Notes: generated from the sequence alone by a model not told the origin. A DNA stretch of 64,000 nt from Candidatus Woesebacteria bacterium RBG_16_42_24 (GCA_001792115.1 MGFX01000006.1:18537-82536); one strand, 5' to 3'; shown: positions 1-64,000, counted from the stretch's first letter. Program-made: numbers and translations.

Positions 1-3
1 CAC

Positions 4-1125
4 ATGGTTTTTAAGGGCAGCAAGAAGCGTCCCTCTGCCAAAGAGATTTTTGGAGCAGTTGATGCAATTGGTGGAGACTTCAACGCTGCTACGAGTAAAG
101 ACTGGACCAATTTCTATATTAAAGTTCGATCTTCGAACCTAGAAGAAGCATTCGACGTACTTTCCGACATGATTCTAAATCCGCTGCTTTTGACTGAGGA
201 GCTAGAGCGGGAGAAGGGGGTAATTGTCGAAGAACTAAGGATGCATGAAGATACACCGATGATACATATTGGTGACGTTTTTGAGCAACTTATTTTTCAA
301 GGAAATTCCTTAGGACGGGATATTATTGGCACAGAAAAAACCATAAGAAGTGTTAAAAGAGATGATTTTGTACGATATAGATCGATATATTATCACACTA
401 GAAATATGCTCCTCACTATTGCGGGCGGGGTCAAGGAACATGATGTAACCAATTTGACCAATAAGTATTTTAGGGACCTTAATAGTTTAGGGAGGACGGT
501 TAAGGGAAAAAACTTCAGATCTTCACAAAAAAAGCCTATGGTAAAACTTCACTCAAAGAAGAAAGAACAGGGCCATTTTATTCTGGGGTATTTGGGTAAT
601 GGAAGAACATATGAAGGAAAATACATCGACTCTGTCTTAGCAGTAATCCTAGGGGGAGGAGCAAGCTCCAGGCTCTTTATTGAGGTAAGGGAGAGAAGGG
701 GATTGGCTTATGCCGTAAAAACGAGCTTCGAAAGATATTTAGAAACAGGGTATATAGGAACTCAGGCAGGAGTAGATGTAAAAAGGATTGATGAAGCGAT
801 TAAAGTAACATTGGGTGAGCATTACAAGCTTGCAAATGGAAAGTCTCCGATTAGCGCAAAAGAGCTTAAAAAGGCAAAGGAATTTATAAAAGGCAATGTA
901 GCTTTGAGCCTAGAGGACACAAGAGATGTAGATAGCTTTTTTGGCGAACAGGCCCTTTTTCTTGAAGAGGTGCTTACGCCCGAAGAGGTATTCAAAAAGA
1001 TTGATGCGGTAAGTGTCGAGGACGTTGTACGTGCGGCTAAGAAGCTTTTTAGGCAAGATCGGCTCAATTTGGCCATCATTGGGCCTTACGAAAGTCAAGA
1101 GCGTTTTGAAAAACTAATTAAATGA
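4..1125 (+). CDS. M16 (insulinase/pitrilysin) family peptidase, C-terminal domains; 5' end lies outside the window
   Basis: ORF runs from the window edge; the GxxGGxxSSRLFxxxRExxGLAY-type motif is typical of M16 peptidase C-terminal (inactive) domains. Confidence 0.55.
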   Translation: MVFKGSKKRPSAKEIFGAVDAIGGDFNAATSKDWTNFYIKVRSSNLEEAFDVLSDMILNPLLLTEELEREKGVIVEELRMHEDTPMIHIGDVFEQLIFQGNSLGRDIIGTEKTIRSVKRDDFVRYRSIYYHTRNMLLTIAGGVKEHDVTNLTNKYFRDLNSLGRTVKGKNFRSSQKKPMVKLHSKKKEQGHFILGYLGNGRTYEGKYIDSVLAVILGGGASSRLFIEVRERRGLAYAVKTSFERYLETGYIGTQAGVDVKRIDEAIKVTLGEHYKLANGKSPISAKELKKAKEFIKGNVALSLEDTRDVDSFFGEQALFLEEVLTPEEVFKKIDAVSVEDVVRAAKKLFRQDRLNLAIIGPYESQERFEKLIK

Positions 1126-2192
1126 GAGGGTTAGAATTTCCAATAATAGGCACGAAAATTCCCCACGTTACTAAAAAATTTGATCTAACAAGCCCCAAAG
1201 GAAGGAAAGAGTACTTCAAAGCTAAATCTGGTGAAGAAATTAGGAGTCTTAAAAAATATTTGAAAAAGAGTAATTTTATAGCTTATCTTATTGGTAAAAA
1301 GAATTCAGGTAAAGGAACTTATGCTAAATTATTTATTGAAATATTTGGAGAAGAAAATGTTACCCACCTTTCAGTGGGGGATTTGGTTCGTGAATATGGT
1401 GCGAATTGGGACAGGTTCTCTAAAAGCAAGTCTTTGGTAAAGCTTAAGAGTTTATATAGAGGTTATGTTTCTTTCGACGAAGCTATAAAACAATTATTGA
1501 GTAGAAGTACTAAAAGTCTTTTGCCTACAGAATTTATTCTGGCTTTACTTAAGTTGCGAATAGGAGAACTCAAAGGTAAAAGTATTTTTGTAGACGGCTT
1601 ACCGAGAGAGCTAGATCAGGTTTCCTACTCGCTTTTCTTTAGGGACTTAGCGGGCTACACCGAGGCTCCGGATTTTTTTGTCTTGATAGATATTCCCGAG
1701 GCTGTTATCGATGAGAGGATTAAATATAGAGTGGTTTGTCCCTTATGTAACACTTCAAGAAACAAAAAACTCCTCATTACGAGTAAAGTTGGTTATGATT
1801 CTAAAAGAAGAGAATTTTATCTTTCGTGCGACAATCCAAGCTGTAATAGTGCAAGGATGGAAAAGAAAGAAGGCGACGAGCTTGGAATAGAGCCAATAAG
1901 ACCAAGGCTAATAAAAGACGAGGAGATTTTAAAATCAGTTTTTTCCCTACATGGTATAGGCAGAATTTTATTAAGAAATCACGTTCCCAAAGGTTTAGCA
2001 AAAAAATATTTTGACGACTACGAGCTTACTCCGGAATACGTGCTTAAATGGGACAATTCAAGAAAAAGGGTTAAGGTGATTGAAAAGCCTTGGACAGTAG
2101 TTGACGATGAGGGGAAAGAAAGCTTTAGTCTCATGGCTCCTGTCGTATTTATAAGCTTATTAAAACAGTTGGCAGAGGTATTAAATATCTAA
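1122..2192 (+). CDS. adenylate kinase-like nucleoside monophosphate kinase with a Zn-ribbon lid
   Basis: P-loop-like LIGKKNSGKGTYAK, NMP-binding VGDLVRE, and FVDGLPRELDQ (compare adenylate kinase LLDGFPRT); lid CPLCN...SCDNPSCNS; ATGA start/stop overlap with the upstream gene. Confidence 0.5.
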   Translation: MRGLEFPIIGTKIPHVTKKFDLTSPKGRKEYFKAKSGEEIRSLKKYLKKSNFIAYLIGKKNSGKGTYAKLFIEIFGEENVTHLSVGDLVREYGANWDRFSKSKSLVKLKSLYRGYVSFDEAIKQLLSRSTKSLLPTEFILALLKLRIGELKGKSIFVDGLPRELDQVSYSLFFRDLAGYTEAPDFFVLIDIPEAVIDERIKYRVVCPLCNTSRNKKLLITSKVGYDSKRREFYLSCDNPSCNSARMEKKEGDELGIEPIRPRLIKDEEILKSVFSLHGIGRILLRNHVPKGLAKKYFDDYELTPEYVLKWDNSRKRVKVIEKPWTVVDDEGKESFSLMAPVVFISLLKQLAEVLNI

Positions 2193-2193
2193 T

Positions 2194-2496
2194 ATGAATG
2201 CGGAACAAGGGAAACCCTTCGGAGAAGCCTACATGGCCTCTTACGCAGAGGTACCACAAGAACCAGTCAGAGATGAATCTGTTGCTATAAAAAAATTATC
2301 AGGACATCTCAGGCTCTTTGATCCTTTAGATATAGACCGCGCTAGGAATTGGTACCATTCAAATTACGAGAGCTTGTGCCTGGCATATGGTGAAGATAGG
2401 GTTAATGGTTTTCTTTTAAGTATGGCCTTCGGAGTTCCTGATAAACCTGGTCGGGGTGCTGGGAATTCCTGTCCGCCTCTGGCGGAGAACCCTTGA
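2194..2496 (+). CDS. hypothetical protein
   Basis: 100-aa ORF immediately downstream of the kinase; no recognisable motif. Confidence 0.3.
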   Translation: MNAEQGKPFGEAYMASYAEVPQEPVRDESVAIKKLSGHLRLFDPLDIDRARNWYHSNYESLCLAYGEDRVNGFLLSMAFGVPDKPGRGAGNSCPPLAENP

Positions 2497-2501
2497 TTCA
2501 G

Positions 2502-2573
2502 TCGGGGTAGCTGGATTCGAACCAGCGGCCTCATCGTCCCGAACGATGCGCGCTACCACTGCGCTATACCCCG
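2502..2573 (-). tRNA. tRNA-Pro (anticodon CGG)
   Basis: Reverse complement folds as a cloverleaf: acceptor CGGGGTA/TACCCCG, D-arm GCGC-AGTGGTA-GCGC, anticodon loop TTCGGGA, T-arm GCTGG-TTCGAAT-CCAGC. Confidence 0.8.
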
Positions 2574-2652
2574 GCGTTGTTAATTTTCAAGGGAAACGTG
2601 GCGTGGTACCGATCCACCACACCCCGAGTTTACCCTGAGCGGAGTCGAAGGG

Positions 2653-2724
2653 TGCCCCTGGCCAGAATTGAACTGACATCCTCAGCTTAGGACGCCGCTG
2701 CTCTGTCCGTTGAGCTACAGGGGC
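2653..2724 (-). tRNA. tRNA-Arg (anticodon CCU)
   Basis: Reverse complement: acceptor GCCCCTG/CAGGGGC, D-arm GCTC...GAGC, anticodon loop GTCCTAA, T-arm GTCAG-TTCAATT-CTGGC; one G.A mismatch at the base of the anticodon stem. Confidence 0.7.
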
Positions 2725-2753
2725 TTAGTTAGCGCTATTTTACCACAAAGAGG

Positions 2754-3980
2754 TTATTTTATAGTTACTGCGTAGAGGTTGGGGAGGGTGTCGGTAGCAC
2801 CGAGATTTGTGAGAATAATAATTCTGTCGGTAGAGAGAATCGGAAATGCGTTTGGGGTAATATACGAGCCAGAATAGACAACCTGACGGTTGGTCCCATC
2901 GTAGTCCATGATTGTTACCTTCCCTTCTTGAGCCAATACCAGGTGGCCTGAAGTTGAGAACCAGGTAAGTTTTGGAATAGAATTTCCAGTTTCCACAATT
3001 TCTGAATTGGTTACTCTATTCCAGTTTCCAATTTGGGTTTCTTCTTCCGAAATCAAAAAATTTCTGTCTTCTTTGATATCGTAAACATAAGTTCTACCCT
3101 CCTTAATATCCCTTTCTTGTTTTTGGGTTGAGGCGCCTGGGAGCTCTTTGACTACCCCCGATGGAATTATAGCCTCCGAGCTTGCCTGGTAGAGAATTTT
3201 GGTCTCATCAGGGGAGAAGGTTAAATATTTCGTTTTCCTAGTTAAAATATCGGCAATTTCGGGATGCAAGCTTTTGACTTGTGCAGCGAGTTTTAAATCA
3301 GCCTTCTTTTGCCACTCGGCAAGTAGTTCCTCTTTCTTTGTGGCGACATTTACCCTCTCCCTTTGGGGGGTGAATGTCCCCGCATCGAGCACAAAAACTC
3401 CTGTGAGTGTGGTTAGCATTATTTCCCTTCCGTCCGGAGAAAATGTCCAAGTAGCGCCTCTCAAATCGCCATCTGTAATTTGCCTTGGTTCTCGGGCAAA
3501 TCCAAGAGGAAGATTTAGAGTGTCTATGACCCAGAGACCCCCACTATCATTTCCATTTGCAACCGCTACCGAATAGGCAATTCTTCCGAAGTCGGACGAA
3601 GCAACGGGGAAAATACTTCCCGAGAAACTTACGGGTGTTAAGGAGGGGACTGACTTAAATAGATGGGCGATAGCCTCTGTAACAATTTCCTTTTGAATTT
3701 CTAACCTCTTACCCCAGGTAATATAACCCTCTTTTCTGAATTCTATATCGTAAGTGCCTGGAGAGAGCGAGATTGTTGTATCTGTTGCATTTACTAGCTC
3801 GCCATTTACAAAAACCTGGGCGCCTGATGGATCAGATTCAACCACCAAAAGGCCATTTGGGCTAAATTTAAAGGTTTTTATATCAAACCTGTAACCTCTT
3901 GCATAAAGAGATACAAAAAGTCCCAGAACGCCGACTACAATTAAGGTTATCAAAAAAACTGCAACTCTGACTTTTGTCAC
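2754..3980 (-). CDS. PEGA-domain membrane-anchored protein with a beta-propeller-like C-terminal region
   Basis: N-terminal transmembrane helix followed by a PEGA-like segment (SDPSGAQVFVNGELVNATDTTISLSPGTYDIEFRKEGY); divergent from mreB. Confidence 0.55.
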   Translation of the reverse strand: MTKVRVAVFLITLIVVGVLGLFVSLYARGYRFDIKTFKFSPNGLLVVESDPSGAQVFVNGELVNATDTTISLSPGTYDIEFRKEGYITWGKRLEIQKEIVTEAIAHLFKSVPSLTPVSFSGSIFPVASSDFGRIAYSVAVANGNDSGGLWVIDTLNLPLGFAREPRQITDGDLRGATWTFSPDGREIMLTTLTGVFVLDAGTFTPQRERVNVATKKEELLAEWQKKADLKLAAQVKSLHPEIADILTRKTKYLTFSPDETKILYQASSEAIIPSGVVKELPGASTQKQERDIKEGRTYVYDIKEDRNFLISEEETQIGNWNRVTNSEIVETGNSIPKLTWFSTSGHLVLAQEGKVTIMDYDGTNRQVVYSGSYITPNAFPILSTDRIIILTNLGATDTLPNLYAVTIK

Positions 3981-4129
3981 GACCTAATTGTACACTATTT
4001 GAAGCTGTTTTGCCCACTTGTTGCCCCTTAAAAATCTTCATATAATGCGACGGCAAAGGGATTAGTGCATAGTGGGAGGAGCATAGTCTAAAACATCATA
4101 AGATATCAAAATAAATCAGTTTTTCAGGT

Positions 4130-4227
4130 TATCAGTTAATCGGATTTCTGTTGATCGGTTGACCGGATTAAATCTGACAATCAGAGAAACTGGAGTCTGA
4201 AAACCCGATAAACCGATAAACTGGAAT
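4130..4227 (+). promoter_or_regulatory. AT-rich dyad-symmetric leader motif (copy C) immediately upstream of the mreB start; related to copies at 41033-41121 and 60258-60355
   Basis: Contains ccgataaaccgataaactggaatATG plus upstream cagttaatcgg/gaccggat half-sites; no Shine-Dalgarno sequence before the ATG. Confidence 0.35.
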
Positions 4228-5235
4228 ATGTTACGAAAAAACATCGCCATTGACCTAGGCACAGCCAACACCCTTGTTTGGGTGGCTGGTGAGGGGCTTG
4301 TTGCTAACGAACCCACAGTGGTCGCAATCTCGGCCGAAGACAGTAAAGTTGTAGCCGTTGGCGAGGACGCGAAAAGGATGCTTGGTCGTACTCCGGAAAG
4401 CTTGATTGCCAGCCGTCCCATGAGGGAAGGGGTCATTGCAGATTATCAGGTGACAGAGGCGATGCTTCGCTATTTTATCGGTAAAGTCACGGGGCGTTTT
4501 CAGTTATTTAAGCCAGAAGTAATGGTTTGTGTACCAGCCGGGTGTACGCAAGTAGAAAGAAGGGCCGCGCTTGACGCGACTCTCGCCGCTGGAGCATCGC
4601 ACGCCTATCTAATAGATGAACCATTGGCAGCAGCGATAGGCGCTGGGATCCCAGTTTCTGCGCCTTCTGGACATATGATAATCGACTCCGGAGGAGGAGC
4701 GACTGAAGCTGCTGTGATTTCTTTAGGAGGAGTAGTCGTTCATAAAAGCGTAAGGATTGCTGGAAACAAGATTGATGAAGCTATTCAAGATTATCTTAAA
4801 AAGACGCACAATCTGATAGTGGGAGACCAGACCGCCGAGGACATTAAGATTAAGATAGGTTCTGCAACGACTCTTGCCAAAGAAGAAAAGCTCGAAATTT
4901 CTGGTCGCGACTTGGTCTTTGGACTCCCAAGAAGCCTGGTAATCACCTCTGGAGAGATTACCGAGGCTATAAGAGGCCCACTCATGCAGATAATTGGAGC
5001 TGTTAAGGCGGTTTTGGAAGATACTCCGCCGGAGCTTGCAGCGGATATAATAGATAAAGGAATAGTCATGAGTGGAGGCACGGGCTTACTTCGTAATTTT
5101 AACAAGCTTATGACAGAAGAAACTGGAGTTCCTGCGCACGTTGCTGAAGACCCAATGCTTTGTGTGGTAAGGGGGACAGGCTTAGTACTTGAGAATATAG
5201 AACTTTGGAAGAGGAGTGTGACAACAAAGAGGTAA
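4228..5235 (+). CDS. mreB: rod-shape-determining protein MreB (actin-like ATPase)
   Basis: N-terminus IAIDLGTANTLVW, phosphate-2 motif DSGGG, full length 335 aa. Confidence 0.9.
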   Translation: MLRKNIAIDLGTANTLVWVAGEGLVANEPTVVAISAEDSKVVAVGEDAKRMLGRTPESLIASRPMREGVIADYQVTEAMLRYFIGKVTGRFQLFKPEVMVCVPAGCTQVERRAALDATLAAGASHAYLIDEPLAAAIGAGIPVSAPSGHMIIDSGGGATEAAVISLGGVVVHKSVRIAGNKIDEAIQDYLKKTHNLIVGDQTAEDIKIKIGSATTLAKEEKLEISGRDLVFGLPRSLVITSGEITEAIRGPLMQIIGAVKAVLEDTPPELAADIIDKGIVMSGGTGLLRNFNKLMTEETGVPAHVAEDPMLCVVRGTGLVLENIELWKRSVTTKR

Positions 5236-5700
5236 AGCCCTTTTATAGGAACTAGAGGGTGCTAATTTACCCCTAAAAACCGAGGAAATACGGAAAAAAA
5301 TCATCACGGATGGTATAAATTGGGAAATTGGTGGAGTAGGAATATTCTTGATATTAGGTTGTATAGTAATTATGGTGATATCATCTACCAAGTGGATAAT
5401 TTGAGGATAAGAGAAATATCTTCCTATATAAATTTCGATGAAAAAATGTGTACAAAAAAGGCTAAATACAGGAATATTAAAAAGCATTAATATAACCTCT
5501 AGTATACGTTTTGATTAACGAGAATCAGTAAATGGGAGGAATGAAGCAGTATGAATAGACCGAATTTAACGCAATAGATATAGGATACTATATAGTACAT
5601 CATATTAAGTTATAATATAAATAGTAGTTGAGGCTAAATGACCTTAAAGACAGAAAAATCGAGTGTGATACACTAAAAAGCAAATAGAACCCAAAATAAA

Positions 5701-6591
5701 GTGTTAAAAATTGACCGAAAATACGGGAATATCCTAGGAATTAATATTAGTAGCACTCCAAGAAGCAGAGTGCTAACGTTAGTACGCTCTAGGCTCGCTA
5801 GTAAAAGAAAATTCTACATTGTTACCCCAAATCCGGAGATTGTTTTGAAAGCCGTGAGTGATAAAAGGTTGGCCAAAATTATTAATAGTGCCGACTTGGC
5901 GATCGCCGACGGGGTGGGACTTGTTCAAGCTGCTAAGTTCTTATCGATGGCTAGTCCTAAAAATAGTTTTCTAAAGATTCCTTTTTGCTTTTTTCAAGGA
6001 CTTTGGGTGGGTTTGGCGACCTTTTTGGATAAGGACTGGCTTTTTAGGGAACTAAGACCCATTAAGGGTAGGGAAATGTTTCTAGAATTAGTCAGACTTG
6101 CTAATAAGAAAGGCTGGAGGGTGTTTTTATTGGGTGGGGAACACGGGGAGGCAGAGGAGACTGCCAAAAAACTCCAAAGGAGTTATAAGGCTGTTACGTT
6201 TGCATGGCGCGAGGGGCCAATTTTTGATAAAGAAGGCCTAGCGATTTCGGCGGCGGGTCTTAATGAAGAAAAGGAGGCGGTTTATGCAATTAACGAATTT
6301 CAACCAGAGTTACTATTTGTGGCGCTTGAGACTCCAAAACAAGAGAAATGGGTTAGTAGGTGGTTGCCTAAGCTTTCAATTGGGGGAGCTATGGTTGTAG
6401 GTGGAGCTTTTAGGTATATTGCAGGGCAGGCGCCTTTACCCCCCAAATGGATGGAAGAGGTTGGCCTTGAATGGGTCTGGAGACTGATTACCGAACCTTG
6501 GAGAATAGGAAGAGTTCTAAACGCTTGGCCCATCTTCCCACTGAGGGTATTTTTGTACAAAATAACTATTGACACCCCTGAAGCTCTTTGA
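5701..6591 (+). CDS. WecB/TagA/CpsF-family glycosyltransferase (N-acetylmannosaminyltransferase-like)
   Basis: Family-typical blocks: NPE..., ADLAIADGVGLV, LGG..., WRxxxEPWR near the C-terminus; the true start may be an upstream non-ATG codon. Confidence 0.75.
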   Translation: MLKIDRKYGNILGINISSTPRSRVLTLVRSRLASKRKFYIVTPNPEIVLKAVSDKRLAKIINSADLAIADGVGLVQAAKFLSMASPKNSFLKIPFCFFQGLWVGLATFLDKDWLFRELRPIKGREMFLELVRLANKKGWRVFLLGGEHGEAEETAKKLQRSYKAVTFAWREGPIFDKEGLAISAAGLNEEKEAVYAINEFQPELLFVALETPKQEKWVSRWLPKLSIGGAMVVGGAFRYIAGQAPLPPKWMEEVGLEWVWRLITEPWRIGRVLNAWPIFPLRVFLYKITIDTPEAL

Positions 6592-6662
6592 TATCGTCTG
6601 ATTAACTTAGGTTATGCCTTAGCCTTGGGACTATAACAAATGCGACTTAAGTGATTTAAAGC

Positions 6663-6884
6663 ATGGCAGATGAAGCTAAAAAGAAAAAAGTAAAGTTGGA
6701 TGATCTTCCTGATCTTCTGACAGTCCGAGAGGTTGCAGATATATTGCGTGTTTCCCCATTAACCATCAAAAGGTGGGGCAAGCGCGGTAAGCTTCCCGCA
6801 ATCCGCATAAACTCCCGGGGAGATAGGCGCTACAAAAAAGAAGCCATCCTCTGGTTGTTAGGCATGCAAGAGAAGACTGAATAG
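6663..6884 (+). CDS. small helix-turn-helix DNA-binding protein (excisionase/MerR-like HTH_17 type)
   Basis: LTVREVADILRVSPLTIKRW is a classic Xis/MerR-type HTH; 73 aa; its 3' end is duplicated at 7757-7819. Confidence 0.55.
   Translation: MADEAKKKKVKLDDLPDLLTVREVADILRVSPLTIKRWGKRGKLPAIRINSRGDRRYKKEAILWLLGMQEKTE
6822..6884. repeat. direct repeat, copy 1 (3' end of the HTH gene); 47-nt identical core shared with 7757-7803
   Basis: gataggcgctacaaaaaagaagccatcctctggttgttaggcatgca is identical at 6822-6868 and 7757-7803; similarity continues to the gaatag stop. Confidence 0.85.
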
Positions 6885-6909
6885 ATCCAATTTGGTATAA
6901 TATGGGTGT

Positions 6910-7131
6910 ATGTCGATTGTAAAACACCTTCATAAATACTTCTGGGATATAAATCCCCGTAAGTCCAGGCCAAAGACCCATCCGAAGTTCTACATAACCA
7001 GAATATTGGAGCTTGGGGATGCGAAGGCCCTTACTTGGCTGAAAGGCGTCTTTGGAGCAAAAAAGGTGGCTAAAGTCGGAAATAAGGCCAAGCTGTCTTC
7101 GAAATCCAAGAACTTTTTGCCTTATGTTTGA
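6910..7131 (+). CDS. small partner protein of nucleotidyltransferase module 1 (putative antitoxin-like)
   Basis: 73-aa ORF; stop overlaps the downstream ATG (ATGTTTGA); shares an ILxLGDxxAxxW block with the small proteins at 29450-29707 and 29833-30123. Confidence 0.45.
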   Translation: MSIVKHLHKYFWDINPRKSRPKTHPKFYITRILELGDAKALTWLKGVFGAKKVAKVGNKAKLSSKSKNFLPYV

Positions 7132-7735
7132 GAAGGTCTTGCTCCCGGCTACCCTGGGACTGGTTAAAAAACTGACACCAGACTCGTTTCCCGAAGGTTC
7201 GTATCTGGGAGGGGGGACGGCCGTTGCTTTGCAGTTGGGCCACCGACGCTCCGCAGATTTGGACTTTTTCACCGCTTACGAATTCATCGAAAGCCAGTGG
7301 GAACAAAAACTGGCAAAGGAGCTGCGGTTTAAACTTCTAAAAAGAGACTGGCAAACTCTAATAGGAGCCTGCGGTGAGGTAAAAATATCCCTTTTTGGAT
7401 ATAAGTACCCCCTCATCGGCAAAAAAGAAAGGTTTTTTGATATGGAGGTTGCTTCGCTACCGGATCTTGCGGCGATGAAGCTGGATACCGTAATTTCAAG
7501 GGGGGCAAAGAGAGATTTAATCGATATCTACTTTCTGGCTCAAAAATTCGGCCTGGACAAACTTTTTGAATACTACGACAAGAAGTATAAAAATTTTCAG
7601 GAAAGGGAAATTATGATTAAAAAAGCCTTGGTTTACTTTGAGGAGGCCAAAGACGATGAAATGCCGGATATGCTTGTCAAGACGGATTGGGAAGAAATAA
7701 AAAGGTGGTTTAGAGAAAAAGTTTCTAAACCTTAG
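7124..7735 (+). CDS. minimal nucleotidyltransferase, AbiEii/AbiGii (DUF1814)-like, module 1
   Basis: GGTAVALQLGHRRSADLDF matches the GS-x9-13-DxD nucleotidyltransferase motif in GGTAL form; start placed at the internal ATG at 7124 by analogy with the paralogs (about 30 aa before GGT); the ORF-track start at 7052 is probably an over-extension. Confidence 0.6.
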   Translation: MFEKVLLPATLGLVKKLTPDSFPEGSYLGGGTAVALQLGHRRSADLDFFTAYEFIESQWEQKLAKELRFKLLKRDWQTLIGACGEVKISLFGYKYPLIGKKERFFDMEVASLPDLAAMKLDTVISRGAKRDLIDIYFLAQKFGLDKLFEYYDKKYKNFQEREIMIKKALVYFEEAKDDEMPDMLVKTDWEEIKRWFREKVSKP

Positions 7736-7756
7736 GCCACGCATCAATTCCTGCGG

Positions 7757-7819
7757 CGATAGGCGCTACAAAAAAGAAGCCATCCTCTGGTTGTTAGGCA
7801 TGCAGGAAAAAGTGGAATA
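7757..7819. repeat. direct repeat, copy 2 (duplicated 3' end of the HTH gene) downstream of module 1
   Basis: See copy 1; a third degenerate copy (atgcaggagaagagcgaatag) lies at 7870-7890. Confidence 0.85.
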
Positions 7820-7823
7820 GGCT

Positions 7824-7858
7824 TCTTGCCCTTCCGAAGCTCAAAGAGCGAAGGAGGG
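7824..7858. repeat. 35-nt fragment nearly identical to an internal segment of fmt (60735-60768)
   Basis: cttgcccttccgaagctcaaagagcgaaggagggt versus cttgcccttccgaagccgaaaggcgaaggagggt inside the fmt coding sequence. Confidence 0.7.
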
Positions 7859-8017
7859 TGGCTTCTAGGGATGCAGGAGAAGAGCGAATAGCCTACAGCT
7901 TTAAAAGAACAGGCTTTGCAAGGCACTTCAAAAGATGGATATAGATAGAACATAGGTAATAAATGGGTGGTTTCGGAGAATGAAGGGAATTTAAGTTCTA
8001 CAAACAGTATAAATCTT

Positions 8018-8644
8018 TCAGCGGTTTTCTTTAAATTCGCCCCTGGCTACGATTCCTTCAACGGAGAGGTCGTCAACTGATTCCAGCGACATTATTACAA
8101 AATTTTTGAATTGATTTGGGTTAGGGTTTGTGCCAACTAGAGATTCTTCGATTTGTAGAAGATAAGAGCCGTCGTCTTGTCTTAAGAGTTTTGCGAGGGG
8201 GGTTAAGCTCGACTTTTCTGCATCGCTATCTAGCCAAATCTGAAGGAAAACTCCCTCTGGTGGTTCAAAGCCCAACGGACTTATTTCAACGATCCATTCT
8301 ATTCTGTCAGCATCTATATTCCTGCTAATCTTGCCGTATTCATTTCCCGAATCAACCCCAATTAACGCGATTGTTTGAGTATTGATAGTAGAAGAGGGCT
8401 CTTCCTGCGTAACCTCCTTATTTTGAGGTTTTAAAAGGGGTATTAAGGTAATACTTAAAACGCCAGCAATCAAAATAAGAGCGATGACTAAAACTAGATA
8501 AAGAATAGTCTTCTTTTTCGACCCTTGATTATCAGGAAGCACTGGTCCGGGAATCGGAGCTGGATATGGAGATGGAACAGGAGCTGTTACTGGTGGTTGG
8601 GAAGACAATCCCTGAGAAGTATTTTGGTCTGGCAGAATATCCAT
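8018..8644 (-). CDS. hypothetical single-pass membrane protein (Pro-rich N-terminus, extracytoplasmic C-terminal domain)
   Basis: Pro-rich segment, hydrophobic helix LYLVLVIALILIAGVLSITLI, no catalytic motif. Confidence 0.45.
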   Translation of the reverse strand: MDILPDQNTSQGLSSQPPVTAPVPSPYPAPIPGPVLPDNQGSKKKTILYLVLVIALILIAGVLSITLIPLLKPQNKEVTQEEPSSTINTQTIALIGVDSGNEYGKISRNIDADRIEWIVEISPLGFEPPEGVFLQIWLDSDAEKSSLTPLAKLLRQDDGSYLLQIEESLVGTNPNPNQFKNFVIMSLESVDDLSVEGIVARGEFKENR

Positions 8645-8713
8645 ATTTGTTGATAATATGAGTTTATTTCTGGAAGAGATACTTTGTCAATAATTCAAGA
8701 TTGAGGTTTCTAG

Positions 8714-10222
8714 CTAGTCTGGTAAATCGTGATTGGATTCCCATTCTTCAAGAGATAATTTGTAGTCGTTAATCATTTTTTCCGCAATATCGAAATTAGA
8801 AAATAACAAATTGTTTTGTTCTTCCATATCTTGCGAAATATCATACAGCTCGAGAGGTTTATGAGTATCCTTTTCGGAGTTTAATATAAGTTTCCAATTT
8901 TTCCATACTATCGCCTTATTTTTGGCTCCATCGCCATTGATAATTAGTTGGCGATCTTCAAGTTGGTTGCCCTTAAGAACCTCTACCAGGCTTTTGCCTT
9001 GAAATTTATATTTTTCATTAATTCCGACTATATCTAATATTGTTGGGGGGAGATCAGTAAGTTGGACAGAATCGGACACTACTACTTTTTTCATGTCGGG
9101 AATGTACATGATAAAAGGAATCCGGATATTTGAATTGTATATAGTAATGTGGGTTATTTCTCCGTGTTCTGCAAACTCTTCACCGTGCTCGGCGCTAATT
9201 ATTAAAATTGTATTATTCTTTAGCGATTCGTCGTTGATAAATGAAATTAGTGCTTCTATGGCCGATTCGTCTAGTTCATGAATTCTTTGATCGTAGAGAG
9301 CTTTTATGTATTCAATATGTCTTTTGTTATTAACGTCAATTTTTTGGTTCCAGTTAAACCACTGTATATAACTCGAGAGTGAAGTCGCCAAGTCTGTATC
9401 TAGAACTTCCTGATAATACTGCTTAAGAGCCGGATAGTTGTTCTTATTTCTATCGATAAATTCCAAAAATTCCTTTAACTTGCCCGACTCCGTCCTTCCC
9501 GATTTAATATCCTGCGGTATTTGCACAGACAAATATTCAAAAAATTCTTCCGAGGGATTAGCTAAAACATCCCCAAACGTGTGCGGGATTTCCGGAACAT
9601 TATCTGAGGTATAAATCTTTGGTCTGTCTTCGGTTAAATAGGGGGCATGGACTGAATAATCATTAACATATAAAAAAGTCTTCTTACCAGCTTTGACATT
9701 TTCCTTAAATTCTTCGAATAGGTTCTTCCAGGGATATTCGTTTAAATACTTATCTATGCCACGATTAAGCGCGTTTTTGACAGGTATTGCAGGATTTTCT
9801 AAAGGTACTCCAAAAAGCGTTGTATAGCCGTTTTTCTGTAAAATCTGTGGCAGAAAAGGCGTGTTCCCATTTAAGACGTCATTATAGGTTATTACTTTAT
9901 GTGTTTCAGGATATAGTCCGGTAAATTCGGAGACCGACGAAGGTAGAGTCCAAAACGAGTTTGAGTACGCATTAGCGAAACGGATATTCTCTTGCGCAAA
10001 CTTGCAGAGGTTGGGCGCAGTATTCCTGGGGTAGCCGTAGCAAGGCAGGTGTTTTGCGCTTAAAGTATCCAAAGAAATCCATACGATATTACAATCTTTG
10101 CATAAAGGGTTTTGTTTTTTTATCTGTCTTAAAATAAATGAGCCGGCAAAATAGGAAGCAAGCAATATGCATCCTAAAATAAAGAAAGGTTTGATTATTT
10201 TTTTAAAGCGTATGATACTCAC
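8714..10222 (-). CDS. sulfatase-like hydrolase/transferase (alkaline-phosphatase superfamily, LTA-synthase-like)
   Basis: N-terminal transmembrane helix; WISLDTLSAKHLPCYGY metal-site-like block; AEHGEEFAEHGE... near the C-terminus. Confidence 0.65.
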   Translation of the reverse strand: MSIIRFKKIIKPFFILGCILLASYFAGSFILRQIKKQNPLCKDCNIVWISLDTLSAKHLPCYGYPRNTAPNLCKFAQENIRFANAYSNSFWTLPSSVSEFTGLYPETHKVITYNDVLNGNTPFLPQILQKNGYTTLFGVPLENPAIPVKNALNRGIDKYLNEYPWKNLFEEFKENVKAGKKTFLYVNDYSVHAPYLTEDRPKIYTSDNVPEIPHTFGDVLANPSEEFFEYLSVQIPQDIKSGRTESGKLKEFLEFIDRNKNNYPALKQYYQEVLDTDLATSLSSYIQWFNWNQKIDVNNKRHIEYIKALYDQRIHELDESAIEALISFINDESLKNNTILIISAEHGEEFAEHGEITHITIYNSNIRIPFIMYIPDMKKVVVSDSVQLTDLPPTILDIVGINEKYKFQGKSLVEVLKGNQLEDRQLIINGDGAKNKAIVWKNWKLILNSEKDTHKPLELYDISQDMEEQNNLLFSNFDIAEKMINDYKLSLEEWESNHDLPD

Positions 10223-10228
10223 ATTAGT

Positions 10229-10852
10229 ATGAGAAAAAGCGGGAAAATAATGGTCCTTTTGATTTTGATAGTAATCGGTTTAGTCTACTTTACCATAAAA
10301 AACTCAGCCTGTTTTGAGCTGGATTGTATTTACTTTCCGGGAAAAGAGAACTGGAAACTTGTGGAGATCTATGAAAATTCTGAAAAAGCATGGAAAGGTC
10401 TTTTTGGAATTGAAGACGGATATGTAAGAGTCGAAAAAAAGGTTGTCGATTCTTCCCAATACGCAGGGGAATTTACGAATACACGCCTTATGCAGGTGCA
10501 AAGTATTTTTGATAAGGCCCGCTCTCCTTATCCTGGTGCAATTTCAGATGAAATCGAATGCCAAGAAAAGTTTAAACCAGTTGAAAAAGAAATAACCACC
10601 AGTAGAGGAATGACACTAACCTACTATCGCGAATATCTTAATAATCGCCTTGCCATAGGGACGTGTTTAGACGAAGATGTCGAATATGTAGGATATGTAG
10701 CAATATTTTATTGTTCTGAATCCTCCGAGTGGTATCAGATGGAAATAATAAAGCCGTCTGAAAAAAGGGGATTGGAAGAAGATTATATTTCTCTTTTTAA
10801 AGAGATTAGATGTCAACGACCGTTCTCGAAAATGGGTAAGCTTTTACCCTGA
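10229..10852 (+). CDS. hypothetical membrane-anchored protein
   Basis: N-terminal hydrophobic helix; no recognisable motif. Confidence 0.4.
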   Translation: MRKSGKIMVLLILIVIGLVYFTIKNSACFELDCIYFPGKENWKLVEIYENSEKAWKGLFGIEDGYVRVEKKVVDSSQYAGEFTNTRLMQVQSIFDKARSPYPGAISDEIECQEKFKPVEKEITTSRGMTLTYYREYLNNRLAIGTCLDEDVEYVGYVAIFYCSESSEWYQMEIIKPSEKRGLEEDYISLFKEIRCQRPFSKMGKLLP

Positions 10853-12831
10853 ACAAATTCCGGTGATTCAACTTTTAAAGCTTTCATGATAGTGGGGTAT
10901 TGGTCAATGAGGGGGAATGGTTTGTCCCCAATATAGAAATTCTTTTTTACTCCGGGTCCGGAAATTATAAAAGGCGTCCACATTCCGGGTACTTCTTCGG
11001 CGTAAATAGCCTGTTTATAACCTGAAACATTGGGTTCTGAGAATATTCTTAAATCCTTTGACATTTCTTCATTCCACCCGTAACCAGGAGAATTTGCTAT
11101 GACCAGGTCTCCGGTTCTTTCCTGGTCCAATCTCAGGAAGTTTTTTGCATCTTCCCATTTGACTATGTCGACAACAGGTTGTACCCCGTTTTCATCCTGC
11201 AACTCTCTTAATGTCGAAATGACCTCATTTCTAAGTTTTTCATAGTCTGGACCGCTGGCTCTAATATAGTTACCATCAAGTCCCCCGGGATTGATATAAA
11301 CGTGAGCCATTTTCAGATAAATTACTTTTGTATTCTTCCAGTCGATAATGGGCTCTCCGGTGTTAGAATCTATTTTAAATTTAAGCCAGCCTTTTTGCGC
11401 AAAAAGATTGTTTAAATTAACACTTCTGTTTAATGGAACGGCTCCGTGGTCTGAAGAAAAAACGATGTAAGTATTTTTATCGGAATTCTTTAAAATTTCA
11501 CCAACTATTGCATCAAGTTTAATATACATATCCTTAACTTCTTCCCAAAGTATCTCTCTTTCCTCGTCTGAAATATTATTGTAGTTTGTGCTTTGGGGAT
11601 CGATGTATCCCATCCACCATTTGCTGGTTAACATTTGATTTGGCGAATATATGTCGTGGATCACTATATCGGGAGAGAAGTTGTCAACCAGTGCGCCCAC
11701 AGCCTTTTTGTGCCACTCAAAAGACATGTCCATTTCGTCAATAAACGTATTTTTGTCCTCCGGATAATAAATAAGTTGTGCCGGGAAATTATCTACAAAG
11801 TCAACCATTGGACCGGCCGAAGCTATCATCTTGTCGGCAGCCTCCTCGGGAAATGCAATATATTTGTTTATATTGTTATATAAAAATCTGAATCTGAAAA
11901 ATTTATCCTCTCCGAGTTTGATTACGGTTGGTTTAAAGAAGGTCGGAACGTCGGTTGTCTTGTCTTCAGTTTTCCATTTCAAGACAATCGGGCTCCAATC
12001 GCCCCATTCGCCCTGAGATAAGTCGGCCAGCGCGGTTTTCTTATCAAGAGAAAAGATTACTTTATCGAAATTCTCCTTGCCGTCGTCTGTGTTGTCGTAA
12101 ACATACGCATATACGTCGGTACCCCAACCCGTCATCTTAACCTCATAAGGATCACTATATGAAGTTGGTGGATTTTGCCATCCGCTGGGGGAGCCGTCGT
12201 CGACATATTCGGTTAGCTGTGGACCAAAAAAGAAAAGTCTTGTGGCCCGGCCCTGTTTTATTCTTTGGGCGAGGTTTCCTTTTTGTTCAAAATTAATTGC
12301 TGAAAAATCAGCGCCCCAACCGCCCCACCTGCCCCTTAACACAGTACCTTTATTAACCTCTGGCGGTGTTGATCCGGGTATGGACAACATGGCGACTTTG
12401 TAGCCTTCCTCCTCTAAGGTTTTCCAAATGGGGGCTACTTTTTTTGCGGTTGAGCGAAATCCCGGAACTGCAACTTTGTCGAGCGGTTTGCCTAGCGACC
12501 TCATTGGGCCGTCAACAACGCCGTTGACTTCAGGATAAGAACCGGTCAGAAGTGCTGCAAAGTTGGTCGGAGTATGACTCGGAAAATTTGGGAAAGAGTA
12601 GCCGTAGGAACCAGTGTCCATCAATTTTTTTATATTGGGGAGCTTTCCCTCGCTTGCCCAGTTATAGATATTAAAAAGATGGGGTTCTGCCCTGACTCCG
12701 TCGGGGATAAACCAGTATAAGGTCATTTTATTGCCCCAAGGGTTAAATATGCTGTTTTTTTTAAATGTCGCTATGAGAAATACAGAAATTAATATCAGGG
12801 GCAGTAGTAGAATCGGATATTTCAGTTTCAT
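10813..12831 (-). CDS. alkaline phosphatase-family protein (type I phosphodiesterase/nucleotide pyrophosphatase-like)
   Basis: N-terminal signal/transmembrane region; blocks WFIPDGVRAE, GSYGYSF...SHTPTNFAALLTGSYP, and SSDHG are typical of the AP superfamily. Confidence 0.6.
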   Translation of the reverse strand: MKLKYPILLLPLILISVFLIATFKKNSIFNPWGNKMTLYWFIPDGVRAEPHLFNIYNWASEGKLPNIKKLMDTGSYGYSFPNFPSHTPTNFAALLTGSYPEVNGVVDGPMRSLGKPLDKVAVPGFRSTAKKVAPIWKTLEEEGYKVAMLSIPGSTPPEVNKGTVLRGRWGGWGADFSAINFEQKGNLAQRIKQGRATRLFFFGPQLTEYVDDGSPSGWQNPPTSYSDPYEVKMTGWGTDVYAYVYDNTDDGKENFDKVIFSLDKKTALADLSQGEWGDWSPIVLKWKTEDKTTDVPTFFKPTVIKLGEDKFFRFRFLYNNINKYIAFPEEAADKMIASAGPMVDFVDNFPAQLIYYPEDKNTFIDEMDMSFEWHKKAVGALVDNFSPDIVIHDIYSPNQMLTSKWWMGYIDPQSTNYNNISDEEREILWEEVKDMYIKLDAIVGEILKNSDKNTYIVFSSDHGAVPLNRSVNLNNLFAQKGWLKFKIDSNTGEPIIDWKNTKVIYLKMAHVYINPGGLDGNYIRASGPDYEKLRNEVISTLRELQDENGVQPVVDIVKWEDAKNFLRLDQERTGDLVIANSPGYGWNEEMSKDLRIFSEPNVSGYKQAIYAEEVPGMWTPFIISGPGVKKNFYIGDKPFPLIDQYPTIMKALKVESPEFVQGKSLPIFENGR

Positions 12832-12976
12832 GAATACTCTTAAATTGTATCCTAACCCTTGTGTACTACTTATTGATTATCTTGCCAGGAGCCCATGCTG
12901 CCTTACAGCACTGGTAAGAGTATATTGCAATGAGGTATATTTTACAATGATTCTGTTCAAATAGTGTCTGCAATGT

Positions 12977-13924
12977 ATGCCTAAAAAACATTCGTGCCCC
13001 CTCTGTAGAGGTGTAAAAAATAAATTTATTGAAAGAATTTCGTTAGACGATCTCTCCTTTTTGTACGAGAAACAATTGGGGAGTAGTGCGCGGCCTCTTT
13101 TTACAAAATCTGTATTTAATTACCTAAAACTTCTTAAATGTGGAAGGTGTGGCCTAAAATATTTTCAGCCAAGTCTTAGAAGTTCAAGACAGATTGATTA
13201 TCTACTGGAAACCAAAGACTGGTATTTTCTGGACAATAAAGAAGAATTTATCCAAGCGATAGAAAATATTGCTCCCAAAAGTAAGGTGTTAGAAATTGGT
13301 GCCGGAAATGGAAATTTTGCATCAAAATTGGCCAGTCGTTATTACAGGGGTTTGGAAAAAAGCCGCTCCGCCAGGGAAATCGCAAGTTCGAAAGGCATAA
13401 AACTACTCGGGGAGAGTTTATTTGAACACTCCAAAAAGAATAAAAATATGTATGATGCCATCTGTATGTTTCAAGTACTTGAACATATATCTAATCCCAA
13501 CGCTTTTTTGAAATCGGCTTTAAGGTGCCTAAAGGCTAATGGAAAACTTATTATATCTGTTCCAAACGACGATTCTTTTGTAGGAGTGGTACTTAATCAC
13601 GAATTGAACTTTCCCCCTGTTCATAAAACACGTTGGAATAGAGAGGTTTTCGATTTTATTGCAAAAAAATTTGGACTAAATATTGAGAAGCTATATTTAG
13701 AGAAACTCAGAGACGAACACCTTGAATGGTATTTAGAGACTTTATTTGTTAATAACCTAAACATCCTTCTTAAGAGGAAATCTCGGTTAATCGATTTATC
13801 ATGGCAAGCCAATATTTTGGTTAAAGTAGCTAAGATTTTCGCTAGATTTCTTGCAAAAGGCATTTCCCTTAAAAATATGAGGCCCACAGGAGCGTCTTTG
13901 ACGGTGGTAATGGGAAAGAACTAA
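12977..13924 (+). CDS. class I SAM-dependent methyltransferase with an N-terminal zinc ribbon
   Basis: CPLC...CGRCG zinc ribbon; motif I VLEIGAGNGNF; motif ICMFQVLEH. Confidence 0.6.
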   Translation: MPKKHSCPLCRGVKNKFIERISLDDLSFLYEKQLGSSARPLFTKSVFNYLKLLKCGRCGLKYFQPSLRSSRQIDYLLETKDWYFLDNKEEFIQAIENIAPKSKVLEIGAGNGNFASKLASRYYRGLEKSRSAREIASSKGIKLLGESLFEHSKKNKNMYDAICMFQVLEHISNPNAFLKSALRCLKANGKLIISVPNDDSFVGVVLNHELNFPPVHKTRWNREVFDFIAKKFGLNIEKLYLEKLRDEHLEWYLETLFVNNLNILLKRKSRLIDLSWQANILVKVAKIFARFLAKGISLKNMRPTGASLTVVMGKN

Positions 13925-13928
13925 ATGT

Positions 13929-14795
13929 TTAGGTATAAAGATTTAAGCCGGGTTTTATAATTGGGAGTTTGTGCATTTTTGCCAACAGGTCCTCGTAAAT
14001 ATTTTCATCTTGACGTAACTTTTTGTTGTTTTTTAACCTCGTATAACTTTCATTAATATCTAAATTTTTTGCCGGTGCCAAAAAAAGAATTAGCTGAGTT
14101 TTGGACCCTTTTTCTTGAAAGTCAGAGAAGGTGTAAACCTTTGGGAAAAATTTATTCAAAGAAGCCAGACACCTGCGTTCAAAAACCAGGTCTTGCCCTT
14201 TTAATTTTCCTATGACGATATATATCAGCAGGCCATTTTTATTAAGGAGACTGTGGAGTTTTTTAAATGTTCTTAGAGTGCAAAAGGGATACATATCTTT
14301 TGTCGAAAGTCCACGTTTGCGGGTCAGCCCGATATCCGAATAAATTATGTCGTATTTCTTTTTGGTGTCTTTCAAAAAGAGAGTAGCGTCTTGGTGGAAA
14401 ATTCTATAATTTTTGTTCTTCGGCAAGCCGAAATACTTTTCGGCTAATTTTGTATTTAGTTCGTCGCGCTCTACAACGTCGATATAATCGGGTTTATAGT
14501 TCCTCCAAACATATGAGGGAACAGCATTAGGTCCACCCCCTAGAAAAAGGAGAGATCTTGGTTTCGGATTTACTATGTCCGCCAAAAAGTAGGGCGAGTA
14601 TAAAGGGAAATTATTTCTTGTATCGATACCGGCAACAAAAAGACGATTACTCGCATACATGACCCTCTGGTGACTTATCGGTTTTTCTACAACCGTAATT
14701 TTTCTGAAATTCGATTTTCCCTGAAATAATATAATTTCATCCGAGCCCGCGAAGTTTTTTTTGATTAAGTTTTTGATTAATGAATAAGGTTTCAT
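13929..14795 (-). CDS. spermidine-synthase-like (polyamine aminopropyltransferase fold) protein
   Basis: LFLGGGPNAVPSYVWRNYKPDYIDVVERDELNTKLAEKYFGL...YDIIYSD has a spermidine-synthase-like topology. Confidence 0.5.
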   Translation of the reverse strand: MKPYSLIKNLIKKNFAGSDEIILFQGKSNFRKITVVEKPISHQRVMYASNRLFVAGIDTRNNFPLYSPYFLADIVNPKPRSLLFLGGGPNAVPSYVWRNYKPDYIDVVERDELNTKLAEKYFGLPKNKNYRIFHQDATLFLKDTKKKYDIIYSDIGLTRKRGLSTKDMYPFCTLRTFKKLHSLLNKNGLLIYIVIGKLKGQDLVFERRCLASLNKFFPKVYTFSDFQEKGSKTQLILFLAPAKNLDINESYTRLKNNKKLRQDENIYEDLLAKMHKLPIIKPGLNLYT

Positions 14796-14874
14796 TTTTC
14801 AATTATCTTAATTCTTTTCGAATGTAAACTTGGCAAGAGGTAAGTAAAGCTTTTTGCCAGAAACGGGAGAAATA

Positions 14875-16197
14875 TCATGTTTTAATACCTCTAAGTTTCG
14901 CGTAAATTGCCTTAGGAGTTTTTCTCAAAGTATATTTAAAAGTTCTGTTAACTTCGTCTTGAAATTTTTTTGCTTCCTTGTGACTGCCGGCGGTGATTTG
15001 GTAATAAACTAAAGATGAGGGTAAATCGTATTTAGGAAAAATCGTACTGCCCTTTTTTACATGCCAATATAACTTAAAATATTTTTTCTTTTTTAATTCC
15101 ATAAGACCTGAAATGTCTGTAACTTCACCCCAGTTGTAATCAAAAACCGATTTGTGGATGATGACATTGTTTTTTGAAATTTTCGGAACTTTTACTTTTT
15201 TGCCGAGACAGATGTCTAAATACATATCTATCATGTCTACTTTGTATGCGTTTTTGTAGGCCAGGGTCATATTCCCTCCGGGCGGTCTTGCCGCAATTTC
15301 CAGAAGAACCGGACCCTTCTTTGTTAATTTGTATTCGGAGTGAAAAGCGCAGTTATCAAGTTCTAAGACTTTAATAATTTTTTTTGCTTCTCTAAAACAT
15401 AAGTTTTTAGTTTTTGTATTATAATCTGCCGGGATAGTGACCGATTCTTGTATAAAATGGGGTAGAGGACTCATCTCGAATTTTGTTATTCCCCAGAAAA
15501 TGATTTTATTTTGCTGCACAAGACCGTCAACACTTACAACATCTCCCTTAATGTACTGCTCAATAAGAAAATCATTTTTGTAAAGGTTGTAATAATTCAT
15601 CCATTCGTCAATACTTGCCTTAATTTGGTCTTTGGATTTGTTTAAAACGGAGAGAAAGTTCGGTTTATTGAGAGTTTTGATATAGGAAATGCCGTAAGAA
15701 TGGCCGGATTTTACGGGTTTCAGGATTGCGGGAACGCCTACTTTTTTGAGTTCTCTATAACCTTTTGCCGGGGTCGAAAAATAACCAAATTTCGGTATAT
15801 TTATGTGATTATGCATACAATATAGTTTCATCAATAACTTATTTCCAGAGGTGCGGCGGGCAACCGAAGGAAGTAAAAATTTAAAACCCAGGGCGTATGC
15901 CAAGTCCGCTGTTTGAATTACGTTCATTTCGAAGAAGGTTGTAATGGCATCAAAATTGACCCCTCTTTTTTCAATGAAGACTAAAGTGTCAATAATTAAC
16001 CTTTCTGAGTCATAAGTGTTTGTTGTAATAATGTGGTCATATTCTACATAGCGCTTAATCCAGTCGGGGTAATTTTCACCGGTAGCAAGAAATAATTCGA
16101 GATTTTTCTTTTTGGCAATGCTGAAGGCATAGTCCGAACTCTGTGTGCCCCAATTTACGATTAAGATTTTATTCCTTTTCATTATCGACAGATTCAA
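14875..16197 (-). CDS. ATP-grasp domain carboxylate-amine ligase
   Basis: ATP-grasp signatures: ...GVPAILKPVKSGHSYGI..., EQYIKGDVVSVDGL, LLEIAARPPGG. Confidence 0.6.
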   Translation of the reverse strand: MNLSIMKRNKILIVNWGTQSSDYAFSIAKKKNLELFLATGENYPDWIKRYVEYDHIITTNTYDSERLIIDTLVFIEKRGVNFDAITTFFEMNVIQTADLAYALGFKFLLPSVARRTSGNKLLMKLYCMHNHINIPKFGYFSTPAKGYRELKKVGVPAILKPVKSGHSYGISYIKTLNKPNFLSVLNKSKDQIKASIDEWMNYYNLYKNDFLIEQYIKGDVVSVDGLVQQNKIIFWGITKFEMSPLPHFIQESVTIPADYNTKTKNLCFREAKKIIKVLELDNCAFHSEYKLTKKGPVLLEIAARPPGGNMTLAYKNAYKVDMIDMYLDICLGKKVKVPKISKNNVIIHKSVFDYNWGEVTDISGLMELKKKKYFKLYWHVKKGSTIFPKYDLPSSLVYYQITAGSHKEAKKFQDEVNRTFKYTLRKTPKAIYAKLRGIKT

Positions 16198-17470
16198 ATT
16201 TTTTTAAGAGCAAGTCCGCCTGATATTTATTAAAATCAGGAAAAAAATAAATTTTAACGAAACAAATAGGATTTTTCGATAAGTTTTTTACAATCATTTT
16301 ATTGCAGCTTATGGGGAAGTTTTGCTGAAGCGCAAGAAGATAGGGAAACTTATTTTTATTTACAATAAGCATTAAAGAAAGGCTGTGAGGAGGGGAGATT
16401 GCTTCTAAAACTAGTCCACATTTTTTTACTTTATCGGCAAAGTATGAACGGACACTTTGGCTATCATTCACTATTTTTTTAATACCTTCTTTACCCAGAC
16501 TTTGGATGGCGGCCCATAAAGCCAGCCCCGGAAGGCTACTACGGGATTCAGCAAATCCCGCACTGAGCCGTTCATTATTAAAAATTAAGTTCTTTCTAAA
16601 TAAAATTACCCCTGAAGGATAAGGGGCAAAAAAAAGTTTATGGGCATCTAAAACCACCGCTTGGACGTATTTACTGTCAAAAGGCAGGAATTTATCCGTT
16701 ATCGGTCTGGTTAAACCTTCAAAAGCCGCGTCAAACCAAATATAAAATTTAAGCTGTTTATATTTTTTGCTAAGTAAATTTACGAGTTTTAAAACCTTCA
16801 AATAATCGTCACTCGTTCCGGTTATTTTGTAACCCAATGTCAGGGGTAACAGAATTCCAAGTTGTTTACCCTTTGCCAATCGCAAGACCATTTTTGTAAG
16901 AAGTTCGATCGAAATACCGTAGTTTTTGTCAAGGCCAACATTGGTCGTAGGTATTTCCATAAGATAGGCTGATTTATCAATGGAGTCGTGCGTAATGGCA
17001 GTCTTTAAAATGAGGATATTTCTTATTTGTTGGTTTTCGAAAAAGGCTTTTCCAAGGGAAATCGCATAGGCATTACCTTCGCTTGCCCCCGACAATATCA
17101 TGCCGGAAACGGCCTTAGATTCTGCCCTATATAAACTGGCCAATTTTCTAATCGCCAAGCGCTCAAAAGTATCTAGTCCAGAACTTTTGCCACTTTTAAC
17201 AAACTCCCCGAAGTGGAAATGGTTATATTTTATGAATTTTTTCCATGCGTAGGTTGACAGCCAATTTGCAGGTTTGACAAAAGGTCCGAAAATTGCCCCC
17301 CTTTTATTAAATAGAAAGAGGTTGACGAAGTTTAGATACAACAATGTTTTATATCCCTGTGGTTTATTGGGAAATCGAAAGGGATCGATATTAAAATACT
17401 TTAAGTACTTTTCGAAAAAATTCCCTCTCATGTTTTTTGTATAATCCCGAGGCCAGAAGGGGTTCCCCAC
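16169..17470 (-). CDS. PLP-dependent decarboxylase (group II, fold-type I)
   Basis: GMILSGASEGNAYAI (compare SGGTESN) and LDAHKLFFAPYPSG (DxHK lysine motif). Confidence 0.55.
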   Translation of the reverse strand: MGNPFWPRDYTKNMRGNFFEKYLKYFNIDPFRFPNKPQGYKTLLYLNFVNLFLFNKRGAIFGPFVKPANWLSTYAWKKFIKYNHFHFGEFVKSGKSSGLDTFERLAIRKLASLYRAESKAVSGMILSGASEGNAYAISLGKAFFENQQIRNILILKTAITHDSIDKSAYLMEIPTTNVGLDKNYGISIELLTKMVLRLAKGKQLGILLPLTLGYKITGTSDDYLKVLKLVNLLSKKYKQLKFYIWFDAAFEGLTRPITDKFLPFDSKYVQAVVLDAHKLFFAPYPSGVILFRKNLIFNNERLSAGFAESRSSLPGLALWAAIQSLGKEGIKKIVNDSQSVRSYFADKVKKCGLVLEAISPPHSLSLMLIVNKNKFPYLLALQQNFPISCNKMIVKNLSKNPICFVKIYFFPDFNKYQADLLLKKFESVDNEKE

Positions 17471-18132
17471 GGAATTGTATATGGAACCGTAATTTTGTTT
17501 TTATTTTTAAGTTCTTTCCAAAATTTCCAAACACCAAACTTTAATTTTTCCGGATGTTTTTTAAGTATTACATCGTGGAATAGCATTAGGCCGCCCTTCT
17601 CAAGTCTCGGCCAAAAAAGGCTAAAGTCATTTTTTATTCCCTTGTAAGAATGATCGGCGTCGAGATAAATATATTGCCATTTTTTTTGGGTCCCCATTTT
17701 TTGAAAGTCGGCAGATGTCATTACGTAAGTGTCCAACCAGCGGTGTAAATCATAAAATCCAAAGTGTTTTTCGGGATTAACTTTTTTCCAGAATCCAGTG
17801 CCGCCCCAGCTGTTCGGGTTGTTTTTATCAAATCCAGCATCTACGAAGTCAACGTGCCCGGTTTTATTATTCTTGCAGGCAAGGGCGCAAATTGCCGGAA
17901 TAAATCCCTGTCCTGAACCGATACATAAAACATTTTTGGGCTTAAAATTTGTTATGAGTGCGTAGTGTAGAAAACCATAGCCCAAATCATTTTTCTTACC
18001 GAGGTCTAAGTTGTGGCCAGTGCTGCCTCCATAGTGTGTGATTAAATTTGTGACGACCCTACTAGATATAAGACTTCTCCTTTTTTCTTTTAACCTTAGA
18101 ATTGTCTCTAAGAAATTTCTTTGCAAACTCAT
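17428..18132 (-). CDS. class I SAM-dependent methyltransferase (CmcI/TylF-like)
   Basis: CIGSGQGF, IYLDADHSY and LMLFHD blocks. Confidence 0.55.
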   Translation of the reverse strand: MSLQRNFLETILRLKEKRRSLISSRVVTNLITHYGGSTGHNLDLGKKNDLGYGFLHYALITNFKPKNVLCIGSGQGFIPAICALACKNNKTGHVDFVDAGFDKNNPNSWGGTGFWKKVNPEKHFGFYDLHRWLDTYVMTSADFQKMGTQKKWQYIYLDADHSYKGIKNDFSLFWPRLEKGGLMLFHDVILKKHPEKLKFGVWKFWKELKNKNKITVPYTIPWGTPSGLGIIQKT

Positions 18133-18344
18133 AGCTATAAAAGAGTAAACGAAATTCTATGGAAGAAACGTTTATAGATTATAGCAAATGTCAAAAACTA
18201 CTGGGTGGATAGCCCCCGTGCTTTGGACCAAGAGGGTGAATTGGGTTTCGATTTATCATAGAATTTGGGGAAAACCGCGGTTTTTGGGTTTATGGTGGAT
18301 GAAAGAATAAACAAGGTATAAAATGCGATAAAATTCAACCGCAT

Positions 18345-19097
18345 ATGAACAAGCAATATTTTGAATTTATATTCGCAATGACCGAGAGGGAGTTTAAAAC
18401 TCGATATAAAAGGGCAATATTCGGATTTATATGGGTTTTAATAAATCCGATCTTGCAAATGCTGATTATAGGGATAATTTTTTCATACTTCATCGACATT
18501 CCCAACTACTTCATTTTTCTATTCTCGGGCTTGATGCCTTGGAATTTTATAACAGCCACAATGACCCGGGGGACGCCAAGTTTTGTAAGCGAAAGGCTTC
18601 TTATAAAAAAGGCGAAATTTCCGCTTGAGGCTATTCCCTTATCGGTAATATTTTCCAACTTTATACATCTGGGAGTGTCGGTTTTTCTTTTTTTAGGGGT
18701 TCTGGTAGTTTTGGGCGGGGGGGGAAATATTAGTCTTGTATTTCTTTTTCTGTCCTTAATTTGGCTCTTGTTATTGAGTTCTGGCTTGGTGTTTTTTACG
18801 TCGACCCTCCATGTTAAATTTCGAGATATAAATTTTATTACACAGGCATTTCTGATAGTACTCTTTTATGCAACGCCGATATTGTATGACCTCAGTCTTA
18901 TCCCGGAAAGGCTCTGGTTTATCTTTTACTTGAATCCTTTAACTTCTATCGTAATGCTTTTCCAGTGCTCGTTTACCGGGCAATGTAGACTTAATCCAAA
19001 TATTGTGGGAGTGAATATTCTTATCGGAATAATTGTAGTTTTGTGTGGAGTTATCGTGTTCAGGAAAAACAAGCGCAACTTGGTTGATTGGCTATAA
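18345..19097 (+). CDS. ABC-2 type polysaccharide/teichoic-acid exporter permease (Wzm/TagG-like)
   Basis: Six hydrophobic segments; N-terminus EFKTRYKRAIFGFIWVLINP is the ABC-2 signature. Confidence 0.8.
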   Translation: MNKQYFEFIFAMTEREFKTRYKRAIFGFIWVLINPILQMLIIGIIFSYFIDIPNYFIFLFSGLMPWNFITATMTRGTPSFVSERLLIKKAKFPLEAIPLSVIFSNFIHLGVSVFLFLGVLVVLGGGGNISLVFLFLSLIWLLLLSSGLVFFTSTLHVKFRDINFITQAFLIVLFYATPILYDLSLIPERLWFIFYLNPLTSIVMLFQCSFTGQCRLNPNIVGVNILIGIIVVLCGVIVFRKNKRNLVDWL

Positions 19098-19139
19098 GGA
19101 TTTTAAACACGAAAAACCAGAAAAAAGCCAATAATAAGT

Positions 19140-19898
19140 TTGGAAAGGAAAAAAATTGAAATGAATTTCACAAATAGCAACGTAGTCAAATTACAGAGGG
19201 TCTCAAAAAAATACGAATTTGCCAATATTTATTCGTCTTTATCGGAGTATTTTTTAGTGGGAAGCAAAAGCAAACCCTTCTGGGCGCTCAAAAATATCAA
19301 TCTTGAAATAAAAAAGGGAGAAAAAGTCGGCTTGATTGGTCCGAATGGCGCGGGAAAGACAACACTTTTGAGCATAATCTCGGGCATAACCACACCGGAC
19401 AAGGGCTGCGTAGACATAAGAGGAAAGGTTATTTCGATAATCGAATTGGAAGCGGGTTTCCACATTGAGCTGTCGGGTGTTGAAAACATCTTTCTTAATG
19501 GAATGATTTTGGGTATGAGCAAAGAAGGAATTAAAAGAAGACTAAAAACAATAATTAATTTTGCCGGCATCGGAAAGTTCATAGAGCAACCCATGTATTC
19601 CTATTCCGAAGGCATGAAATTAAGGGTGGCGTTTTCGGTTGCTGCCCATTGCGATTTTGATACATTAGTTCTTGACGAAAACATCTCTGTCGGAGACATA
19701 GATTTTCAAAAGAAATCGCTTTCCAAAATCCGGGAATTTTTTTCGAAGAGAAAGACTATAGTTATCGCCACACACTATCTGGATTTTTTGCAAAAAACCT
19801 GCGAAAGAGTCATATGGCTTAATAACGGTCGGATAGTAGAAGACGGTCCCGTCGAAAAAGTAATTAAAAGATATATTAAGGAAAACGGCAATATTTGA
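19140..19898 (+). CDS. ABC transporter ATP-binding protein (Wzt/TagH-like, no C-terminal carbohydrate-binding domain)
   Basis: Walker A GPNGAGKTT, signature YSEGMKLR, Walker B LVLDE. Confidence 0.85.
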   Translation: MERKKIEMNFTNSNVVKLQRVSKKYEFANIYSSLSEYFLVGSKSKPFWALKNINLEIKKGEKVGLIGPNGAGKTTLLSIISGITTPDKGCVDIRGKVISIIELEAGFHIELSGVENIFLNGMILGMSKEGIKRRLKTIINFAGIGKFIEQPMYSYSEGMKLRVAFSVAAHCDFDTLVLDENISVGDIDFQKKSLSKIREFFSKRKTIVIATHYLDFLQKTCERVIWLNNGRIVEDGPVEKVIKRYIKENGNI

Positions 19899-19902
19899 GC
19901 AA

Positions 19903-21312
19903 ATGAAGAATGTTTTAAAAATTATTTATCCGGAATCTTGGATATATGCCATAATTTTTTGTCTGTCGCTATTTGCGACCGATAATTTTTTTTTCCTGCT
20001 AATAGTAATTTCTTTACTTTTTTATCTCAAATTTACCCGCAGTTTATTTAATTCATTATGGTTTTTATTCATTTCGTCAATGCTTTCTTTGAGAACACTA
20101 CCTTTTGATATAAATTTTATTGCACCTATACTGAATATTAATGGAGATGGTAGCTGGTACTACTCGGACCTTATTTTTGTTTTAATTCTTGGTCTCACAC
20201 TTACTGGGTTCAATAAAAACAGAATAAAGGTCTTATTCAGCGGGACCTGGGGTATTAAAGCAGACTTTTTTTTGTTTTTATTTCTGGCTATAGCAGGCTA
20301 TTCGACCATCATCGCTTCAAATCCAACAATTTCCTTCTCATTCTACTTTTTATTAGCAAAATCGGTAATTCTTTATTTGGTATCCAAATTAGTATTTTTA
20401 GACCTAAATCTGGTCAAGAAAACCATGCAGATAGTAATTGTCTATGTGGTGATAAATTCTTTATTGATTATCACCCAATACTTGGTTAGAGGTCCTTTGG
20501 GCTTTGATTTTGAAGATGCGTTTATGCCTTTCGGAAAGTATGCAGAGAACTATCTATTCAGGCCCGGAGGTTTTAGCTCAGATCCCAATATCTCTGCGAG
20601 TTTTATAGTTGTTATTTTACCGGTAGCGGTAGTTATGTTTCTTCCACTTTTAAAAAAGGCCGCCGTATATTATTGGGGATTTATAGTATCGATTTTTTTG
20701 GCCCTAATATTTACGGCAAGTAGGGCCTCCTGGATAATAACCGCGGTTGCGATTTTGCCTTTTTTGATCTATTTAAAGTCTAATAATTTTATTTTTTTAC
20801 CGAAAAAACTTAAGGCCCTTTGGGTATTGGGATCTATCTCGCTCATTATTATAATAGGGCCGTTTATTTTTTCCAGGATTCTGTCTTTGGATCAGACATT
20901 CAGTCAGGTAGGAAGCGGCTATTATCGGATTCATCAGGCGGTAGCTGGATATCGGATAATGTTTAATAATCCATTCGGCGTAGGATTGGGGATGTTCCCC
21001 TATGAGGTCATGAAATCTGTTTCAGATGAAAATTCGCCAACTACTTTTGATTTACCTCATAATTTGTTTGTACAATTGGGGGCAGAAAGTGGCATTGCGG
21101 GTCTGATTATCTTTTTGGTTTTCTTGTATTTTTTATATAAAGACAAGTTTATAAATGGTATGCTAAAGCCAAACGTTTTTTCGGGTGCCATGATTATTTC
21201 CTTTGTGTCAATGAGTTTACTTATGCTCGCGTATCCTTGGTTATTGCACCCGAGAATCGGTTGGATATTTTGGCTCTTGGCGGGTTATTCTGGCAGATGG
21301 AAAAGCTACTAA
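19903..21312 (+). CDS. O-antigen ligase/polymerase-like polytopic membrane protein
   Basis: Ten or more transmembrane segments with a central TASRASWI loop block (Wzy_C-like). Confidence 0.55.
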   Translation: MKNVLKIIYPESWIYAIIFCLSLFATDNFFFLLIVISLLFYLKFTRSLFNSLWFLFISSMLSLRTLPFDINFIAPILNINGDGSWYYSDLIFVLILGLTLTGFNKNRIKVLFSGTWGIKADFFLFLFLAIAGYSTIIASNPTISFSFYFLLAKSVILYLVSKLVFLDLNLVKKTMQIVIVYVVINSLLIITQYLVRGPLGFDFEDAFMPFGKYAENYLFRPGGFSSDPNISASFIVVILPVAVVMFLPLLKKAAVYYWGFIVSIFLALIFTASRASWIITAVAILPFLIYLKSNNFIFLPKKLKALWVLGSISLIIIIGPFIFSRILSLDQTFSQVGSGYYRIHQAVAGYRIMFNNPFGVGLGMFPYEVMKSVSDENSPTTFDLPHNLFVQLGAESGIAGLIIFLVFLYFLYKDKFINGMLKPNVFSGAMIISFVSMSLLMLAYPWLLHPRIGWIFWLLAGYSGRWKSY

Positions 21313-22109
21313 AAAAATTATCCGTTTTAGACTATGTCGTTTTTATAGTCGTTGTCGTGGTGATTGTCGGATTTTTTGTTTTTTATTCGAGGGAAAATGT
21401 TACGGTATACGTGTCTACCGTAAACGAGTGGTCGGAGTGGCTGGAAGATCCAATGCCTCCGCCGTACTGGCTTTCAAATGCCCTTAAAGTCGGAGACAAA
21501 GCATTTCATACATCCGGGGGGGAATTGGCAGAAATTATCGGAATAGAAAATACTGATTGGGGCGGACAGAGAAGATTTTCCAGACTAAATCTTAAGGTAA
21601 AAGCCTTATATAATGTTCGCTCAAAAGTTTATTTGTTAAAAGAACAGCCCCTGATTGTGGGAGGGACCCTAACTCTTAACTTTAAAGGCGTTCAATATCA
21701 AGGCGTCATAACCTATATTGGTACTACGCCCGAGTTCCCGGAAAGCAAGCTGTCCAAGGCAAGGGTAGAAGTATTTATTCCCGAAGTTTATCCTTGGCTG
21801 GCCGAAACTTACAACAAAGACTATGTTGTAAAAGATACCAACGGATTGAAAATATTTAGAATAATATCTTCCAGGATTATTCCTGCCGAAAGGTCGATTG
21901 TAACCGATGACGGACGGATACTAAGAAGGTCGGACCCTTACTACAAGGACGTTTATTTTATCGCCGAAGCGCAGGTCAGGTGCCAGGAGGGGACATGCTA
22001 CTATAACGATACATTTCCTTTAAGGATAGGTGCACATATTAGAATCCATTCAACTTCCAGCTTAGTCGAAGAAAAAGCTATTATAAAAAATTATGAAATT
22101 TTGGACTGA
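21297..22109 (+). CDS. hypothetical membrane-anchored protein
   Basis: Start set at the internal ATG overlapping the upstream stop; N-terminal transmembrane helix FIVVVVVIVGFFVF. Confidence 0.4.
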   Translation: MEKLLKKLSVLDYVVFIVVVVVIVGFFVFYSRENVTVYVSTVNEWSEWLEDPMPPPYWLSNALKVGDKAFHTSGGELAEIIGIENTDWGGQRRFSRLNLKVKALYNVRSKVYLLKEQPLIVGGTLTLNFKGVQYQGVITYIGTTPEFPESKLSKARVEVFIPEVYPWLAETYNKDYVVKDTNGLKIFRIISSRIIPAERSIVTDDGRILRRSDPYYKDVYFIAEAQVRCQEGTCYYNDTFPLRIGAHIRIHSTSSLVEEKAIIKNYEILD

Positions 22110-22138
22110 TCTTACAATAAGCACCCGCATTACAACTC

Positions 22139-23281
22139 GTGACTGATACTATATTTTTCATATTTCATGACTTGGGGATAGGAGGTGTTCAGAGGAAAAT
22201 AGTTGACAGCATAAGGTTATTAAGAAAAGACCCATACTTTTCAAAAAAAGGATTCAAAATAATCGTTTTGTTGGAAGACGAAAAAGCTTACGACCTAGAA
22301 GAAGACATTTTTTTGGAAGATATCGAAGGTCCCAAGTGTGAAGTTTACTATTACAGATCAAAAAAAGATATTGATTTTTCGACTTTCCATATTCCCTTTA
22401 CCGTTTTTGTTTTATGGAAAATATTAATTTTTAAACCCTCAAGAGTTGTTGCTTTTATGGAGCCGTATGCCGCCTCTGCAATTATCGGCAAATTAGTATC
22501 GAAGATATTTTGGCGCGGGTACACAAAGGTAATAATAAGCTTTGACAATGTAGCCACCTCTCTTTTAAAACTTGAATATGGCAGAAATTGGAGATATTTC
22601 TATTGGACCTTTTTAATTAAGAATTTATTTAGATTTGCCGACAGGGTTATTGTGCCCTCTGATTTTTCCAAGTCGGACTTGGTAAATAATTTCCGCCTGC
22701 CTAATGAAAAAATTGTTGTCAATAAAAACTGGGTTTTAATTCCTAAGAAAATGGAACGTCGTTTCCTGAAATACGACCTTTTATATGTTGGTAGGGTGGA
22801 CAGGGTTAAGAATCTTAAATTATTTGTAGATACCGTAAGAGAGCTTCGAGGCAGGGTGCCGAATATTCGCGGCTGCATTGTCGGGTGGGGAGACGAGATG
22901 GAAAACATACTGCATTATATTAATTCTAAAAAAATGGGGGGTAACATAGAAATGGTAGGTTCCCGGAGAGATGTCGGATTTTATTATTCTAGTTCAAAAA
23001 TATTTTTAATAACGTCGGACTTTGAAGGATTGCCGATTGTTGGTCTGGAAGCAATGTCCTGGGGACTACCAGTTGTTTCCAAAGATTATCCGGGGGCAGG
23101 TGAGTTGATAAAAGACGCCAAAAGCGGATATGTCTGCAACAAAAAGCAATTGACGGAAAGAATTTTAAAATTGCTTCACGATACCGCAAAACGCGAGGCC
23201 ATGGGAAAATATGCAAGAGATTATGTCAGAAAAAATCACGGCGCTAAGTCTTTAAGAGATTTTGTTAAGGAAATTATTTGA
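22139..23281 (+). CDS. glycosyltransferase family 4 (GT-B, group 1)
   Basis: EGLPIVGLEAMSWGLPVV, i.e. the EX7E region. Confidence 0.8.
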   Translation: MTDTIFFIFHDLGIGGVQRKIVDSIRLLRKDPYFSKKGFKIIVLLEDEKAYDLEEDIFLEDIEGPKCEVYYYRSKKDIDFSTFHIPFTVFVLWKILIFKPSRVVAFMEPYAASAIIGKLVSKIFWRGYTKVIISFDNVATSLLKLEYGRNWRYFYWTFLIKNLFRFADRVIVPSDFSKSDLVNNFRLPNEKIVVNKNWVLIPKKMERRFLKYDLLYVGRVDRVKNLKLFVDTVRELRGRVPNIRGCIVGWGDEMENILHYINSKKMGGNIEMVGSRRDVGFYYSSSKIFLITSDFEGLPIVGLEAMSWGLPVVSKDYPGAGELIKDAKSGYVCNKKQLTERILKLLHDTAKREAMGKYARDYVRKNHGAKSLRDFVKEII

Positions 23282-23352
23282 ATTTTAATATTCTTTAAAA
23301 TTCCAGCTAAGGCCAAAAACATTTTTGTTAGTACGATGCGGTCACTATCATT

Positions 23353-24579
23353 ATGAAAATTCTTCTTGTAAATAATCACCATTTTGTTTTGGGAGGGGCG
23401 GAGAGATACTATTTGAGTTTGGGCGAGTTGCTTAAAAAGCACGGAAATGGGGTAGCCTATTTTTCCACACACGATTCAAGAAACGTGCCGACCTTTTGGA
23501 GTAAATACTTTATAGACAAGGTAAGTACTCAAGGGAGAAATCTGAAGAATTTGTATAAGGTATTATCGGGCATAATTTATTCGCTAGAGGCTAAAAAAAA
23601 TATAGGAAAACTTTTAGACGAGTTCAAACCAGATATAGTTCATTTAAACAATATTTATTTTCGTATTTCACCTTCGATCATTTTTGAAATAAAAAAAAGA
23701 AATATTCCTATTGTAGAGACAGTCCACGACTATCATCCAATATCGCCAAACGTAAATTTGTATCACGACGGAGCGGTGTGTGAAATTACAAAGGGCGGCA
23801 AATATTACAAGGCGGTACTTCATAAGTGCGTTAAGGATTCGTATCTTATTTCTTTTCTAGTTGCCGCATCCTTTTATCTACACGACTATTGGAAGATTTA
23901 TCAGAATAAAATCGATCTATTTATAAGTCCAAGTAGATTTCTTAGGAAAAAACTTGTTGATTATGGACTGAAGGACTCCAAAATAATATATTTGCCGAAT
24001 TTTACTGAAATTGGCAAATTTCATAAAGCACAAGCGCGGAACAAAAATACTTACGTTCTTTTTTTTGGTGTACTTCTTAAGCACAAAGGACTGTCGGAAC
24101 TATTGGGGGCGGCGGGGCTCTTGCCCGAAGTTACATTCAAACTTGTCGGCGATGGTCCGGAAGAAAAGAATTTGAAAAGGTTATCCCAAAAACTCAGGTT
24201 AAAAAATGTCGATTTTTTAGGCAGGCTTGATGATACAAAACTTCGAAAGGTAATTTCACAATCGCTTTTTTGTATTGTGCCCTCTTTGTGGTACGAAAAT
24301 ATGCCGTACTCGATACTTGAGGCTTTTAGTTTGGGCAAACCCGTCATTGCGGCAAGAATTGGGGGGATTCCCGAGGTGGTCAAAAATGGCAGAAACGGAT
24401 TATTATTCGAAGCCGGTAACAACGGGGAATTGGCAGAGAAGATAAAACTTCTTTGGACCAAGCGGAAATTGTTCGGAATACTTTCTAATAATGCCCTTGC
24501 TGATGTTAAAAGAAAATACGGCCAGGAAGAGTATTATAAAAAAATCATGAAGATATACAAAAAAGAAGTCGGCAGATGA
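23353..24579 (+). CDS. glycosyltransferase family 4
   Basis: ENMPYSILEAFSLGKPVIAARIGGIPEVV. Confidence 0.8.
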   Translation: MKILLVNNHHFVLGGAERYYLSLGELLKKHGNGVAYFSTHDSRNVPTFWSKYFIDKVSTQGRNLKNLYKVLSGIIYSLEAKKNIGKLLDEFKPDIVHLNNIYFRISPSIIFEIKKRNIPIVETVHDYHPISPNVNLYHDGAVCEITKGGKYYKAVLHKCVKDSYLISFLVAASFYLHDYWKIYQNKIDLFISPSRFLRKKLVDYGLKDSKIIYLPNFTEIGKFHKAQARNKNTYVLFFGVLLKHKGLSELLGAAGLLPEVTFKLVGDGPEEKNLKRLSQKLRLKNVDFLGRLDDTKLRKVISQSLFCIVPSLWYENMPYSILEAFSLGKPVIAARIGGIPEVVKNGRNGLLFEAGNNGELAEKIKLLWTKRKLFGILSNNALADVKRKYGQEEYYKKIMKIYKKEVGR

Positions 24580-25730
24580 GAATAGCTATATATTATCCCT
24601 GGGTCTATCTGACAAGTGGGGTCGAACGCACGATTTTGGAAACTGTCAAAAGAAGCAAGCATGATTATACTATTTTTACAAATCACTTCGATATAAAAAA
24701 TACTTTTCCGGAATTTAAAAAAATTAAGTTGGTGGAATTGAAAAAAATTCCGGTAAGGCGAAATATTATCGACACCTTGAAAGCTGCAATCGTTATTATT
24801 TTTCAAAAAATTGATTTGAAAAACTTCGATCTTTTATTGGTCAATTCGGAAGGGTTGGGAGACTTGATTCTTGTAAGAAATCATAACCTGCCGGCAGTTT
24901 GTTTCTGCCACACGCCCCTACGGCCCGTATTTGATATAGAGTACAAGAGGCGAGTATATGAAAAGAAAAATAATTATCAGAAGCTGATATATCACATTTT
25001 TGCCTTCTTATTTAGGTTCATCGATAGATACCTTTGGAAAAAATATAAGTATATTTTTTTTAACAGCGAAGAAACCTTAAAAAGGGCAAAGGTTGGCGGT
25101 CTAATTAAAGGTAAAAAAAGGAAATTTGAAATATTGCATCCGGGCGTTGACGCTAAAGCAATTAAACCAAGTTGGGTTTATAAACCTTATTTTTTCTTAC
25201 CGGGTAGAATAATGTGGGCAAAAAACATTGAATTGGCAATAAGTTCCTTTAAGGAATTAAAAAGAAGAAATCCTAGTTTAAAGAGTTTTAAGTTAATTAT
25301 TGCTGGGAGGGTGGATGAGAAAAGTAAGGGGTATTTGGCGAAACTAGGGTCATTGTCAAAGAATAAATTGGATATCAGATTTGTGATTAATCCCTCCGAT
25401 TATAAAATGAGAAAACTCTATGAGAATTGTTGGGCAGTAATTTCGGCCTCCTTTAATGAGGATTGGGGAGTTACAGTAATTGAGGGGAACGCTTTTGGCA
25501 AACCCTCGGTTTGTGTAAATAGGGGCGGGCTAATCGAAAGCCAGATTAATGGGAAAACAGGGTTTTTGGTCGAGCTGGCAGTAGACAAATTTGCAGACGC
25601 TTTGGCGAAAATTGCTTCCGATAAAAATCTGGTAATAAAGTTAGGCGAAAACGCTCGTATAAACTCTTTGAAATATGACTGGAACAGTTTTTCTCAGAGG
25701 CTTGATAACGTACTAACTAAACTCGGGTAG
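24576..25730 (+). CDS. glycosyltransferase family 4
   Basis: EDWGVTVIEGNAFGKPSVCVNRGGLIE; ATGA overlap with the upstream GT4 gene. Confidence 0.8.
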   Translation: MRIAIYYPWVYLTSGVERTILETVKRSKHDYTIFTNHFDIKNTFPEFKKIKLVELKKIPVRRNIIDTLKAAIVIIFQKIDLKNFDLLLVNSEGLGDLILVRNHNLPAVCFCHTPLRPVFDIEYKRRVYEKKNNYQKLIYHIFAFLFRFIDRYLWKKYKYIFFNSEETLKRAKVGGLIKGKKRKFEILHPGVDAKAIKPSWVYKPYFFLPGRIMWAKNIELAISSFKELKRRNPSLKSFKLIIAGRVDEKSKGYLAKLGSLSKNKLDIRFVINPSDYKMRKLYENCWAVISASFNEDWGVTVIEGNAFGKPSVCVNRGGLIESQINGKTGFLVELAVDKFADALAKIASDKNLVIKLGENARINSLKYDWNSFSQRLDNVLTKLG

Positions 25731-26464
25731 TTATAAAATCTCCCTGATTCCTCAAGCAAAAACCCGGGAGTTAGCGGGTAATCCCCGTTTTTGATGTGGT
25801 TATCATAGTAATTTTCGCACCAGTCGGTAGAAGTCTGATACTTCTCACACTTATATAATAAAATATCCTCGGCCTCCTCTATTTGGCCGTAATTATAATA
25901 GAAGTTAGCCAGTTCGACATACAAGTAACTATGTTGGGGACTTAGATTAATTGCCGTCTGTAAAAATCTTGGGAAAAGATACTCCGAATCGTTTTGGAAC
26001 GATAGTACTCCCAGGTCGTAAAACACGCGGGACAAAGAATAGTAATCGTTAAAGAATAGGTTAATAAATTTGATAGAAAATAAATAATTTCTAATATCTT
26101 TGTTCAGACTATCGTTATTCTCAAACGTAATTTCATTCGGGTATCTGCTTAAAACAGGGTGGAAATTTTCGTTTTTTATAGAGCCCGCACCCCCCTTTTT
26201 TTGCATATCCGACTCTGCCCATTTCACCAAGAAATTAACGGTTTCTTGAAAATTCCCGCGGTCAGCCGATTCCTTTGCCCTCTCAAAATAGTAGTAGCCC
26301 AGGACAGCGTTTTTGTTATTCATCACAAATACAAATTCCGATAGAAGAAAAACGAGAGATAAAAAAATTACATATAAAAATATATTTCTCATAGATAGCT
26401 GTATTTTGCGGAAGAGAAAAATAGGGTTAGTTAAATTATATAACTTAGGATCCTGTTTTGGCAA
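25694..26464 (-). CDS. hypothetical membrane-anchored protein (possible TPR-like repeats)
   Basis: N-terminal transmembrane helix; repeated aromatic/Tyr-rich helical blocks. Confidence 0.35.
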   Translation of the reverse strand: MPKQDPKLYNLTNPIFLFRKIQLSMRNIFLYVIFLSLVFLLSEFVFVMNNKNAVLGYYYFERAKESADRGNFQETVNFLVKWAESDMQKKGGAGSIKNENFHPVLSRYPNEITFENNDSLNKDIRNYLFSIKFINLFFNDYYSLSRVFYDLGVLSFQNDSEYLFPRFLQTAINLSPQHSYLYVELANFYYNYGQIEEAEDILLYKCEKYQTSTDWCENYYDNHIKNGDYPLTPGFLLEESGRFYNYPSLVSTLSSL

Positions 26465-26655
26465 AAGTGCGGGAAATAATAAGGTAGGTTGAAATTCGAG
26501 CCTGGGGATTGTTTCTTAGCTGGTATATAGCCTCTGAAGTAAGCACAAGGAAAGATAAAGCCAAAATGGCCCAAAATGTTTTAGCTTTCATACCGCAATA
26601 ATAATATTATATTATTTAGAGAAACCCTGAATTTTGATGTTAAAATGTTTGCGAG

Positions 26656-27804
26656 TTGATAAAAAAATTTAGCCCGGAGAAAATTACAAACCTTCTAATA
26701 TTAATTCTATTCGGGACGCTTCTAATCTTTGGAGGATTGGGGATTAACGCCTTACTCGCAGCCCAAATTGGACTCGTATTGGGTTTTTTAATTATTCTCT
26801 GGGTTTATTTGAAAAACCATAAAATCGAATTCCCAAGGGGTAGCCTGCTCTACCTTATTTTTCTCTTCTTTTTTGCAGCAAGCGTTCTTTGGGCAGATCA
26901 AAAGAGTCTTATCTGGCAGAATTTTCTTTTATTTTTAGTTGGAGGAGTTTTTTGGCTGGGGTTTCATAACTTGGGCCAAAAGTTTAAGAAGATTTTTTTT
27001 TGGCTAGTAATTTTTTTGGGAGCAGTCTTTGGTATGCTTTTTTTGGCTGAGCAGGTACTTCCGGGAAATGCCTTAAAGCCCTATACACTCTATTTGCCGG
27101 TGGGTTTCCAGCGAAACCACAACCACCTGGGCGACCTTTGGGCGCTTACTCTTATTGCACTTACCTATCTTTTTGTCAAAGAAAGGAAATGGTGGAATCT
27201 GCCCCTAGGGGTTCTGGGGATTTATTTTTTGGGAGTATCCCTTTCCCGCTCTGCCTACGCCTCGTTACTGGTGGGACTAACTTATCTTTTTTATCAATTC
27301 GGGTGGCTAAAAAAATTCAAAAGTATCTTCCTCGCCCTTTTGGCAATCACCGCAGGCCTTTTTCTTTACGCGGGCAGCTTAAAGTCGGTACTTTCTTCGC
27401 GGCCTTATTTTGTACAGGCTATAAGGGGACTGTCTAAATATCCCTTCGGGGTCGGGGTGGGGAACTTTTCAGTCATTTCGACCGATCCACAAATAGCCGG
27501 GGAGGGTGCGAAACATTTTTCCTCTCTTACCCATAATTTAATTTTGGAAATAACCACCGGTTTGGGGATATTTGGGTTTGTCTTTATCGCCTGGCTTATC
27601 TTTATAGTCAAGGACTTACTTTCTTCTAAGAGGGGAGGCGAGACTGGCGTTTTTGAGGCTATATTTTTTGCCCTACTTGCCAATTTTATGTTTGATTATA
27701 CCTATGTTATTCCGACCATGCTTTGGTTGTGGTTTACCATGCTTGGGCTAGCTCAGGCAGGAAACCTATTCCCCGCCTTGACACAAAATAATAAAGAGCC
27801 GTAA
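26656..27804 (+). CDS. O-antigen ligase family membrane protein
   Basis: Polytopic; VSLSRSAYASLLVGL block (Wzy_C); paralog of 31619-32746; its last ~45 nt are repeated three more times downstream. Confidence 0.65.
   Translation: MIKKFSPEKITNLLILILFGTLLIFGGLGINALLAAQIGLVLGFLIILWVYLKNHKIEFPRGSLLYLIFLFFFAASVLWADQKSLIWQNFLLFLVGGVFWLGFHNLGQKFKKIFFWLVIFLGAVFGMLFLAEQVLPGNALKPYTLYLPVGFQRNHNHLGDLWALTLIALTYLFVKERKWWNLPLGVLGIYFLGVSLSRSAYASLLVGLTYLFYQFGWLKKFKSIFLALLAITAGLFLYAGSLKSVLSSRPYFVQAIRGLSKYPFGVGVGNFSVISTDPQIAGEGAKHFSSLTHNLILEITTGLGIFGFVFIAWLIFIVKDLLSSKRGGETGVFEAIFFALLANFMFDYTYVIPTMLWLWFTMLGLAQAGNLFPALTQNNKEP
27715..27761. repeat. att-like 47-nt sequence, copy 1 (native 3' end of the O-antigen-ligase gene)
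   Basis: accatgctttggttgtggtttaccatgcttgggctagctcaggcagg; three further copies at 28608, 29763 and 30770. Confidence 0.8.
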
Positions 27805-27805
27805 G

Positions 27806-28570
27806 ATGAATCATTCCCTCCCTAGCATGCGGAAACGTTACCTGCATAAATCGCAAACCGGTCTGGTTGGCTTTCTCCCCATTTTAGTTTTAGGAGTACT
27901 TACCATTTCTATAATCATGCTTTCTTCATATTTGAGTAGAGAGGGAGTGTCGTTTGATATTAGGGAACAAGCCGTGTATGAGCAGATCTGTCCCGGATCG
28001 GTGAGTGCTTATCCTAGCTCGTGTGTTGTTACAGAAGGAGCTACGGCACCCTGCCAAGATATTAAGATATCTTGGGATTTTCCCGGCTGTCAAAATGTGA
28101 CGGTAGATGGGACGGGGGTTGGTATTCCGGGTGGCCCTTTGGCCTATGGAAACTCAGGGTCGTTTTTCACTGACGTTTATCCTCCGGGGGCCGACTTTTA
28201 CTTTTACGCAAATGCGGGCTCCGACCAAATAAACCATTTAAGAGTAAATGCTAGACACCAATCCACCAGTAGTCCGGATGGGGAGATTAGAGTTAGCCCC
28301 CGACCTTGTCAAATTTGTTCGGGTGGAGGTTTGTCAGCAACTTGTACCGTGAGAGTAGAATGGAGCATCTGGAATGCTAAGAAGCCGAGGGTAATGATTA
28401 AACTTGCTGGTTTACCCAAAACAGAATGGGATAATAAGACGACTGGAGTTTCTGAGTATGAACTCAGAAATAATACTCTCTTCAAGTATGTTTGGTTTGG
28501 GGTGTACGACGGATATACATTATTGGACTCAGCAGACTCTTTTATAGAGTATGTGGGTTGTAATGGATAA
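27806..28570 (+). CDS. hypothetical membrane-anchored/secreted protein (first cassette)
   Basis: N-terminal transmembrane helix; Cys-containing extracytoplasmic domain; bounded by att-like copies 1 and 2. Confidence 0.45.
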   Translation: MNHSLPSMRKRYLHKSQTGLVGFLPILVLGVLTISIIMLSSYLSREGVSFDIREQAVYEQICPGSVSAYPSSCVVTEGATAPCQDIKISWDFPGCQNVTVDGTGVGIPGGPLAYGNSGSFFTDVYPPGADFYFYANAGSDQINHLRVNARHQSTSSPDGEIRVSPRPCQICSGGGLSATCTVRVEWSIWNAKKPRVMIKLAGLPKTEWDNKTTGVSEYELRNNTLFKYVWFGVYDGYTLLDSADSFIEYVGCNG

Positions 28571-28607
28571 ATAAGCACTCCAAAGGATACTGCTTACACA
28601 ATTTCCA

Positions 28608-28654
28608 ACCATGCTCTGGCTTTGGTTTACGAGTCTGGGATTATCCAGGCTCGG
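28608..28654. repeat. att-like sequence, copy 2
   Basis: accatgctctggctttggtttacgagtctgggattatccaggctcgg. Confidence 0.75.
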
Positions 28655-28745
28655 GTCAGACTTGGGTGAACCATGAGCTTGGGGCTGGGACAGGAAGACT
28701 AAAGCCACCTTTAAAGGCTGGTCCTTTATAGGAGCATTCAAGAAA

Positions 28746-28836
28746 ACCCCGATTTATTCGGAGATGGATTGAACGCTCATATGTCATCCTCGTTTAGACG
28801 AGGAAACCGCGGACTTAAGTCCGCGGAGGATGTCAT
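28746..28836. ncRNA. conserved multi-hairpin structured element, copy 1 (function unknown: small RNA, ssDNA recombination site or terminator)
   Basis: Conserved arms ggaGATGgATTGAACGCTcATATGTCATCCTC and GGAGGATGTCATA enclose three hairpins (ccga-tttat-tcgg; cctcgt-ttag-acgagg; ccgcggactt/aagtccgcgg) that differ from copy 2 by compensatory changes. Confidence 0.45.
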
Positions 28837-28845
28837 AAGGAACTA

Positions 28846-29466
28846 CTATTTCTGAAGACTTATTTCTGCCAAAAACTCCTTAATTTCACTGTCGTCCTTC
28901 TTATGGCCACTTAAATAATCTATCCTTTCCGAATAGTCTAGATCATCAAAATAAGACAGCTGTTCTCTGAAAAGTTTCTCATTAAACTCTTTTTTGAAAA
29001 TCTCCCTGGCTTTATTTATAACTTCATTTATAGTGTGTTTTTTAAATGCGAAAAATAAATCCACATAGTCCTTCCATTTGGCTCTTCTTCCCAGAGAATA
29101 GGCTTTCATAGAGGCGAGTGTAAGTATATCCGGCATGTTAATAAACTCTCCGAGCCTTTCTCTAAATTCAATCGTAAAGGGGAACTTTAAGAAGGTAAGT
29201 TTGACCGATGCCACAACGACCGTTAGTTCGTTCATTTCATCGACAAGAGTACTTTCTATGGGGTGAAGACCTCTTATTGAATTTGCTATTTTTTCATTAT
29301 TAATAGCCTCAAGGGAAGCCAAATCAAAATCAACCGACCTTCTATGTCCAATCTGGAGAGCCATTGCAGTGCCGCCAACTAATCCGAATTTATCCGAGAA
29401 CTTAGTGATAATCGGAAGAAGCAGCCTTTGTCCTTCCGATAAAACCTCTTCATGCATATTTTGCAA
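28846..29466 (-). CDS. minimal nucleotidyltransferase, AbiEii/DUF1814-like, module 2
   Basis: GGTAMALQIGHRRSVDFDL; paralog of 7124-7735 and 30101-30739 at about 35-40% identity. Confidence 0.6.
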   Translation of the reverse strand: MQNMHEEVLSEGQRLLLPIITKFSDKFGLVGGTAMALQIGHRRSVDFDLASLEAINNEKIANSIRGLHPIESTLVDEMNELTVVVASVKLTFLKFPFTIEFRERLGEFINMPDILTLASMKAYSLGRRAKWKDYVDLFFAFKKHTINEVINKAREIFKKEFNEKLFREQLSYFDDLDYSERIDYLSGHKKDDSEIKEFLAEISLQK

Positions 29467-29707
29467 AATAATTTTGGAAGTAATTTAGCGTACGCTTTTT
29501 TAAATTTACCCTTTTACCCCTCTTTATTTCTTCAAAAAGAGATTTCATTTTGGAAATACCCAAAACTTTCTCGGCTTCCATAACGTCACCCCAGTCGCCA
29601 TAGGACAGAATGTGTTCCAGGGCGCTTTTGTCAGATAAAGCCTTTTTGTCCTTGATATACCAGGCTAAATATGGCTTCCCCTCTAATATTTTTTGAAGCA
29701 TACTCAT
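29450..29707 (-). CDS. small partner protein of nucleotidyltransferase module 2
   Basis: 85 aa; overlaps the downstream nucleotidyltransferase by 17 nt; ILSYGDWGDV...LNYFQNYF matches the module-3 small protein VLNLGDREAV...LNFWQKIL. Confidence 0.45.
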   Translation of the reverse strand: MSMLQKILEGKPYLAWYIKDKKALSDKSALEHILSYGDWGDVMEAEKVLGISKMKSLFEEIKRGKRVNLKKRTLNYFQNYFAKYA

Positions 29708-29762
29708 ATATTATATCAACTAAGTGGGAAGCAAGCTTAAAGCGTAAGTGCCGAAAGCGATT

Positions 29763-29809
29763 ACAATGCTTTGGTTGTGGTTTGTCAGCTTGGGTCTTTC
29801 TCAGAGAAA
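29763..29809. repeat. att-like sequence, copy 3 (between divergent modules 2 and 3)
   Basis: acaatgctttggttgtggtttgtcagcttgggtctttctcagagaaa. Confidence 0.75.
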
Positions 29810-29832
29810 TGATTTAAGGTAAAATATGGTAT

Positions 29833-30123
29833 ATGAGCGTGCCTAAATTCTTACAACCCTATTTAGCTTCGTATGATTTGTCAAAGTTAGACAAAGATAG
29901 TAAGGCCGTGCGGGAAGAGATTATTACCCAGGTTCTTAATTTGGGTGACAGGGAAGCTGTCGGGTGGGTTTTTGATAATTATAATATGGACCAGGTTAGA
30001 GATGTTCTGAAAAAGCCAAAACGTGGTTTATGGTTTGAAGAATCTCTTAATTTTTGGCAAAAAATACTTGGCATTGAAGCCAAAGATTCACTAAATAAAG
30101 ATGCCATATTTACAAATCCTTAA
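29833..30123 (+). CDS. small partner protein of nucleotidyltransferase module 3
   Basis: 96 aa; overlaps the downstream nucleotidyltransferase by 23 nt. Confidence 0.45.
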   Translation: MSVPKFLQPYLASYDLSKLDKDSKAVREEIITQVLNLGDREAVGWVFDNYNMDQVRDVLKKPKRGLWFEESLNFWQKILGIEAKDSLNKDAIFTNP

Positions 30124-30739
30124 TGATAGGCAGTTGGACTTGATTAAGGGTCTGGACTTCCTTGGCGGAGAAGTTTACTTGGCGGGGGGCACCGGTTTGG
30201 CTCTACAGCTTGGTCATAGAACGTCGCTTGATTTTGATTTCTACTCCAAAATTCGTTTTGATCCTCAACTGCTGGCTGCTTCGTTTCAGGAAAAGTCTAA
30301 AGACTTAAAAATTAATAGTATTGTCAAAGATACGCTTATTCTTACCGTCGATGGTGTAAGTTTTTCTCTTTTTTATTACCCTTATAAGATGATAGGAAAG
30401 AAGGTTAAAGTGGAGAGTATAAATGTGGCTTCTATTCAGGATATTGCCGCAATGAAGCTGGTTGCGGTTGCCATGAGGGGAAAAAGAAGAGATTTTATTG
30501 ACATTTATTATCTATTGAAAAAATATTCTCTTAAAGACCTTTTGGGTTTTGTAAAGACAAAATATCCTTCGTTTGAAGAGATGATGGTTCTTAAGGGACT
30601 GATTTATTTTGAAGATGCAGAAGACGAAGACCTGGCGAGGGGGATAAAAGTTCTTGCTAAACACTTTTCCTGGGAAGACGCCAAGAAAAAAATTCTTCAA
30701 GAAGTTAAGCGCTACCAGCTTGCGATAATTAGAAAGTGA
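30101..30739 (+). CDS. minimal nucleotidyltransferase, AbiEii/DUF1814-like, module 3
   Basis: GGTGLALQLGHRTSLDFDF. Confidence 0.6.
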   Translation: MPYLQILNDRQLDLIKGLDFLGGEVYLAGGTGLALQLGHRTSLDFDFYSKIRFDPQLLAASFQEKSKDLKINSIVKDTLILTVDGVSFSLFYYPYKMIGKKVKVESINVASIQDIAAMKLVAVAMRGKRRDFIDIYYLLKKYSLKDLLGFVKTKYPSFEEMMVLKGLIYFEDAEDEDLARGIKVLAKHFSWEDAKKKILQEVKRYQLAIIRK

Positions 30740-30769
30740 TGGTTTTTTGACTGAACCTACTTTATCTAT

Positions 30770-30817
30770 ACGATGCTTTGGCTGTGGTTTACCATGCTTG
30801 GGGTTAGCTCAGGGTGG
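30770..30817. repeat. att-like sequence, copy 4
   Basis: acgatgctttggctgtggtttaccatgcttggggttagctcagggtgg. Confidence 0.75.
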
Positions 30818-30876
30818 AGTCAAACGCGAGTGAACAGTATAAGTATGGTATGTTTTTAGGAACTACGGTTAATATT

Positions 30877-31557
30877 TTATTCGCTGGGGAAATAGACTAT
30901 TTCTACGTTTGTTTTTTCACCATTTTTGGGAAGGAGATTCTGGCTGAAAACTATTTTTACGGTGCTATTGGGTTTTAAGTTCTCGAATTCGAAAGTTTTT
31001 AATTCTCCCCCTACGGTTGAGTAGATAGTCATTTTTTCTAGCTCTTCTTGTAAAAATGGGACCGCCTGCTCTTGTCCGGATGAGCTTACTAAAATTAACC
31101 CATTTGGGTAGGTGACATTACCAATTACAATTGGGACGGACAAGACTTCCTTTATTTTTCCCGTAAGCGTATAGTCAATCGATGCACTTTCGAGAAATTC
31201 TCCTTTGGATTGAAATAGATCCAGGTAACCAACGAGATATAAAGCCCCATCCTTGTCGAAAGTTGCTTGTCCCGAAAGACCAGTAGGCGTAATGGAAGAA
31301 ATCTTCCTGGGTGTTTCCGAGGTATTTGGTGTAGAAGGTTCTTGTGAGCGCCCCTTATAAAGCGCTATCCCTCCCCAGGAAAGAGCAGCAACTATAGCAA
31401 GCACGAGAATCCCAGTTATGATATACAGTCGATATCTATTTTTGAACTCTGCGTCGGACGTAAAAACTTTCGGCTCTGTTTCTGAAAGATTTGTATCCTG
31501 GCCTAGAGAGTTGTCGTTCACAATTTGAGTATAAACGATAATTTCAAGAGAGGACAA
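30877..31557 (-). CDS. hypothetical single-pass membrane protein
   Basis: Transmembrane helix YIITGILVLAIVAALSWGGIAL. Confidence 0.45.
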   Translation of the reverse strand: MSSLEIIVYTQIVNDNSLGQDTNLSETEPKVFTSDAEFKNRYRLYIITGILVLAIVAALSWGGIALYKGRSQEPSTPNTSETPRKISSITPTGLSGQATFDKDGALYLVGYLDLFQSKGEFLESASIDYTLTGKIKEVLSVPIVIGNVTYPNGLILVSSSGQEQAVPFLQEELEKMTIYSTVGGELKTFEFENLKPNSTVKIVFSQNLLPKNGEKTNVEIVYFPSE

Positions 31558-31618
31558 GAGATAAAGAAAGGGGTGAAGATTTCTCTTTCTATAAAATGGC
31601 TTATATTATTAAGGTAAG

Positions 31619-32746
31619 GTGTTGAAGATGTTAGGAAGCAATATAATAGATGTAATTATTATCTTTTTTTTGGGGACGCTTCTTTTTTTGGGTGGCCTGG
31701 GGATTGATACAAGTTCGGTGCAAATTCTGGGGATAAGCGTTGGTATTTTGCTATTGGTTTTGATCAGGTTTTGGAAAAAAAAGCTTGATATCCCCGAAGG
31801 CTTCTGGATTTATATCTTCTTTTTGGCAATACTCGCATTAAGTACTTTCTGGAGCGTTAATCTGGAAAGAACTCTTAAGTATTCTGCGTCATTTTTCACA
31901 GGCGGGCTTTTTTGGCTAATTTTTTTTAATATACAAGATCACATTAGAACCAGATTCGGGCACCTTTTAATTCTCTTGAGCTGCCTTTTTGGAGGATTTC
32001 TTATATTCCATTTGATTTCGGGGACCTTAGATCCAAACCCTTGGAGTATTTATTCTTGGACTACGCCAGAAAAAACACACAACCATATCGGTGATCTGTG
32101 GGCATTAGTTGGAATATTGGTTTTTTACCGATGGAGTCTAAAGCGCCCCCTAATTGATACTATATTTCTTGGCTTGACGGTTTTCTTTCTGGCTCTTTCA
32201 CAATCCCGCTCGGCTTATCTTGCGTTAGCAGTAGGGATAGGATTTATGGTCTTGAAACAAGGTTGGAATAAGACAAATAAGAGTATTATTATCACCCTAA
32301 CCATTCTGGTTGTAACCCTCTTTCTTTATTCCGGATTAACCAGGACAACTTTATTTTCAAGACCCTATTTCCTGGTTGGAACGCTCGGCCTAATTACCAG
32401 TCCATTCGGGGTCGGCCTGGGCAATTTTGGCGAGATCTCTAGTAGGGTTAGGGCGAGTTTTCCTTGGACAGCTAACTACATCACTTCATTTGCCCACAAT
32501 ATTTTATTAGAAGTATCTGCTGGAATTGGAATTTTAGGATTGGTTTTTATAACTTGGCTTTTAAGGATATCCAATTACCTTTTCGAAAACAAAGAAAATC
32601 TTCTATTTAAAGCATTATTTTTTGCACTACTTACCAATTTTATGTTCGATACTACTTATTTGATTCCTTCGATGGTGTGGTTATGGTTTGCGAGTTTGGG
32701 GTTGGCGCAAAATGAAAGAAGCAACAATAAATTATTCAATGAGTAA
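31619..32746 (+). CDS. O-antigen ligase family membrane protein (paralog of 26656-27804)
   Basis: Same architecture and C-terminal PSMVWLWFASLGLAQ as the paralog's PTMLWLWFTMLGLAQ. Confidence 0.65.
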   Translation: MLKMLGSNIIDVIIIFFLGTLLFLGGLGIDTSSVQILGISVGILLLVLIRFWKKKLDIPEGFWIYIFFLAILALSTFWSVNLERTLKYSASFFTGGLFWLIFFNIQDHIRTRFGHLLILLSCLFGGFLIFHLISGTLDPNPWSIYSWTTPEKTHNHIGDLWALVGILVFYRWSLKRPLIDTIFLGLTVFFLALSQSRSAYLALAVGIGFMVLKQGWNKTNKSIIITLTILVVTLFLYSGLTRTTLFSRPYFLVGTLGLITSPFGVGLGNFGEISSRVRASFPWTANYITSFAHNILLEVSAGIGILGLVFITWLLRISNYLFENKENLLFKALFFALLTNFMFDTTYLIPSMVWLWFASLGLAQNERSNNKLFNE

Positions 32747-32783
32747 TTTCGCAATGCAGATTATAGGGGGATTTTCCTGCGAT

Positions 32784-33545
32784 TTAGGAACGAGCTAAAC
32801 CCAAAAATCGTAGCTCATAAGAAGAATGTGGAGCCCTATCTTTAAGTGAGATCGGTGATCTTTCAGATTTCTCTCCAGCCTTAAGGGGGTTAAATTCATC
32901 AGAATTGGTGTAAATACTTTGCACTACCTGTCTTTCCTGGTTAAGCAGATTGATTTGGGCTTGGACAATCAGTTTTCCCTTCAAATCTTGAGTTGCTTCA
33001 TAGGTAAGCGATAGAATGCCCGTTTCACTAACATACTTTGGTGTTACCTGAAATTCGTTAGACGGGGAATAACCCAGATTTTGCAGATAATTATGGTCAA
33101 GTATGGAAACCCAGGCTTCCTGTTTTCCTCCTAGAAATGGAGGATAAAAAACAACGATATCCGAATTAGCAGGCACCATGGCCATCTGTTTAAATCGATC
33201 CATATGATTTTGAGCATTAGCGGGTTCTTCCACCCGAATATTAACTACCTTCCCATTCTCATCTCTTTCAGGTAGTTCCAGTCTGAATGCTATTGCGCTA
33301 GAGTTTGGATTAAAAATTCGCCAGTATGGCCAAGGATTTTTCTCAGGATGTGTTTCCGAGCGGCTTTCTCCTGCTAATTCTATTGATAAAGGAAGGTCCG
33401 TCTTTTTCTCGAGAGCTTCGAACGAAACCAACCTCCCGACTCTTGCGATCACTCCTCCCCACATTAACCCTGAAACGGATAAACCGCCAATTTTCAAAAC
33501 ATCCCTTCTGCTAAGCACAGATTTAGATTTTCTTTCTGTATTCAT
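32784..33545 (-). CDS. hypothetical secreted protein with a twin-arginine (Tat) signal
   Basis: SRRDVLKIGGLSVSGL near the N-terminus. Confidence 0.5.
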   Translation of the reverse strand: MNTERKSKSVLSRRDVLKIGGLSVSGLMWGGVIARVGRLVSFEALEKKTDLPLSIELAGESRSETHPEKNPWPYWRIFNPNSSAIAFRLELPERDENGKVVNIRVEEPANAQNHMDRFKQMAMVPANSDIVVFYPPFLGGKQEAWVSILDHNYLQNLGYSPSNEFQVTPKYVSETGILSLTYEATQDLKGKLIVQAQINLLNQERQVVQSIYTNSDEFNPLKAGEKSERSPISLKDRAPHSSYELRFLGLARS

Positions 33546-33718
33546 ATATCCTATTTTTCGACTTAAGGGGATTATAACATATAAAGAAAAAATTACGAAT
33601 TCTGAGTTAACTTAGAGAATAATTTAAGATAATATGTAAGATTACCGATAATTAGATTATCGAAACTTTTCCCACCAAGACCAAGAGGTAGTAGTTCCCA
33701 AAAAACATAACCTGTAGT

Positions 33719-34549
33719 TTGAAGGAAATTGAAGGTGGTGATATAATTCTTCAAATGGCAAAAGAGCTCACAGGAAGAGAGTTTCTGGGAGCCGTTGCAT
33801 TAGGGGTAGGCGGGCTCGTTCTTTCTGGTTGTACAGGAGTTCCGGTCACAGAGGCTGTTCCTTCTTCTACTCCAAAACCTACAAACACAGAGACCAAGGT
33901 TCCACCAACTTCTACAGGTATTCCTACCGCTACCCCAACCCCAACTCCCACCCCGACAGAAATCCCGACCCCCACCGAAGTCCCAATGTATACGGGCGAG
34001 TTCCCCGACACGAGTGAGTATTACAGGCGAATGGGAGCTTTGGAACAGCACTTTTTAGAGTTCACGGAAGTAAGGACACTTGAGGATATGAAACTACTAC
34101 AGCTTTTTTTTGGGGCGCCGCTGAGCCTTGTACAAGTATCAAACGACCCCGATACGGGAATAACGCAGTTTGTTTGGGGATTTAGCGTAAGGGGAAACGA
34201 TTACCGTTTTAGAACCTATGCCTTGCCCTACTGTGAGTTCAAAATGGCAGATATCGATCACTACGTTCCCGGGGGCGGCGACTTAGTAGGCAATCCCACC
34301 ATAGGGCAATACCGCAATCCGGTATTCCTAGCAGTGCAAGAGCCTCTAAGTGAAGCTTGGATAGAATTTACAGGAGGGTATTTTCCAGCCTGTAGCGACG
34401 TTATGGGAGATTTATTACCCCAGGATAAGGACCGTCTAGGACAATTCTTTTTTAATGGAAATACAGAAGGTTTTGAGATTGACGAAAAGGGCATATTGGA
34501 CCTAAGAAGAGTACTTATTACAACTAATGTGCTGGTAGCGAACGAATAA
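33719..34549 (+). CDS. lipoprotein with a Pro/Thr-rich linker, unknown function
   Basis: Lipobox LSGC; TPTPTPTPTEIPTPTEVP linker; paralog of 34600-35271 (DYRFRTYALPYCEF / FFNGNTEGFEIDEKGILDLR). Confidence 0.5.
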   Translation: MKEIEGGDIILQMAKELTGREFLGAVALGVGGLVLSGCTGVPVTEAVPSSTPKPTNTETKVPPTSTGIPTATPTPTPTPTEIPTPTEVPMYTGEFPDTSEYYRRMGALEQHFLEFTEVRTLEDMKLLQLFFGAPLSLVQVSNDPDTGITQFVWGFSVRGNDYRFRTYALPYCEFKMADIDHYVPGGGDLVGNPTIGQYRNPVFLAVQEPLSEAWIEFTGGYFPACSDVMGDLLPQDKDRLGQFFFNGNTEGFEIDEKGILDLRRVLITTNVLVANE

Positions 34550-34599
34550 CTATTGCCGGCCAAGCGCTTCGCTTGACACAGTGACCTTTTTTTGGTGGA

Positions 34600-35271
34600 A
34601 TGGAAGCGGGAGAGATAGTGACGAAAAGGATTTTTTTATTGTTTCTTGTAGTCGCGGTTTTAGCTCTTGCATTAGTTGCCGGGCTCTATGTTGGAAAAAG
34701 AACCACAAATAAGGTACCGGACTCCTCCGAGGAAAAAAATGAGCCAGTTCAGACGTGGGGAGAAGTTGAAATTCTTCCCGGGGGCAGAGACTTTGTAGAT
34801 TTGGAATTCTTTCAGCTATTTAGATCCTCCTCGGTTTTGTCGAGTTTAACCCACGACGCTGATATTCCCCAAGTAACCGAAATGGTGTGGCAATTTGATT
34901 TAGATGGAAAAGATTACAGTTTTAGGACATTGGGCGTACCCTGTGAGTTCCAGAGAGTGAACGATGGCAACTACTCCAAACTTGGTGCTGGCCTAGATAA
35001 ATTAACGACGGGAAAAACCTACAGATTGATGTTTGCCGGGCTAGAAAGCCCTTTAAAACGCTCTATGCTCGATAAACTGGATAAATACAACGATTTACTT
35101 CCCGGCTGCAGGGAGGTATGGGGTAGCCTGCGGGCAGATTCCCAGGACCCGGAACGCCTAAGGCGTTTTTTTACAAGCGGGCAAATAGAAGGCTTTGAAA
35201 TTGACGAAAATGGAGTTTTAGACCTGAGAAAAATAATTACCTTGATAGAATGGCGGAGCCTTAATGATTAA
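34600..35271 (+). CDS. membrane-anchored secreted protein, paralog of 33719-34549
   Basis: DYSFRTLGVPCEF and FFTSGQIEGFEIDENGVLDLRK blocks shared with the upstream gene. Confidence 0.5.
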   Translation: MEAGEIVTKRIFLLFLVVAVLALALVAGLYVGKRTTNKVPDSSEEKNEPVQTWGEVEILPGGRDFVDLEFFQLFRSSSVLSSLTHDADIPQVTEMVWQFDLDGKDYSFRTLGVPCEFQRVNDGNYSKLGAGLDKLTTGKTYRLMFAGLESPLKRSMLDKLDKYNDLLPGCREVWGSLRADSQDPERLRRFFTSGQIEGFEIDENGVLDLRKIITLIEWRSLND

Positions 35272-36889
35272 ATTAATTTATAAAAGCATACTGGGAATAA
35301 TGGCTTTTGTAATTCTAATATTTTTGTTTAATCAGACCGCACGGGCGGCGAATATTTGCGGTGATTATCTGACAATTGATGTTTTTGACTACGAATGGTG
35401 GGTTGGCCCGGGGAATTACCCATGGGGTGCCTGTCAAGACGTCCTCGTTTATTTTCCCACGGGAAGTCATGACGAGTCCTGCAGCCCAACAAACGGTGAT
35501 TGTAAAACCGATAGGGCTGTTTGTGCAGATGTAAGCCCTAGAAGGTGTACCCCTGGTGGCTACAACACATCCCCGTGTACATCTCTCGACAATGACTGGT
35601 GTGCATCTGCTATTGAAGAGGCACAATGTGAAGCGGGGACTCGCTATTTTTGTCAGGACAGCGATTCTACCTATATCGGTAGTGCCAGCTGTACTCCCCA
35701 AAGATATGATTGCTGGATTAATTGGGATCCTACTTCCACTCCCCCGGGTGGAGGTGGAACTGCAACTCCTATTCCCACTCCCTCGTGTACACTTTCCTTT
35801 AGCCCTTCTCCGGTTAATGTGACAATTGGTGATACTGCCAATGTAACTGCCAATGTAGTTCCATCAAACGGGACCGTGGACAGGGTGGATTTTGCAATAG
35901 CGAATCCGGCAATTGCTACGATTAATCCTAATACGGATAATATCTTCCCATATCGAACGGTGGTTAGGGGCGTGACACCAGGAAATACTGAATTAAGGGC
36001 AACTGCATATATGGGTGGGGTAGCAACCTGTGGGTATGGAACTCCGGTCGACCCTGCCGCCGACCCCGTCAACGTAACCAACCCCAACCCCTGGTGGCGA
36101 GTGTTCAATGGGGATGTAATTACCAATGCAAGCTTACGCTCTCTAATTCCCTCAACCTGCAGCTCCCCTGGTTGTAATCCTGCCTTTAGTCTTACCCCTC
36201 TCGGTGGCCAACCCGGACTTCCCTCATACGTAGGAGGTTTTGACTTTAGTGCGGGGATTGGAACGGGAACAGTATCCTCTACCGGCTGGATAGCGCAGGC
36301 CCGCTATGATGCCCAGAATCCATATAACTACGCCTTCTTTGAAAGGCAGGTTCCGGGGGACACGGTTAGAAACGTTATAGCAGACGTAAACAACCCGACC
36401 ACCCCCAATTATCTCAAAAACCAGGGTACCGACTCTCCCGATGGCTATAAATGGTACTTCAGGGAAGGGGATTTGACGATTGCACGCCCCGGGCCTCTTT
36501 TCAGGACAAAACTTAATAAAAGAAAGGTAGTTCTATTTGTTAGCGGAAACCTGACTATAAACGAATACATACAGTTAGATACGGGTGAAGGCTTTTTCAT
36601 GGCGATTGCGGGTGGGAATATTACGGTTAACTCCATTTCGGCACCCGCCAGTGATCCCGACATTGAAGGAATATATGTCACCGACGCTAACTTCATAAGT
36701 ACTGCTGATCCCGAGCAGCTCTCTGTCAGGGGAATGGTAGCAGCCTACGGCCAGGTTATCCTCGGGCGGGACTTGGCCGATGATTCACAAACCCCAGCCG
36801 AAACCTTTGAATATGCACCCGACCAGCTCCTTCTAATGCCTTTCTCTCTCAACCTCAAGCGCACCCGTTGGAAAGAAGTGGCGCCCTAA
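35264..36889 (+). CDS. secreted Cys-rich protein with a bacterial Ig-like (Big_2-type) domain
   Basis: Signal peptide; 20 or more Cys in the first ~170 aa; Big_2-like stretch VDFAIANPAIATINPNTDNIF...VTPGNTELRATAY. Confidence 0.5.
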   Translation: MIKLIYKSILGIMAFVILIFLFNQTARAANICGDYLTIDVFDYEWWVGPGNYPWGACQDVLVYFPTGSHDESCSPTNGDCKTDRAVCADVSPRRCTPGGYNTSPCTSLDNDWCASAIEEAQCEAGTRYFCQDSDSTYIGSASCTPQRYDCWINWDPTSTPPGGGGTATPIPTPSCTLSFSPSPVNVTIGDTANVTANVVPSNGTVDRVDFAIANPAIATINPNTDNIFPYRTVVRGVTPGNTELRATAYMGGVATCGYGTPVDPAADPVNVTNPNPWWRVFNGDVITNASLRSLIPSTCSSPGCNPAFSLTPLGGQPGLPSYVGGFDFSAGIGTGTVSSTGWIAQARYDAQNPYNYAFFERQVPGDTVRNVIADVNNPTTPNYLKNQGTDSPDGYKWYFREGDLTIARPGPLFRTKLNKRKVVLFVSGNLTINEYIQLDTGEGFFMAIAGGNITVNSISAPASDPDIEGIYVTDANFISTADPEQLSVRGMVAAYGQVILGRDLADDSQTPAETFEYAPDQLLLMPFSLNLKRTRWKEVAP

Positions 36890-36978
36890 GGAGAATTTCC
36901 ATTTTCCATTCGCCAATTACCAATTTCTAAGCTTGATTTCCTCATATGCTAGAATCACATAAGAATGATTGTTTATTT
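36864..36978. repeat. 115-bp direct repeat, copy 1: promoter with extended -10 (TGCTAGAAT), 5' UTR and ATG start
   Basis: About 95% identical to 37524-37638; spans ttgatttcctcatatgctagaatcacataagaATGattgtttattt. Confidence 0.85.
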
Positions 36979-37294
36979 GGAAAAACCCGCAACTTATGAT
37001 GAGATAAAAAGGGCGAGTGAAGAGTTTGGGACTTACATAAAAATTAGCGTTGATATTCTAAGAAAAGTAGCCGTAATAGGTGGAAAGCTCCACGCTGACG
37101 AGGAAAGACTTCTACTCGAAAAAGGATCAAAACAAGAAAATATTTGGGGAGGAGGATACGATATGAAATCTGGAAGAATTGACTCCCAGGCAGTAATTAA
37201 TATTAGACCAGGAAAGGGGAATGATAGTATGGAAATATTAGATCCCAATATTAGAAAAAACTTTTTGAGCCTTGCCAAAAAATTCCTGAAATGA
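36965..37294 (+). CDS. hypothetical protein
   Basis: 109 aa; first five codons (MIVYL) come from the duplicated block. Confidence 0.45.
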   Translation: MIVYLEKPATYDEIKRASEEFGTYIKISVDILRKVAVIGGKLHADEERLLLEKGSKQENIWGGGYDMKSGRIDSQAVINIRPGKGNDSMEILDPNIRKNFLSLAKKFLK

Positions 37295-37518
37295 CTAAAC
37301 AAGATAGATTAAATGCCGCCTCGGACCTTAAACGAATCGCTTATTGGTTGGCGGTGGGGGATAGAACCAAGGCCCGTTTAATGAACCAAATTTGGAAAAA
37401 GGATTATCGAAAATTTACTTCTATTAAAAACCCAGAGAAAGCCCTTAATAACAAAGTTAAACGACTGTCACTTGCAGAGGAACTTCTGTTTACAAGCCTG
37501 AAACTTCAGTATCAATAA
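37291..37518 (+). CDS. hypothetical small protein
   Basis: ATGA overlap with the upstream gene; 75 aa. Confidence 0.35.
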   Translation: MTKQDRLNAASDLKRIAYWLAVGDRTKARLMNQIWKKDYRKFTSIKNPEKALNNKVKRLSLAEELLFTSLKLQYQ

Positions 37519-37523
37519 TAAGT

Positions 37524-37638
37524 CCCGCTGGAAAGAAGTGGCCCCCTAAAGAGAATTTCCAATTTCCAATCGCCAATTACCAATTTCTAAGCTTGATTTC
37601 CTCATATGCTAGAATCACATAAGAATGATTGTTTATTT
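37524..37638. repeat. 115-bp direct repeat, copy 2 (promoter/5' UTR/start of the histidine phosphatase gene)
   Basis: See copy 1. Confidence 0.85.
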
Positions 37639-38248
37639 TGTTCGCCATGGGGAGTCGCAGGCTAGTGCGGCAGATATTTTTCAAAAAGACGACGACCCTC
37701 TTTCGGAAAGAGGGAAAGAGCAAGTAGAGATACTATCCGAAAAACTAAAATCGTTTTCAATCGGAAGTATCTTTTCAAGCCCCCTTATAAGAGCGAAAGA
37801 ATCGGCCGAGATTGTATCAAAAAATCTTGGGAAACCTTTTGAAATTTGGAACGAGCTTACAGAAACCCGTAACCCCAGTGAAATAATGGGAAAGCCGATG
37901 GATGATGCCGAAGTAAGAAAAGTAAGAGCCCTGATTAAAGAAAACTATCATAAAGGAAATTGGAAATATTCGGATGAAGAAACTTTTGAGGAGTTAAGAA
38001 AAAGGGGAAAGGAAGCAATCGAGAATCTCTTAAAAAAGGATGAGGAAGAACCCGTCCTTTGTATTTCTCATGCAGGGATAATAAAAATGATTTTGTCTTT
38101 AATGATTTTCCCAGACAGCTTGACCGCACCATTGTATTGGAATTTTAAGTATCATCTGGCTTCCGAATATACAGGGATAACTACTTGTAAATATTCCGAA
38201 AGCCGTGGCTGGTGGGTAATTACCTGGAACGACACAACCCACCTTTAG
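37625..38248 (+). CDS. histidine phosphatase family (phosphoglycerate-mutase-like) protein
   Basis: N-terminal VRHGESQA (RHG catalytic motif). Confidence 0.7.
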   Translation: MIVYFVRHGESQASAADIFQKDDDPLSERGKEQVEILSEKLKSFSIGSIFSSPLIRAKESAEIVSKNLGKPFEIWNELTETRNPSEIMGKPMDDAEVRKVRALIKENYHKGNWKYSDEETFEELRKRGKEAIENLLKKDEEEPVLCISHAGIIKMILSLMIFPDSLTAPLYWNFKYHLASEYTGITTCKYSESRGWWVITWNDTTHL

Positions 38249-38254
38249 GCGAGG

Positions 38255-39985
38255 TTAATCCAGTTTTATTTGCAAATTCCAGAAGTGCCTATATAGACTC
38301 TCTTTCTTTGAAAGGAGCTCTCTGTGAGAGCCGATTTCTATTATTTTACCCTTCTCCATGACCACAATTTTGTCGGCCCTCATCACGGTTGAGAGCCTAT
38401 GGGCGATAATGATTGTAGTTTTGCCTTTCGAGGCCTTCCAAAAAGCCTCTTGAATTAATTTTTCGGACTCGGAGTCCAACTGGCTTGTGGCCTCGTCAAA
38501 AATAATGATATCTGGGTCGGAAAGAATCATTCTGGCGATTGCCAATCTTTGTTTTTGCCCGCCGGAGAGTTTTATTCCTCGCTCTCCTACAAAGGTTTGA
38601 TATTTTTTAGGAAGACTCTCGATGAATGTATCTATATTAGCAAGAGCCGCAGCAGCCTTTATCTCGGAGAGTGTGGCTCTTCCTTTTGCGTAGCCTATGT
38701 TATAGAAAATAGTATTATTGAAAAGAATTGGCTCCTGCGGAACTACTCCGATATAGCTTCTTAGGTCCCTTTTGGTGAAGTCGGAAACGTTAATTCCGTC
38801 AATTGTAATTTTGCCGTAATCTAAGTCGTAAAACCTCATAAGAAGCTTAACCAGCGTTGTCTTTCCGGAGCCAGACCTTCCGACTAGTGCTATGGATTGG
38901 CCCTGCCTAATATTCAAGCTTAAGCCGTTAACTGCGTTTTTGCTTCTTCCTTTATAGGAAAAATGGAGATTTTTAAATTCAATTTCACCGTCAACAGACC
39001 GTCTTTTTATGGGAACTAAAGGATCCTTAACCTGTATATCGTTATCAAGAATCTCAAAATATTTCCCAATATCAGCGTAACTTTTGGCGATGTCTCTAAA
39101 ACTCCAGACCAAGTCCCATAAACGAGGGAAAAAAATTCCAATAAAGCCGGATACAAGTACAAAGTCTCCAATTGTGAATTTAGCATCCACGGCGAGTCTT
39201 AAACTCATAAGAATTATTAAAAAGAAAGTTATGTTGGTAATTACTCCGATGGTCACGTCTATGAGTCTATAGCTATTGAAATAGTCCCAACCGGCCTTTC
39301 TCCAGCTCGCGAAGGAAGATTTCAGTCGATTTCTTTCCCAGCCTTCTTTTGAAAAAAGTTTTACGGTCTCAAAGTTAATTAAGTTATCGACAATAATTCC
39401 TGATATCTCATCTTCTTTCTTGTTAAAAAGCGCCCTTCTTTTTACATTGAGACTTATTAGGAATTTTATGGCAACAAGGGTGAGAAAAAAGGAGATAATA
39501 ACAACTAAAACAATTCTAATATCAAGGGTGGTGAAAAAATAAATCATGACCAGAAGTGATACGGCAACCTCTGTCATTCTATGGTGGATTGCATGAAATA
39601 GATTCCATAAGGCTCCGTCGCCCCTTTTAAATGCACTAATTAAGGACCCCGTGCTTTTTTCCGAATGGAAGGCAAAATCCAGGTCCTGCACATACTTAAA
39701 GATTGCGATTCTGGCGTCGATTGAAGCGTCAATGAGGACATAGTCACCAAGGATGTGGGAGAATATTCCAGCAAGCCAAGAAGCGATTCTTACAAGCAGA
39801 AATACAAGAAGAATAGATAGAAGCTTTTCGTAATCCAAGGAGGGAATGGCTTCTACAAAAATTTTGTAAAAATATGGAGAGAGGTTAGATAGGGCGGTGG
39901 CAATAACGACCAATGCGACAAAACCGGCAAACGCCAGCCTTTTTTTCAATACAAAGCCATAAAAAGTTTTCAGAATTTTTAACAT
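38255..39985 (-). CDS. ABC transporter, fused permease/ATPase (MsbA/exporter type)
   Basis: Six transmembrane segments; Walker A GRSGSGKTT; signature LSGGQKQR; Walker B IIIFDEATS. Confidence 0.85.
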   Translation of the reverse strand: MLKILKTFYGFVLKKRLAFAGFVALVVIATALSNLSPYFYKIFVEAIPSLDYEKLLSILLVFLLVRIASWLAGIFSHILGDYVLIDASIDARIAIFKYVQDLDFAFHSEKSTGSLISAFKRGDGALWNLFHAIHHRMTEVAVSLLVMIYFFTTLDIRIVLVVIISFFLTLVAIKFLISLNVKRRALFNKKEDEISGIIVDNLINFETVKLFSKEGWERNRLKSSFASWRKAGWDYFNSYRLIDVTIGVITNITFFLIILMSLRLAVDAKFTIGDFVLVSGFIGIFFPRLWDLVWSFRDIAKSYADIGKYFEILDNDIQVKDPLVPIKRRSVDGEIEFKNLHFSYKGRSKNAVNGLSLNIRQGQSIALVGRSGSGKTTLVKLLMRFYDLDYGKITIDGINVSDFTKRDLRSYIGVVPQEPILFNNTIFYNIGYAKGRATLSEIKAAAALANIDTFIESLPKKYQTFVGERGIKLSGGQKQRLAIARMILSDPDIIIFDEATSQLDSESEKLIQEAFWKASKGKTTIIIAHRLSTVMRADKIVVMEKGKIIEIGSHRELLSKKESLYRHFWNLQIKLD

Positions 39986-40147
39986 AAGAAATGAGCCCTT
40001 TTAATTGGCCTTAAAACGATTGTACTACAAAGAAAAGCAAGCACCACTGTAAATACCTGTAGACAAGGCTCCAAAGATTTTCTTTCAAGAAAACTGGATA
40101 TTTGAGAGCCTCGGGGAGTATAATTTGACCTACACTTTTTATTTCCC

Positions 40148-41032
40148 ATGCGAAAGTTAATACTAGGGGTTTTAGTGGCGTTATTAGCCGTACTTTTTGC
40201 GGCAGGAGCATCCTATGCACAAACTCGTCGAGTTTCGCCGTCGCCAACCATTACTCCTACACCAACTTTTACTCCTACCCCGGCTCCACCGTCGGATTTG
40301 ACCCAGAAAACGGAAGAAACCATTGGCCCTTTGGAGAAACTATTAGAAGAACAAGAGCTTGGCAAGGTTTGGCCGGCAAGCCCTTTAAAATATGCCATTC
40401 GTTCGGCAATCGCCGCCCAAGTTCCAGTCAACACGATAGTTCTTCTTCTTCTCTTACCCTTAATTGCCTCACTCATCGCCGCCGCCCGCCATATAATCGG
40501 ACTTCGAGGATTCGGAATTTTTTTGCCGGCGGCTTTGGCGGTAACTTTTGTGGCTACCGGCCCAATTGTTGGAATCGGACTGTTTTTAGTCATTGTTACA
40601 ACCGCTACTTTGATTCGCTTTACGCTAAGAAAACTAAAAGTCAAACTTCAATATTTACCGAGAATGGCGCTTCTTCTCTGGTGGGTAGTAATAGGAGTTT
40701 TGGGGGTCCTATTTCTGGCCCCCTTAATTAACAATTCGAGTCTGTCAAATGTTTCCATTTTCCCCGTCCTTATTCTTGTGCTTCTTTCAGAAGATTTCAC
40801 CCGCGTGCAGCTGGGGAAGAGTGCCAAAGTGGCGGTTAACTTAACTTCCGAGACACTTATTTTGGCTCTGGCCTCTTATTTTGTTTTAACCTTAAAGCCG
40901 GTTCAGGAATATGCGCTTTTAAATCCAGAAATATATTTACTTGTAATCTTTATCTTTAATCTCCTTTTGGGCCGCTATGTTGGCCTAAGATTAATGGAAG
41001 TGTGGAGATTTAGAAAGCTTATTTCCAGTTAA
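40148..41032 (+). CDS. polytopic membrane protein with an N-terminal signal and Pro/Thr-rich region (possible partner of the downstream ATP-grasp system)
   Basis: Signal peptide; TPTPTFTPTPAPP linker; six or more transmembrane helices. Confidence 0.45.
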   Translation: MRKLILGVLVALLAVLFAAGASYAQTRRVSPSPTITPTPTFTPTPAPPSDLTQKTEETIGPLEKLLEEQELGKVWPASPLKYAIRSAIAAQVPVNTIVLLLLLPLIASLIAAARHIIGLRGFGIFLPAALAVTFVATGPIVGIGLFLVIVTTATLIRFTLRKLKVKLQYLPRMALLLWWVVIGVLGVLFLAPLINNSSLSNVSIFPVLILVLLSEDFTRVQLGKSAKVAVNLTSETLILALASYFVLTLKPVQEYALLNPEIYLLVIFIFNLLLGRYVGLRLMEVWRFRKLISS

Positions 41033-41121
41033 CCAGTAATCCAGTAGTCCAGTCAGACCGGTTAACCGGTAAACTGGCAAACTGAAAAACTGGAATACGG
41101 GAATACTGGAATACCGGGACT
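41033..41121 (+). promoter_or_regulatory. AT-rich dyad-symmetric leader motif (copy A) directly upstream of the ATP-grasp gene start
   Basis: aaccagtaatccagtagtccagtcagaccggttaaccggtaaactggcaaactg... contains the perfect palindrome accggttaaccggt; about 55 nt nearly identical to copy B. Confidence 0.45.
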
Positions 41122-42405
41122 ATGAAACTTTCCAATATTCTAGGCTTAAACGCTCGGACTCAGATTTTCTCTTATCGATATAACACCATATCTGGGAGGA
41201 AAATTTGTGATTCCAAGATTCAAACGGCCAGGGTTTTAAAGAAAGTAGGAATTCCTCATCCTGAAATTTACAAAAAGCTTAAAAACCCATCGGACATTGA
41301 GAAATTTGATTGGCAGACTTTGCCTGACGCCTTCGCCCTAAAGCCTTCCCGTGGTCTTGGGGGAGAAGGGATTGTTGTTGTTAAAACCCGGACAAAGGGC
41401 GAAGACGCCTGGATTACCACACAAAAAAATAGAGTTGGAATTGAGGATTTGAAGCTTCATGTTCAGGATATTCTTGAGGGGGCTTTTAGCTTGGGAAATG
41501 TTCCGGATAGCGCACTAATTCAAGAGTTTGTAGGCCGACATAAAGCCTTCAGAAAGTATGCATATAGGGGAACTCCTGATATTAGAATTATTGTTTTTAA
41601 TAGGGTGCCTGTTATGGCCATGTTAAGACTTCCGACTAAAGAATCTGGAGGTCGCGCTAATATGTATCAGGGGGCTGTTGCGGTTGGAATTGATATGGCA
41701 ACTGGGATTACTACAAAGGCGTATTTGCATGGCGAGTTTATTTCTCACAAACCAGGAACTTTAAGGAAACTCCGAGGAATAAAGATACCCGATTGGACCA
41801 GGATTTTAGAGATGGCGGTTGAGGCATCAATGGCGTCGGGAATGGGTTATTTGGGTGTAGATATAGTTTTGCATCCAAGTAAAGGACCAATGGTTTTGGA
41901 GCTTAACGCCCAACCGGGCTTAAAGATTCAGCTGGCGAATATGGCGGGCCTTAAGAAACGCCTTGAAAGAGTCGAGGATTTGGAAGTCCGCGATTCGGTC
42001 CACGGCGTAAAAATTGCCAAAGCCCTTTTTGCCGCCCGCTTCGCAGACAGGGTAAAGGCAGAAGAGGGGGTAAAGACCGTAGGAGTTTGGGAAGATGTTC
42101 GAGTGGTGGGCGGGGATCATAAGAAACATACCATTAAGGCAAAAATAGATACCGGAGCCTGGAAATCTTCTATTGATAAAGAGGTTGCCAAGAAGTTGGG
42201 AATTCTCGATAAAAGTAACGTCCTTTGGACTAAAGTTTACAAAAGCTCATTAGGGCGCGAGGTAAGAAAAGTTGTAAGCCTAACGTTTTACCTTGCAGGG
42301 ACCAGAGTTTATACAATCGCGAATGTTGCCGTTAGAACCCATTTAAGAACTCCTCTAATTATTGGTCGTAAAGATCTGAAAGGATTTTTGGTAAAGGCTG
42401 AATAA
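41122..42405 (+). CDS. ATP-grasp (alpha-L-glutamate-ligase-like) enzyme fused to a C-terminal retropepsin-like aspartic protease domain
   Basis: ATP-grasp N-terminal ~300 aa; C-terminus IKAKIDTGAWKSSID carries the D-T-G-A aspartic protease motif (DUF785-like). Confidence 0.6.
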   Translation: MKLSNILGLNARTQIFSYRYNTISGRKICDSKIQTARVLKKVGIPHPEIYKKLKNPSDIEKFDWQTLPDAFALKPSRGLGGEGIVVVKTRTKGEDAWITTQKNRVGIEDLKLHVQDILEGAFSLGNVPDSALIQEFVGRHKAFRKYAYRGTPDIRIIVFNRVPVMAMLRLPTKESGGRANMYQGAVAVGIDMATGITTKAYLHGEFISHKPGTLRKLRGIKIPDWTRILEMAVEASMASGMGYLGVDIVLHPSKGPMVLELNAQPGLKIQLANMAGLKKRLERVEDLEVRDSVHGVKIAKALFAARFADRVKAEEGVKTVGVWEDVRVVGGDHKKHTIKAKIDTGAWKSSIDKEVAKKLGILDKSNVLWTKVYKSSLGREVRKVVSLTFYLAGTRVYTIANVAVRTHLRTPLIIGRKDLKGFLVKAE

Positions 42406-42413
42406 CATCCTCT

Positions 42414-43325
42414 ATGAAAAAAATATTAATTTTGGTAGACAAGGTCGGTCCTAAAAAGGAAATGCTTGCAGAACTAATTGCAGAAAGACTTTCTGACAAA
42501 AATACTCAAATTGTCTTGGCTAGATTTTCGGATTTGTATTTCGAAATAGACGGGGAGAATGTCATAGTAGAAGTCGAGGGAACGTCTATAGAGAGGTTTG
42601 ACCTTGTCTATTTTAGAAGGGCGGGAGACAAATTTTCGGGAATCGCCCTTACCCTGGCACTATGCTTGGAAGAATTGGGAGTTAAATATATCGATAGTAC
42701 CTGGGGTAATATTGGACCCTTAGGAAGCAAGTTTGCATCCCTAGTCCGTCTAGCAAGAGCCCACCTTCCGATTTTCACCACAATTTATTTTTGGCCTACC
42801 CACATAGAAAAATACCAAGATAGTCTTATTAGAAAATTTGGTTTGCCCTTGATTGCCAAAGAGTTATCTACCCAAAGAGGAAAGGGTGTAATTTTGATTA
42901 GAACAAAAGAAGATTTTAAAAAGCTTCCCCTTACGGATAGCAAGGGCAGAAATAATCAATATCTATTTCAGAAATTTATCGAAATTAAAGATGAATTTAG
43001 AGTATTAGTTTTGGGAAATAAAGCGAGAGTTTGGGAAAGAAAAATAATTACTATCAAAGGGGAATTTAGACATAATATTTCTCTGGGGGCAAGTGAGGAA
43101 TTTCTCCCGATTGCCAAAATACCAGAAAAAATTGCAGACGTTGCAGCAGATGCGGCAGCGGTGTTAAACCTACAAATTGCCGGAGTCGATTTAGCTATTC
43201 AGAAAAAGACGAATAATGTTTTTTTGGTCGAAGTCAACCGTGGACCGGGAATAACTTATGATACAAAAATTTCTCCAGAAATCGACGAAATGGCCAAATT
43301 TTTGGAAGAAAGTGTCAAGAAATAA
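42414..43325 (+). CDS. RimK-family ATP-grasp ligase (alpha-L-glutamate ligase-like)
   Basis: IAKELSTQRGKGVIL, EFRVLVLGNK...W and LVEVNRGPG blocks. Confidence 0.65.
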   Translation: MKKILILVDKVGPKKEMLAELIAERLSDKNTQIVLARFSDLYFEIDGENVIVEVEGTSIERFDLVYFRRAGDKFSGIALTLALCLEELGVKYIDSTWGNIGPLGSKFASLVRLARAHLPIFTTIYFWPTHIEKYQDSLIRKFGLPLIAKELSTQRGKGVILIRTKEDFKKLPLTDSKGRNNQYLFQKFIEIKDEFRVLVLGNKARVWERKIITIKGEFRHNISLGASEEFLPIAKIPEKIADVAADAAAVLNLQIAGVDLAIQKKTNNVFLVEVNRGPGITYDTKISPEIDEMAKFLEESVKK

Positions 43326-44294
43326 ATGGAAAAATATAGGGTGGGTATGGCCTTTTCCAGGCAGTTTAGAGGCAGTTCTCCTCTAGGTCATATCGGCGTC
43401 AAACTTCCGGTTTATATTAGGCTTCTAACTCTTTGTGAGGCGAAGGGTTGGGAAGTTTATGTTTTGACGAAAAAAACATACAAGGGAAACGGAATATTTG
43501 AAGGTTCTTGGAGATATTTAGATGGCAAATTCGAAAAAATAAAAACTCCGGTAAAAATCGACCTGGTTTATGACAGGTGCGCCGGGATCAAATTTCCTTC
43601 GGAAGGGGACGACAGTCTTATTTGGATAAACCGCAGAGATTTTAAAATACTTTGCTGGGACAAGTGGAAGGCATATAGGCAGATTGGAAAATTCATGCCA
43701 AAAACTTTTTGGGTAGAAAGGCAGGAAGATTTGCCGGCGGTTTTAGCAAAAGTAAAAACCGAGTGGGTTAGCTTAAAGCCGTTCAACGGTTTAAAAGGAT
43801 TAGGGGTTTTTATTGGACCAAAGTATAAGGCGCAGGAATTTAAATTCTCTAAAAAATTCAAGCACTATATTGCCCAGGAATTTGTGGATACGTCAGGAGG
43901 AGTTCCTAAAATTACTAAGGGGTTTCACGATATCAGAGTTGCGGTAACCAACCAAAAAGCCGTTTGGTCGCACGTCAGAGTCCCACTTAAGGGAAGCTAC
44001 TTAGCGAACGCGGCCGCCGGGGGAATATTAACGGAAGTGGATTATACCCTGCTTCCAAGAAGCATAAAAAAAATTGTAGAAGAAATCGCCGAAAAGTTTT
44101 CTCAAAAATATGACGACCCTTCATATAGTATCGATTTTGGAGTAGGCAAGGATGGTACCCCAAAAATTTTTGAGATAAACGACCAAATAGGTTTTCCTAG
44201 GTGGGAGATGAAAAATAGAGACAAGTTTCTTAAAGCACTGGTCGATAATTTCGAAAGTAAACTAAATGGCAAAAATCGCGCCAAGTTCTTATAA
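43326..44294 (+). CDS. ATP-grasp-fold protein (third in the series)
   Basis: WVSLKPFNGLKGLGVFIG and IFEINDQIGFP blocks; start codon abuts the upstream stop. Confidence 0.5.
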   Translation: MEKYRVGMAFSRQFRGSSPLGHIGVKLPVYIRLLTLCEAKGWEVYVLTKKTYKGNGIFEGSWRYLDGKFEKIKTPVKIDLVYDRCAGIKFPSEGDDSLIWINRRDFKILCWDKWKAYRQIGKFMPKTFWVERQEDLPAVLAKVKTEWVSLKPFNGLKGLGVFIGPKYKAQEFKFSKKFKHYIAQEFVDTSGGVPKITKGFHDIRVAVTNQKAVWSHVRVPLKGSYLANAAAGGILTEVDYTLLPRSIKKIVEEIAEKFSQKYDDPSYSIDFGVGKDGTPKIFEINDQIGFPRWEMKNRDKFLKALVDNFESKLNGKNRAKFL

Positions 44295-44344
44295 TTATTT
44301 CGATATTGAAAAACGTATGCAATTATTGGTAATATCTTCTAAGT

Positions 44345-45685
44345 ATGGATCTTGCCAACCCCAACACAGGGGGAGTGATAAATCCTCCTCCGGTACCACA
44401 AACCGATGAGATAACACCTCCTACACTAGCCTCATCGGATCCGCCCAGTACGCCTTTAACTGACCCTGTTGGGGCGCCCCCCTCTTCGTTTCCTCCGAGT
44501 TCTTCCGGAGCTGAGGTCGTGCCACCAGCGGTCCCTCCGTCAGACCCCCTTTCCACGGGAGAACCCTTGGTTACACCGCCTACAGGCCCTTCGCCTAGAG
44601 GTAAAAAGGTAGTTCTTTCAGCCATTGCAGGCATTCTCCTTCTTGGAACAATAGGGGGCGGAATTTATATAGCCACGCATATTGCACCCAATCCTGCCGA
44701 TCAGACAGGGCAGGCTACATCTCCATCTGCGACTCCGGCTCCGCAGATTACGGGCGTAGAAGTTACTTATCTGGGAGGAACCGCCTGGAGTATTTCCGGT
44801 GATGCAAAAGTTCCCCTTACTCAAGGCCAAAGCGTTGTAGAAGGGGCGACTATTGAGACGGAAGATGATGCAAAGATGCTCCTTACTCTTGGGGAGGGAA
44901 GTATTGTAAGGATAGGTCCTTCCTCTAAGATTACTTTAACCAGTCTTGATCCGGAGTCAATGAATTTTACCCAGGAGCAGGGAATAATCTATGCCTATGT
45001 CGGCAGCGAAAGCGTTGCAACATTTACAGTGGTCGCCGGAGACGTCACAATCGAAGCGCAGGGGACGGCCTTTTCTGTCGAAAAAGATGAGTTAGCGTTT
45101 ATAAACGTCTTTGATAACAAAGTTATGGTGAGGCAGGGGGGTAAAGAGAAGGAGGTAGCTGAAAATACTAATTATGTTCAAGGAGCTGAAGAAGCCTTTG
45201 ACTTAAATACGGACGAGCTTGAGACAGATAGTTTCCTACAATGGGCATTAGAAGAAGAACTAGGAAGGATTGAGGCAGAAATTGCTTCCGAAGCTGAAGG
45301 TTCGGCTAGTTTGGAGGCTAAAGAAGCCTATAAAACTACACTTGAGGCTTTGGGTATCGAAAAGCTCGATGTTTTGAAGGATACTTTCTTGGCGTCAACT
45401 ACAGGAGCCGTAAGTAAAATTACTTTGACCGGTAGTAGGCTAGAAAACGGAGCGGTCTCGCTTTCCTGGACGTCTGATGGTCTTGCCGAGAATGGATATA
45501 AAATTGTTTGGTCGACCACTCTGGGAAAACCATATCCGGCAGACAAGAGAACCAGCGAGCCGATTCTTGGATACGCCAAAACTCTTGGCCCTATGAAGCC
45601 AGGTAAAACCTGGTATTACCGAGTCTGTGAGTGGACAGGGATAACCTGCGGGATTTACTCCAACGAGCTCTCGTTTAGCTTCTAA
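44345..45685 (+). CDS. membrane protein with a Pro-rich N-terminus and a FecR-like domain
   Basis: Transmembrane helix LSAIAGILLLGTIGGGIYIA; FecR-like beta-rich region (TFTVVAGDVTIEAQGTAFSV). Confidence 0.45.
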   Translation: MDLANPNTGGVINPPPVPQTDEITPPTLASSDPPSTPLTDPVGAPPSSFPPSSSGAEVVPPAVPPSDPLSTGEPLVTPPTGPSPRGKKVVLSAIAGILLLGTIGGGIYIATHIAPNPADQTGQATSPSATPAPQITGVEVTYLGGTAWSISGDAKVPLTQGQSVVEGATIETEDDAKMLLTLGEGSIVRIGPSSKITLTSLDPESMNFTQEQGIIYAYVGSESVATFTVVAGDVTIEAQGTAFSVEKDELAFINVFDNKVMVRQGGKEKEVAENTNYVQGAEEAFDLNTDELETDSFLQWALEEELGRIEAEIASEAEGSASLEAKEAYKTTLEALGIEKLDVLKDTFLASTTGAVSKITLTGSRLENGAVSLSWTSDGLAENGYKIVWSTTLGKPYPADKRTSEPILGYAKTLGPMKPGKTWYYRVCEWTGITCGIYSNELSFSF

Positions 45686-45788
45686 AATTACTTTACCTCC
45701 ACCGTTGCTTCCCACACTACTTAGCTTTCGCCTTTTCAGAACTATTCGTTCACGGCTCAAGCTGCGTTAGTTGAGGGACTTCACATTC

Positions 45789-46220
45789 TCATTTTAATTC
45801 GAATGTTGCGCCTGCCGCTTTGAGCTTCTCAACTGCGCTCTTGGCGTCTTCAGCTTTAGCGTCTTTGAGAACTTCAGCGGGAACATTCTCGGTCATACTT
45901 TTGGCATCCATCAGAGTTAAGTTTTGATTAATCTCGCGTAGTGCCTTGATTACTCCTATTTTATTTGCCCCAGCAGCTGTCATAGTTACGCTCTGGACTC
46001 CACCACCAGCGGATTCACCGCCAGCTGCGGAAGGTTCTCCACTAGCCTGAGCTGCATCTTGCCCCGCGGCAGGGGCGACTGCGACTGCCTGGGGGGTTAC
46101 TCCTAGTTTGTCTTGAAGAGCTGAAACAAGCTCGCTAAGTTCAACAACTGTTAACTTTGCGATTTCGTCAACCAATTTTTCAACACTCCCAGAAACTTTT
46201 TTTTCTTTTTTATCTGTCAT
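45789..46220 (-). CDS. rplL: 50S ribosomal protein L7/L12
   Basis: Ala-rich hinge plus C-terminal AGATFELK. Confidence 0.9.
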   Translation of the reverse strand: MTDKKEKKVSGSVEKLVDEIAKLTVVELSELVSALQDKLGVTPQAVAVAPAAGQDAAQASGEPSAAGGESAGGGVQSVTMTAAGANKIGVIKALREINQNLTLMDAKSMTENVPAEVLKDAKAEDAKSAVEKLKAAGATFELK

Positions 46221-46232
46221 GCTTAATCACCA

Positions 46233-46249
46233 CCTTTGCCCCGCACAAA
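46233..46249 (-). promoter_or_regulatory. intercistronic hairpin between rplJ and rplL, just upstream of the rplL Shine-Dalgarno sequence
   Basis: ccccgc-acaaa-gcgggg. Confidence 0.35.
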
Positions 46250-46265
46250 GCGGGGAATTTAGAAT

Positions 46266-46790
46266 TTAGGATTTGGCCTTTTCGTTTAAAACGAAAAGCA
46301 GCCTCTGTGTATTTGCATTAAGGGTTCCGACAAGTCCATAAGAAGTACCCATTAAAGTCCCAAGTAGTTGACCCAAAAGGGCGTCTTTTCCTGGGAGGTT
46401 TGATAATTTAATTAGGGAATCCGTGTCTTGGAAGCTTCCGTCAACAATTCCCACCTTTAAAGACGGCACCTCAAATTCTTTGGCAAATTTACCAAGTACA
46501 GATAGGGAAGCGATAGCGTCTTCTCCGGCTAAAATGAGAGCAGTTTGGCCGCTAAGTACTGTATCAGTTAAAACCTCCGGTTCAATTTTCGCGGCTTCAC
46601 CCGCTCTTTTAAGAAGGGTATTTTTGACAACCAGCATCTTGGCTCCGACCTCGGTAAGCCTCTTTTTGAGCTCCTGTTGGGCCTTAACCGAAAGGCCGGC
46701 GTAATTCACGAGAATTACACTCTTTGCCGACTTTAGTTCTTCGGTCAAATTACTAACAAAAAATATTTTTTCAGCTTTTTTCATACTCAT
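46266..46790 (-). CDS. rplJ: 50S ribosomal protein L10
   Basis: L10 N-terminus KKAEKIFFVSNLTEELKSAKSVILVNYAGLSV; start taken at the MSMKK methionine. Confidence 0.85.
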   Translation of the reverse strand: MSMKKAEKIFFVSNLTEELKSAKSVILVNYAGLSVKAQQELKKRLTEVGAKMLVVKNTLLKRAGEAAKIEPEVLTDTVLSGQTALILAGEDAIASLSVLGKFAKEFEVPSLKVGIVDGSFQDTDSLIKLSNLPGKDALLGQLLGTLMGTSYGLVGTLNANTQRLLFVLNEKAKS

Positions 46791-46835
46791 ACCTTTAAAG
46801 ACCGTGTCTTGCAAGGTATATATAGTTTTGCACTA

Positions 46836-46862
46836 AAAAAGCACTCCGAGGAGTGCTGATAC
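46836..46862 (-). promoter_or_regulatory. rplJ leader attenuator-like hairpin followed by a U-run
   Basis: On the minus strand: gcactcc-tcg-gagtgc then tttttt, about 50 nt upstream of the rplJ start. Confidence 0.4.
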
Positions 46863-47063
46863 TTTTCACTTAATATCTTTACCGCGAAGCGGCAAGCTCC
46901 GCTTATATCTTAGTATCATCCCGCTTCGCGGGAACCCTCGGCACGACTTATGGTTCGACTTAGCCCCTCGATTACACTCGGGACTAGCTCACCACGTGCT
47001 GTCTTAGGACAAAAGAAATTATAAGTTAGAATAGTGGTTACGTCAAGGAGTTAAAATGAAGAT

Positions 47064-47402
47064 TTATTCGTTTCTGACTTCACCGCGGGTAACTCTGTCA
47101 AGCTTTTTCCCTGGTGTTTCGGGCCGCGGGCTCGTTACTTGTCTCAGCCGCTCTTCAGTTCTTGTTCTCTGCCCCTGTTCTAACGACTGTACTAATGCAG
47201 TTTTCTCAATCCCTTGCCTTAAACCCTGGGGACTAATTGATCTTGGTCGCACAGGTGTTTGAGTTTCTGTAACTGGAGGCACCAGGCGGGGAGATTCTGG
47301 CCTTTGAGTGTAGTCTTTAAGGCCCCCCCTCCGGATACCTTCTCGAGTTCTTTGAAATGCTTCCTCGGGGGTTAATGGTCCTTCACCGCTCTCATCTGCC
47401 AT
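47064..47402 (-). CDS. hypothetical low-complexity (R/Q/E/T-rich) protein in the rplJ leader region; may not be real
   Basis: ORF only; no Shine-Dalgarno sequence; overlaps the expected L10 leader. Confidence 0.2.
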   Translation of the reverse strand: MADESGEGPLTPEEAFQRTREGIRRGGLKDYTQRPESPRLVPPVTETQTPVRPRSISPQGLRQGIEKTALVQSLEQGQRTRTEERLRQVTSPRPETPGKKLDRVTRGEVRNE

Positions 47403-47470
47403 ATCCAGATTTTATTGCCCCGTCCTTTAGTTGTCAAATTTAGAAAAAGATTGAAAAATACTAATCCAAT

Positions 47471-48817
47471 GTGCATAATAAGCCTGTGGGAAGAAAGCTT
47501 TTTATAGCATTACTAAGTTTCCTTATTCTTCTTTTTAGCCCGGGCTTCTCTTTCGCTCAGGAAGAACCAGCAAGCTCAGGGGTTGCCAGACCAGACATTT
47601 TTCCTCTCCCCAATCCAGAACCTGGGTTTTTGGGCCAAGACCACTCATATTCTGTAACTTTTAGAGGGAATGGGGAAGCGGTAGTTGCTCTAAAAGTAGC
47701 ACTCACCAATAAAGGAGAAACACCCTTAAGCGAAGTTTCCCTTAGGGTTCCCAAAGTTTCTCCGCAAGAATTTTTTATTTATCAGGTCATCAAGGAACCT
47801 TCTTGCACCCGTTATTTAACTGATAACGCTTGTGCTGAATATCAGGAGCCAGACTACTACGGTTATTGGTGGTCCAAGACTAAATATCAAAAAGCCCAGA
47901 GCGAATTTAGTGGCGATACTCTTAAAGTCATTTTACCGCAGGCAATTCCCGCAGATAAAAACGGGAGTTACCTTGTTTACTTTCGGGCCATGGGATATGC
48001 CAAAAAGAATATATTCGGAGCCTATAAATTTACTTTCGAGACACTTCAAGTCCCCGACGACATCAGAAACATGACGGTAGGAATTAGTACGGATTCCGAT
48101 TTGGTTCTTCGGGGAGCAACGGGTGAGGTTAATTACCGTTTTGGAGACGTCGCGACCTCTCTAAAAGCCGTTGGTGGAGCAGCCCCGACAGAGTCTTCGT
48201 CAATTGATACTTTTTACCAACAGATTGGCCACGGGACACTAATTAAAAATGCATCAAGTTTGGCTTCCCTTGAGTCCTATACTGTCTCTTCCAGTTTTGC
48301 AGATAACCGAATTAAACTATATGCCAAGGAGATCTTTGTCGGGGTAGGAGTTTTCTTGGGAATTTTGGCAGTGGTTTTAGTAGTTCTGCGCCTTATTCTC
48401 AAAAGAAGTCAATCCAAGACTGAAGGGACAACTGTTGCCACATTCAATTCGAAGAGCTTGGTTATTTGCCTGGGTGTGAGCTTTGTCTCGGCGTTAGTAA
48501 TAAGCGGCTACACAATCCTTGCAATTATCGCTGCCTCCTATCTCGCAAGTACTGTTGGTTATCAGTTCCAAGCCGTCCTGACCATTTTTATTGTTGTCAT
48601 TTCTTTTGCGATTTACGCACTATTTCTCTTTGCGCCAGGAATATATTTAGGTGCCAAGAAGGGAATCGGTTGGGGAATAGCAACTGTCGCACTTACAGTT
48701 TTCTTCCTTCTAATATTTTTGGGAATTGGGCTTTTGGTCTATCTTGCAGTCCGAAATCCCTCAGTCTATCCCGGACCGATTCCTCTGGGGGGAATGGAAT
48801 CTATTAAGCAATACTGA
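47471..48817 (+). CDS. hypothetical membrane protein (signal peptide, C-terminal transmembrane bundle)
   Basis: Signal peptide; four or more C-terminal transmembrane helices. Confidence 0.5.
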   Translation: MHNKPVGRKLFIALLSFLILLFSPGFSFAQEEPASSGVARPDIFPLPNPEPGFLGQDHSYSVTFRGNGEAVVALKVALTNKGETPLSEVSLRVPKVSPQEFFIYQVIKEPSCTRYLTDNACAEYQEPDYYGYWWSKTKYQKAQSEFSGDTLKVILPQAIPADKNGSYLVYFRAMGYAKKNIFGAYKFTFETLQVPDDIRNMTVGISTDSDLVLRGATGEVNYRFGDVATSLKAVGGAAPTESSSIDTFYQQIGHGTLIKNASSLASLESYTVSSSFADNRIKLYAKEIFVGVGVFLGILAVVLVVLRLILKRSQSKTEGTTVATFNSKSLVICLGVSFVSALVISGYTILAIIAASYLASTVGYQFQAVLTIFIVVISFAIYALFLFAPGIYLGAKKGIGWGIATVALTVFFLLIFLGIGLLVYLAVRNPSVYPGPIPLGGMESIKQY

Positions 48818-49625
48818 CCTTGACAGAAGGTCCCATTGAGGCTTTAGCGAAGGCTTTGACTATTTGTTTGTCGCCCCCGAGGGCCTTAAAAATAGCTTGT
48901 GAGTTGGCGATGAGTTCTTCGTCCTTTTGACTTACTTTTCCAACTACGGTGTGAATTAAGGGAGCTTCTTTCTCGGTTTTTAGAGAGAGGGAACTCACGG
49001 AAAAATCCTTTGCCTTTTTGGCTTCAGTTATTAAAGTTCCGTTTTTGGGATTCGGCATTAAGCCCCTTGGCCCCAAAACCCGGGCAAAAGAGATGAGTTT
49101 TGGCATCATTTCGGGTGTAGCTAAAAGGACGTCAAAATCGATTTTTCCGTCGGCAAGTTTTTTAATTGTTTCCTCATTGGCAACTTCCACCTTTTTTTCT
49201 CTACCTGCCTGATGGGGAAGAGTGACATTGGCGCTTGTTCCAATCTTTTTAACTACCAGATGAAGTTCTATGGACCCGTCAAAGTTCGAATATGAGGTTT
49301 CTTTGGCGAGGGCAATAGCGTCGGAAAGTGAGTAGGTTTTAGACTTATCCACCTTAGCCCTTGCCGCTTTGTATTTCTTACTTCTTACTTTTTCTTTCTT
49401 ATTCTTTTTCTCTTGCTCTTTTACCTTTTCACTCTCCTGCTCTACTGCCGGTTCTATCTCAATTGTTTTTATCCTCTGGCCACCTTTAAGACCCGCAATA
49501 TGAACTTTCTGAGGTTTCTTATCAGCCTCCTTTTTGGCCTTTTCCTGCCTCTTTTTCTCATAAGCTTCCTTGCCGGTTAATTCGGCAACTTCTGTGTCTA
49601 CGAAAGAGGTTTTTGTTTTACCCAT
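48804..49625 (-). CDS. rplA: 50S ribosomal protein L1 with a ~80-aa Lys/Glu-rich N-terminal extension
   Basis: L1 core from ...YSLSDAIALAKE... to the C-terminus; the extension is KKRQEKAKKEADKK...EKKNKKEKVR. Confidence 0.8.
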   Translation of the reverse strand: MGKTKTSFVDTEVAELTGKEAYEKKRQEKAKKEADKKPQKVHIAGLKGGQRIKTIEIEPAVEQESEKVKEQEKKNKKEKVRSKKYKAARAKVDKSKTYSLSDAIALAKETSYSNFDGSIELHLVVKKIGTSANVTLPHQAGREKKVEVANEETIKKLADGKIDFDVLLATPEMMPKLISFARVLGPRGLMPNPKNGTLITEAKKAKDFSVSSLSLKTEKEAPLIHTVVGKVSQKDEELIANSQAIFKALGGDKQIVKAFAKASMGPSVKVSIA

Positions 49626-49628
49626 TAA

Positions 49629-50054
49629 TTATTCCTCCACGGTTATTCCCATAGAACGGGCGGTACCCGCGACAATTCTTTTGGCGGCTTCCAAGTCTTT
49701 GGTATTAAGGTCGTCCATTTTATCTTTGGCGATTTTTTCAACTTGTGCTTTGGTCAGCATTCCAACAATTTCCCGAGGTGTTGTTCCCGAACCTTTTTCA
49801 AGGCCGAGCTCTTTTTTAATCATCGAAGATACAGGTGCCTTTTTAATTCCAAAAGTGAATGTTCTATCTTCATAGATAGTGATAACAGCCGGAACTACTT
49901 CACCTTTCATCTCGGCGGTTCTTTCGTTATAAGCTTTGACAAACTCCATGATGGCTACACCGTGTTGTCCCAAGGCTGTTCCCACTGGGGGAGCTGGAGT
50001 TGCTTCTCCTGCCTTTAAATTGATTTTGACTACTGTTTTTACTTTCTTGGCCAT
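49629..50054 (-). CDS. rplK: 50S ribosomal protein L11
   Basis: MAKKVKTVVKINLKAGEATPAPPVGTALG...; start set at MAKK. Confidence 0.9.
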   Translation of the reverse strand: MAKKVKTVVKINLKAGEATPAPPVGTALGQHGVAIMEFVKAYNERTAEMKGEVVPAVITIYEDRTFTFGIKKAPVSSMIKKELGLEKGSGTTPREIVGMLTKAQVEKIAKDKMDDLNTKDLEAAKRIVAGTARSMGITVEE

Positions 50055-50263
50055 AACCTTACTCAAACTTTCTTTCATAAAGAAAGTTTGGCAAAGAAAT
50101 TTTAAACACAAGCGTCGGAAGCAATCTTGAAGCTTTCGACGCCTTCAGCGTCTCCCTCATCCTTCGACTCCTTCGATTTCACTCAGGACAAGTTCTCTCA
50201 GGACGAGGTAGGGGAATTATAGCAGAAGAAATAAGGATACGTAAAGTGTATAATTTTTGCTAG

Positions 50264-50980
50264 ATGTCGGACGGCATAACAGAAAAAAAGCCGCTAAGCA
50301 GGCGAGATTTTCTCAAGGCTGCGCCCCTGGCTATTCTGGGGCTGGCGGTTTCGGGATGTGGGGTAAATCCGGAGGCCGCAAGAAATTTAGGTGACTATCA
50401 ACCAATAAGACACGGGGAAAGACTCGTCTTGAATAAACTCGAAGCAGGTAGTATCAAACCCATGGCCATTACGGTCGAATATAATAGTACGGATATTCAG
50501 ATGTTGTACGGTCTTCAGGAAAGACTAACCAGGGGGCCCAACGGAAATTTTCTTTATTCCCCCGTAGACTTTAAGGACGGCGCAGAAAGAGAAAGACTCA
50601 TAGGGGAAATTGTTTCCAATAGGCTACAAGAATATAAAGCAAGTTCTCGATTGTCTTCAGAAATAAATGTTGGGATATATATAAACCCTGGAATACGTAT
50701 GGGAACAGAGCCTCCTTATAGAGTAGGCGAGATTACATCCCAAGAGAAGATTTGGGGACTTCCCGTAATAAGTGCGAAGCAAGATTTGATGCTGATGCCG
50801 GACCTCCCGATCCCCGTTGAGCACGACCCCGGTCCACCTCCAGCCGCCGATGCCAGTACCGTAACAGAGTTCTCCTTAGGTTACGCTGTAGGGCAGATGC
50901 TTCGCCAGGCAGACGGATCACTAACGCTCCGAATAGCGGGATATGTGCCCGACGGTAGGGCCGTAGAACCAATCTCCTAA
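50264..50980 (+). CDS. hypothetical Tat-signal lipoprotein
   Basis: SRRDFLKAAPLAILGLAVSGCG: twin-arginine motif plus lipobox. Confidence 0.5.
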   Translation: MSDGITEKKPLSRRDFLKAAPLAILGLAVSGCGVNPEAARNLGDYQPIRHGERLVLNKLEAGSIKPMAITVEYNSTDIQMLYGLQERLTRGPNGNFLYSPVDFKDGAERERLIGEIVSNRLQEYKASSRLSSEINVGIYINPGIRMGTEPPYRVGEITSQEKIWGLPVISAKQDLMLMPDLPIPVEHDPGPPPAADASTVTEFSLGYAVGQMLRQADGSLTLRIAGYVPDGRAVEPIS

Positions 50981-51258
50981 CTAGAGACACCCGCTTTATT
51001 TTTAGGCTCTTCAGGGCTATAATCCCTAACTATGGGGAAAGAGGGTGAGCTGAAAGCGGTGCGGGGATGCCAGGTAGTACTTGATTTATCACGGCCCGAC
51101 GCTGCGACTTCTGGACTTGATTTGAGATGTCCCACCGCGACCGGCCAATGTTTGGTCGATTTTGCTGAAGACAGGGGAGACTATGGAATAATCAGATCTA
51201 GAAGTTGTCCCCACGGTCTTACACCCAAGACCCCATCACCGGACAACTAACCGCTTTT

Positions 51259-51879
51259 TTATACCTTAGTTATCTGTAAGAAATCTAGCTCAACCGGGGT
51301 TTCGCGGCCGAAGATTGAAACCAAAACTTTTACCTTACCTTTTTCCTCATCCATTTCGTGAATTGTTCCCAGAAAATCGGCAAAAGGCCCGTCGGTAATC
51401 TTGACGGCTTCTCCCACAGAAAACTTAGTTTTAAATCTGGGGGCTGGAGCTGAAATAAATTTTTGAATATTGCCGACTTCGGACTCTGACAAAGCAGTTG
51501 GAGCTTTTTCAGCACCCACAAATCCGGTTATTCCGGGAGTGGTACGAACTGCCAGCCAGGTGGGATCGTCCAAAATCATCTTAACAAGTAAATATCCGGG
51601 GAAGATTTTTTCTTTAACGGTTGCTTTTTTGCCACCCCTTATTACGACTCTATCCTGCGTTGGGACAAGAAGCTCGAAAACTTTACCGGTTAAACCCATC
51701 GACTCGACTCTTTGTCTTAGCGTTTCCGCTACTCTTACTTCGTGTCCCGAGGCCGTGTGGACTACGTACCATTGGGCTTTTGCGTCGTCGGTTGCACCAA
51801 TGACAATATGGCCGGGGATTTTTTTCTTCCCGACTCCGCGTTCTGAAACCGCTTCTTGGGTTTGAGTGGGTTCGTCCAT
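51259..51879 (-). CDS. nusG: transcription antitermination factor NusG
   Basis: NGN domain WYVVHTASGHE and a KOW segment. Confidence 0.9.
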   Translation of the reverse strand: MDEPTQTQEAVSERGVGKKKIPGHIVIGATDDAKAQWYVVHTASGHEVRVAETLRQRVESMGLTGKVFELLVPTQDRVVIRGGKKATVKEKIFPGYLLVKMILDDPTWLAVRTTPGITGFVGAEKAPTALSESEVGNIQKFISAPAPRFKTKFSVGEAVKITDGPFADFLGTIHEMDEEKGKVKVLVSIFGRETPVELDFLQITKV

Positions 51880-51880
51880 T

Positions 51881-52126
51881 TTACCTTGCTATAACAACCT
51901 CTAAAATTTTAGTCAAAAAATAGTCAAGAGCGCCTGCGTAAAAGCCGACGAATGCCGAAATGAGAAAAACAATTAGGGTAAGTTTTATAACTTCTTCTCT
52001 TTTCGGCCAAGTGACTTTGGAAAGCTCTAGTCTCACCTCGGAAAAATACGAAAGAACTTGCTTCACGAAGGAAATTTTACCACGAGAAGCACCCAGCCGC
52101 AAGCTTGGTGGTATAATATTGGCCAT
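51881..52126 (-). CDS. secE: preprotein translocase subunit SecE
   Basis: FVKQVLSYFSEVRLELSKVTWP plus a C-terminal transmembrane helix. Confidence 0.8.
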   Translation of the reverse strand: MANIIPPSLRLGASRGKISFVKQVLSYFSEVRLELSKVTWPKREEVIKLTLIVFLISAFVGFYAGALDYFLTKILEVVIAR

Positions 52127-52589
52127 GCAGCAAGAAAGGGCCGATGTAGTCAGAGTAAAAGGAGTTCAAAAAGGCCGTCTAACCGTTGAGATTGAAGGCG
52201 GCGGAGACGTTGTGATAGGAGTAAGAAGGGGTAGAGGAAGCACACTGGAGCCAAGAAGGGGACTAGTGGAGTCATTCAGACCAGCAATGCAAAGGCTAGC
52301 CATTAGATATCCGCGAATTTTTGGCGCGGATTCTCAAGACTTTTGGTTAAATTTGGAACAACAGCAGCCCTTTACCCCCGAAAAAGCGGCGATTTTGGCC
52401 AGAAGACAGGGATTTAGCTCAAGCGAGATAGGGAGAAAGGTAGTCCAGGGTCTGATTGAGCTTTCGGGCACCCAAGGCTCGATTTCTCCAGATACAATGG
52501 ACCAGTTGATTGACGAAGGGTCAAGGATAGTAAGAGGATTTTATATTAAGACAACCGAGGTAAAACCCGGTCGTAGCGTAGGAAGATGA
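52125..52589 (+). CDS. hypothetical protein
   Basis: Start at an ATG that overlaps the secE start by 2 nt (CATG); extended -10 tggtataat 7 nt upstream; the ORF-track start inside secE is rejected. Confidence 0.35.
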   Translation: MQQERADVVRVKGVQKGRLTVEIEGGGDVVIGVRRGRGSTLEPRRGLVESFRPAMQRLAIRYPRIFGADSQDFWLNLEQQQPFTPEKAAILARRQGFSSSEIGRKVVQGLIELSGTQGSISPDTMDQLIDEGSRIVRGFYIKTTEVKPGRSVGR

Positions 52590-53296
52590 AATTCCCCAAT
52601 TTCTCCTTCGAGAAAAAACTTTGGAAGGCAGGCTACAAATTAGTCGCTGGGGTAGACGAGGTAGGCCGAGGATCTTTCGCCGGCCCAGTCGTCGCCGGCT
52701 GTGTAGTTTTCTACCCCTCGCAGCTTCTGCAAGGCGAGGCCTTGCGGAACTTGAGGAAGGAAGGAGTTGTTATTAATGATAGTAAAAGGATGACTCCGAG
52801 ACAGAGAGAAAGGGCGAATAAGTGGATTAAGGAAAATGTAGCTGCTTGGGGAGTTGGGGGGGCAAATGTAAGTTTAATCAATCGAATCGGAATGGGGAAA
52901 GCTACAAAGGTCGCATTTCGAAGAGCAATTGCTGAGGCAAACTTAAAACTTAAGACTAAAGACTCAAATTTGATAGACTTTCTTCTAATCGACGCTTTCT
53001 ATATTCCTTATGTCAGGGGATTAAGAAGAAAGAATCAAAAAGCAATAATAAATGGAGATGAAAAATCGATAACTATTGCGGCAGCCTCGATAATTGCTAA
53101 AGTTTATAGAGACGCCCTTATGAGAAAAATGTCCCATAAATATCCAAGATATGGGTGGGGGAGAAACAAAGGGTATGGGACGAGGGAACACCAGAGGGCA
53201 TTAAGGAAATACGGGCTAAGTCGTTACCACAGAAAGCAGTTTGTAGCGACCTATTTTAAAAAGACCTCTTCTTCTCAAGTTCAATCAAGTGCTTAA
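52586..53296 (+). CDS. rnhB: ribonuclease HII
   Basis: GVDEVGRGSFAGPVV active-site block. Confidence 0.9.
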   Translation: MKFPNFSFEKKLWKAGYKLVAGVDEVGRGSFAGPVVAGCVVFYPSQLLQGEALRNLRKEGVVINDSKRMTPRQRERANKWIKENVAAWGVGGANVSLINRIGMGKATKVAFRRAIAEANLKLKTKDSNLIDFLLIDAFYIPYVRGLRRKNQKAIINGDEKSITIAAASIIAKVYRDALMRKMSHKYPRYGWGRNKGYGTREHQRALRKYGLSRYHRKQFVATYFKKTSSSQVQSSA

Positions 53297-53450
53297 TGCG
53301 GTATTTTTTTTCTTTGCGTCTTTCAGCCGGTTTTTTGTAGCGCTCGCGCTCCCTGTAATCCAGAAGAATTCCTTCGTTAAGTACCTTTTTCTTGAAGCGG
53401 GCTATGAGCCTGTCCTCGGATTCGCCTTTTTGTTTCGTAACGACCACCAT
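53256..53450 (-). CDS. rpsU: 30S ribosomal protein S21
   Basis: RFKKKVLNEGIL...RYKKPAERRKEKK pattern. Confidence 0.75.
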   Translation of the reverse strand: MVVVTKQKGESEDRLIARFKKKVLNEGILLDYRERERYKKPAERRKEKKYRIKHLIELEKKRSF

Positions 53451-54484
53451 GGGGTCTCGCCCCCCTTCCGATTGAATAAATTGAGTTTAACTTCATAACA
53501 CTCACCAAATGTATTGTAGCAGAAAGGTCAATACTAAAAAATAGCCCAAATTCGGCCTAAATAGCCTTGCTCAGATGATGGTCGACGTCAACCTCGCCCA
53601 CCCCAAATAATTACTCGATCTAAAAAGTATCTAGTTTGGTTGAATTTAGACTAGTTTGTTGCTAAAATCTATCTACCTCAATCGGAGGTTTCTATTAGTT
53701 TCGCCGAAGTATCATGGCGATGCCGGAGGCTAAGCTATAGAGGAGAAGTTCTAGCACCTGTCACAAAAGTCCGATACCCATAAAGCCCAAGGAGCGCAGG
53801 ATGACCAATGACTTGTATTTCGAGCCGTACGCGCTTGAAGGCAGGCTGGTCGTCAATGACCGAGTAGTTGCATCTGCAATTCGGAGTCTAAGGGAATCCG
53901 AATGGGGAAGGAAAGCCGAGGAGGTTCAAGTGCCCCATTCGCGGTGTTCGAGCGACCTGTCGCAAATGGTTGACGGGGTGCCTGTCAACAGGACCAGCCA
54001 CAGCCAGGAGCACATCTACGTTGGGTTCAGACACAGGCGCATGTAGCCCCTGGGTCAGGGTACGGATCGGGTGTTAAGGCAAAGGGGAGAGGCGGGAAGT
54101 TTCCGCACAAGTTAGCTCGTCACGAGCCCACTTCTCGCTTCTCCCCCTAGTATTCTTAGTGAGTGCTTCGGCCGTAGACTTTTCTAAATAACGATTTGAT
54201 TCTTCTTGACGTTTCTAGCCATTCATTATATCTCTCTTCGGCATTAGGAATCATCCGTTCATATCGTTTATCTCTTGGGTCATTCGAGGGTATTTTGCTG
54301 CGGCTATTCTCGAGTTGCCTTGGGGTAGGTGAAGGTTGAGGAGGCAATAAACTTAATAATTCTATTTTAGACATAGAAGTGAATTCCAGTCATTTTACTA
54401 GCCTTTGAAAAAATAGCAAGTTGGAGTTGTAGAGTTGTAAAAATTGAATTTAACGGGTAAAATTAGAACCTAGGAGATATAAAA

Positions 54485-54748
54485 ATGCCAGAAGAACCAG
54501 GTTCAGGTGAAACACGACCCGGCGCAAGTCTTGCTGATATCTTGGGGATGCAGCAGGAAAATGCTGCACGAAAAAACCGAAGAGATAATCCACGACATGG
54601 GACAAGAATTGATGAGCGCTTAAACTTAGAGCAGGCTGACGCATTGGACCGAGCTCGAAAGAGGGCACACCCCACAAGTGGTTCAACCACTAGTATCCCC
54701 GATAGATGGAGTTCGACGGGACAAAAACCTCAAAGACCGGGAGAGTAA
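54485..54748 (+). CDS. hypothetical protein (GC-rich block)
   Basis: AGGAG 8 nt upstream of the ATG; no recognisable motif. Confidence 0.3.
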   Translation: MPEEPGSGETRPGASLADILGMQQENAARKNRRDNPRHGTRIDERLNLEQADALDRARKRAHPTSGSTTSIPDRWSSTGQKPQRPGE

Positions 54749-54763
54749 ACGAACCCCGAAAAT

Positions 54764-55096
54764 ATGACCGAACAACATAAACAGATAGAGTTACACTGGT
54801 TAGAAACTTTATATGGAATATCTCCAGATAGCCTTCCCTTAGAAGCGAGAGATTTGGCAAAAAAGCTTGGCCCTGATGGGGTTAATGAGCTAGTTGAGCA
54901 ATATCGGGGAACACAGTTTTATAGAGGTATAAGAGCAGGTAGGGAGGAACTTTCCAATAAACTTGAACAGATGCACAGGCTTGCGTTTGAGGGCGGAGGA
55001 AGATGGGCCCCGGGAGAACCTTCTTATGGGGATTCACCTTTGACCTGGATTAACCAGGAAGTAGCAGAACTTCTTGAAAAAGGTCAAACTGAGTAG
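54764..55096 (+). CDS. hypothetical protein (GC-rich block)
   Basis: ORF only. Confidence 0.25.
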   Translation: MTEQHKQIELHWLETLYGISPDSLPLEARDLAKKLGPDGVNELVEQYRGTQFYRGIRAGREELSNKLEQMHRLAFEGGGRWAPGEPSYGDSPLTWINQEVAELLEKGQTE

Positions 55097-55100
55097 AAGT

Positions 55101-55928
55101 TTAGTGGTATTTGACTACGAGTTGGGGGCGATTCCCGGTGCTTAAGTAGTTATCTCCCGACTCAAACCTTGCCCATGCGTCAGCCCCAGTTGCTTCTGTC
55201 GTAAATCTTAATCTATATTGGGAGCGAGTTCTTGACGCAGCGATGTCTGTCTTGAGAGGATTGGTGACGATTAAATCTTTCCACTCGATGCTCGCGTTGG
55301 AAGTTAATGTTCCGATATTAGACGAGATGGCGGAAGCGTTTAAATCTTCATTTCCTAGACTATCTCCATAGTCGAGGTGGTCAACGATAAGACTTCCCCC
55401 GGAGGCGTAGGGGGTTCCCTCAAGTTGCCCCTGATAAAGCCTTAAAGTTACCTCGTCAATTGTTTTGCCGGATGGAATGCTTGAAATGTCAAAACTGACA
55501 AAACCTCGCTCTGTGAGCGTTGCATTTCTTCCAATTTGTATATACCAAGTAGTGTTTCCTCCACCATTACTTGCGCGCCAACCGTCGAGTGCTGCAGTTC
55601 CCGTAATAGTCATTGTTTGGATTGCCGGAGTTGGAGTAAGCGTTGGCGTTGGAGTACTCGTAGGTTTTTTTGTTGGGGTTGGAGAACCGGTCGTTTCTGG
55701 CTCTTCTGTCGGAGTAGGTGTTGCAATAACTTCAGGTGTAGGGGTAGGAATTGGCTCTCCGCCTTCTCTATTTCTAAATCCGAGAAAATATGCAGCACCT
55801 CCTACCAGAAGAAAGAGAATAATAACTATTAAAACGTATGGCCACTTTTTTCCTCCCGATTCGCCGCCATTTGCGGATGGGGGAGTTTCACTTGGAATCT
55901 GAACTTCTTGTGTACCTTCCGGCTCCAT
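55101..55928 (-). CDS. membrane-anchored protein with a Pro/Thr-rich linker and a C-terminal beta-rich domain
   Basis: Transmembrane helix YVLIVIILFLLVGGAAYFLG followed by a TPTPT linker. Confidence 0.45.
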   Translation of the reverse strand: MEPEGTQEVQIPSETPPSANGGESGGKKWPYVLIVIILFLLVGGAAYFLGFRNREGGEPIPTPTPEVIATPTPTEEPETTGSPTPTKKPTSTPTPTLTPTPAIQTMTITGTAALDGWRASNGGGNTTWYIQIGRNATLTERGFVSFDISSIPSGKTIDEVTLRLYQGQLEGTPYASGGSLIVDHLDYGDSLGNEDLNASAISSNIGTLTSNASIEWKDLIVTNPLKTDIAASRTRSQYRLRFTTEATGADAWARFESGDNYLSTGNRPQLVVKYH

Positions 55929-56214
55929 TGGCCGAATAGTAATCTAGTAAAAAAAATATGTCAAGAGGGGTCTAGGAGGAGAGCAATCTTTTTCAATCCC
56001 AACTTTTCGAGTCGTTCCACGAACTAATTATGTCACCTGCAGGGGCTAGTGGATTATGTTAGAGTTAGAAACTCCTCTCATTATGGGTAGACACTCCCGG
56101 AGTGAAATAGCTAGATACATCGGGATAAACATTGAAATCGTAAACTACGAGATAAGTAAATACTAATTTAGGCGTGCACTTGACAAATTATTACAACTTG
56201 CTAATAATTAGTTA

Positions 56215-56892
56215 ATGCCCAAAAGGAAGACTAAAAAGAGAGATTTAGTCGGTGCTTCTTCAAAAAATAAAATCTTCCTATTGTTATTTATTGCTATTGG
56301 AATTTTCTTTACTCTTTACAAATTAAATATTTTTGCCGCTTCAGGAGGCAGGGGTGGTGGAAAAGTTGCTCCAACACCAGTTCCACTGCCAACTCCACCT
56401 GCAGGAGAATTATTGTTAAATACTTCATTTGAATATAATACCGATGCTGATTCCCGTACTCCCGATGGTTGGGTTCAACATTATGACCAGCCCAACAAAC
56501 TTGTTAAAGTTGACTGCGGTGTTTCAGTTTCCGGAAAATGCTCTTATTATGTGGATGGAAAGCATTATAATGCCATCAAACAATATGTTACATATTCAGC
56601 ACCTCCTGGAAGCACGGTAACAGTTTCAGGGTGGGGCAGAGGCAAAGATGTTGCTGATAGTACTAGCGTTGCAGAAGGCTCCTTCTGGGTGCAAGCCTGG
56701 ATTCACTACACAGATGGATCAACAGAATATGGTTTGCACGCAGATTTTGACAACGGAACTCATGATTTTCAAAAGGTCCAGAAATCTTACATTGCCCCCA
56801 AACCAGTAGAAGGATTTACCTATTTTGTTAAGTTTGGAAAAACAGGTTATGCATGGTTCGACGACGTAAGCCTCGCCGTAATTACTCCATAA
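56215..56892 (+). CDS. hypothetical secreted/membrane-anchored protein (possible carbohydrate-binding-like domain)
   Basis: N-terminal transmembrane helix; Pro-rich linker. Confidence 0.45.
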   Translation: MPKRKTKKRDLVGASSKNKIFLLLFIAIGIFFTLYKLNIFAASGGRGGGKVAPTPVPLPTPPAGELLLNTSFEYNTDADSRTPDGWVQHYDQPNKLVKVDCGVSVSGKCSYYVDGKHYNAIKQYVTYSAPPGSTVTVSGWGRGKDVADSTSVAEGSFWVQAWIHYTDGSTEYGLHADFDNGTHDFQKVQKSYIAPKPVEGFTYFVKFGKTGYAWFDDVSLAVITP

Positions 56893-57390
56893 AATTTGTA
56901 AATTTAACCCTAGTAAAGTATTGTTTTTTTGCAGGGGCTAGTGGCCCGACTTCGAACAGTTTGGCACGAGATAGACTCGATTGAGACTGATAAAATTCAA
57001 GAGTTTATTAACACGGAACAGCGTTTATTTTTTAATAGTTCTGGTACTGCCTATTAAGTGGAGCTAATGGATGGTTGGGGAGTTCTCGCATCTATATCCA
57101 ACATAAACCGAGTTCGTTGGTTTGGCCCTATCCCCGCAGAAGTTTTTAATACACCGTCATCATCTTCATAAAATAGGGGTAGAGCTCCCTTAACAGTTTT
57201 AAGTCTTATTATCTTTGGCCCAACCCTAAACTCACAAATTGTTTTAATTGGAGCTTTTTGGGGAGACAGAATGTTTTCTTTTCCCATTTGAAGATCAGTT
57301 TAATGTATTTACACCTAAAGTCAACTATTTTGGGCGAACATCGGATTATTGTTTACCATTTGATATTTGGACATATTTGAAGCTATTTTG

Positions 57391-57461
57391 CAGGGCTGCC
57401 AGGATTTGAACCTGGAAGAGCGGTTTTGGAGACCGCCATGATACCATTTCATCACAGCCCT
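57391..57461 (-). tRNA. tRNA-Trp (anticodon CCA)
   Basis: Reverse complement: acceptor AGGGCTG/CAGCCCT, anticodon arm GCGGT-CTCCAAA-ACCGC, T-arm CCAGG-TTCAAAT-CCTGG. Confidence 0.8.
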
Positions 57462-57600
57462 AAAAAATCAGCGGTTTTTGCTTGCCCTCCGTAACTTTAG
57501 TGAAGGAGGGGAGACCTCCGGCCTACCACTGACCGACACCCCTAAATCGAATAACAGCCTATTTTACTTCAAATTAGATAGAACCTCAAACCATACCCGT

Positions 57601-57630
57601 GTGCTCATGTATGATAAGATGATATATCAT
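57601..57630. repeat. 30-bp direct repeat, copy 1, containing the perfect palindrome ATGATATATCAT (operator-like)
   Basis: gtgctcatgtatgataagatgatatatcat; copy 2 at 58048-58076. Confidence 0.8.
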
Positions 57631-57658
57631 ACACCAGGCTGTGTTGGGTCGGGTTGAA

Positions 57659-58054
57659 TCAAAAGGGAGTTATTTTCTTGAGCAGGCTTCTTTTTGAAAG
57701 GTCTAAGTTCTTCAAGAAATCTTTTGTTAATTCCTTTGCGAAGGTTAACTTCAATTTTCTCATAAGCAAATTTTTGTCTCCCTCTGGGACCAATTTAGTT
57801 TGTAATCTAAACCGTGAGATTGTCTGTCTAGTGGTTTTTATTGTACCCGCGACTTCTTCTGGGCTATAGCCAAGTTCCAGTAGAAGAATTATTCCTGCCC
57901 TCTTTTTAAGCATCGCAATTTCAGTTTCAGATAGGAGAGTGTTGAGAATTTTAAATGTTTCGGAACCATCCAATTTATAAAATGCAGCTTTAATAAACTC
58001 TTGAAGTACTTTTTCGGTATGTGGGGCCAGTTTCTTCCGGGAAACGTGTGTCAT
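57659..58054 (-). CDS. TrpR/YerC-like helix-turn-helix DNA-binding protein
   Basis: LELGYSPEEVAGTIKTTRQTISRFR HTH; about 130 aa; start codon sits inside repeat copy 2. Confidence 0.45.
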   Translation of the reverse strand: MTHVSRKKLAPHTEKVLQEFIKAAFYKLDGSETFKILNTLLSETEIAMLKKRAGIILLLELGYSPEEVAGTIKTTRQTISRFRLQTKLVPEGDKNLLMRKLKLTFAKELTKDFLKNLDLSKRSLLKKITPF

Positions 58055-58076
58055 GTATGATAAGATGATATATCAT
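58048..58076. repeat. 30-bp direct repeat, copy 2, overlapping the HTH gene start and promoter region
   Basis: gtgtcatgtatgataagatgatatatcat. Confidence 0.8.
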
Positions 58077-58121
58077 CAACAGGCGAAGTCAATCATTAAT
58101 AGCTACCGTAAGGTACTACCT

Positions 58122-58295
58122 CTATTTGAGGTTGGTAGATTCTTTGTGGAGTTGATATTTTCTACAGTTTGAGCAATGTTTTTTTAGCTCAAGTTTTCCT
58201 TCAATATTGAGTTTATTCCGCGTGGTCACGTAGTTTTGTGATTTACAGACGGAACAAATCATAGCAACAATTTCCCTGGCTCCTTTTTTTGCCAT
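58122..58295 (-). CDS. rpmG: 50S ribosomal protein L33 (57 aa; below the ORF-track cutoff)
   Basis: Manual translation: MAKKGAREIVAMICSVCKSQNYVTTRNKLNIEGKLELKKHCSNCRKYQLHKESTNLK (Cys4 zinc ribbon). Confidence 0.75.
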   Translation of the reverse strand: MAKKGAREIVAMICSVCKSQNYVTTRNKLNIEGKLELKKHCSNCRKYQLHKESTNLK

Positions 58296-58388
58296 ACGCT
58301 GGATATTCTACACGAAGAGGCTAGATCCAACAAGATGGAGCCGAGGGTGGGAATCGGATGCCGAAGGCAGGACTTCGGCCCCCACGAC

Positions 58389-58634
58389 CTAGCTATCAAT
58401 TAGCTTCCGCATCAACATGTTTCCTTCTCCGGTATTTTTGAAGTACCACTCACGCTTTAAGGCTTCGATTTTAGAACTATATGTTTCTTTATAGATCAAT
58501 ATAAACGGTATCCTGGCTTTTGTTGATTTCGATTGACCATTGTTATGCTGTCTAAGTCGTCTCTTAAGGTTGTCGGTGGTTCCTATATAGAGGTTATGGT
58601 CTTTTTGACTTCTTAGGATATAAAGATAGTGCAT
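58389..58634 (-). CDS. GIY-YIG nuclease family small protein
   Basis: YLYILRSQKDHNLYIGTTDNLKRRLRQH...W. Confidence 0.7.
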   Translation of the reverse strand: MHYLYILRSQKDHNLYIGTTDNLKRRLRQHNNGQSKSTKARIPFILIYKETYSSKIEALKREWYFKNTGEGNMLMRKLIDS

Positions 58635-58638
58635 CCGG

Positions 58639-58711
58639 AGCCTGGATCGGGGATCGGACCCGAGACCTCGTTCTTACCAAGAACGCGCTCTGCCAACTGA
58701 GCTACCCAGGC
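58639..58711 (-). tRNA. tRNA-Thr (anticodon GGU); the T-arm is atypical
   Basis: Reverse complement GCCTGGGTAGCTCAGTTGGCAGAGCGCGTTCTTGGTAAGAACG...; acceptor pairs with TCCAGGC; T-loop TCCGATC is non-canonical. Confidence 0.55.
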
Positions 58712-58797
58712 AATGTGCGGGCTACTTGAGCCACCTCGGCGAGTCTAATGAGCCAGGTGCCAGTGGCTAATTTGATTACCACTGAGCCACCTCGGAT
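58712..58797 (-). pseudogene. tRNA fragment debris: two copies of a tRNA 5' fragment (CCGAGGTGGCTCA[A/G]...)
   Basis: tgagccacctcgg occurs twice (58721-58733 and 58783-58795); acceptor/D-arm-like GGTGGCTCAGTGGTAA with no matching 3' half. Confidence 0.4.
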
Positions 58798-58870
58798 TGG
58801 TGCTGGGACTAGGATTCGAACCTAGGTAGCTCTTTCGAGCGTCAGATTTATCCCGTATAAAGCTTCGCTT
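58798..58870 (-). pseudogene. truncated tRNA (the 3' two-thirds of a tRNA-Tyr-like gene with an encoded CCA, lacking a 5' acceptor strand)
   Basis: Reverse complement ...TAAATCTGACGCTCGAAAGAGCTACCTAGGTTCGAATCCTAGTCCCAGCACCA parallels tRNA-Tyr from the anticodon loop to the 3' end; the required 5' GCTGGGA is absent. Confidence 0.5.
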
Positions 58871-58892
58871 TTACGGGACAAGCACTCTGGTG

Positions 58893-58977
58893 TGCCAAGG
58901 CCAGGATTCGAACCTGGGTAGCCCTTTCGGGCGTCAGATTTACAGTCTGATGCGATTGCCCACTCCGCCACCTTGGC
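58893..58977 (-). tRNA. tRNA-Tyr (anticodon GUA), long variable arm
   Basis: Reverse complement GCCAAGGTGGCGGAGTGGGCAATCGCATCAGACTGTAAATCTGACGCCCGAAAGGGCTACCCAGGTTCGAATCCTGGCCTTGGCA. Confidence 0.8.
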
Positions 58978-59083
58978 TTAGCTAATTTTTTATGCGATTG
59001 CTTGCCCCGTTTTCGCCGGAGGCGAATTTTCTGGGTCCGCTCCCTGCCTGCCGGCAGGCAGGCGCCATCCCAGCCCTCCGGTT

Positions 59084-59155
59084 TCTCTCCGGGAGCCGAC
59101 GAGTGGGATTGAACCACTGACCTTCGCTTTACAAAAGCGTTGCTCTACCGCTGAG
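59084..59155 (-). tRNA. tRNA-Thr (anticodon UGU)
   Basis: Reverse complement GCCGACGTAGCTCAGCGGTAGAGCAACGCTTTTGTAAAGCGAAGGTCAGTGGTTCAATCCCACTCGTCGGCT. Confidence 0.8.
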
Positions 59156-59199
59156 CTACGTCGGCTTGACAGATGAATTATAACAGCATTCAAGAAGAC

Positions 59200-59290
59200 C
59201 CCCAAATATTATTTGGAGGATGAATTGAACGCTGATATGTCATCCTCCCTTAAGGGAGACCCCACACTTTCAGTGTGGGAGGATGTCATA
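59200..59290. ncRNA. conserved multi-hairpin structured element, copy 2
   Basis: Same conserved arms as 28746-28836; its hairpins are ccaaat-att-atttgg; ctccc-ttaa-gggag; cccacact-ttc-agtgtggg. Confidence 0.45.
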
Positions 59291-59382
59291 GCAGAAAATG
59301 AGGCTTCTCCGAAGCTCCAAGGGATTTATTTTAAGTTTTCTTTCCCGGTATTTTTTTGAAAAGAAATACCGAGTAGCATTTT

Positions 59383-59527
59383 GACCCTGCTTCAGGATCG
59401 GGCAAAACTGTCCTGGAAAACTTCCAGGTGGGTGAGCTGCCCCGTACCATTACGGTGCAGGGACTCCGCCCTCCCGATTGAAAACGTGGTCAGGATAGTT
59501 TTGCCTCGGTACCCCTTAGCAGGGTCA
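59383..59527 (-). ncRNA. candidate SRP RNA (4.5S-like) or another long-hairpin structured RNA
   Basis: 145-nt imperfect hairpin closed by gaccctgc/gcagggtc and ggcaaaactgtcctg/caggatagttttgcc; on the minus strand, a GUAA tetraloop with flanking GGCGGAGUCC and GGGGCAGCUC resembling SRP domain IV (GGUCAGGUCC / GGAAGCAGCC). Confidence 0.3.
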
Positions 59528-59565
59528 CTTATATTGTAACAAATGGGGTCAAGGGCGGAAAGTCT

Positions 59566-60222
59566 CTAAATTATCGATGAGGCTGGAGTAAGTAAATTTA
59601 AAAGAAAATTGATAATGGGAGAGATTACTATTGATACCAAAGATGCTCCTCCAAAAGTAGGAAATATGATGAAAAAGAGAATTATCATTCCGTAGCGAGA
59701 AAGGAAGAGATCGGTCTCTCTGGCTTCCTTGGGTGGCAGAAGTCCGACCAATATTTTTCCTCCATCCAGAGGATGAATGGGGATAAGGTTGAAAATGGCT
59801 AGAGCAACATTGATAACGATAAAAGGGAGGGCCAGGCCATAGAAGAATGAAGCTGGAGAGAAAGGGGAGTAGGTTAGCCTAAAAATTAGAGAGATTAACA
59901 CGGCTAAAATAAGGTTGGAGGAAGGTCCAGCTAAAGAAATGAGAGCCGAGTCTCGTCTGGGATTTGCCAGATTATACGGATCAAAGCGCACTGGTTTTGC
60001 CCAGCCGAAGGGGATAACAGGAAACCCTAAGGCTCGCAAGAGAACCAGTATAAAAAGTAGCGTGGTTCCTATTGGGTCATAATGTACAATGGGGTTTAGA
60101 GAAAGCCTTCCTTCGAGCCTAGGTGTGGGGTCTCCGAGCCTATCCGCAACAAAAGCGTGGGCGGCTTCGTGAATTGTGATAGCAACGACAAAAGCCAGAA
60201 TCCAGAAAGCAATGGTAATCAT
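59566..60222 (-). CDS. site-2 protease (M50) family membrane metalloprotease
   Basis: HEAAHAF in a transmembrane helix and NLIPIHPLDGG; start placed at MITIAFW; the ORF-track TTG start at 60324 translates through leader motif copy B. Confidence 0.65.
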   Translation of the reverse strand: MITIAFWILAFVVAITIHEAAHAFVADRLGDPTPRLEGRLSLNPIVHYDPIGTTLLFILVLLRALGFPVIPFGWAKPVRFDPYNLANPRRDSALISLAGPSSNLILAVLISLIFRLTYSPFSPASFFYGLALPFIVINVALAIFNLIPIHPLDGGKILVGLLPPKEARETDLFLSRYGMIILFFIIFPTFGGASLVSIVISPIINFLLNLLTPASSII

Positions 60223-60257
60223 TGTCAGTAAAAAGTATTCATAGTATAATGTTCGGT

Positions 60258-60355
60258 CAACCAGTATTCCAGTACTCCAGTCAGACCAGTAAACCGGTAA
60301 ACTGGAAAACTGGTGAACCGACAAACCGGAATACTGGGATACCGGATTACTGAAT
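60258..60355 (+). promoter_or_regulatory. AT-rich dyad-symmetric leader motif (copy B) between a TATAAT -10 element (60246-60251) and the rpmB start
   Basis: aaccagtattccagtactccagtcagaccagtaaaccggtaaactggaaaactgg... Confidence 0.45.
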
Positions 60356-60358
60356 TTT

Positions 60359-60610
60359 ATGAGCTACATCTGTGACAATTGCGGGAAATCTATTGTAGTC
60401 GGCCGTAGCCAGAGGCACGGCAGGGGTGTTGCGGGTAAAAGGTGGAGGAAGCGCGCCCAGAAAACAATGAGGCTTTTTAAGCCCAACCTGCAAAAAGTTT
60501 CTGTGCTAGTTTCTGGAAAGAAAGTTTCGATGAAGCTATGTACAAGGTGCCTCAAAAGATTTAAGAAGGATGGTAAAATTCCTTCCTACACAAGCGCGGC
60601 AATAGGATAA
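60359..60610 (+). CDS. rpmB: 50S ribosomal protein L28
   Basis: CDNCGK...CTRC zinc ribbon and RSQRHGRGVAGKRWRKRAQ. Confidence 0.8.
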   Translation: MSYICDNCGKSIVVGRSQRHGRGVAGKRWRKRAQKTMRLFKPNLQKVSVLVSGKKVSMKLCTRCLKRFKKDGKIPSYTSAAIG

Positions 60611-61536
60611 CCTCTCTTAAATTCTTCCCAAGAAACAGGGTTTTTTCCCTCGAGCTGGACTTCGTCAAGGATTAGCGTATAGCGTTTAGGGGATAGGGAT
60701 TCGGCGTGTGCTTTTAGGATTTTTAGTCTTTTGGCTTGCCCTTCCGAAGCCGAAAGGCGAAGGAGGGTCCACGCCCCGGGCCAGGGGTCCATAGCGCGAA
60801 TAAAACAATCTAGGGTATAGGGGGTGGGGTGTAGGGAATAGTCTTTGATGAAAGGAATTTTCCAAGTAGCTTTCAAGGACCGTCCCTGCAAGCATGCGGC
60901 AAGGTATTCAGCAGGGATGAAACCGTGACCTTTTTTAACCAAGGTAGTATAGGTCGCCTCGTCGTGATTTTGTTCGCGAAGTTTGACTTTCCCTTGAGTA
61001 AAGGCGGGGATTAAAGCGACAACAACTTCGGCCGACCTTTCAAAGAGCCTTTTTCTTAAAGTTTCCAAGGTGTCGGAAGCTAATATGTCTTCGCTGAATT
61101 GAGAAACAACTAGACCGTGGTCCATTAGCTCGTCAATCTTGATTATCGAAACGCCGGTTTTTGCCTCGCCCATTGCAATTGCTGCCTGAATCGGGGAGGC
61201 ACCACGATATTTAGGAAGAAGGGAAGGATGGATATTTAAAATGCCAAATTTCAAATTTCTAATTGCAGATTCTGGAACGATTTCCCCATAGGCTGCTAAA
61301 ATTCCCAGATCCGCTGGAGGAACTTTTTCGGGGCCATAAATAACCGGAATATCTTTTTTATATGCCCAGGTATCAACGGGCGAGTAAGTTAGTTTTTGAT
61401 CCCTGCCAACGGGCTTTGGTTTTTGGGTTACTACGGTAATAATTCCAGATTCCATTGAACGGTCCTTGAAGGTTTTGTGCAGCAAATTTAAAACAAGAAG
61501 AACGTAATCCGGGGTTCCAAAGAAAACGATTTTCAT
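60586..61536 (-). CDS. fmt: methionyl-tRNA formyltransferase
   Basis: KIVFFGTPDY... and LNIHPSLLPKYRGASPIQAAI. Confidence 0.9.
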   Translation of the reverse strand: MKIVFFGTPDYVLLVLNLLHKTFKDRSMESGIITVVTQKPKPVGRDQKLTYSPVDTWAYKKDIPVIYGPEKVPPADLGILAAYGEIVPESAIRNLKFGILNIHPSLLPKYRGASPIQAAIAMGEAKTGVSIIKIDELMDHGLVVSQFSEDILASDTLETLRKRLFERSAEVVVALIPAFTQGKVKLREQNHDEATYTTLVKKGHGFIPAEYLAACLQGRSLKATWKIPFIKDYSLHPTPYTLDCFIRAMDPWPGAWTLLRLSASEGQAKRLKILKAHAESLSPKRYTLILDEVQLEGKNPVSWEEFKRGYPIAALV

Positions 61537-62075
61537 ATATCAACTTCTTCCCACTCGTCGTCACTTGCAAGTTTATATAGCTTCTTCTTTTGTTCAAGAA
61601 GCCTATCTACAAAAAGCACACCGTTTAGATGGTCAACTTCGTGCTGAATGATTTGGGCCAGAAATCCTTTAATGGTTTTAGTTTTTTGGGCTCCTTCCTC
61701 GCTTCGGTAGTTAACCGTAACACTTCCCGACCTTTCGAGGGGACCATAGTAGTTGGGTAGGGAAAGACACCCTTCCATTATTTTCCCTTTCTCCGGAGAT
61801 TTCCTTATTGGCCCCCGGGAGGTAATTTCGGGGTTAATAAAAATTTCTGAAGCTTCCTTATGGCTTATATAAAAGATTCTTAGGCTTTTACCGATTTGGG
61901 GCGCGGCCAAACCCACTCCTTCGGGGTCTTTTTGAACATTAAGTGTATCTTTGAGGTCTTTCACCACATCCTTAATCTTTTTGTCTATCGCGCCTACGGG
62001 TTTTGCAACTTGTCTTAAAAAGGGGTCTTTGGCTTCTAATATTTTTCTGACCATATCAGATATAATATCACCCAA
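61533..62075 (-). CDS. def: peptide deformylase
   Basis: GVGLAAPQIG, EGCLSLP and HEVDHLNG motifs. Confidence 0.9.
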   Translation of the reverse strand: MGDIISDMVRKILEAKDPFLRQVAKPVGAIDKKIKDVVKDLKDTLNVQKDPEGVGLAAPQIGKSLRIFYISHKEASEIFINPEITSRGPIRKSPEKGKIMEGCLSLPNYYGPLERSGSVTVNYRSEEGAQKTKTIKGFLAQIIQHEVDHLNGVLFVDRLLEQKKKLYKLASDDEWEEVDI

Positions 62076-62077
62076 AC

Positions 62078-63880
62078 CTATTTTTCTGTAATTTCGTGAA
62101 GCTCTTGCTGTGTAAGTGCATCGTCGGGGTCTATCTGCTCAAGGATGTATCGCAGTTCTCTTTCGGCATCTAACTTACGACCTGTGTTTACATATAGTAG
62201 TGCTAGGGCAAACCTCGCGTCTCGGTAATTATCCTTAAGTTCAACCGTTTTTTCTAGTGCGAGGACTGCGTCACTTGTTTGCCCAATTCTTGCGTAGGCA
62301 AGACCCAAGTTGTAATAAAGTTTTGCATCGGTCGGAGAATATTTTGCCTCGAGAAGCATAGTATCTTTAGCATCGTGCATATAGATTGGATCAAATATTG
62401 ATAGTCTAATCAAGACACTGGTGAGCCCTCTTACAAGTAGTAGGTTTCTGGGTGCAAGCTTAACTGCATCTTGGGAGAATTTGATTGCCTCTTGGGAGAG
62501 TTTTTTAGCTTCGTTTTTATTACCCTCTTCGTTTAAGGCAAGAGCTTCGAATGATATCAGCTGGGCAAGCTCATTTAGGTAAATAGCCTCTTTGGGCGAG
62601 AGAGAAATAGCCTGTGTCATTGCCCCCTTTGCCTCCGAGAAATTTTTTTCGTCGCCCAACATTTTCCCTTTAGCGAAAAGAAAATCAGCGTACCAGTATT
62701 TGGAGATAGAGTAAAAGAGTGAAATGGCGAAAAGGGAAATGATAGTAAGGCCGACCATTTGAAATGCCGAAACATTTTGTTTCTTATACTCTTTTACCTT
62801 TTCACCTTCTTGCCCTAGCCCAACGGCGATTGCCGGAAAAAAGAAGAATAAAAGCGAGGTGGTTGTAGTCGCGAAACCGAAGAAATTGGCAACCAAAATT
62901 CCGCCATAACCTGCTCCAAGAGCATATTTTAATGGGTTATGAGATTTAAAAATGAGTAAAACAGAGAAAACAATAAGAGTAAAATATGCTAATAAACCTA
63001 CCGTACCCGTGGTCGCAGCATAATTGAGGTACTCATTGTGGGCTTTGTTGAAAAGAAAATCCCACTCAGAAACCTTATTTAGCTCTTTGGGCCGGAATTC
63101 ATAGAAGGAATAGGCGAATGTTTCAACCCCACTGCCAAAGTAAGGATAATGTTTCCAGATTTCGATGGCTCCATTCCAGACGATTTTTCTGATTTCACCG
63201 GACTCTGTTCCACCGGGATCAGGTGGGATTATCTCCTCCTTACTACTCGGGAGACTTTTAGTAAGTAAATTTTCTAGGCTCGGAGTCCAAGGGGTACCGA
63301 TTATGAAAGAAATAAGTAATAAGGAAGAAGTAATAAGTAGAAATTTTTTTAAAAGAGACCTCGGGGTTCTTTCTCCGAATAATTTTAGTCCTACCCAGAA
63401 GATTAAAAAAGAAATTGCAAAGCCAAGTATGCCCGAACGGGATTTGGTATAAAGAAGGACAATAAAGAAGATTATCGATAGTCCCCACCAAACCAACCGT
63501 TTAGTTTTTAGGGAAAAAGCCAAAGTAAGGGGAATTAAGGCGATTAAAAATGTAGCCAGCCAATTGGGTTGACCTAGAGTTGAAAAGACCCTATTTTGGA
63601 CGTCTTGGACCCAAAGATTTTTGTCTACCCCGAAATGCTGTAAAACGCCATAGAGGCAAACTAAGAAAGCCCCTGCAAAAAGAAAGTAAAGGGATTTGCG
63701 GGTAGACTTTGCATTCATGTTTGATACAAACGCCCAATAAAGTAGGCAATAGGCGAGTAAGGATACGAGCCCTCCGTTAAATCTGCCGTAATAGCCAAGA
63801 AGCGAAGTGTGTCTATCGATAGAAACCAAAAAACTCAAAAATTGAGAACCCAAAAAGATCAGAAGGGGTAAGTCCAACAT
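62078..63880 (-). CDS. O-antigen-ligase-like polytopic membrane protein with C-terminal TPR repeats
   Basis: N-terminal ~400 aa with ten or more transmembrane helices; C-terminal TPR-like repeats (LAYARIGQ..., FALALLYVNTGR...). Confidence 0.6.
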   Translation of the reverse strand: MLDLPLLIFLGSQFLSFLVSIDRHTSLLGYYGRFNGGLVSLLAYCLLYWAFVSNMNAKSTRKSLYFLFAGAFLVCLYGVLQHFGVDKNLWVQDVQNRVFSTLGQPNWLATFLIALIPLTLAFSLKTKRLVWWGLSIIFFIVLLYTKSRSGILGFAISFLIFWVGLKLFGERTPRSLLKKFLLITSSLLLISFIIGTPWTPSLENLLTKSLPSSKEEIIPPDPGGTESGEIRKIVWNGAIEIWKHYPYFGSGVETFAYSFYEFRPKELNKVSEWDFLFNKAHNEYLNYAATTGTVGLLAYFTLIVFSVLLIFKSHNPLKYALGAGYGGILVANFFGFATTTTSLLFFFFPAIAVGLGQEGEKVKEYKKQNVSAFQMVGLTIISLFAISLFYSISKYWYADFLFAKGKMLGDEKNFSEAKGAMTQAISLSPKEAIYLNELAQLISFEALALNEEGNKNEAKKLSQEAIKFSQDAVKLAPRNLLLVRGLTSVLIRLSIFDPIYMHDAKDTMLLEAKYSPTDAKLYYNLGLAYARIGQTSDAVLALEKTVELKDNYRDARFALALLYVNTGRKLDAERELRYILEQIDPDDALTQQELHEITEK

Positions 63881-64000
63881 TGTGCGACGAAATATTACTT
63901 TTCTGACATAGATGATTCTTGTCAGCCAGAAAAAGGTTACGAGAGCCGTAATCAGATAGATAAATATAATTTTGTTAAATTCAAAAAGTTCAGAGGTTTT

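Follow-up and report, generated by a model that had tools for sequence, protein, structure and literature searches.

The locus lies in a 64-kb stretch of DNA from Candidatus Woesebacteria bacterium RBG_16_42_24 (the whole stretch analysed, hereafter the window). Its tRNA genes, rpmG and a 131-aa ORF form a region in which every feature is carried by the minus strand:

59091-59166, minus strand: tRNA-Thr(TGT)
58892-58977, minus strand: tRNA-Tyr
58637-58711, minus strand: tRNA-Thr(GGT)
58389-58634, minus strand: small GIY-YIG ORF of 81 aa
58122-58295, minus strand: rpmG (ribosomal protein L33), the upstream neighbour of the regulator (Pfam Ribosomal_L33, E 5e-17)
58087-58092, minus strand: predicted -35 element TTGACT of the regulator promoter (promoter scan 10/12)
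58051-58079, minus strand: upstream copy of the predicted operator, matching the 26-bp palindrome with 2 mismatches and containing the exact 26-nt repeat
Within the upstream copy, minus strand: core ATGATATATCAT at 58065-58076, predicted -10 element TATCAT at 58065-58070, ATG at 58052-58054
57659-58054, minus strand: 131-aa ORF, TrpR/YerC(HisR)-family HTH protein as predicted from profile, structure and fold comparisons
57608-57633, minus strand: downstream copy of the predicted operator, TGTATGATA-N8-TATCATACA, starting 25 nt after the stop codon
57561-57589, minus strand: predicted tRNA-Trp promoter (TTGAGG, 17 nt, TAAAAT; promoter scan 9/12)
57510-57543, minus strand: remnant of an older tRNA-Trp allele, 5' half only, broken in the anticodon loop
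57390-57461, minus strand: intact tRNA-Trp (CCA), found by ARAGORN and as Rfam tRNA (62 bits)

The initial annotation had placed the 131-aa ORF between rpmG and tRNA-Trp with a repeat on either side, and this layout is confirmed. The rpmG gene is conserved upstream of the regulator in the window locus and in the related loci L001-L003, L011, L023 and L026. Over 34 nt the tRNA-Trp remnant is identical to the 5' half of the intact tRNA-Trp in L003 and L011; its 3' half is absent from the 64-kb window, where the intact tRNA-Trp is the other allele. No RNA family besides tRNAs was matched by Rfam at the locus, and neither a GC-skew switch nor an origin or terminus context was found in the 64-kb window.

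A hypothetical protein of Ca. Woesebacteria bacterium RBG_19FT_COMBO_42_9, A2V56_01830, has the same sequence (100% identity) as the 131-aa protein, whose domain content consists of the HTH only. Searched alone, the 131-aa protein matches PF01371 (Trp_repressor) with 22.6 bits (E 1e-4), below the 27-bit cut-off, the alignment covering profile positions 3-86 of 88; the same family is matched by 99 of 100 aligned relatives (best E 4e-18). A search profile made from the protein and four relatives matched at least 1540 cluster representatives (50% identity clusters) at E<=1e-3 in a database of 1.84 billion proteins. The solved YerC/HisR-type 'putative Trp repressor' structures 3kor, 3frw and 3g1c also match the family profile (E 3e-12 to 1e-10), and E. 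coli TrpR matches it at E ~0.03. In the source records, relatives are named 'Trp family transcriptional regulator [Patescibacteria...]' or 'YerC'. The latter is identical with HisR, which represses in a histidine-dependent manner, uses 20-bp palindromic operators and is often autoregulated (PMC9413887).

Structure prediction points the same way. With a 50-sequence alignment, the AF2 model reached a pLDDT of 78.6 (a 5-sequence alignment gave 64.5, too poor for use), and the top 38 matches of this model in a Foldseek PDB search were all E. coli TrpR or YerC-type structures, with probabilities of 0.93-1.0 and target-normalised TM values of 0.58-0.77; the best was 1trr. The C-terminal extension (residues 91-131) is of low confidence in this monomer prediction. 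Proteins of the CPR family are 129-150 aa long, end in a C-terminal helical extension and begin with a near-invariant N-terminal arm, M-[TP]-[HQ]-[VIL]-S-x-K-K-L (MTHVSRKKL or MPHVSxKKL). On profile and model evidence the 131-aa protein is assigned to the TrpR/YerC(HisR) family, with a predicted TrpR-like all-helical HTH fold. The TrpR/YerC-like resemblance that had been proposed for it is borne out by the family profile, the solved-structure matches and the AF2/Foldseek comparison, and what emerges looks like a large TrpR/YerC(HisR)-like subfamily so far confined to CPR bacteria.

The repeats on either side of the gene are exact over 26 nt (TCATGTATGATAAGATGATATATCAT, plus strand), at 57605-57630 and 58051-58076, a distance of 446 bp. 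They had been described as 30-bp direct repeats; the repeat is real, while 30 is a slightly generous figure for its exact length. Similarity reaches ~45 nt if two 1-nt indels are allowed, and in the window genome only it continues past the ATG, so that the downstream copy also includes the ATG together with 9 further nt of coding sequence (ATGA[G]CACACG). The 12-bp palindrome ATGATATATCAT occurs at two sites in the 64 kb, also when one mismatch is allowed, against a chance expectation of 0.12 per 64 kb; none of 100 shuffles gave two. At up to three mismatches the 26-mer likewise has just these two copies in the 64 kb. The 12-bp palindrome is part of a larger site. Read along the gene strand, the 26 bp of the downstream copy form a palindrome, TGTATGATA-N8-TATCATACA (57608-57633), from which the upstream copy differs at 2 positions. 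In the clade of the window each site comprises three 8-bp half-sites (GTATGATA, TATCATCT and TATCATAC). A search of the 64 kb for further operators (the 12-mer with up to one mismatch; half-site pairs with 0-10 nt spacers) found none beyond the two copies, and the count at 2 mismatches in the window equalled the shuffled expectation.

The upstream copy overlaps both the start codon (ATG 58054-58052) and a sigma-70-like promoter; the initial annotation had placed it over the start codon and promoter region. The predicted regulator promoter consists of TTGACT (58092-58087), a 16-nt spacer and TATCAT (58070-65), scoring 10/12 in the promoter scan. Because the gap from the -10 element to the ATG is 10 nt and lacks a Shine-Dalgarno sequence, a leaderless or near-leaderless mRNA (3-4-nt leader) is predicted. 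The upstream palindrome, which houses the -10 element and reaches the ATG, would be the operator of this near-leaderless promoter, and a dimer bound there would occlude RNA polymerase, giving negative autoregulation.

Close relatives preserve the arrangement. Four lineages (L001-L007) with proteins 69-76% identical share the order rpmG, repeat, gene, repeat, TTGAGG-17-TAAAAT, tRNA-Trp. Both copies of the repeat are almost invariant in these relatives and the intergenic surroundings have diverged; in L001-L003 the upstream copy is invariant amid diverging flanks, and TTGACT or TTGATT is kept at the -35 position. The downstream copy is kept in L001-L003 as well. In L003 its central 8 bp are inverted, which leaves two left half-sites and one right half-site versus the usual one left and two right.

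The two-site arrangement extends through the family. Loci were collected from GTDB genomes (11) and metagenomes (80), giving 64 non-redundant loci, each with ±2.5-3 kb of surrounding sequence; an alignment of 100 sequences proved too diverse to be of use in finding the loci. For each gene, the upstream flank (-110 to +6) was compared with the downstream flank (stop-6 to +130) by their best ungapped match. The median score between a gene's own two flanks was 20 (64 non-redundant loci), versus 8 for cross-locus control pairs (95th percentile 15.5). A bracket of two palindromes, defined as a score above that percentile, is present at 56 of the 64 loci (87.5%); a control with 100 neighbouring genes of the same loci had a median of 8, with 2% above the percentile. 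About 12% of the loci have no clear downstream copy (e.g. L015 and L028). The element common to these loci is a palindrome of 16-38 bp, the sequence of which is lineage-specific: examples are ATGATATATCAT, ..GTATGATATATCATAC.., ..ACGATATATCGT.., TACAATATATTGTA and AATGATTTAAATCATT, and further lineages have GATGATACGAATCATC, ATGTTCTAGAACAT, AATGTTTTAAAACATT, TGTATAATA-N8-TATTATACA or GTATATCATATATTAATATATGATATAC. The upstream palindrome overlies the -10 element and start in most of the 56 loci. In 38 of 56 loci its centre lies 12-22 nt before the ATG (mode 16), and about 20 loci have a -35 element of the TTGAC(A/T) or TTGAT type 21-35 nt upstream of that centre. Four GTDB records (L010 and L012-L014) are labelled Gammaproteobacteria or Lysobacterales; they are suspected to be mis-binned CPR contigs, as the nearest source-named relatives of their proteins are Patescibacteria.

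The sequence of the palindrome varies together with the recognition helix of the protein. Counted without phylogenetic correction, and partly confounded by shared ancestry, Gln77 goes with the half-site TATCAT in 16 of 16 loci (6 clusters at 50% identity) and Ser77 with TATCG(T/A/C) in 11 of 11 (5 clusters at 50% identity), with zero exceptions. Residue 77 is numbered as in the window protein and was aligned by us with Ala80 of TrpR. A less clean association with the central bases is seen for residue 3 (His or Gln) at the N-terminus. Thr78 and Arg81 presumably correspond to the DNA-contact residues Thr81 and Arg84 of TrpR in our own reading of the sequences. As regards the amino-acid co-repressor (Trp or His) that known family members need for DNA binding, by our own alignment Arg52 and Arg81 are taken to match TrpR Arg54 and Arg84. 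Covariation at residue 77 is what one would predict for palindromes read by the encoded protein, and residue 77 (Gln or Ser, with A or G in the half-site) is a predicted specificity determinant.

Together, these comparisons make it probable that the protein has its own operators in the two repeat copies, with autorepression at the upstream copy and an auxiliary role for the downstream copy. The autoregulatory operator proposed in the initial annotation is supported by the overlap with the -10 element and start, by family-wide conservation and by the covariation with the recognition helix. Binding itself, the sign of regulation, looping or a roadblock, and a ligand are points that we infer. Binding confined to the protein's own gene would have no obvious purpose, and other targets may lie outside the 64 kb.

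The downstream copy has properties of its own. In most loci 0-40 nt separate its start from the preceding stop codon, and the downstream palindromes exceed the upstream ones in length and stability (means of 26.0 vs 20.7 bp and -8.8 vs -5.4 kcal/mol; Wilcoxon p about 1e-4 to 2e-4). Of 51 downstream neighbours, 29 are co-directional and 22 convergent, and the site is found in both situations. No conserved partner gene was found in the 64 loci, where the neighbours are diverse housekeeping genes, and a his, trp or transporter theme was not seen among them; in the 64-kb window no further operator-like site marked a target in amino-acid biosynthesis or uptake. An M50 peptidase gene lies upstream in 7 of 57 loci, and ProRS, RluA or tRNA genes lie downstream in some clades; hisS was considered as a downstream target and rejected, the aminoacyl-tRNA synthetase being ProRS. 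Extra palindrome copies are present at 9 of 46 loci, almost always within ~250 bp of the gene on either side. Because the downstream site tolerates any neighbour orientation, has no partner gene and is joined at some loci by extra copies that nearly all lie close to the regulator, it is best read as an auxiliary operator of the same module, a second and more complete 26-bp palindrome. It would most likely steady occupancy of the weaker promoter operator, either by cooperative binding or through a DNA loop of ~450 bp, and could possibly also serve as a roadblock of bound protein, insulating the gene from those next to it. The centre-to-centre spacing of the two sites is 412-593 bp (46 loci), and a test for helical phasing of this spacing gave a Rayleigh nR2 peak of 2.4 near 10.9 bp, non-significant after the period scan. 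Since there is no significant phasing, looping is a proposal whose positive support goes no further than the presence of two sites. With loops of ~450 bp, however, only weak phasing would be expected.

The downstream copy could instead be chiefly the operator of tRNA-Trp, so that a TrpR-like protein, perhaps sensing tryptophan, tunes both its own gene and the tRNA. This shared control, suggested in the initial annotation, is compatible with autoregulation. In the window locus, L001-L003, L011, L023 and L026, a conserved promoter-like element with TTGAGG or TTGAGC, a 17-nt spacer and TAAAAT begins 8-18 nt past the palindrome, and a TAAAAT-type promoter always follows the palindrome shortly wherever tRNA-Trp is linked. 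The regulator also adjoins tRNA-Trp in L028 and L030, though other genes separate it from rpmG; that it is kept beside tRNA-Trp though apart from rpmG makes a functional link possible in this sub-clade. Genes with a role in translation (tRNA-Lys, tRNA-Leu, ProRS, LeuRS, RluA-type synthase) are often the co-directional downstream neighbour in other clades. However, only a part of the family, about 11 of 64 lineages, shows the linkage to tRNA-Trp. The tRNA gene lies 3' of the regulator in the window locus, L001-L003, L011, L023, L026, L030 and L032, and at a greater distance in L028, L029 and L010. Most of the family carries the same downstream site in the absence of a tRNA gene. The palindrome is equally present before convergent genes (the opposite strand carries 22 of the 51 downstream neighbours), and it is anchored to the stop codon of the regulator (0-40 nt) and not to the next promoter. 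Where the promoter is present, the site lies upstream of the -35 element, off the core promoter, and the palindrome centre is anywhere between 18 and 35 nt from the -35, out of helical register. Given the restricted linkage, the stop-codon anchoring and the variable promoter distance, control of tRNA-Trp is not established, and as the chief role of the downstream copy it appears unlikely. A broader conjecture, which we regard as quite improbable, is that a CPR-wide ligand sensor of TrpR/HisR type forms a self-contained nucleoprotein loop around its own gene and that the distal operator couples amino-acid status to tRNA-Trp in Microgenomates-type lineages and to other tRNA, aminoacyl-tRNA synthetase or rRNA-modification genes elsewhere. 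If true, this would be a case of protein-repressor control of a tRNA gene in organisms unable to make amino acids.

The initial annotation had alternatively taken the repeats for the two ends of a small inserted unit. Such a unit would be a cassette, perhaps mobile, lying between rpmG and tRNA-Trp and flanked by a target-site duplication or terminal repeats. Its expected empty form was rpmG followed directly by tRNA-Trp with a single repeat copy. One relative lacking the gene, L105 (L33 70% identical), does have rpmG, 10 nt and then tRNA-Trp, which bears out the rpmG to tRNA-Trp linkage by direct adjacency in this one gene-less relative; it contains neither regulator nor palindrome, so that the single copy is wanting, and an empty site with zero copies argues against a target-site duplication. 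Another, L102 (L33 84% identical), has no ORF and carries a -35 TTGACT and one degenerate operator copy past rpmG. A solo copy with the gene absent could be taken for a trace of mobility, yet this one retains the -35 element of the gene, which fits a deletion scar, most simply the explanation of L102. Together, L105 and L102 indicate that the gene is dispensable and has been gained or lost within the rpmG/tRNA-Trp cluster. The tRNA cluster is an insertion hotspot, with variable small ORFs from tRNA-Thr to rpmG and a replaced tRNA-Trp, and the repeat similarity in the window passes the ATG, as if from a duplication. However, no transposase or recombinase is encoded, the protein being an HTH protein only, and an integrase neighbours the gene in just 2 of 51 loci. 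There are no copies in the 64 kb besides the bracketing two, and searches of 50,697 phage records, 72,556 plasmid records and IMG/VR contigs yielded no relatives. Family members sit among housekeeping genes, the synteny of rpmG, gene and tRNA-Trp is kept down to ~40% protein identity, and the palindrome covaries with the recognition helix and not with the insertion site. In view of the missing catalytic gene, the lack of dispersed copies and the deep synteny, repeats as insert ends are not supported, and such a unit is very unlikely.

The palindromes could also act in RNA, the downstream hairpin as a terminator or 3'-end stabiliser of the regulator mRNA and the upstream one as a terminator of rpmG transcripts; this we consider very unlikely. 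The greater length and stability of the downstream palindromes would fit it, as would the T-run that follows a few of them (e.g. L019). However, the 10 nt after the downstream palindromes contain a mean of 3.2 T, equal to the upstream value, and six or more T occur in only 4 of 64 loci; the hairpins are AU-rich and weak. Furthermore, a hairpin would need neither to match the promoter-proximal site nor to covary with the HTH recognition helix, the neighbouring genes have no such brackets, and Rfam matches are confined to the tRNAs. At the window's own downstream copy, an intrinsic terminator was rejected (-8.8 kcal/mol, AU-rich, 1 T in the next 10 nt) and a terminator scan of the palindrome found nothing; lacking a T-run after the palindrome, the site is not an intrinsic terminator. 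Finally, a generic dispersed repeat, a possibility raised at the outset, is ruled out by the copy number (two in 64 kb) and the absence of a bracket at neighbouring genes, and is hard to reconcile with the covariation at residue 77.

The wider interest of the proposed autorepressor lies in its hosts. The ultra-small CPR/Patescibacteria have very few recognisable transcription factors, almost nothing is known of their gene regulation, and CPR bacteria are generally without Trp and His biosynthesis. The result defines a large TrpR/HisR-like subfamily, a predicted operator for each lineage and an unusual conserved bracket, and short oligonucleotides plus a protein of 130 aa would be enough to test its predictions. 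Divergence of specificity could also be studied in this family, whose members form a natural series of protein-DNA pairs that co-evolve, and one may ask what role a fold of amino-acid repressors plays in organisms without the biosynthetic pathways. In the searchable literature nothing relevant to the subfamily or the two-site bracket was found beyond the HisR paper, which leaves absence unproven; the family-wide bracket seems not to have been described previously.

The CPR proteins resemble HisR and TrpR in sequence family and predicted fold, and in their palindromic predicted operators of ~20-26 bp. Both known repressors have lineage-specific motifs and are autoregulated via a site at their own promoter (PMC9413887), and for the CPR genes a palindromic ~20-bp operator at the own promoter is likewise predicted from comparative genomics. 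The half-sites at an 8-bp offset recall the tandem binding of E. coli TrpR (1trr), a resemblance only. There are differences as well. The CPR protein is longer (130-150 aa vs ~100), with an added N-terminal arm and a helical extension at the C-terminus, neither biosynthetic nor transporter targets are seen near the CPR genes, and within the subfamily specificity diverges rapidly, apparently co-evolving with the site. In CPR the predicted operators flank the gene on both sides, an arrangement not reported for HisR or TrpR in PMC9413887. Membership of the TrpR/YerC(HisR) family and palindromic autoregulation are therefore known features, and what seems new, as far as sequence comparison can tell, is a CPR subfamily with a two-operator bracket.

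The CPR bracket also invites comparison with looping repressors, which need two operators 0.1-2.5 kb apart, a range that the CPR spacing fits. Well-known examples are phage lambda cI acting between OR and OL, and the lac (O1/O2) and gal (OE/OI) systems. As in these systems, a promoter-proximal site is paired with a distal one a few hundred bp away, here beyond the coding sequence, both predicted to be bound by the product of the gene itself, and in some CPR loci extra sites cluster on both sides. In contrast to lambda, lac and gal, the distal site is usually the better palindrome, no significant phasing signal was found, and no other regulated genes lie inside the CPR bracket. A second parallel is the oriC of B. 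subtilis, where bipartite clusters of DnaA boxes flank dnaA. There, too, a protein whose DNA-binding fold is TrpR-like has sites both upstream and downstream of its own gene, as predicted for CPR; unlike dnaA, the CPR gene encodes no AAA+ domain, the window shows neither a GC-skew switch nor an origin context, and the sites are palindromes instead of asymmetric 9-mers. Judged by this analogy of layout, the closest counterparts of the bracket are the OR/OL pair of lambda cI and the DnaA-box clusters around B. subtilis dnaA.

Upstream of the intact tRNA-Trp gene, the window keeps an exact 5' half (34 nt) of another tRNA-Trp allele:

57462-57543 (-), tRNA-Trp remnant and spacer, upstream of the intact tRNA-Trp

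All 34 nt of the fragment match the intact tRNA-Trp of L003 (a close-relative locus) and L011 (a locus with a homologous regulator); the fragment breaks off in the anticodon loop, at ...GGTCTCC. Between it and the intact gene (57390-57461), which is a different allele, lies a 48-nt spacer containing a hairpin (CCCTCC...GGAGGG) and a T-run. The window lacks the corresponding 3' half, and in the close relative L002 only ~13 nt of the old allele are left. It appears that the original tRNA-Trp was disrupted and replaced.

A conserved ORF of 220 aa adjoins tRNA-Trp at rpmG-linked loci, of which L102 was found among rpmG relatives and L028 and L029 as homologous regulator loci:

L101:2124-2789, 220-aa ORF
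L102:1813-2475, 220-aa ORF
L029:1157-1819, 220-aa ORF
L028:3092-3748, 220-aa ORF

In these loci the ORF runs up to the 5' end of an intact tRNA-Trp or into it, and in L101 and L029 a 5' tRNA-Trp fragment is also present upstream of the ORF. The proteins of L102 and L029 share 54% identity, and searches against Pfam gave only weak HTH matches. The arrangement suggests an element that targets tRNA-Trp for insertion and supplies a replacement copy; the 48-nt spacer of the window may be a leftover of such an element.

In the slot that separates tRNA-Thr(GGT) from rpmG, the window and its close relatives L001-L003 each carry a different small ORF:

Window, 58389-58634 (-), 81-aa GIY-YIG protein
L001, 163 aa, unknown
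L002, 23S rRNA intervening-sequence protein (PF05635)
L003, 144 aa, unknown

This slot is a variable insertion hotspot within a cluster of tRNA and ribosomal-protein genes. On the 3' side of rpmG, L102:1680-1730 carries a -35 element (TTGACT) and one degenerate operator copy (ATGAgATgTCATCaTATCAT), with no regulator ORF beside it; a deletion between the two direct repeats probably left this stretch as its scar.

Some family members (L010, L012, L013, L014) lie on contigs labelled in GTDB records as Gammaproteobacteria, Lysobacterales or Xanthomonadales MAGs. These are suspected to be mis-binned CPR contigs, because their closest source-named protein relatives are from Patescibacteria.

Two further loci, one on a Saccharibacteria-labelled contig, contain 4-6 additional copies of their lineage-specific palindrome on both sides of the regulator gene (L016:1200-2000 and L067:350-1100). 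Such arrays suggest higher-order complexes rather than a plain two-site arrangement.
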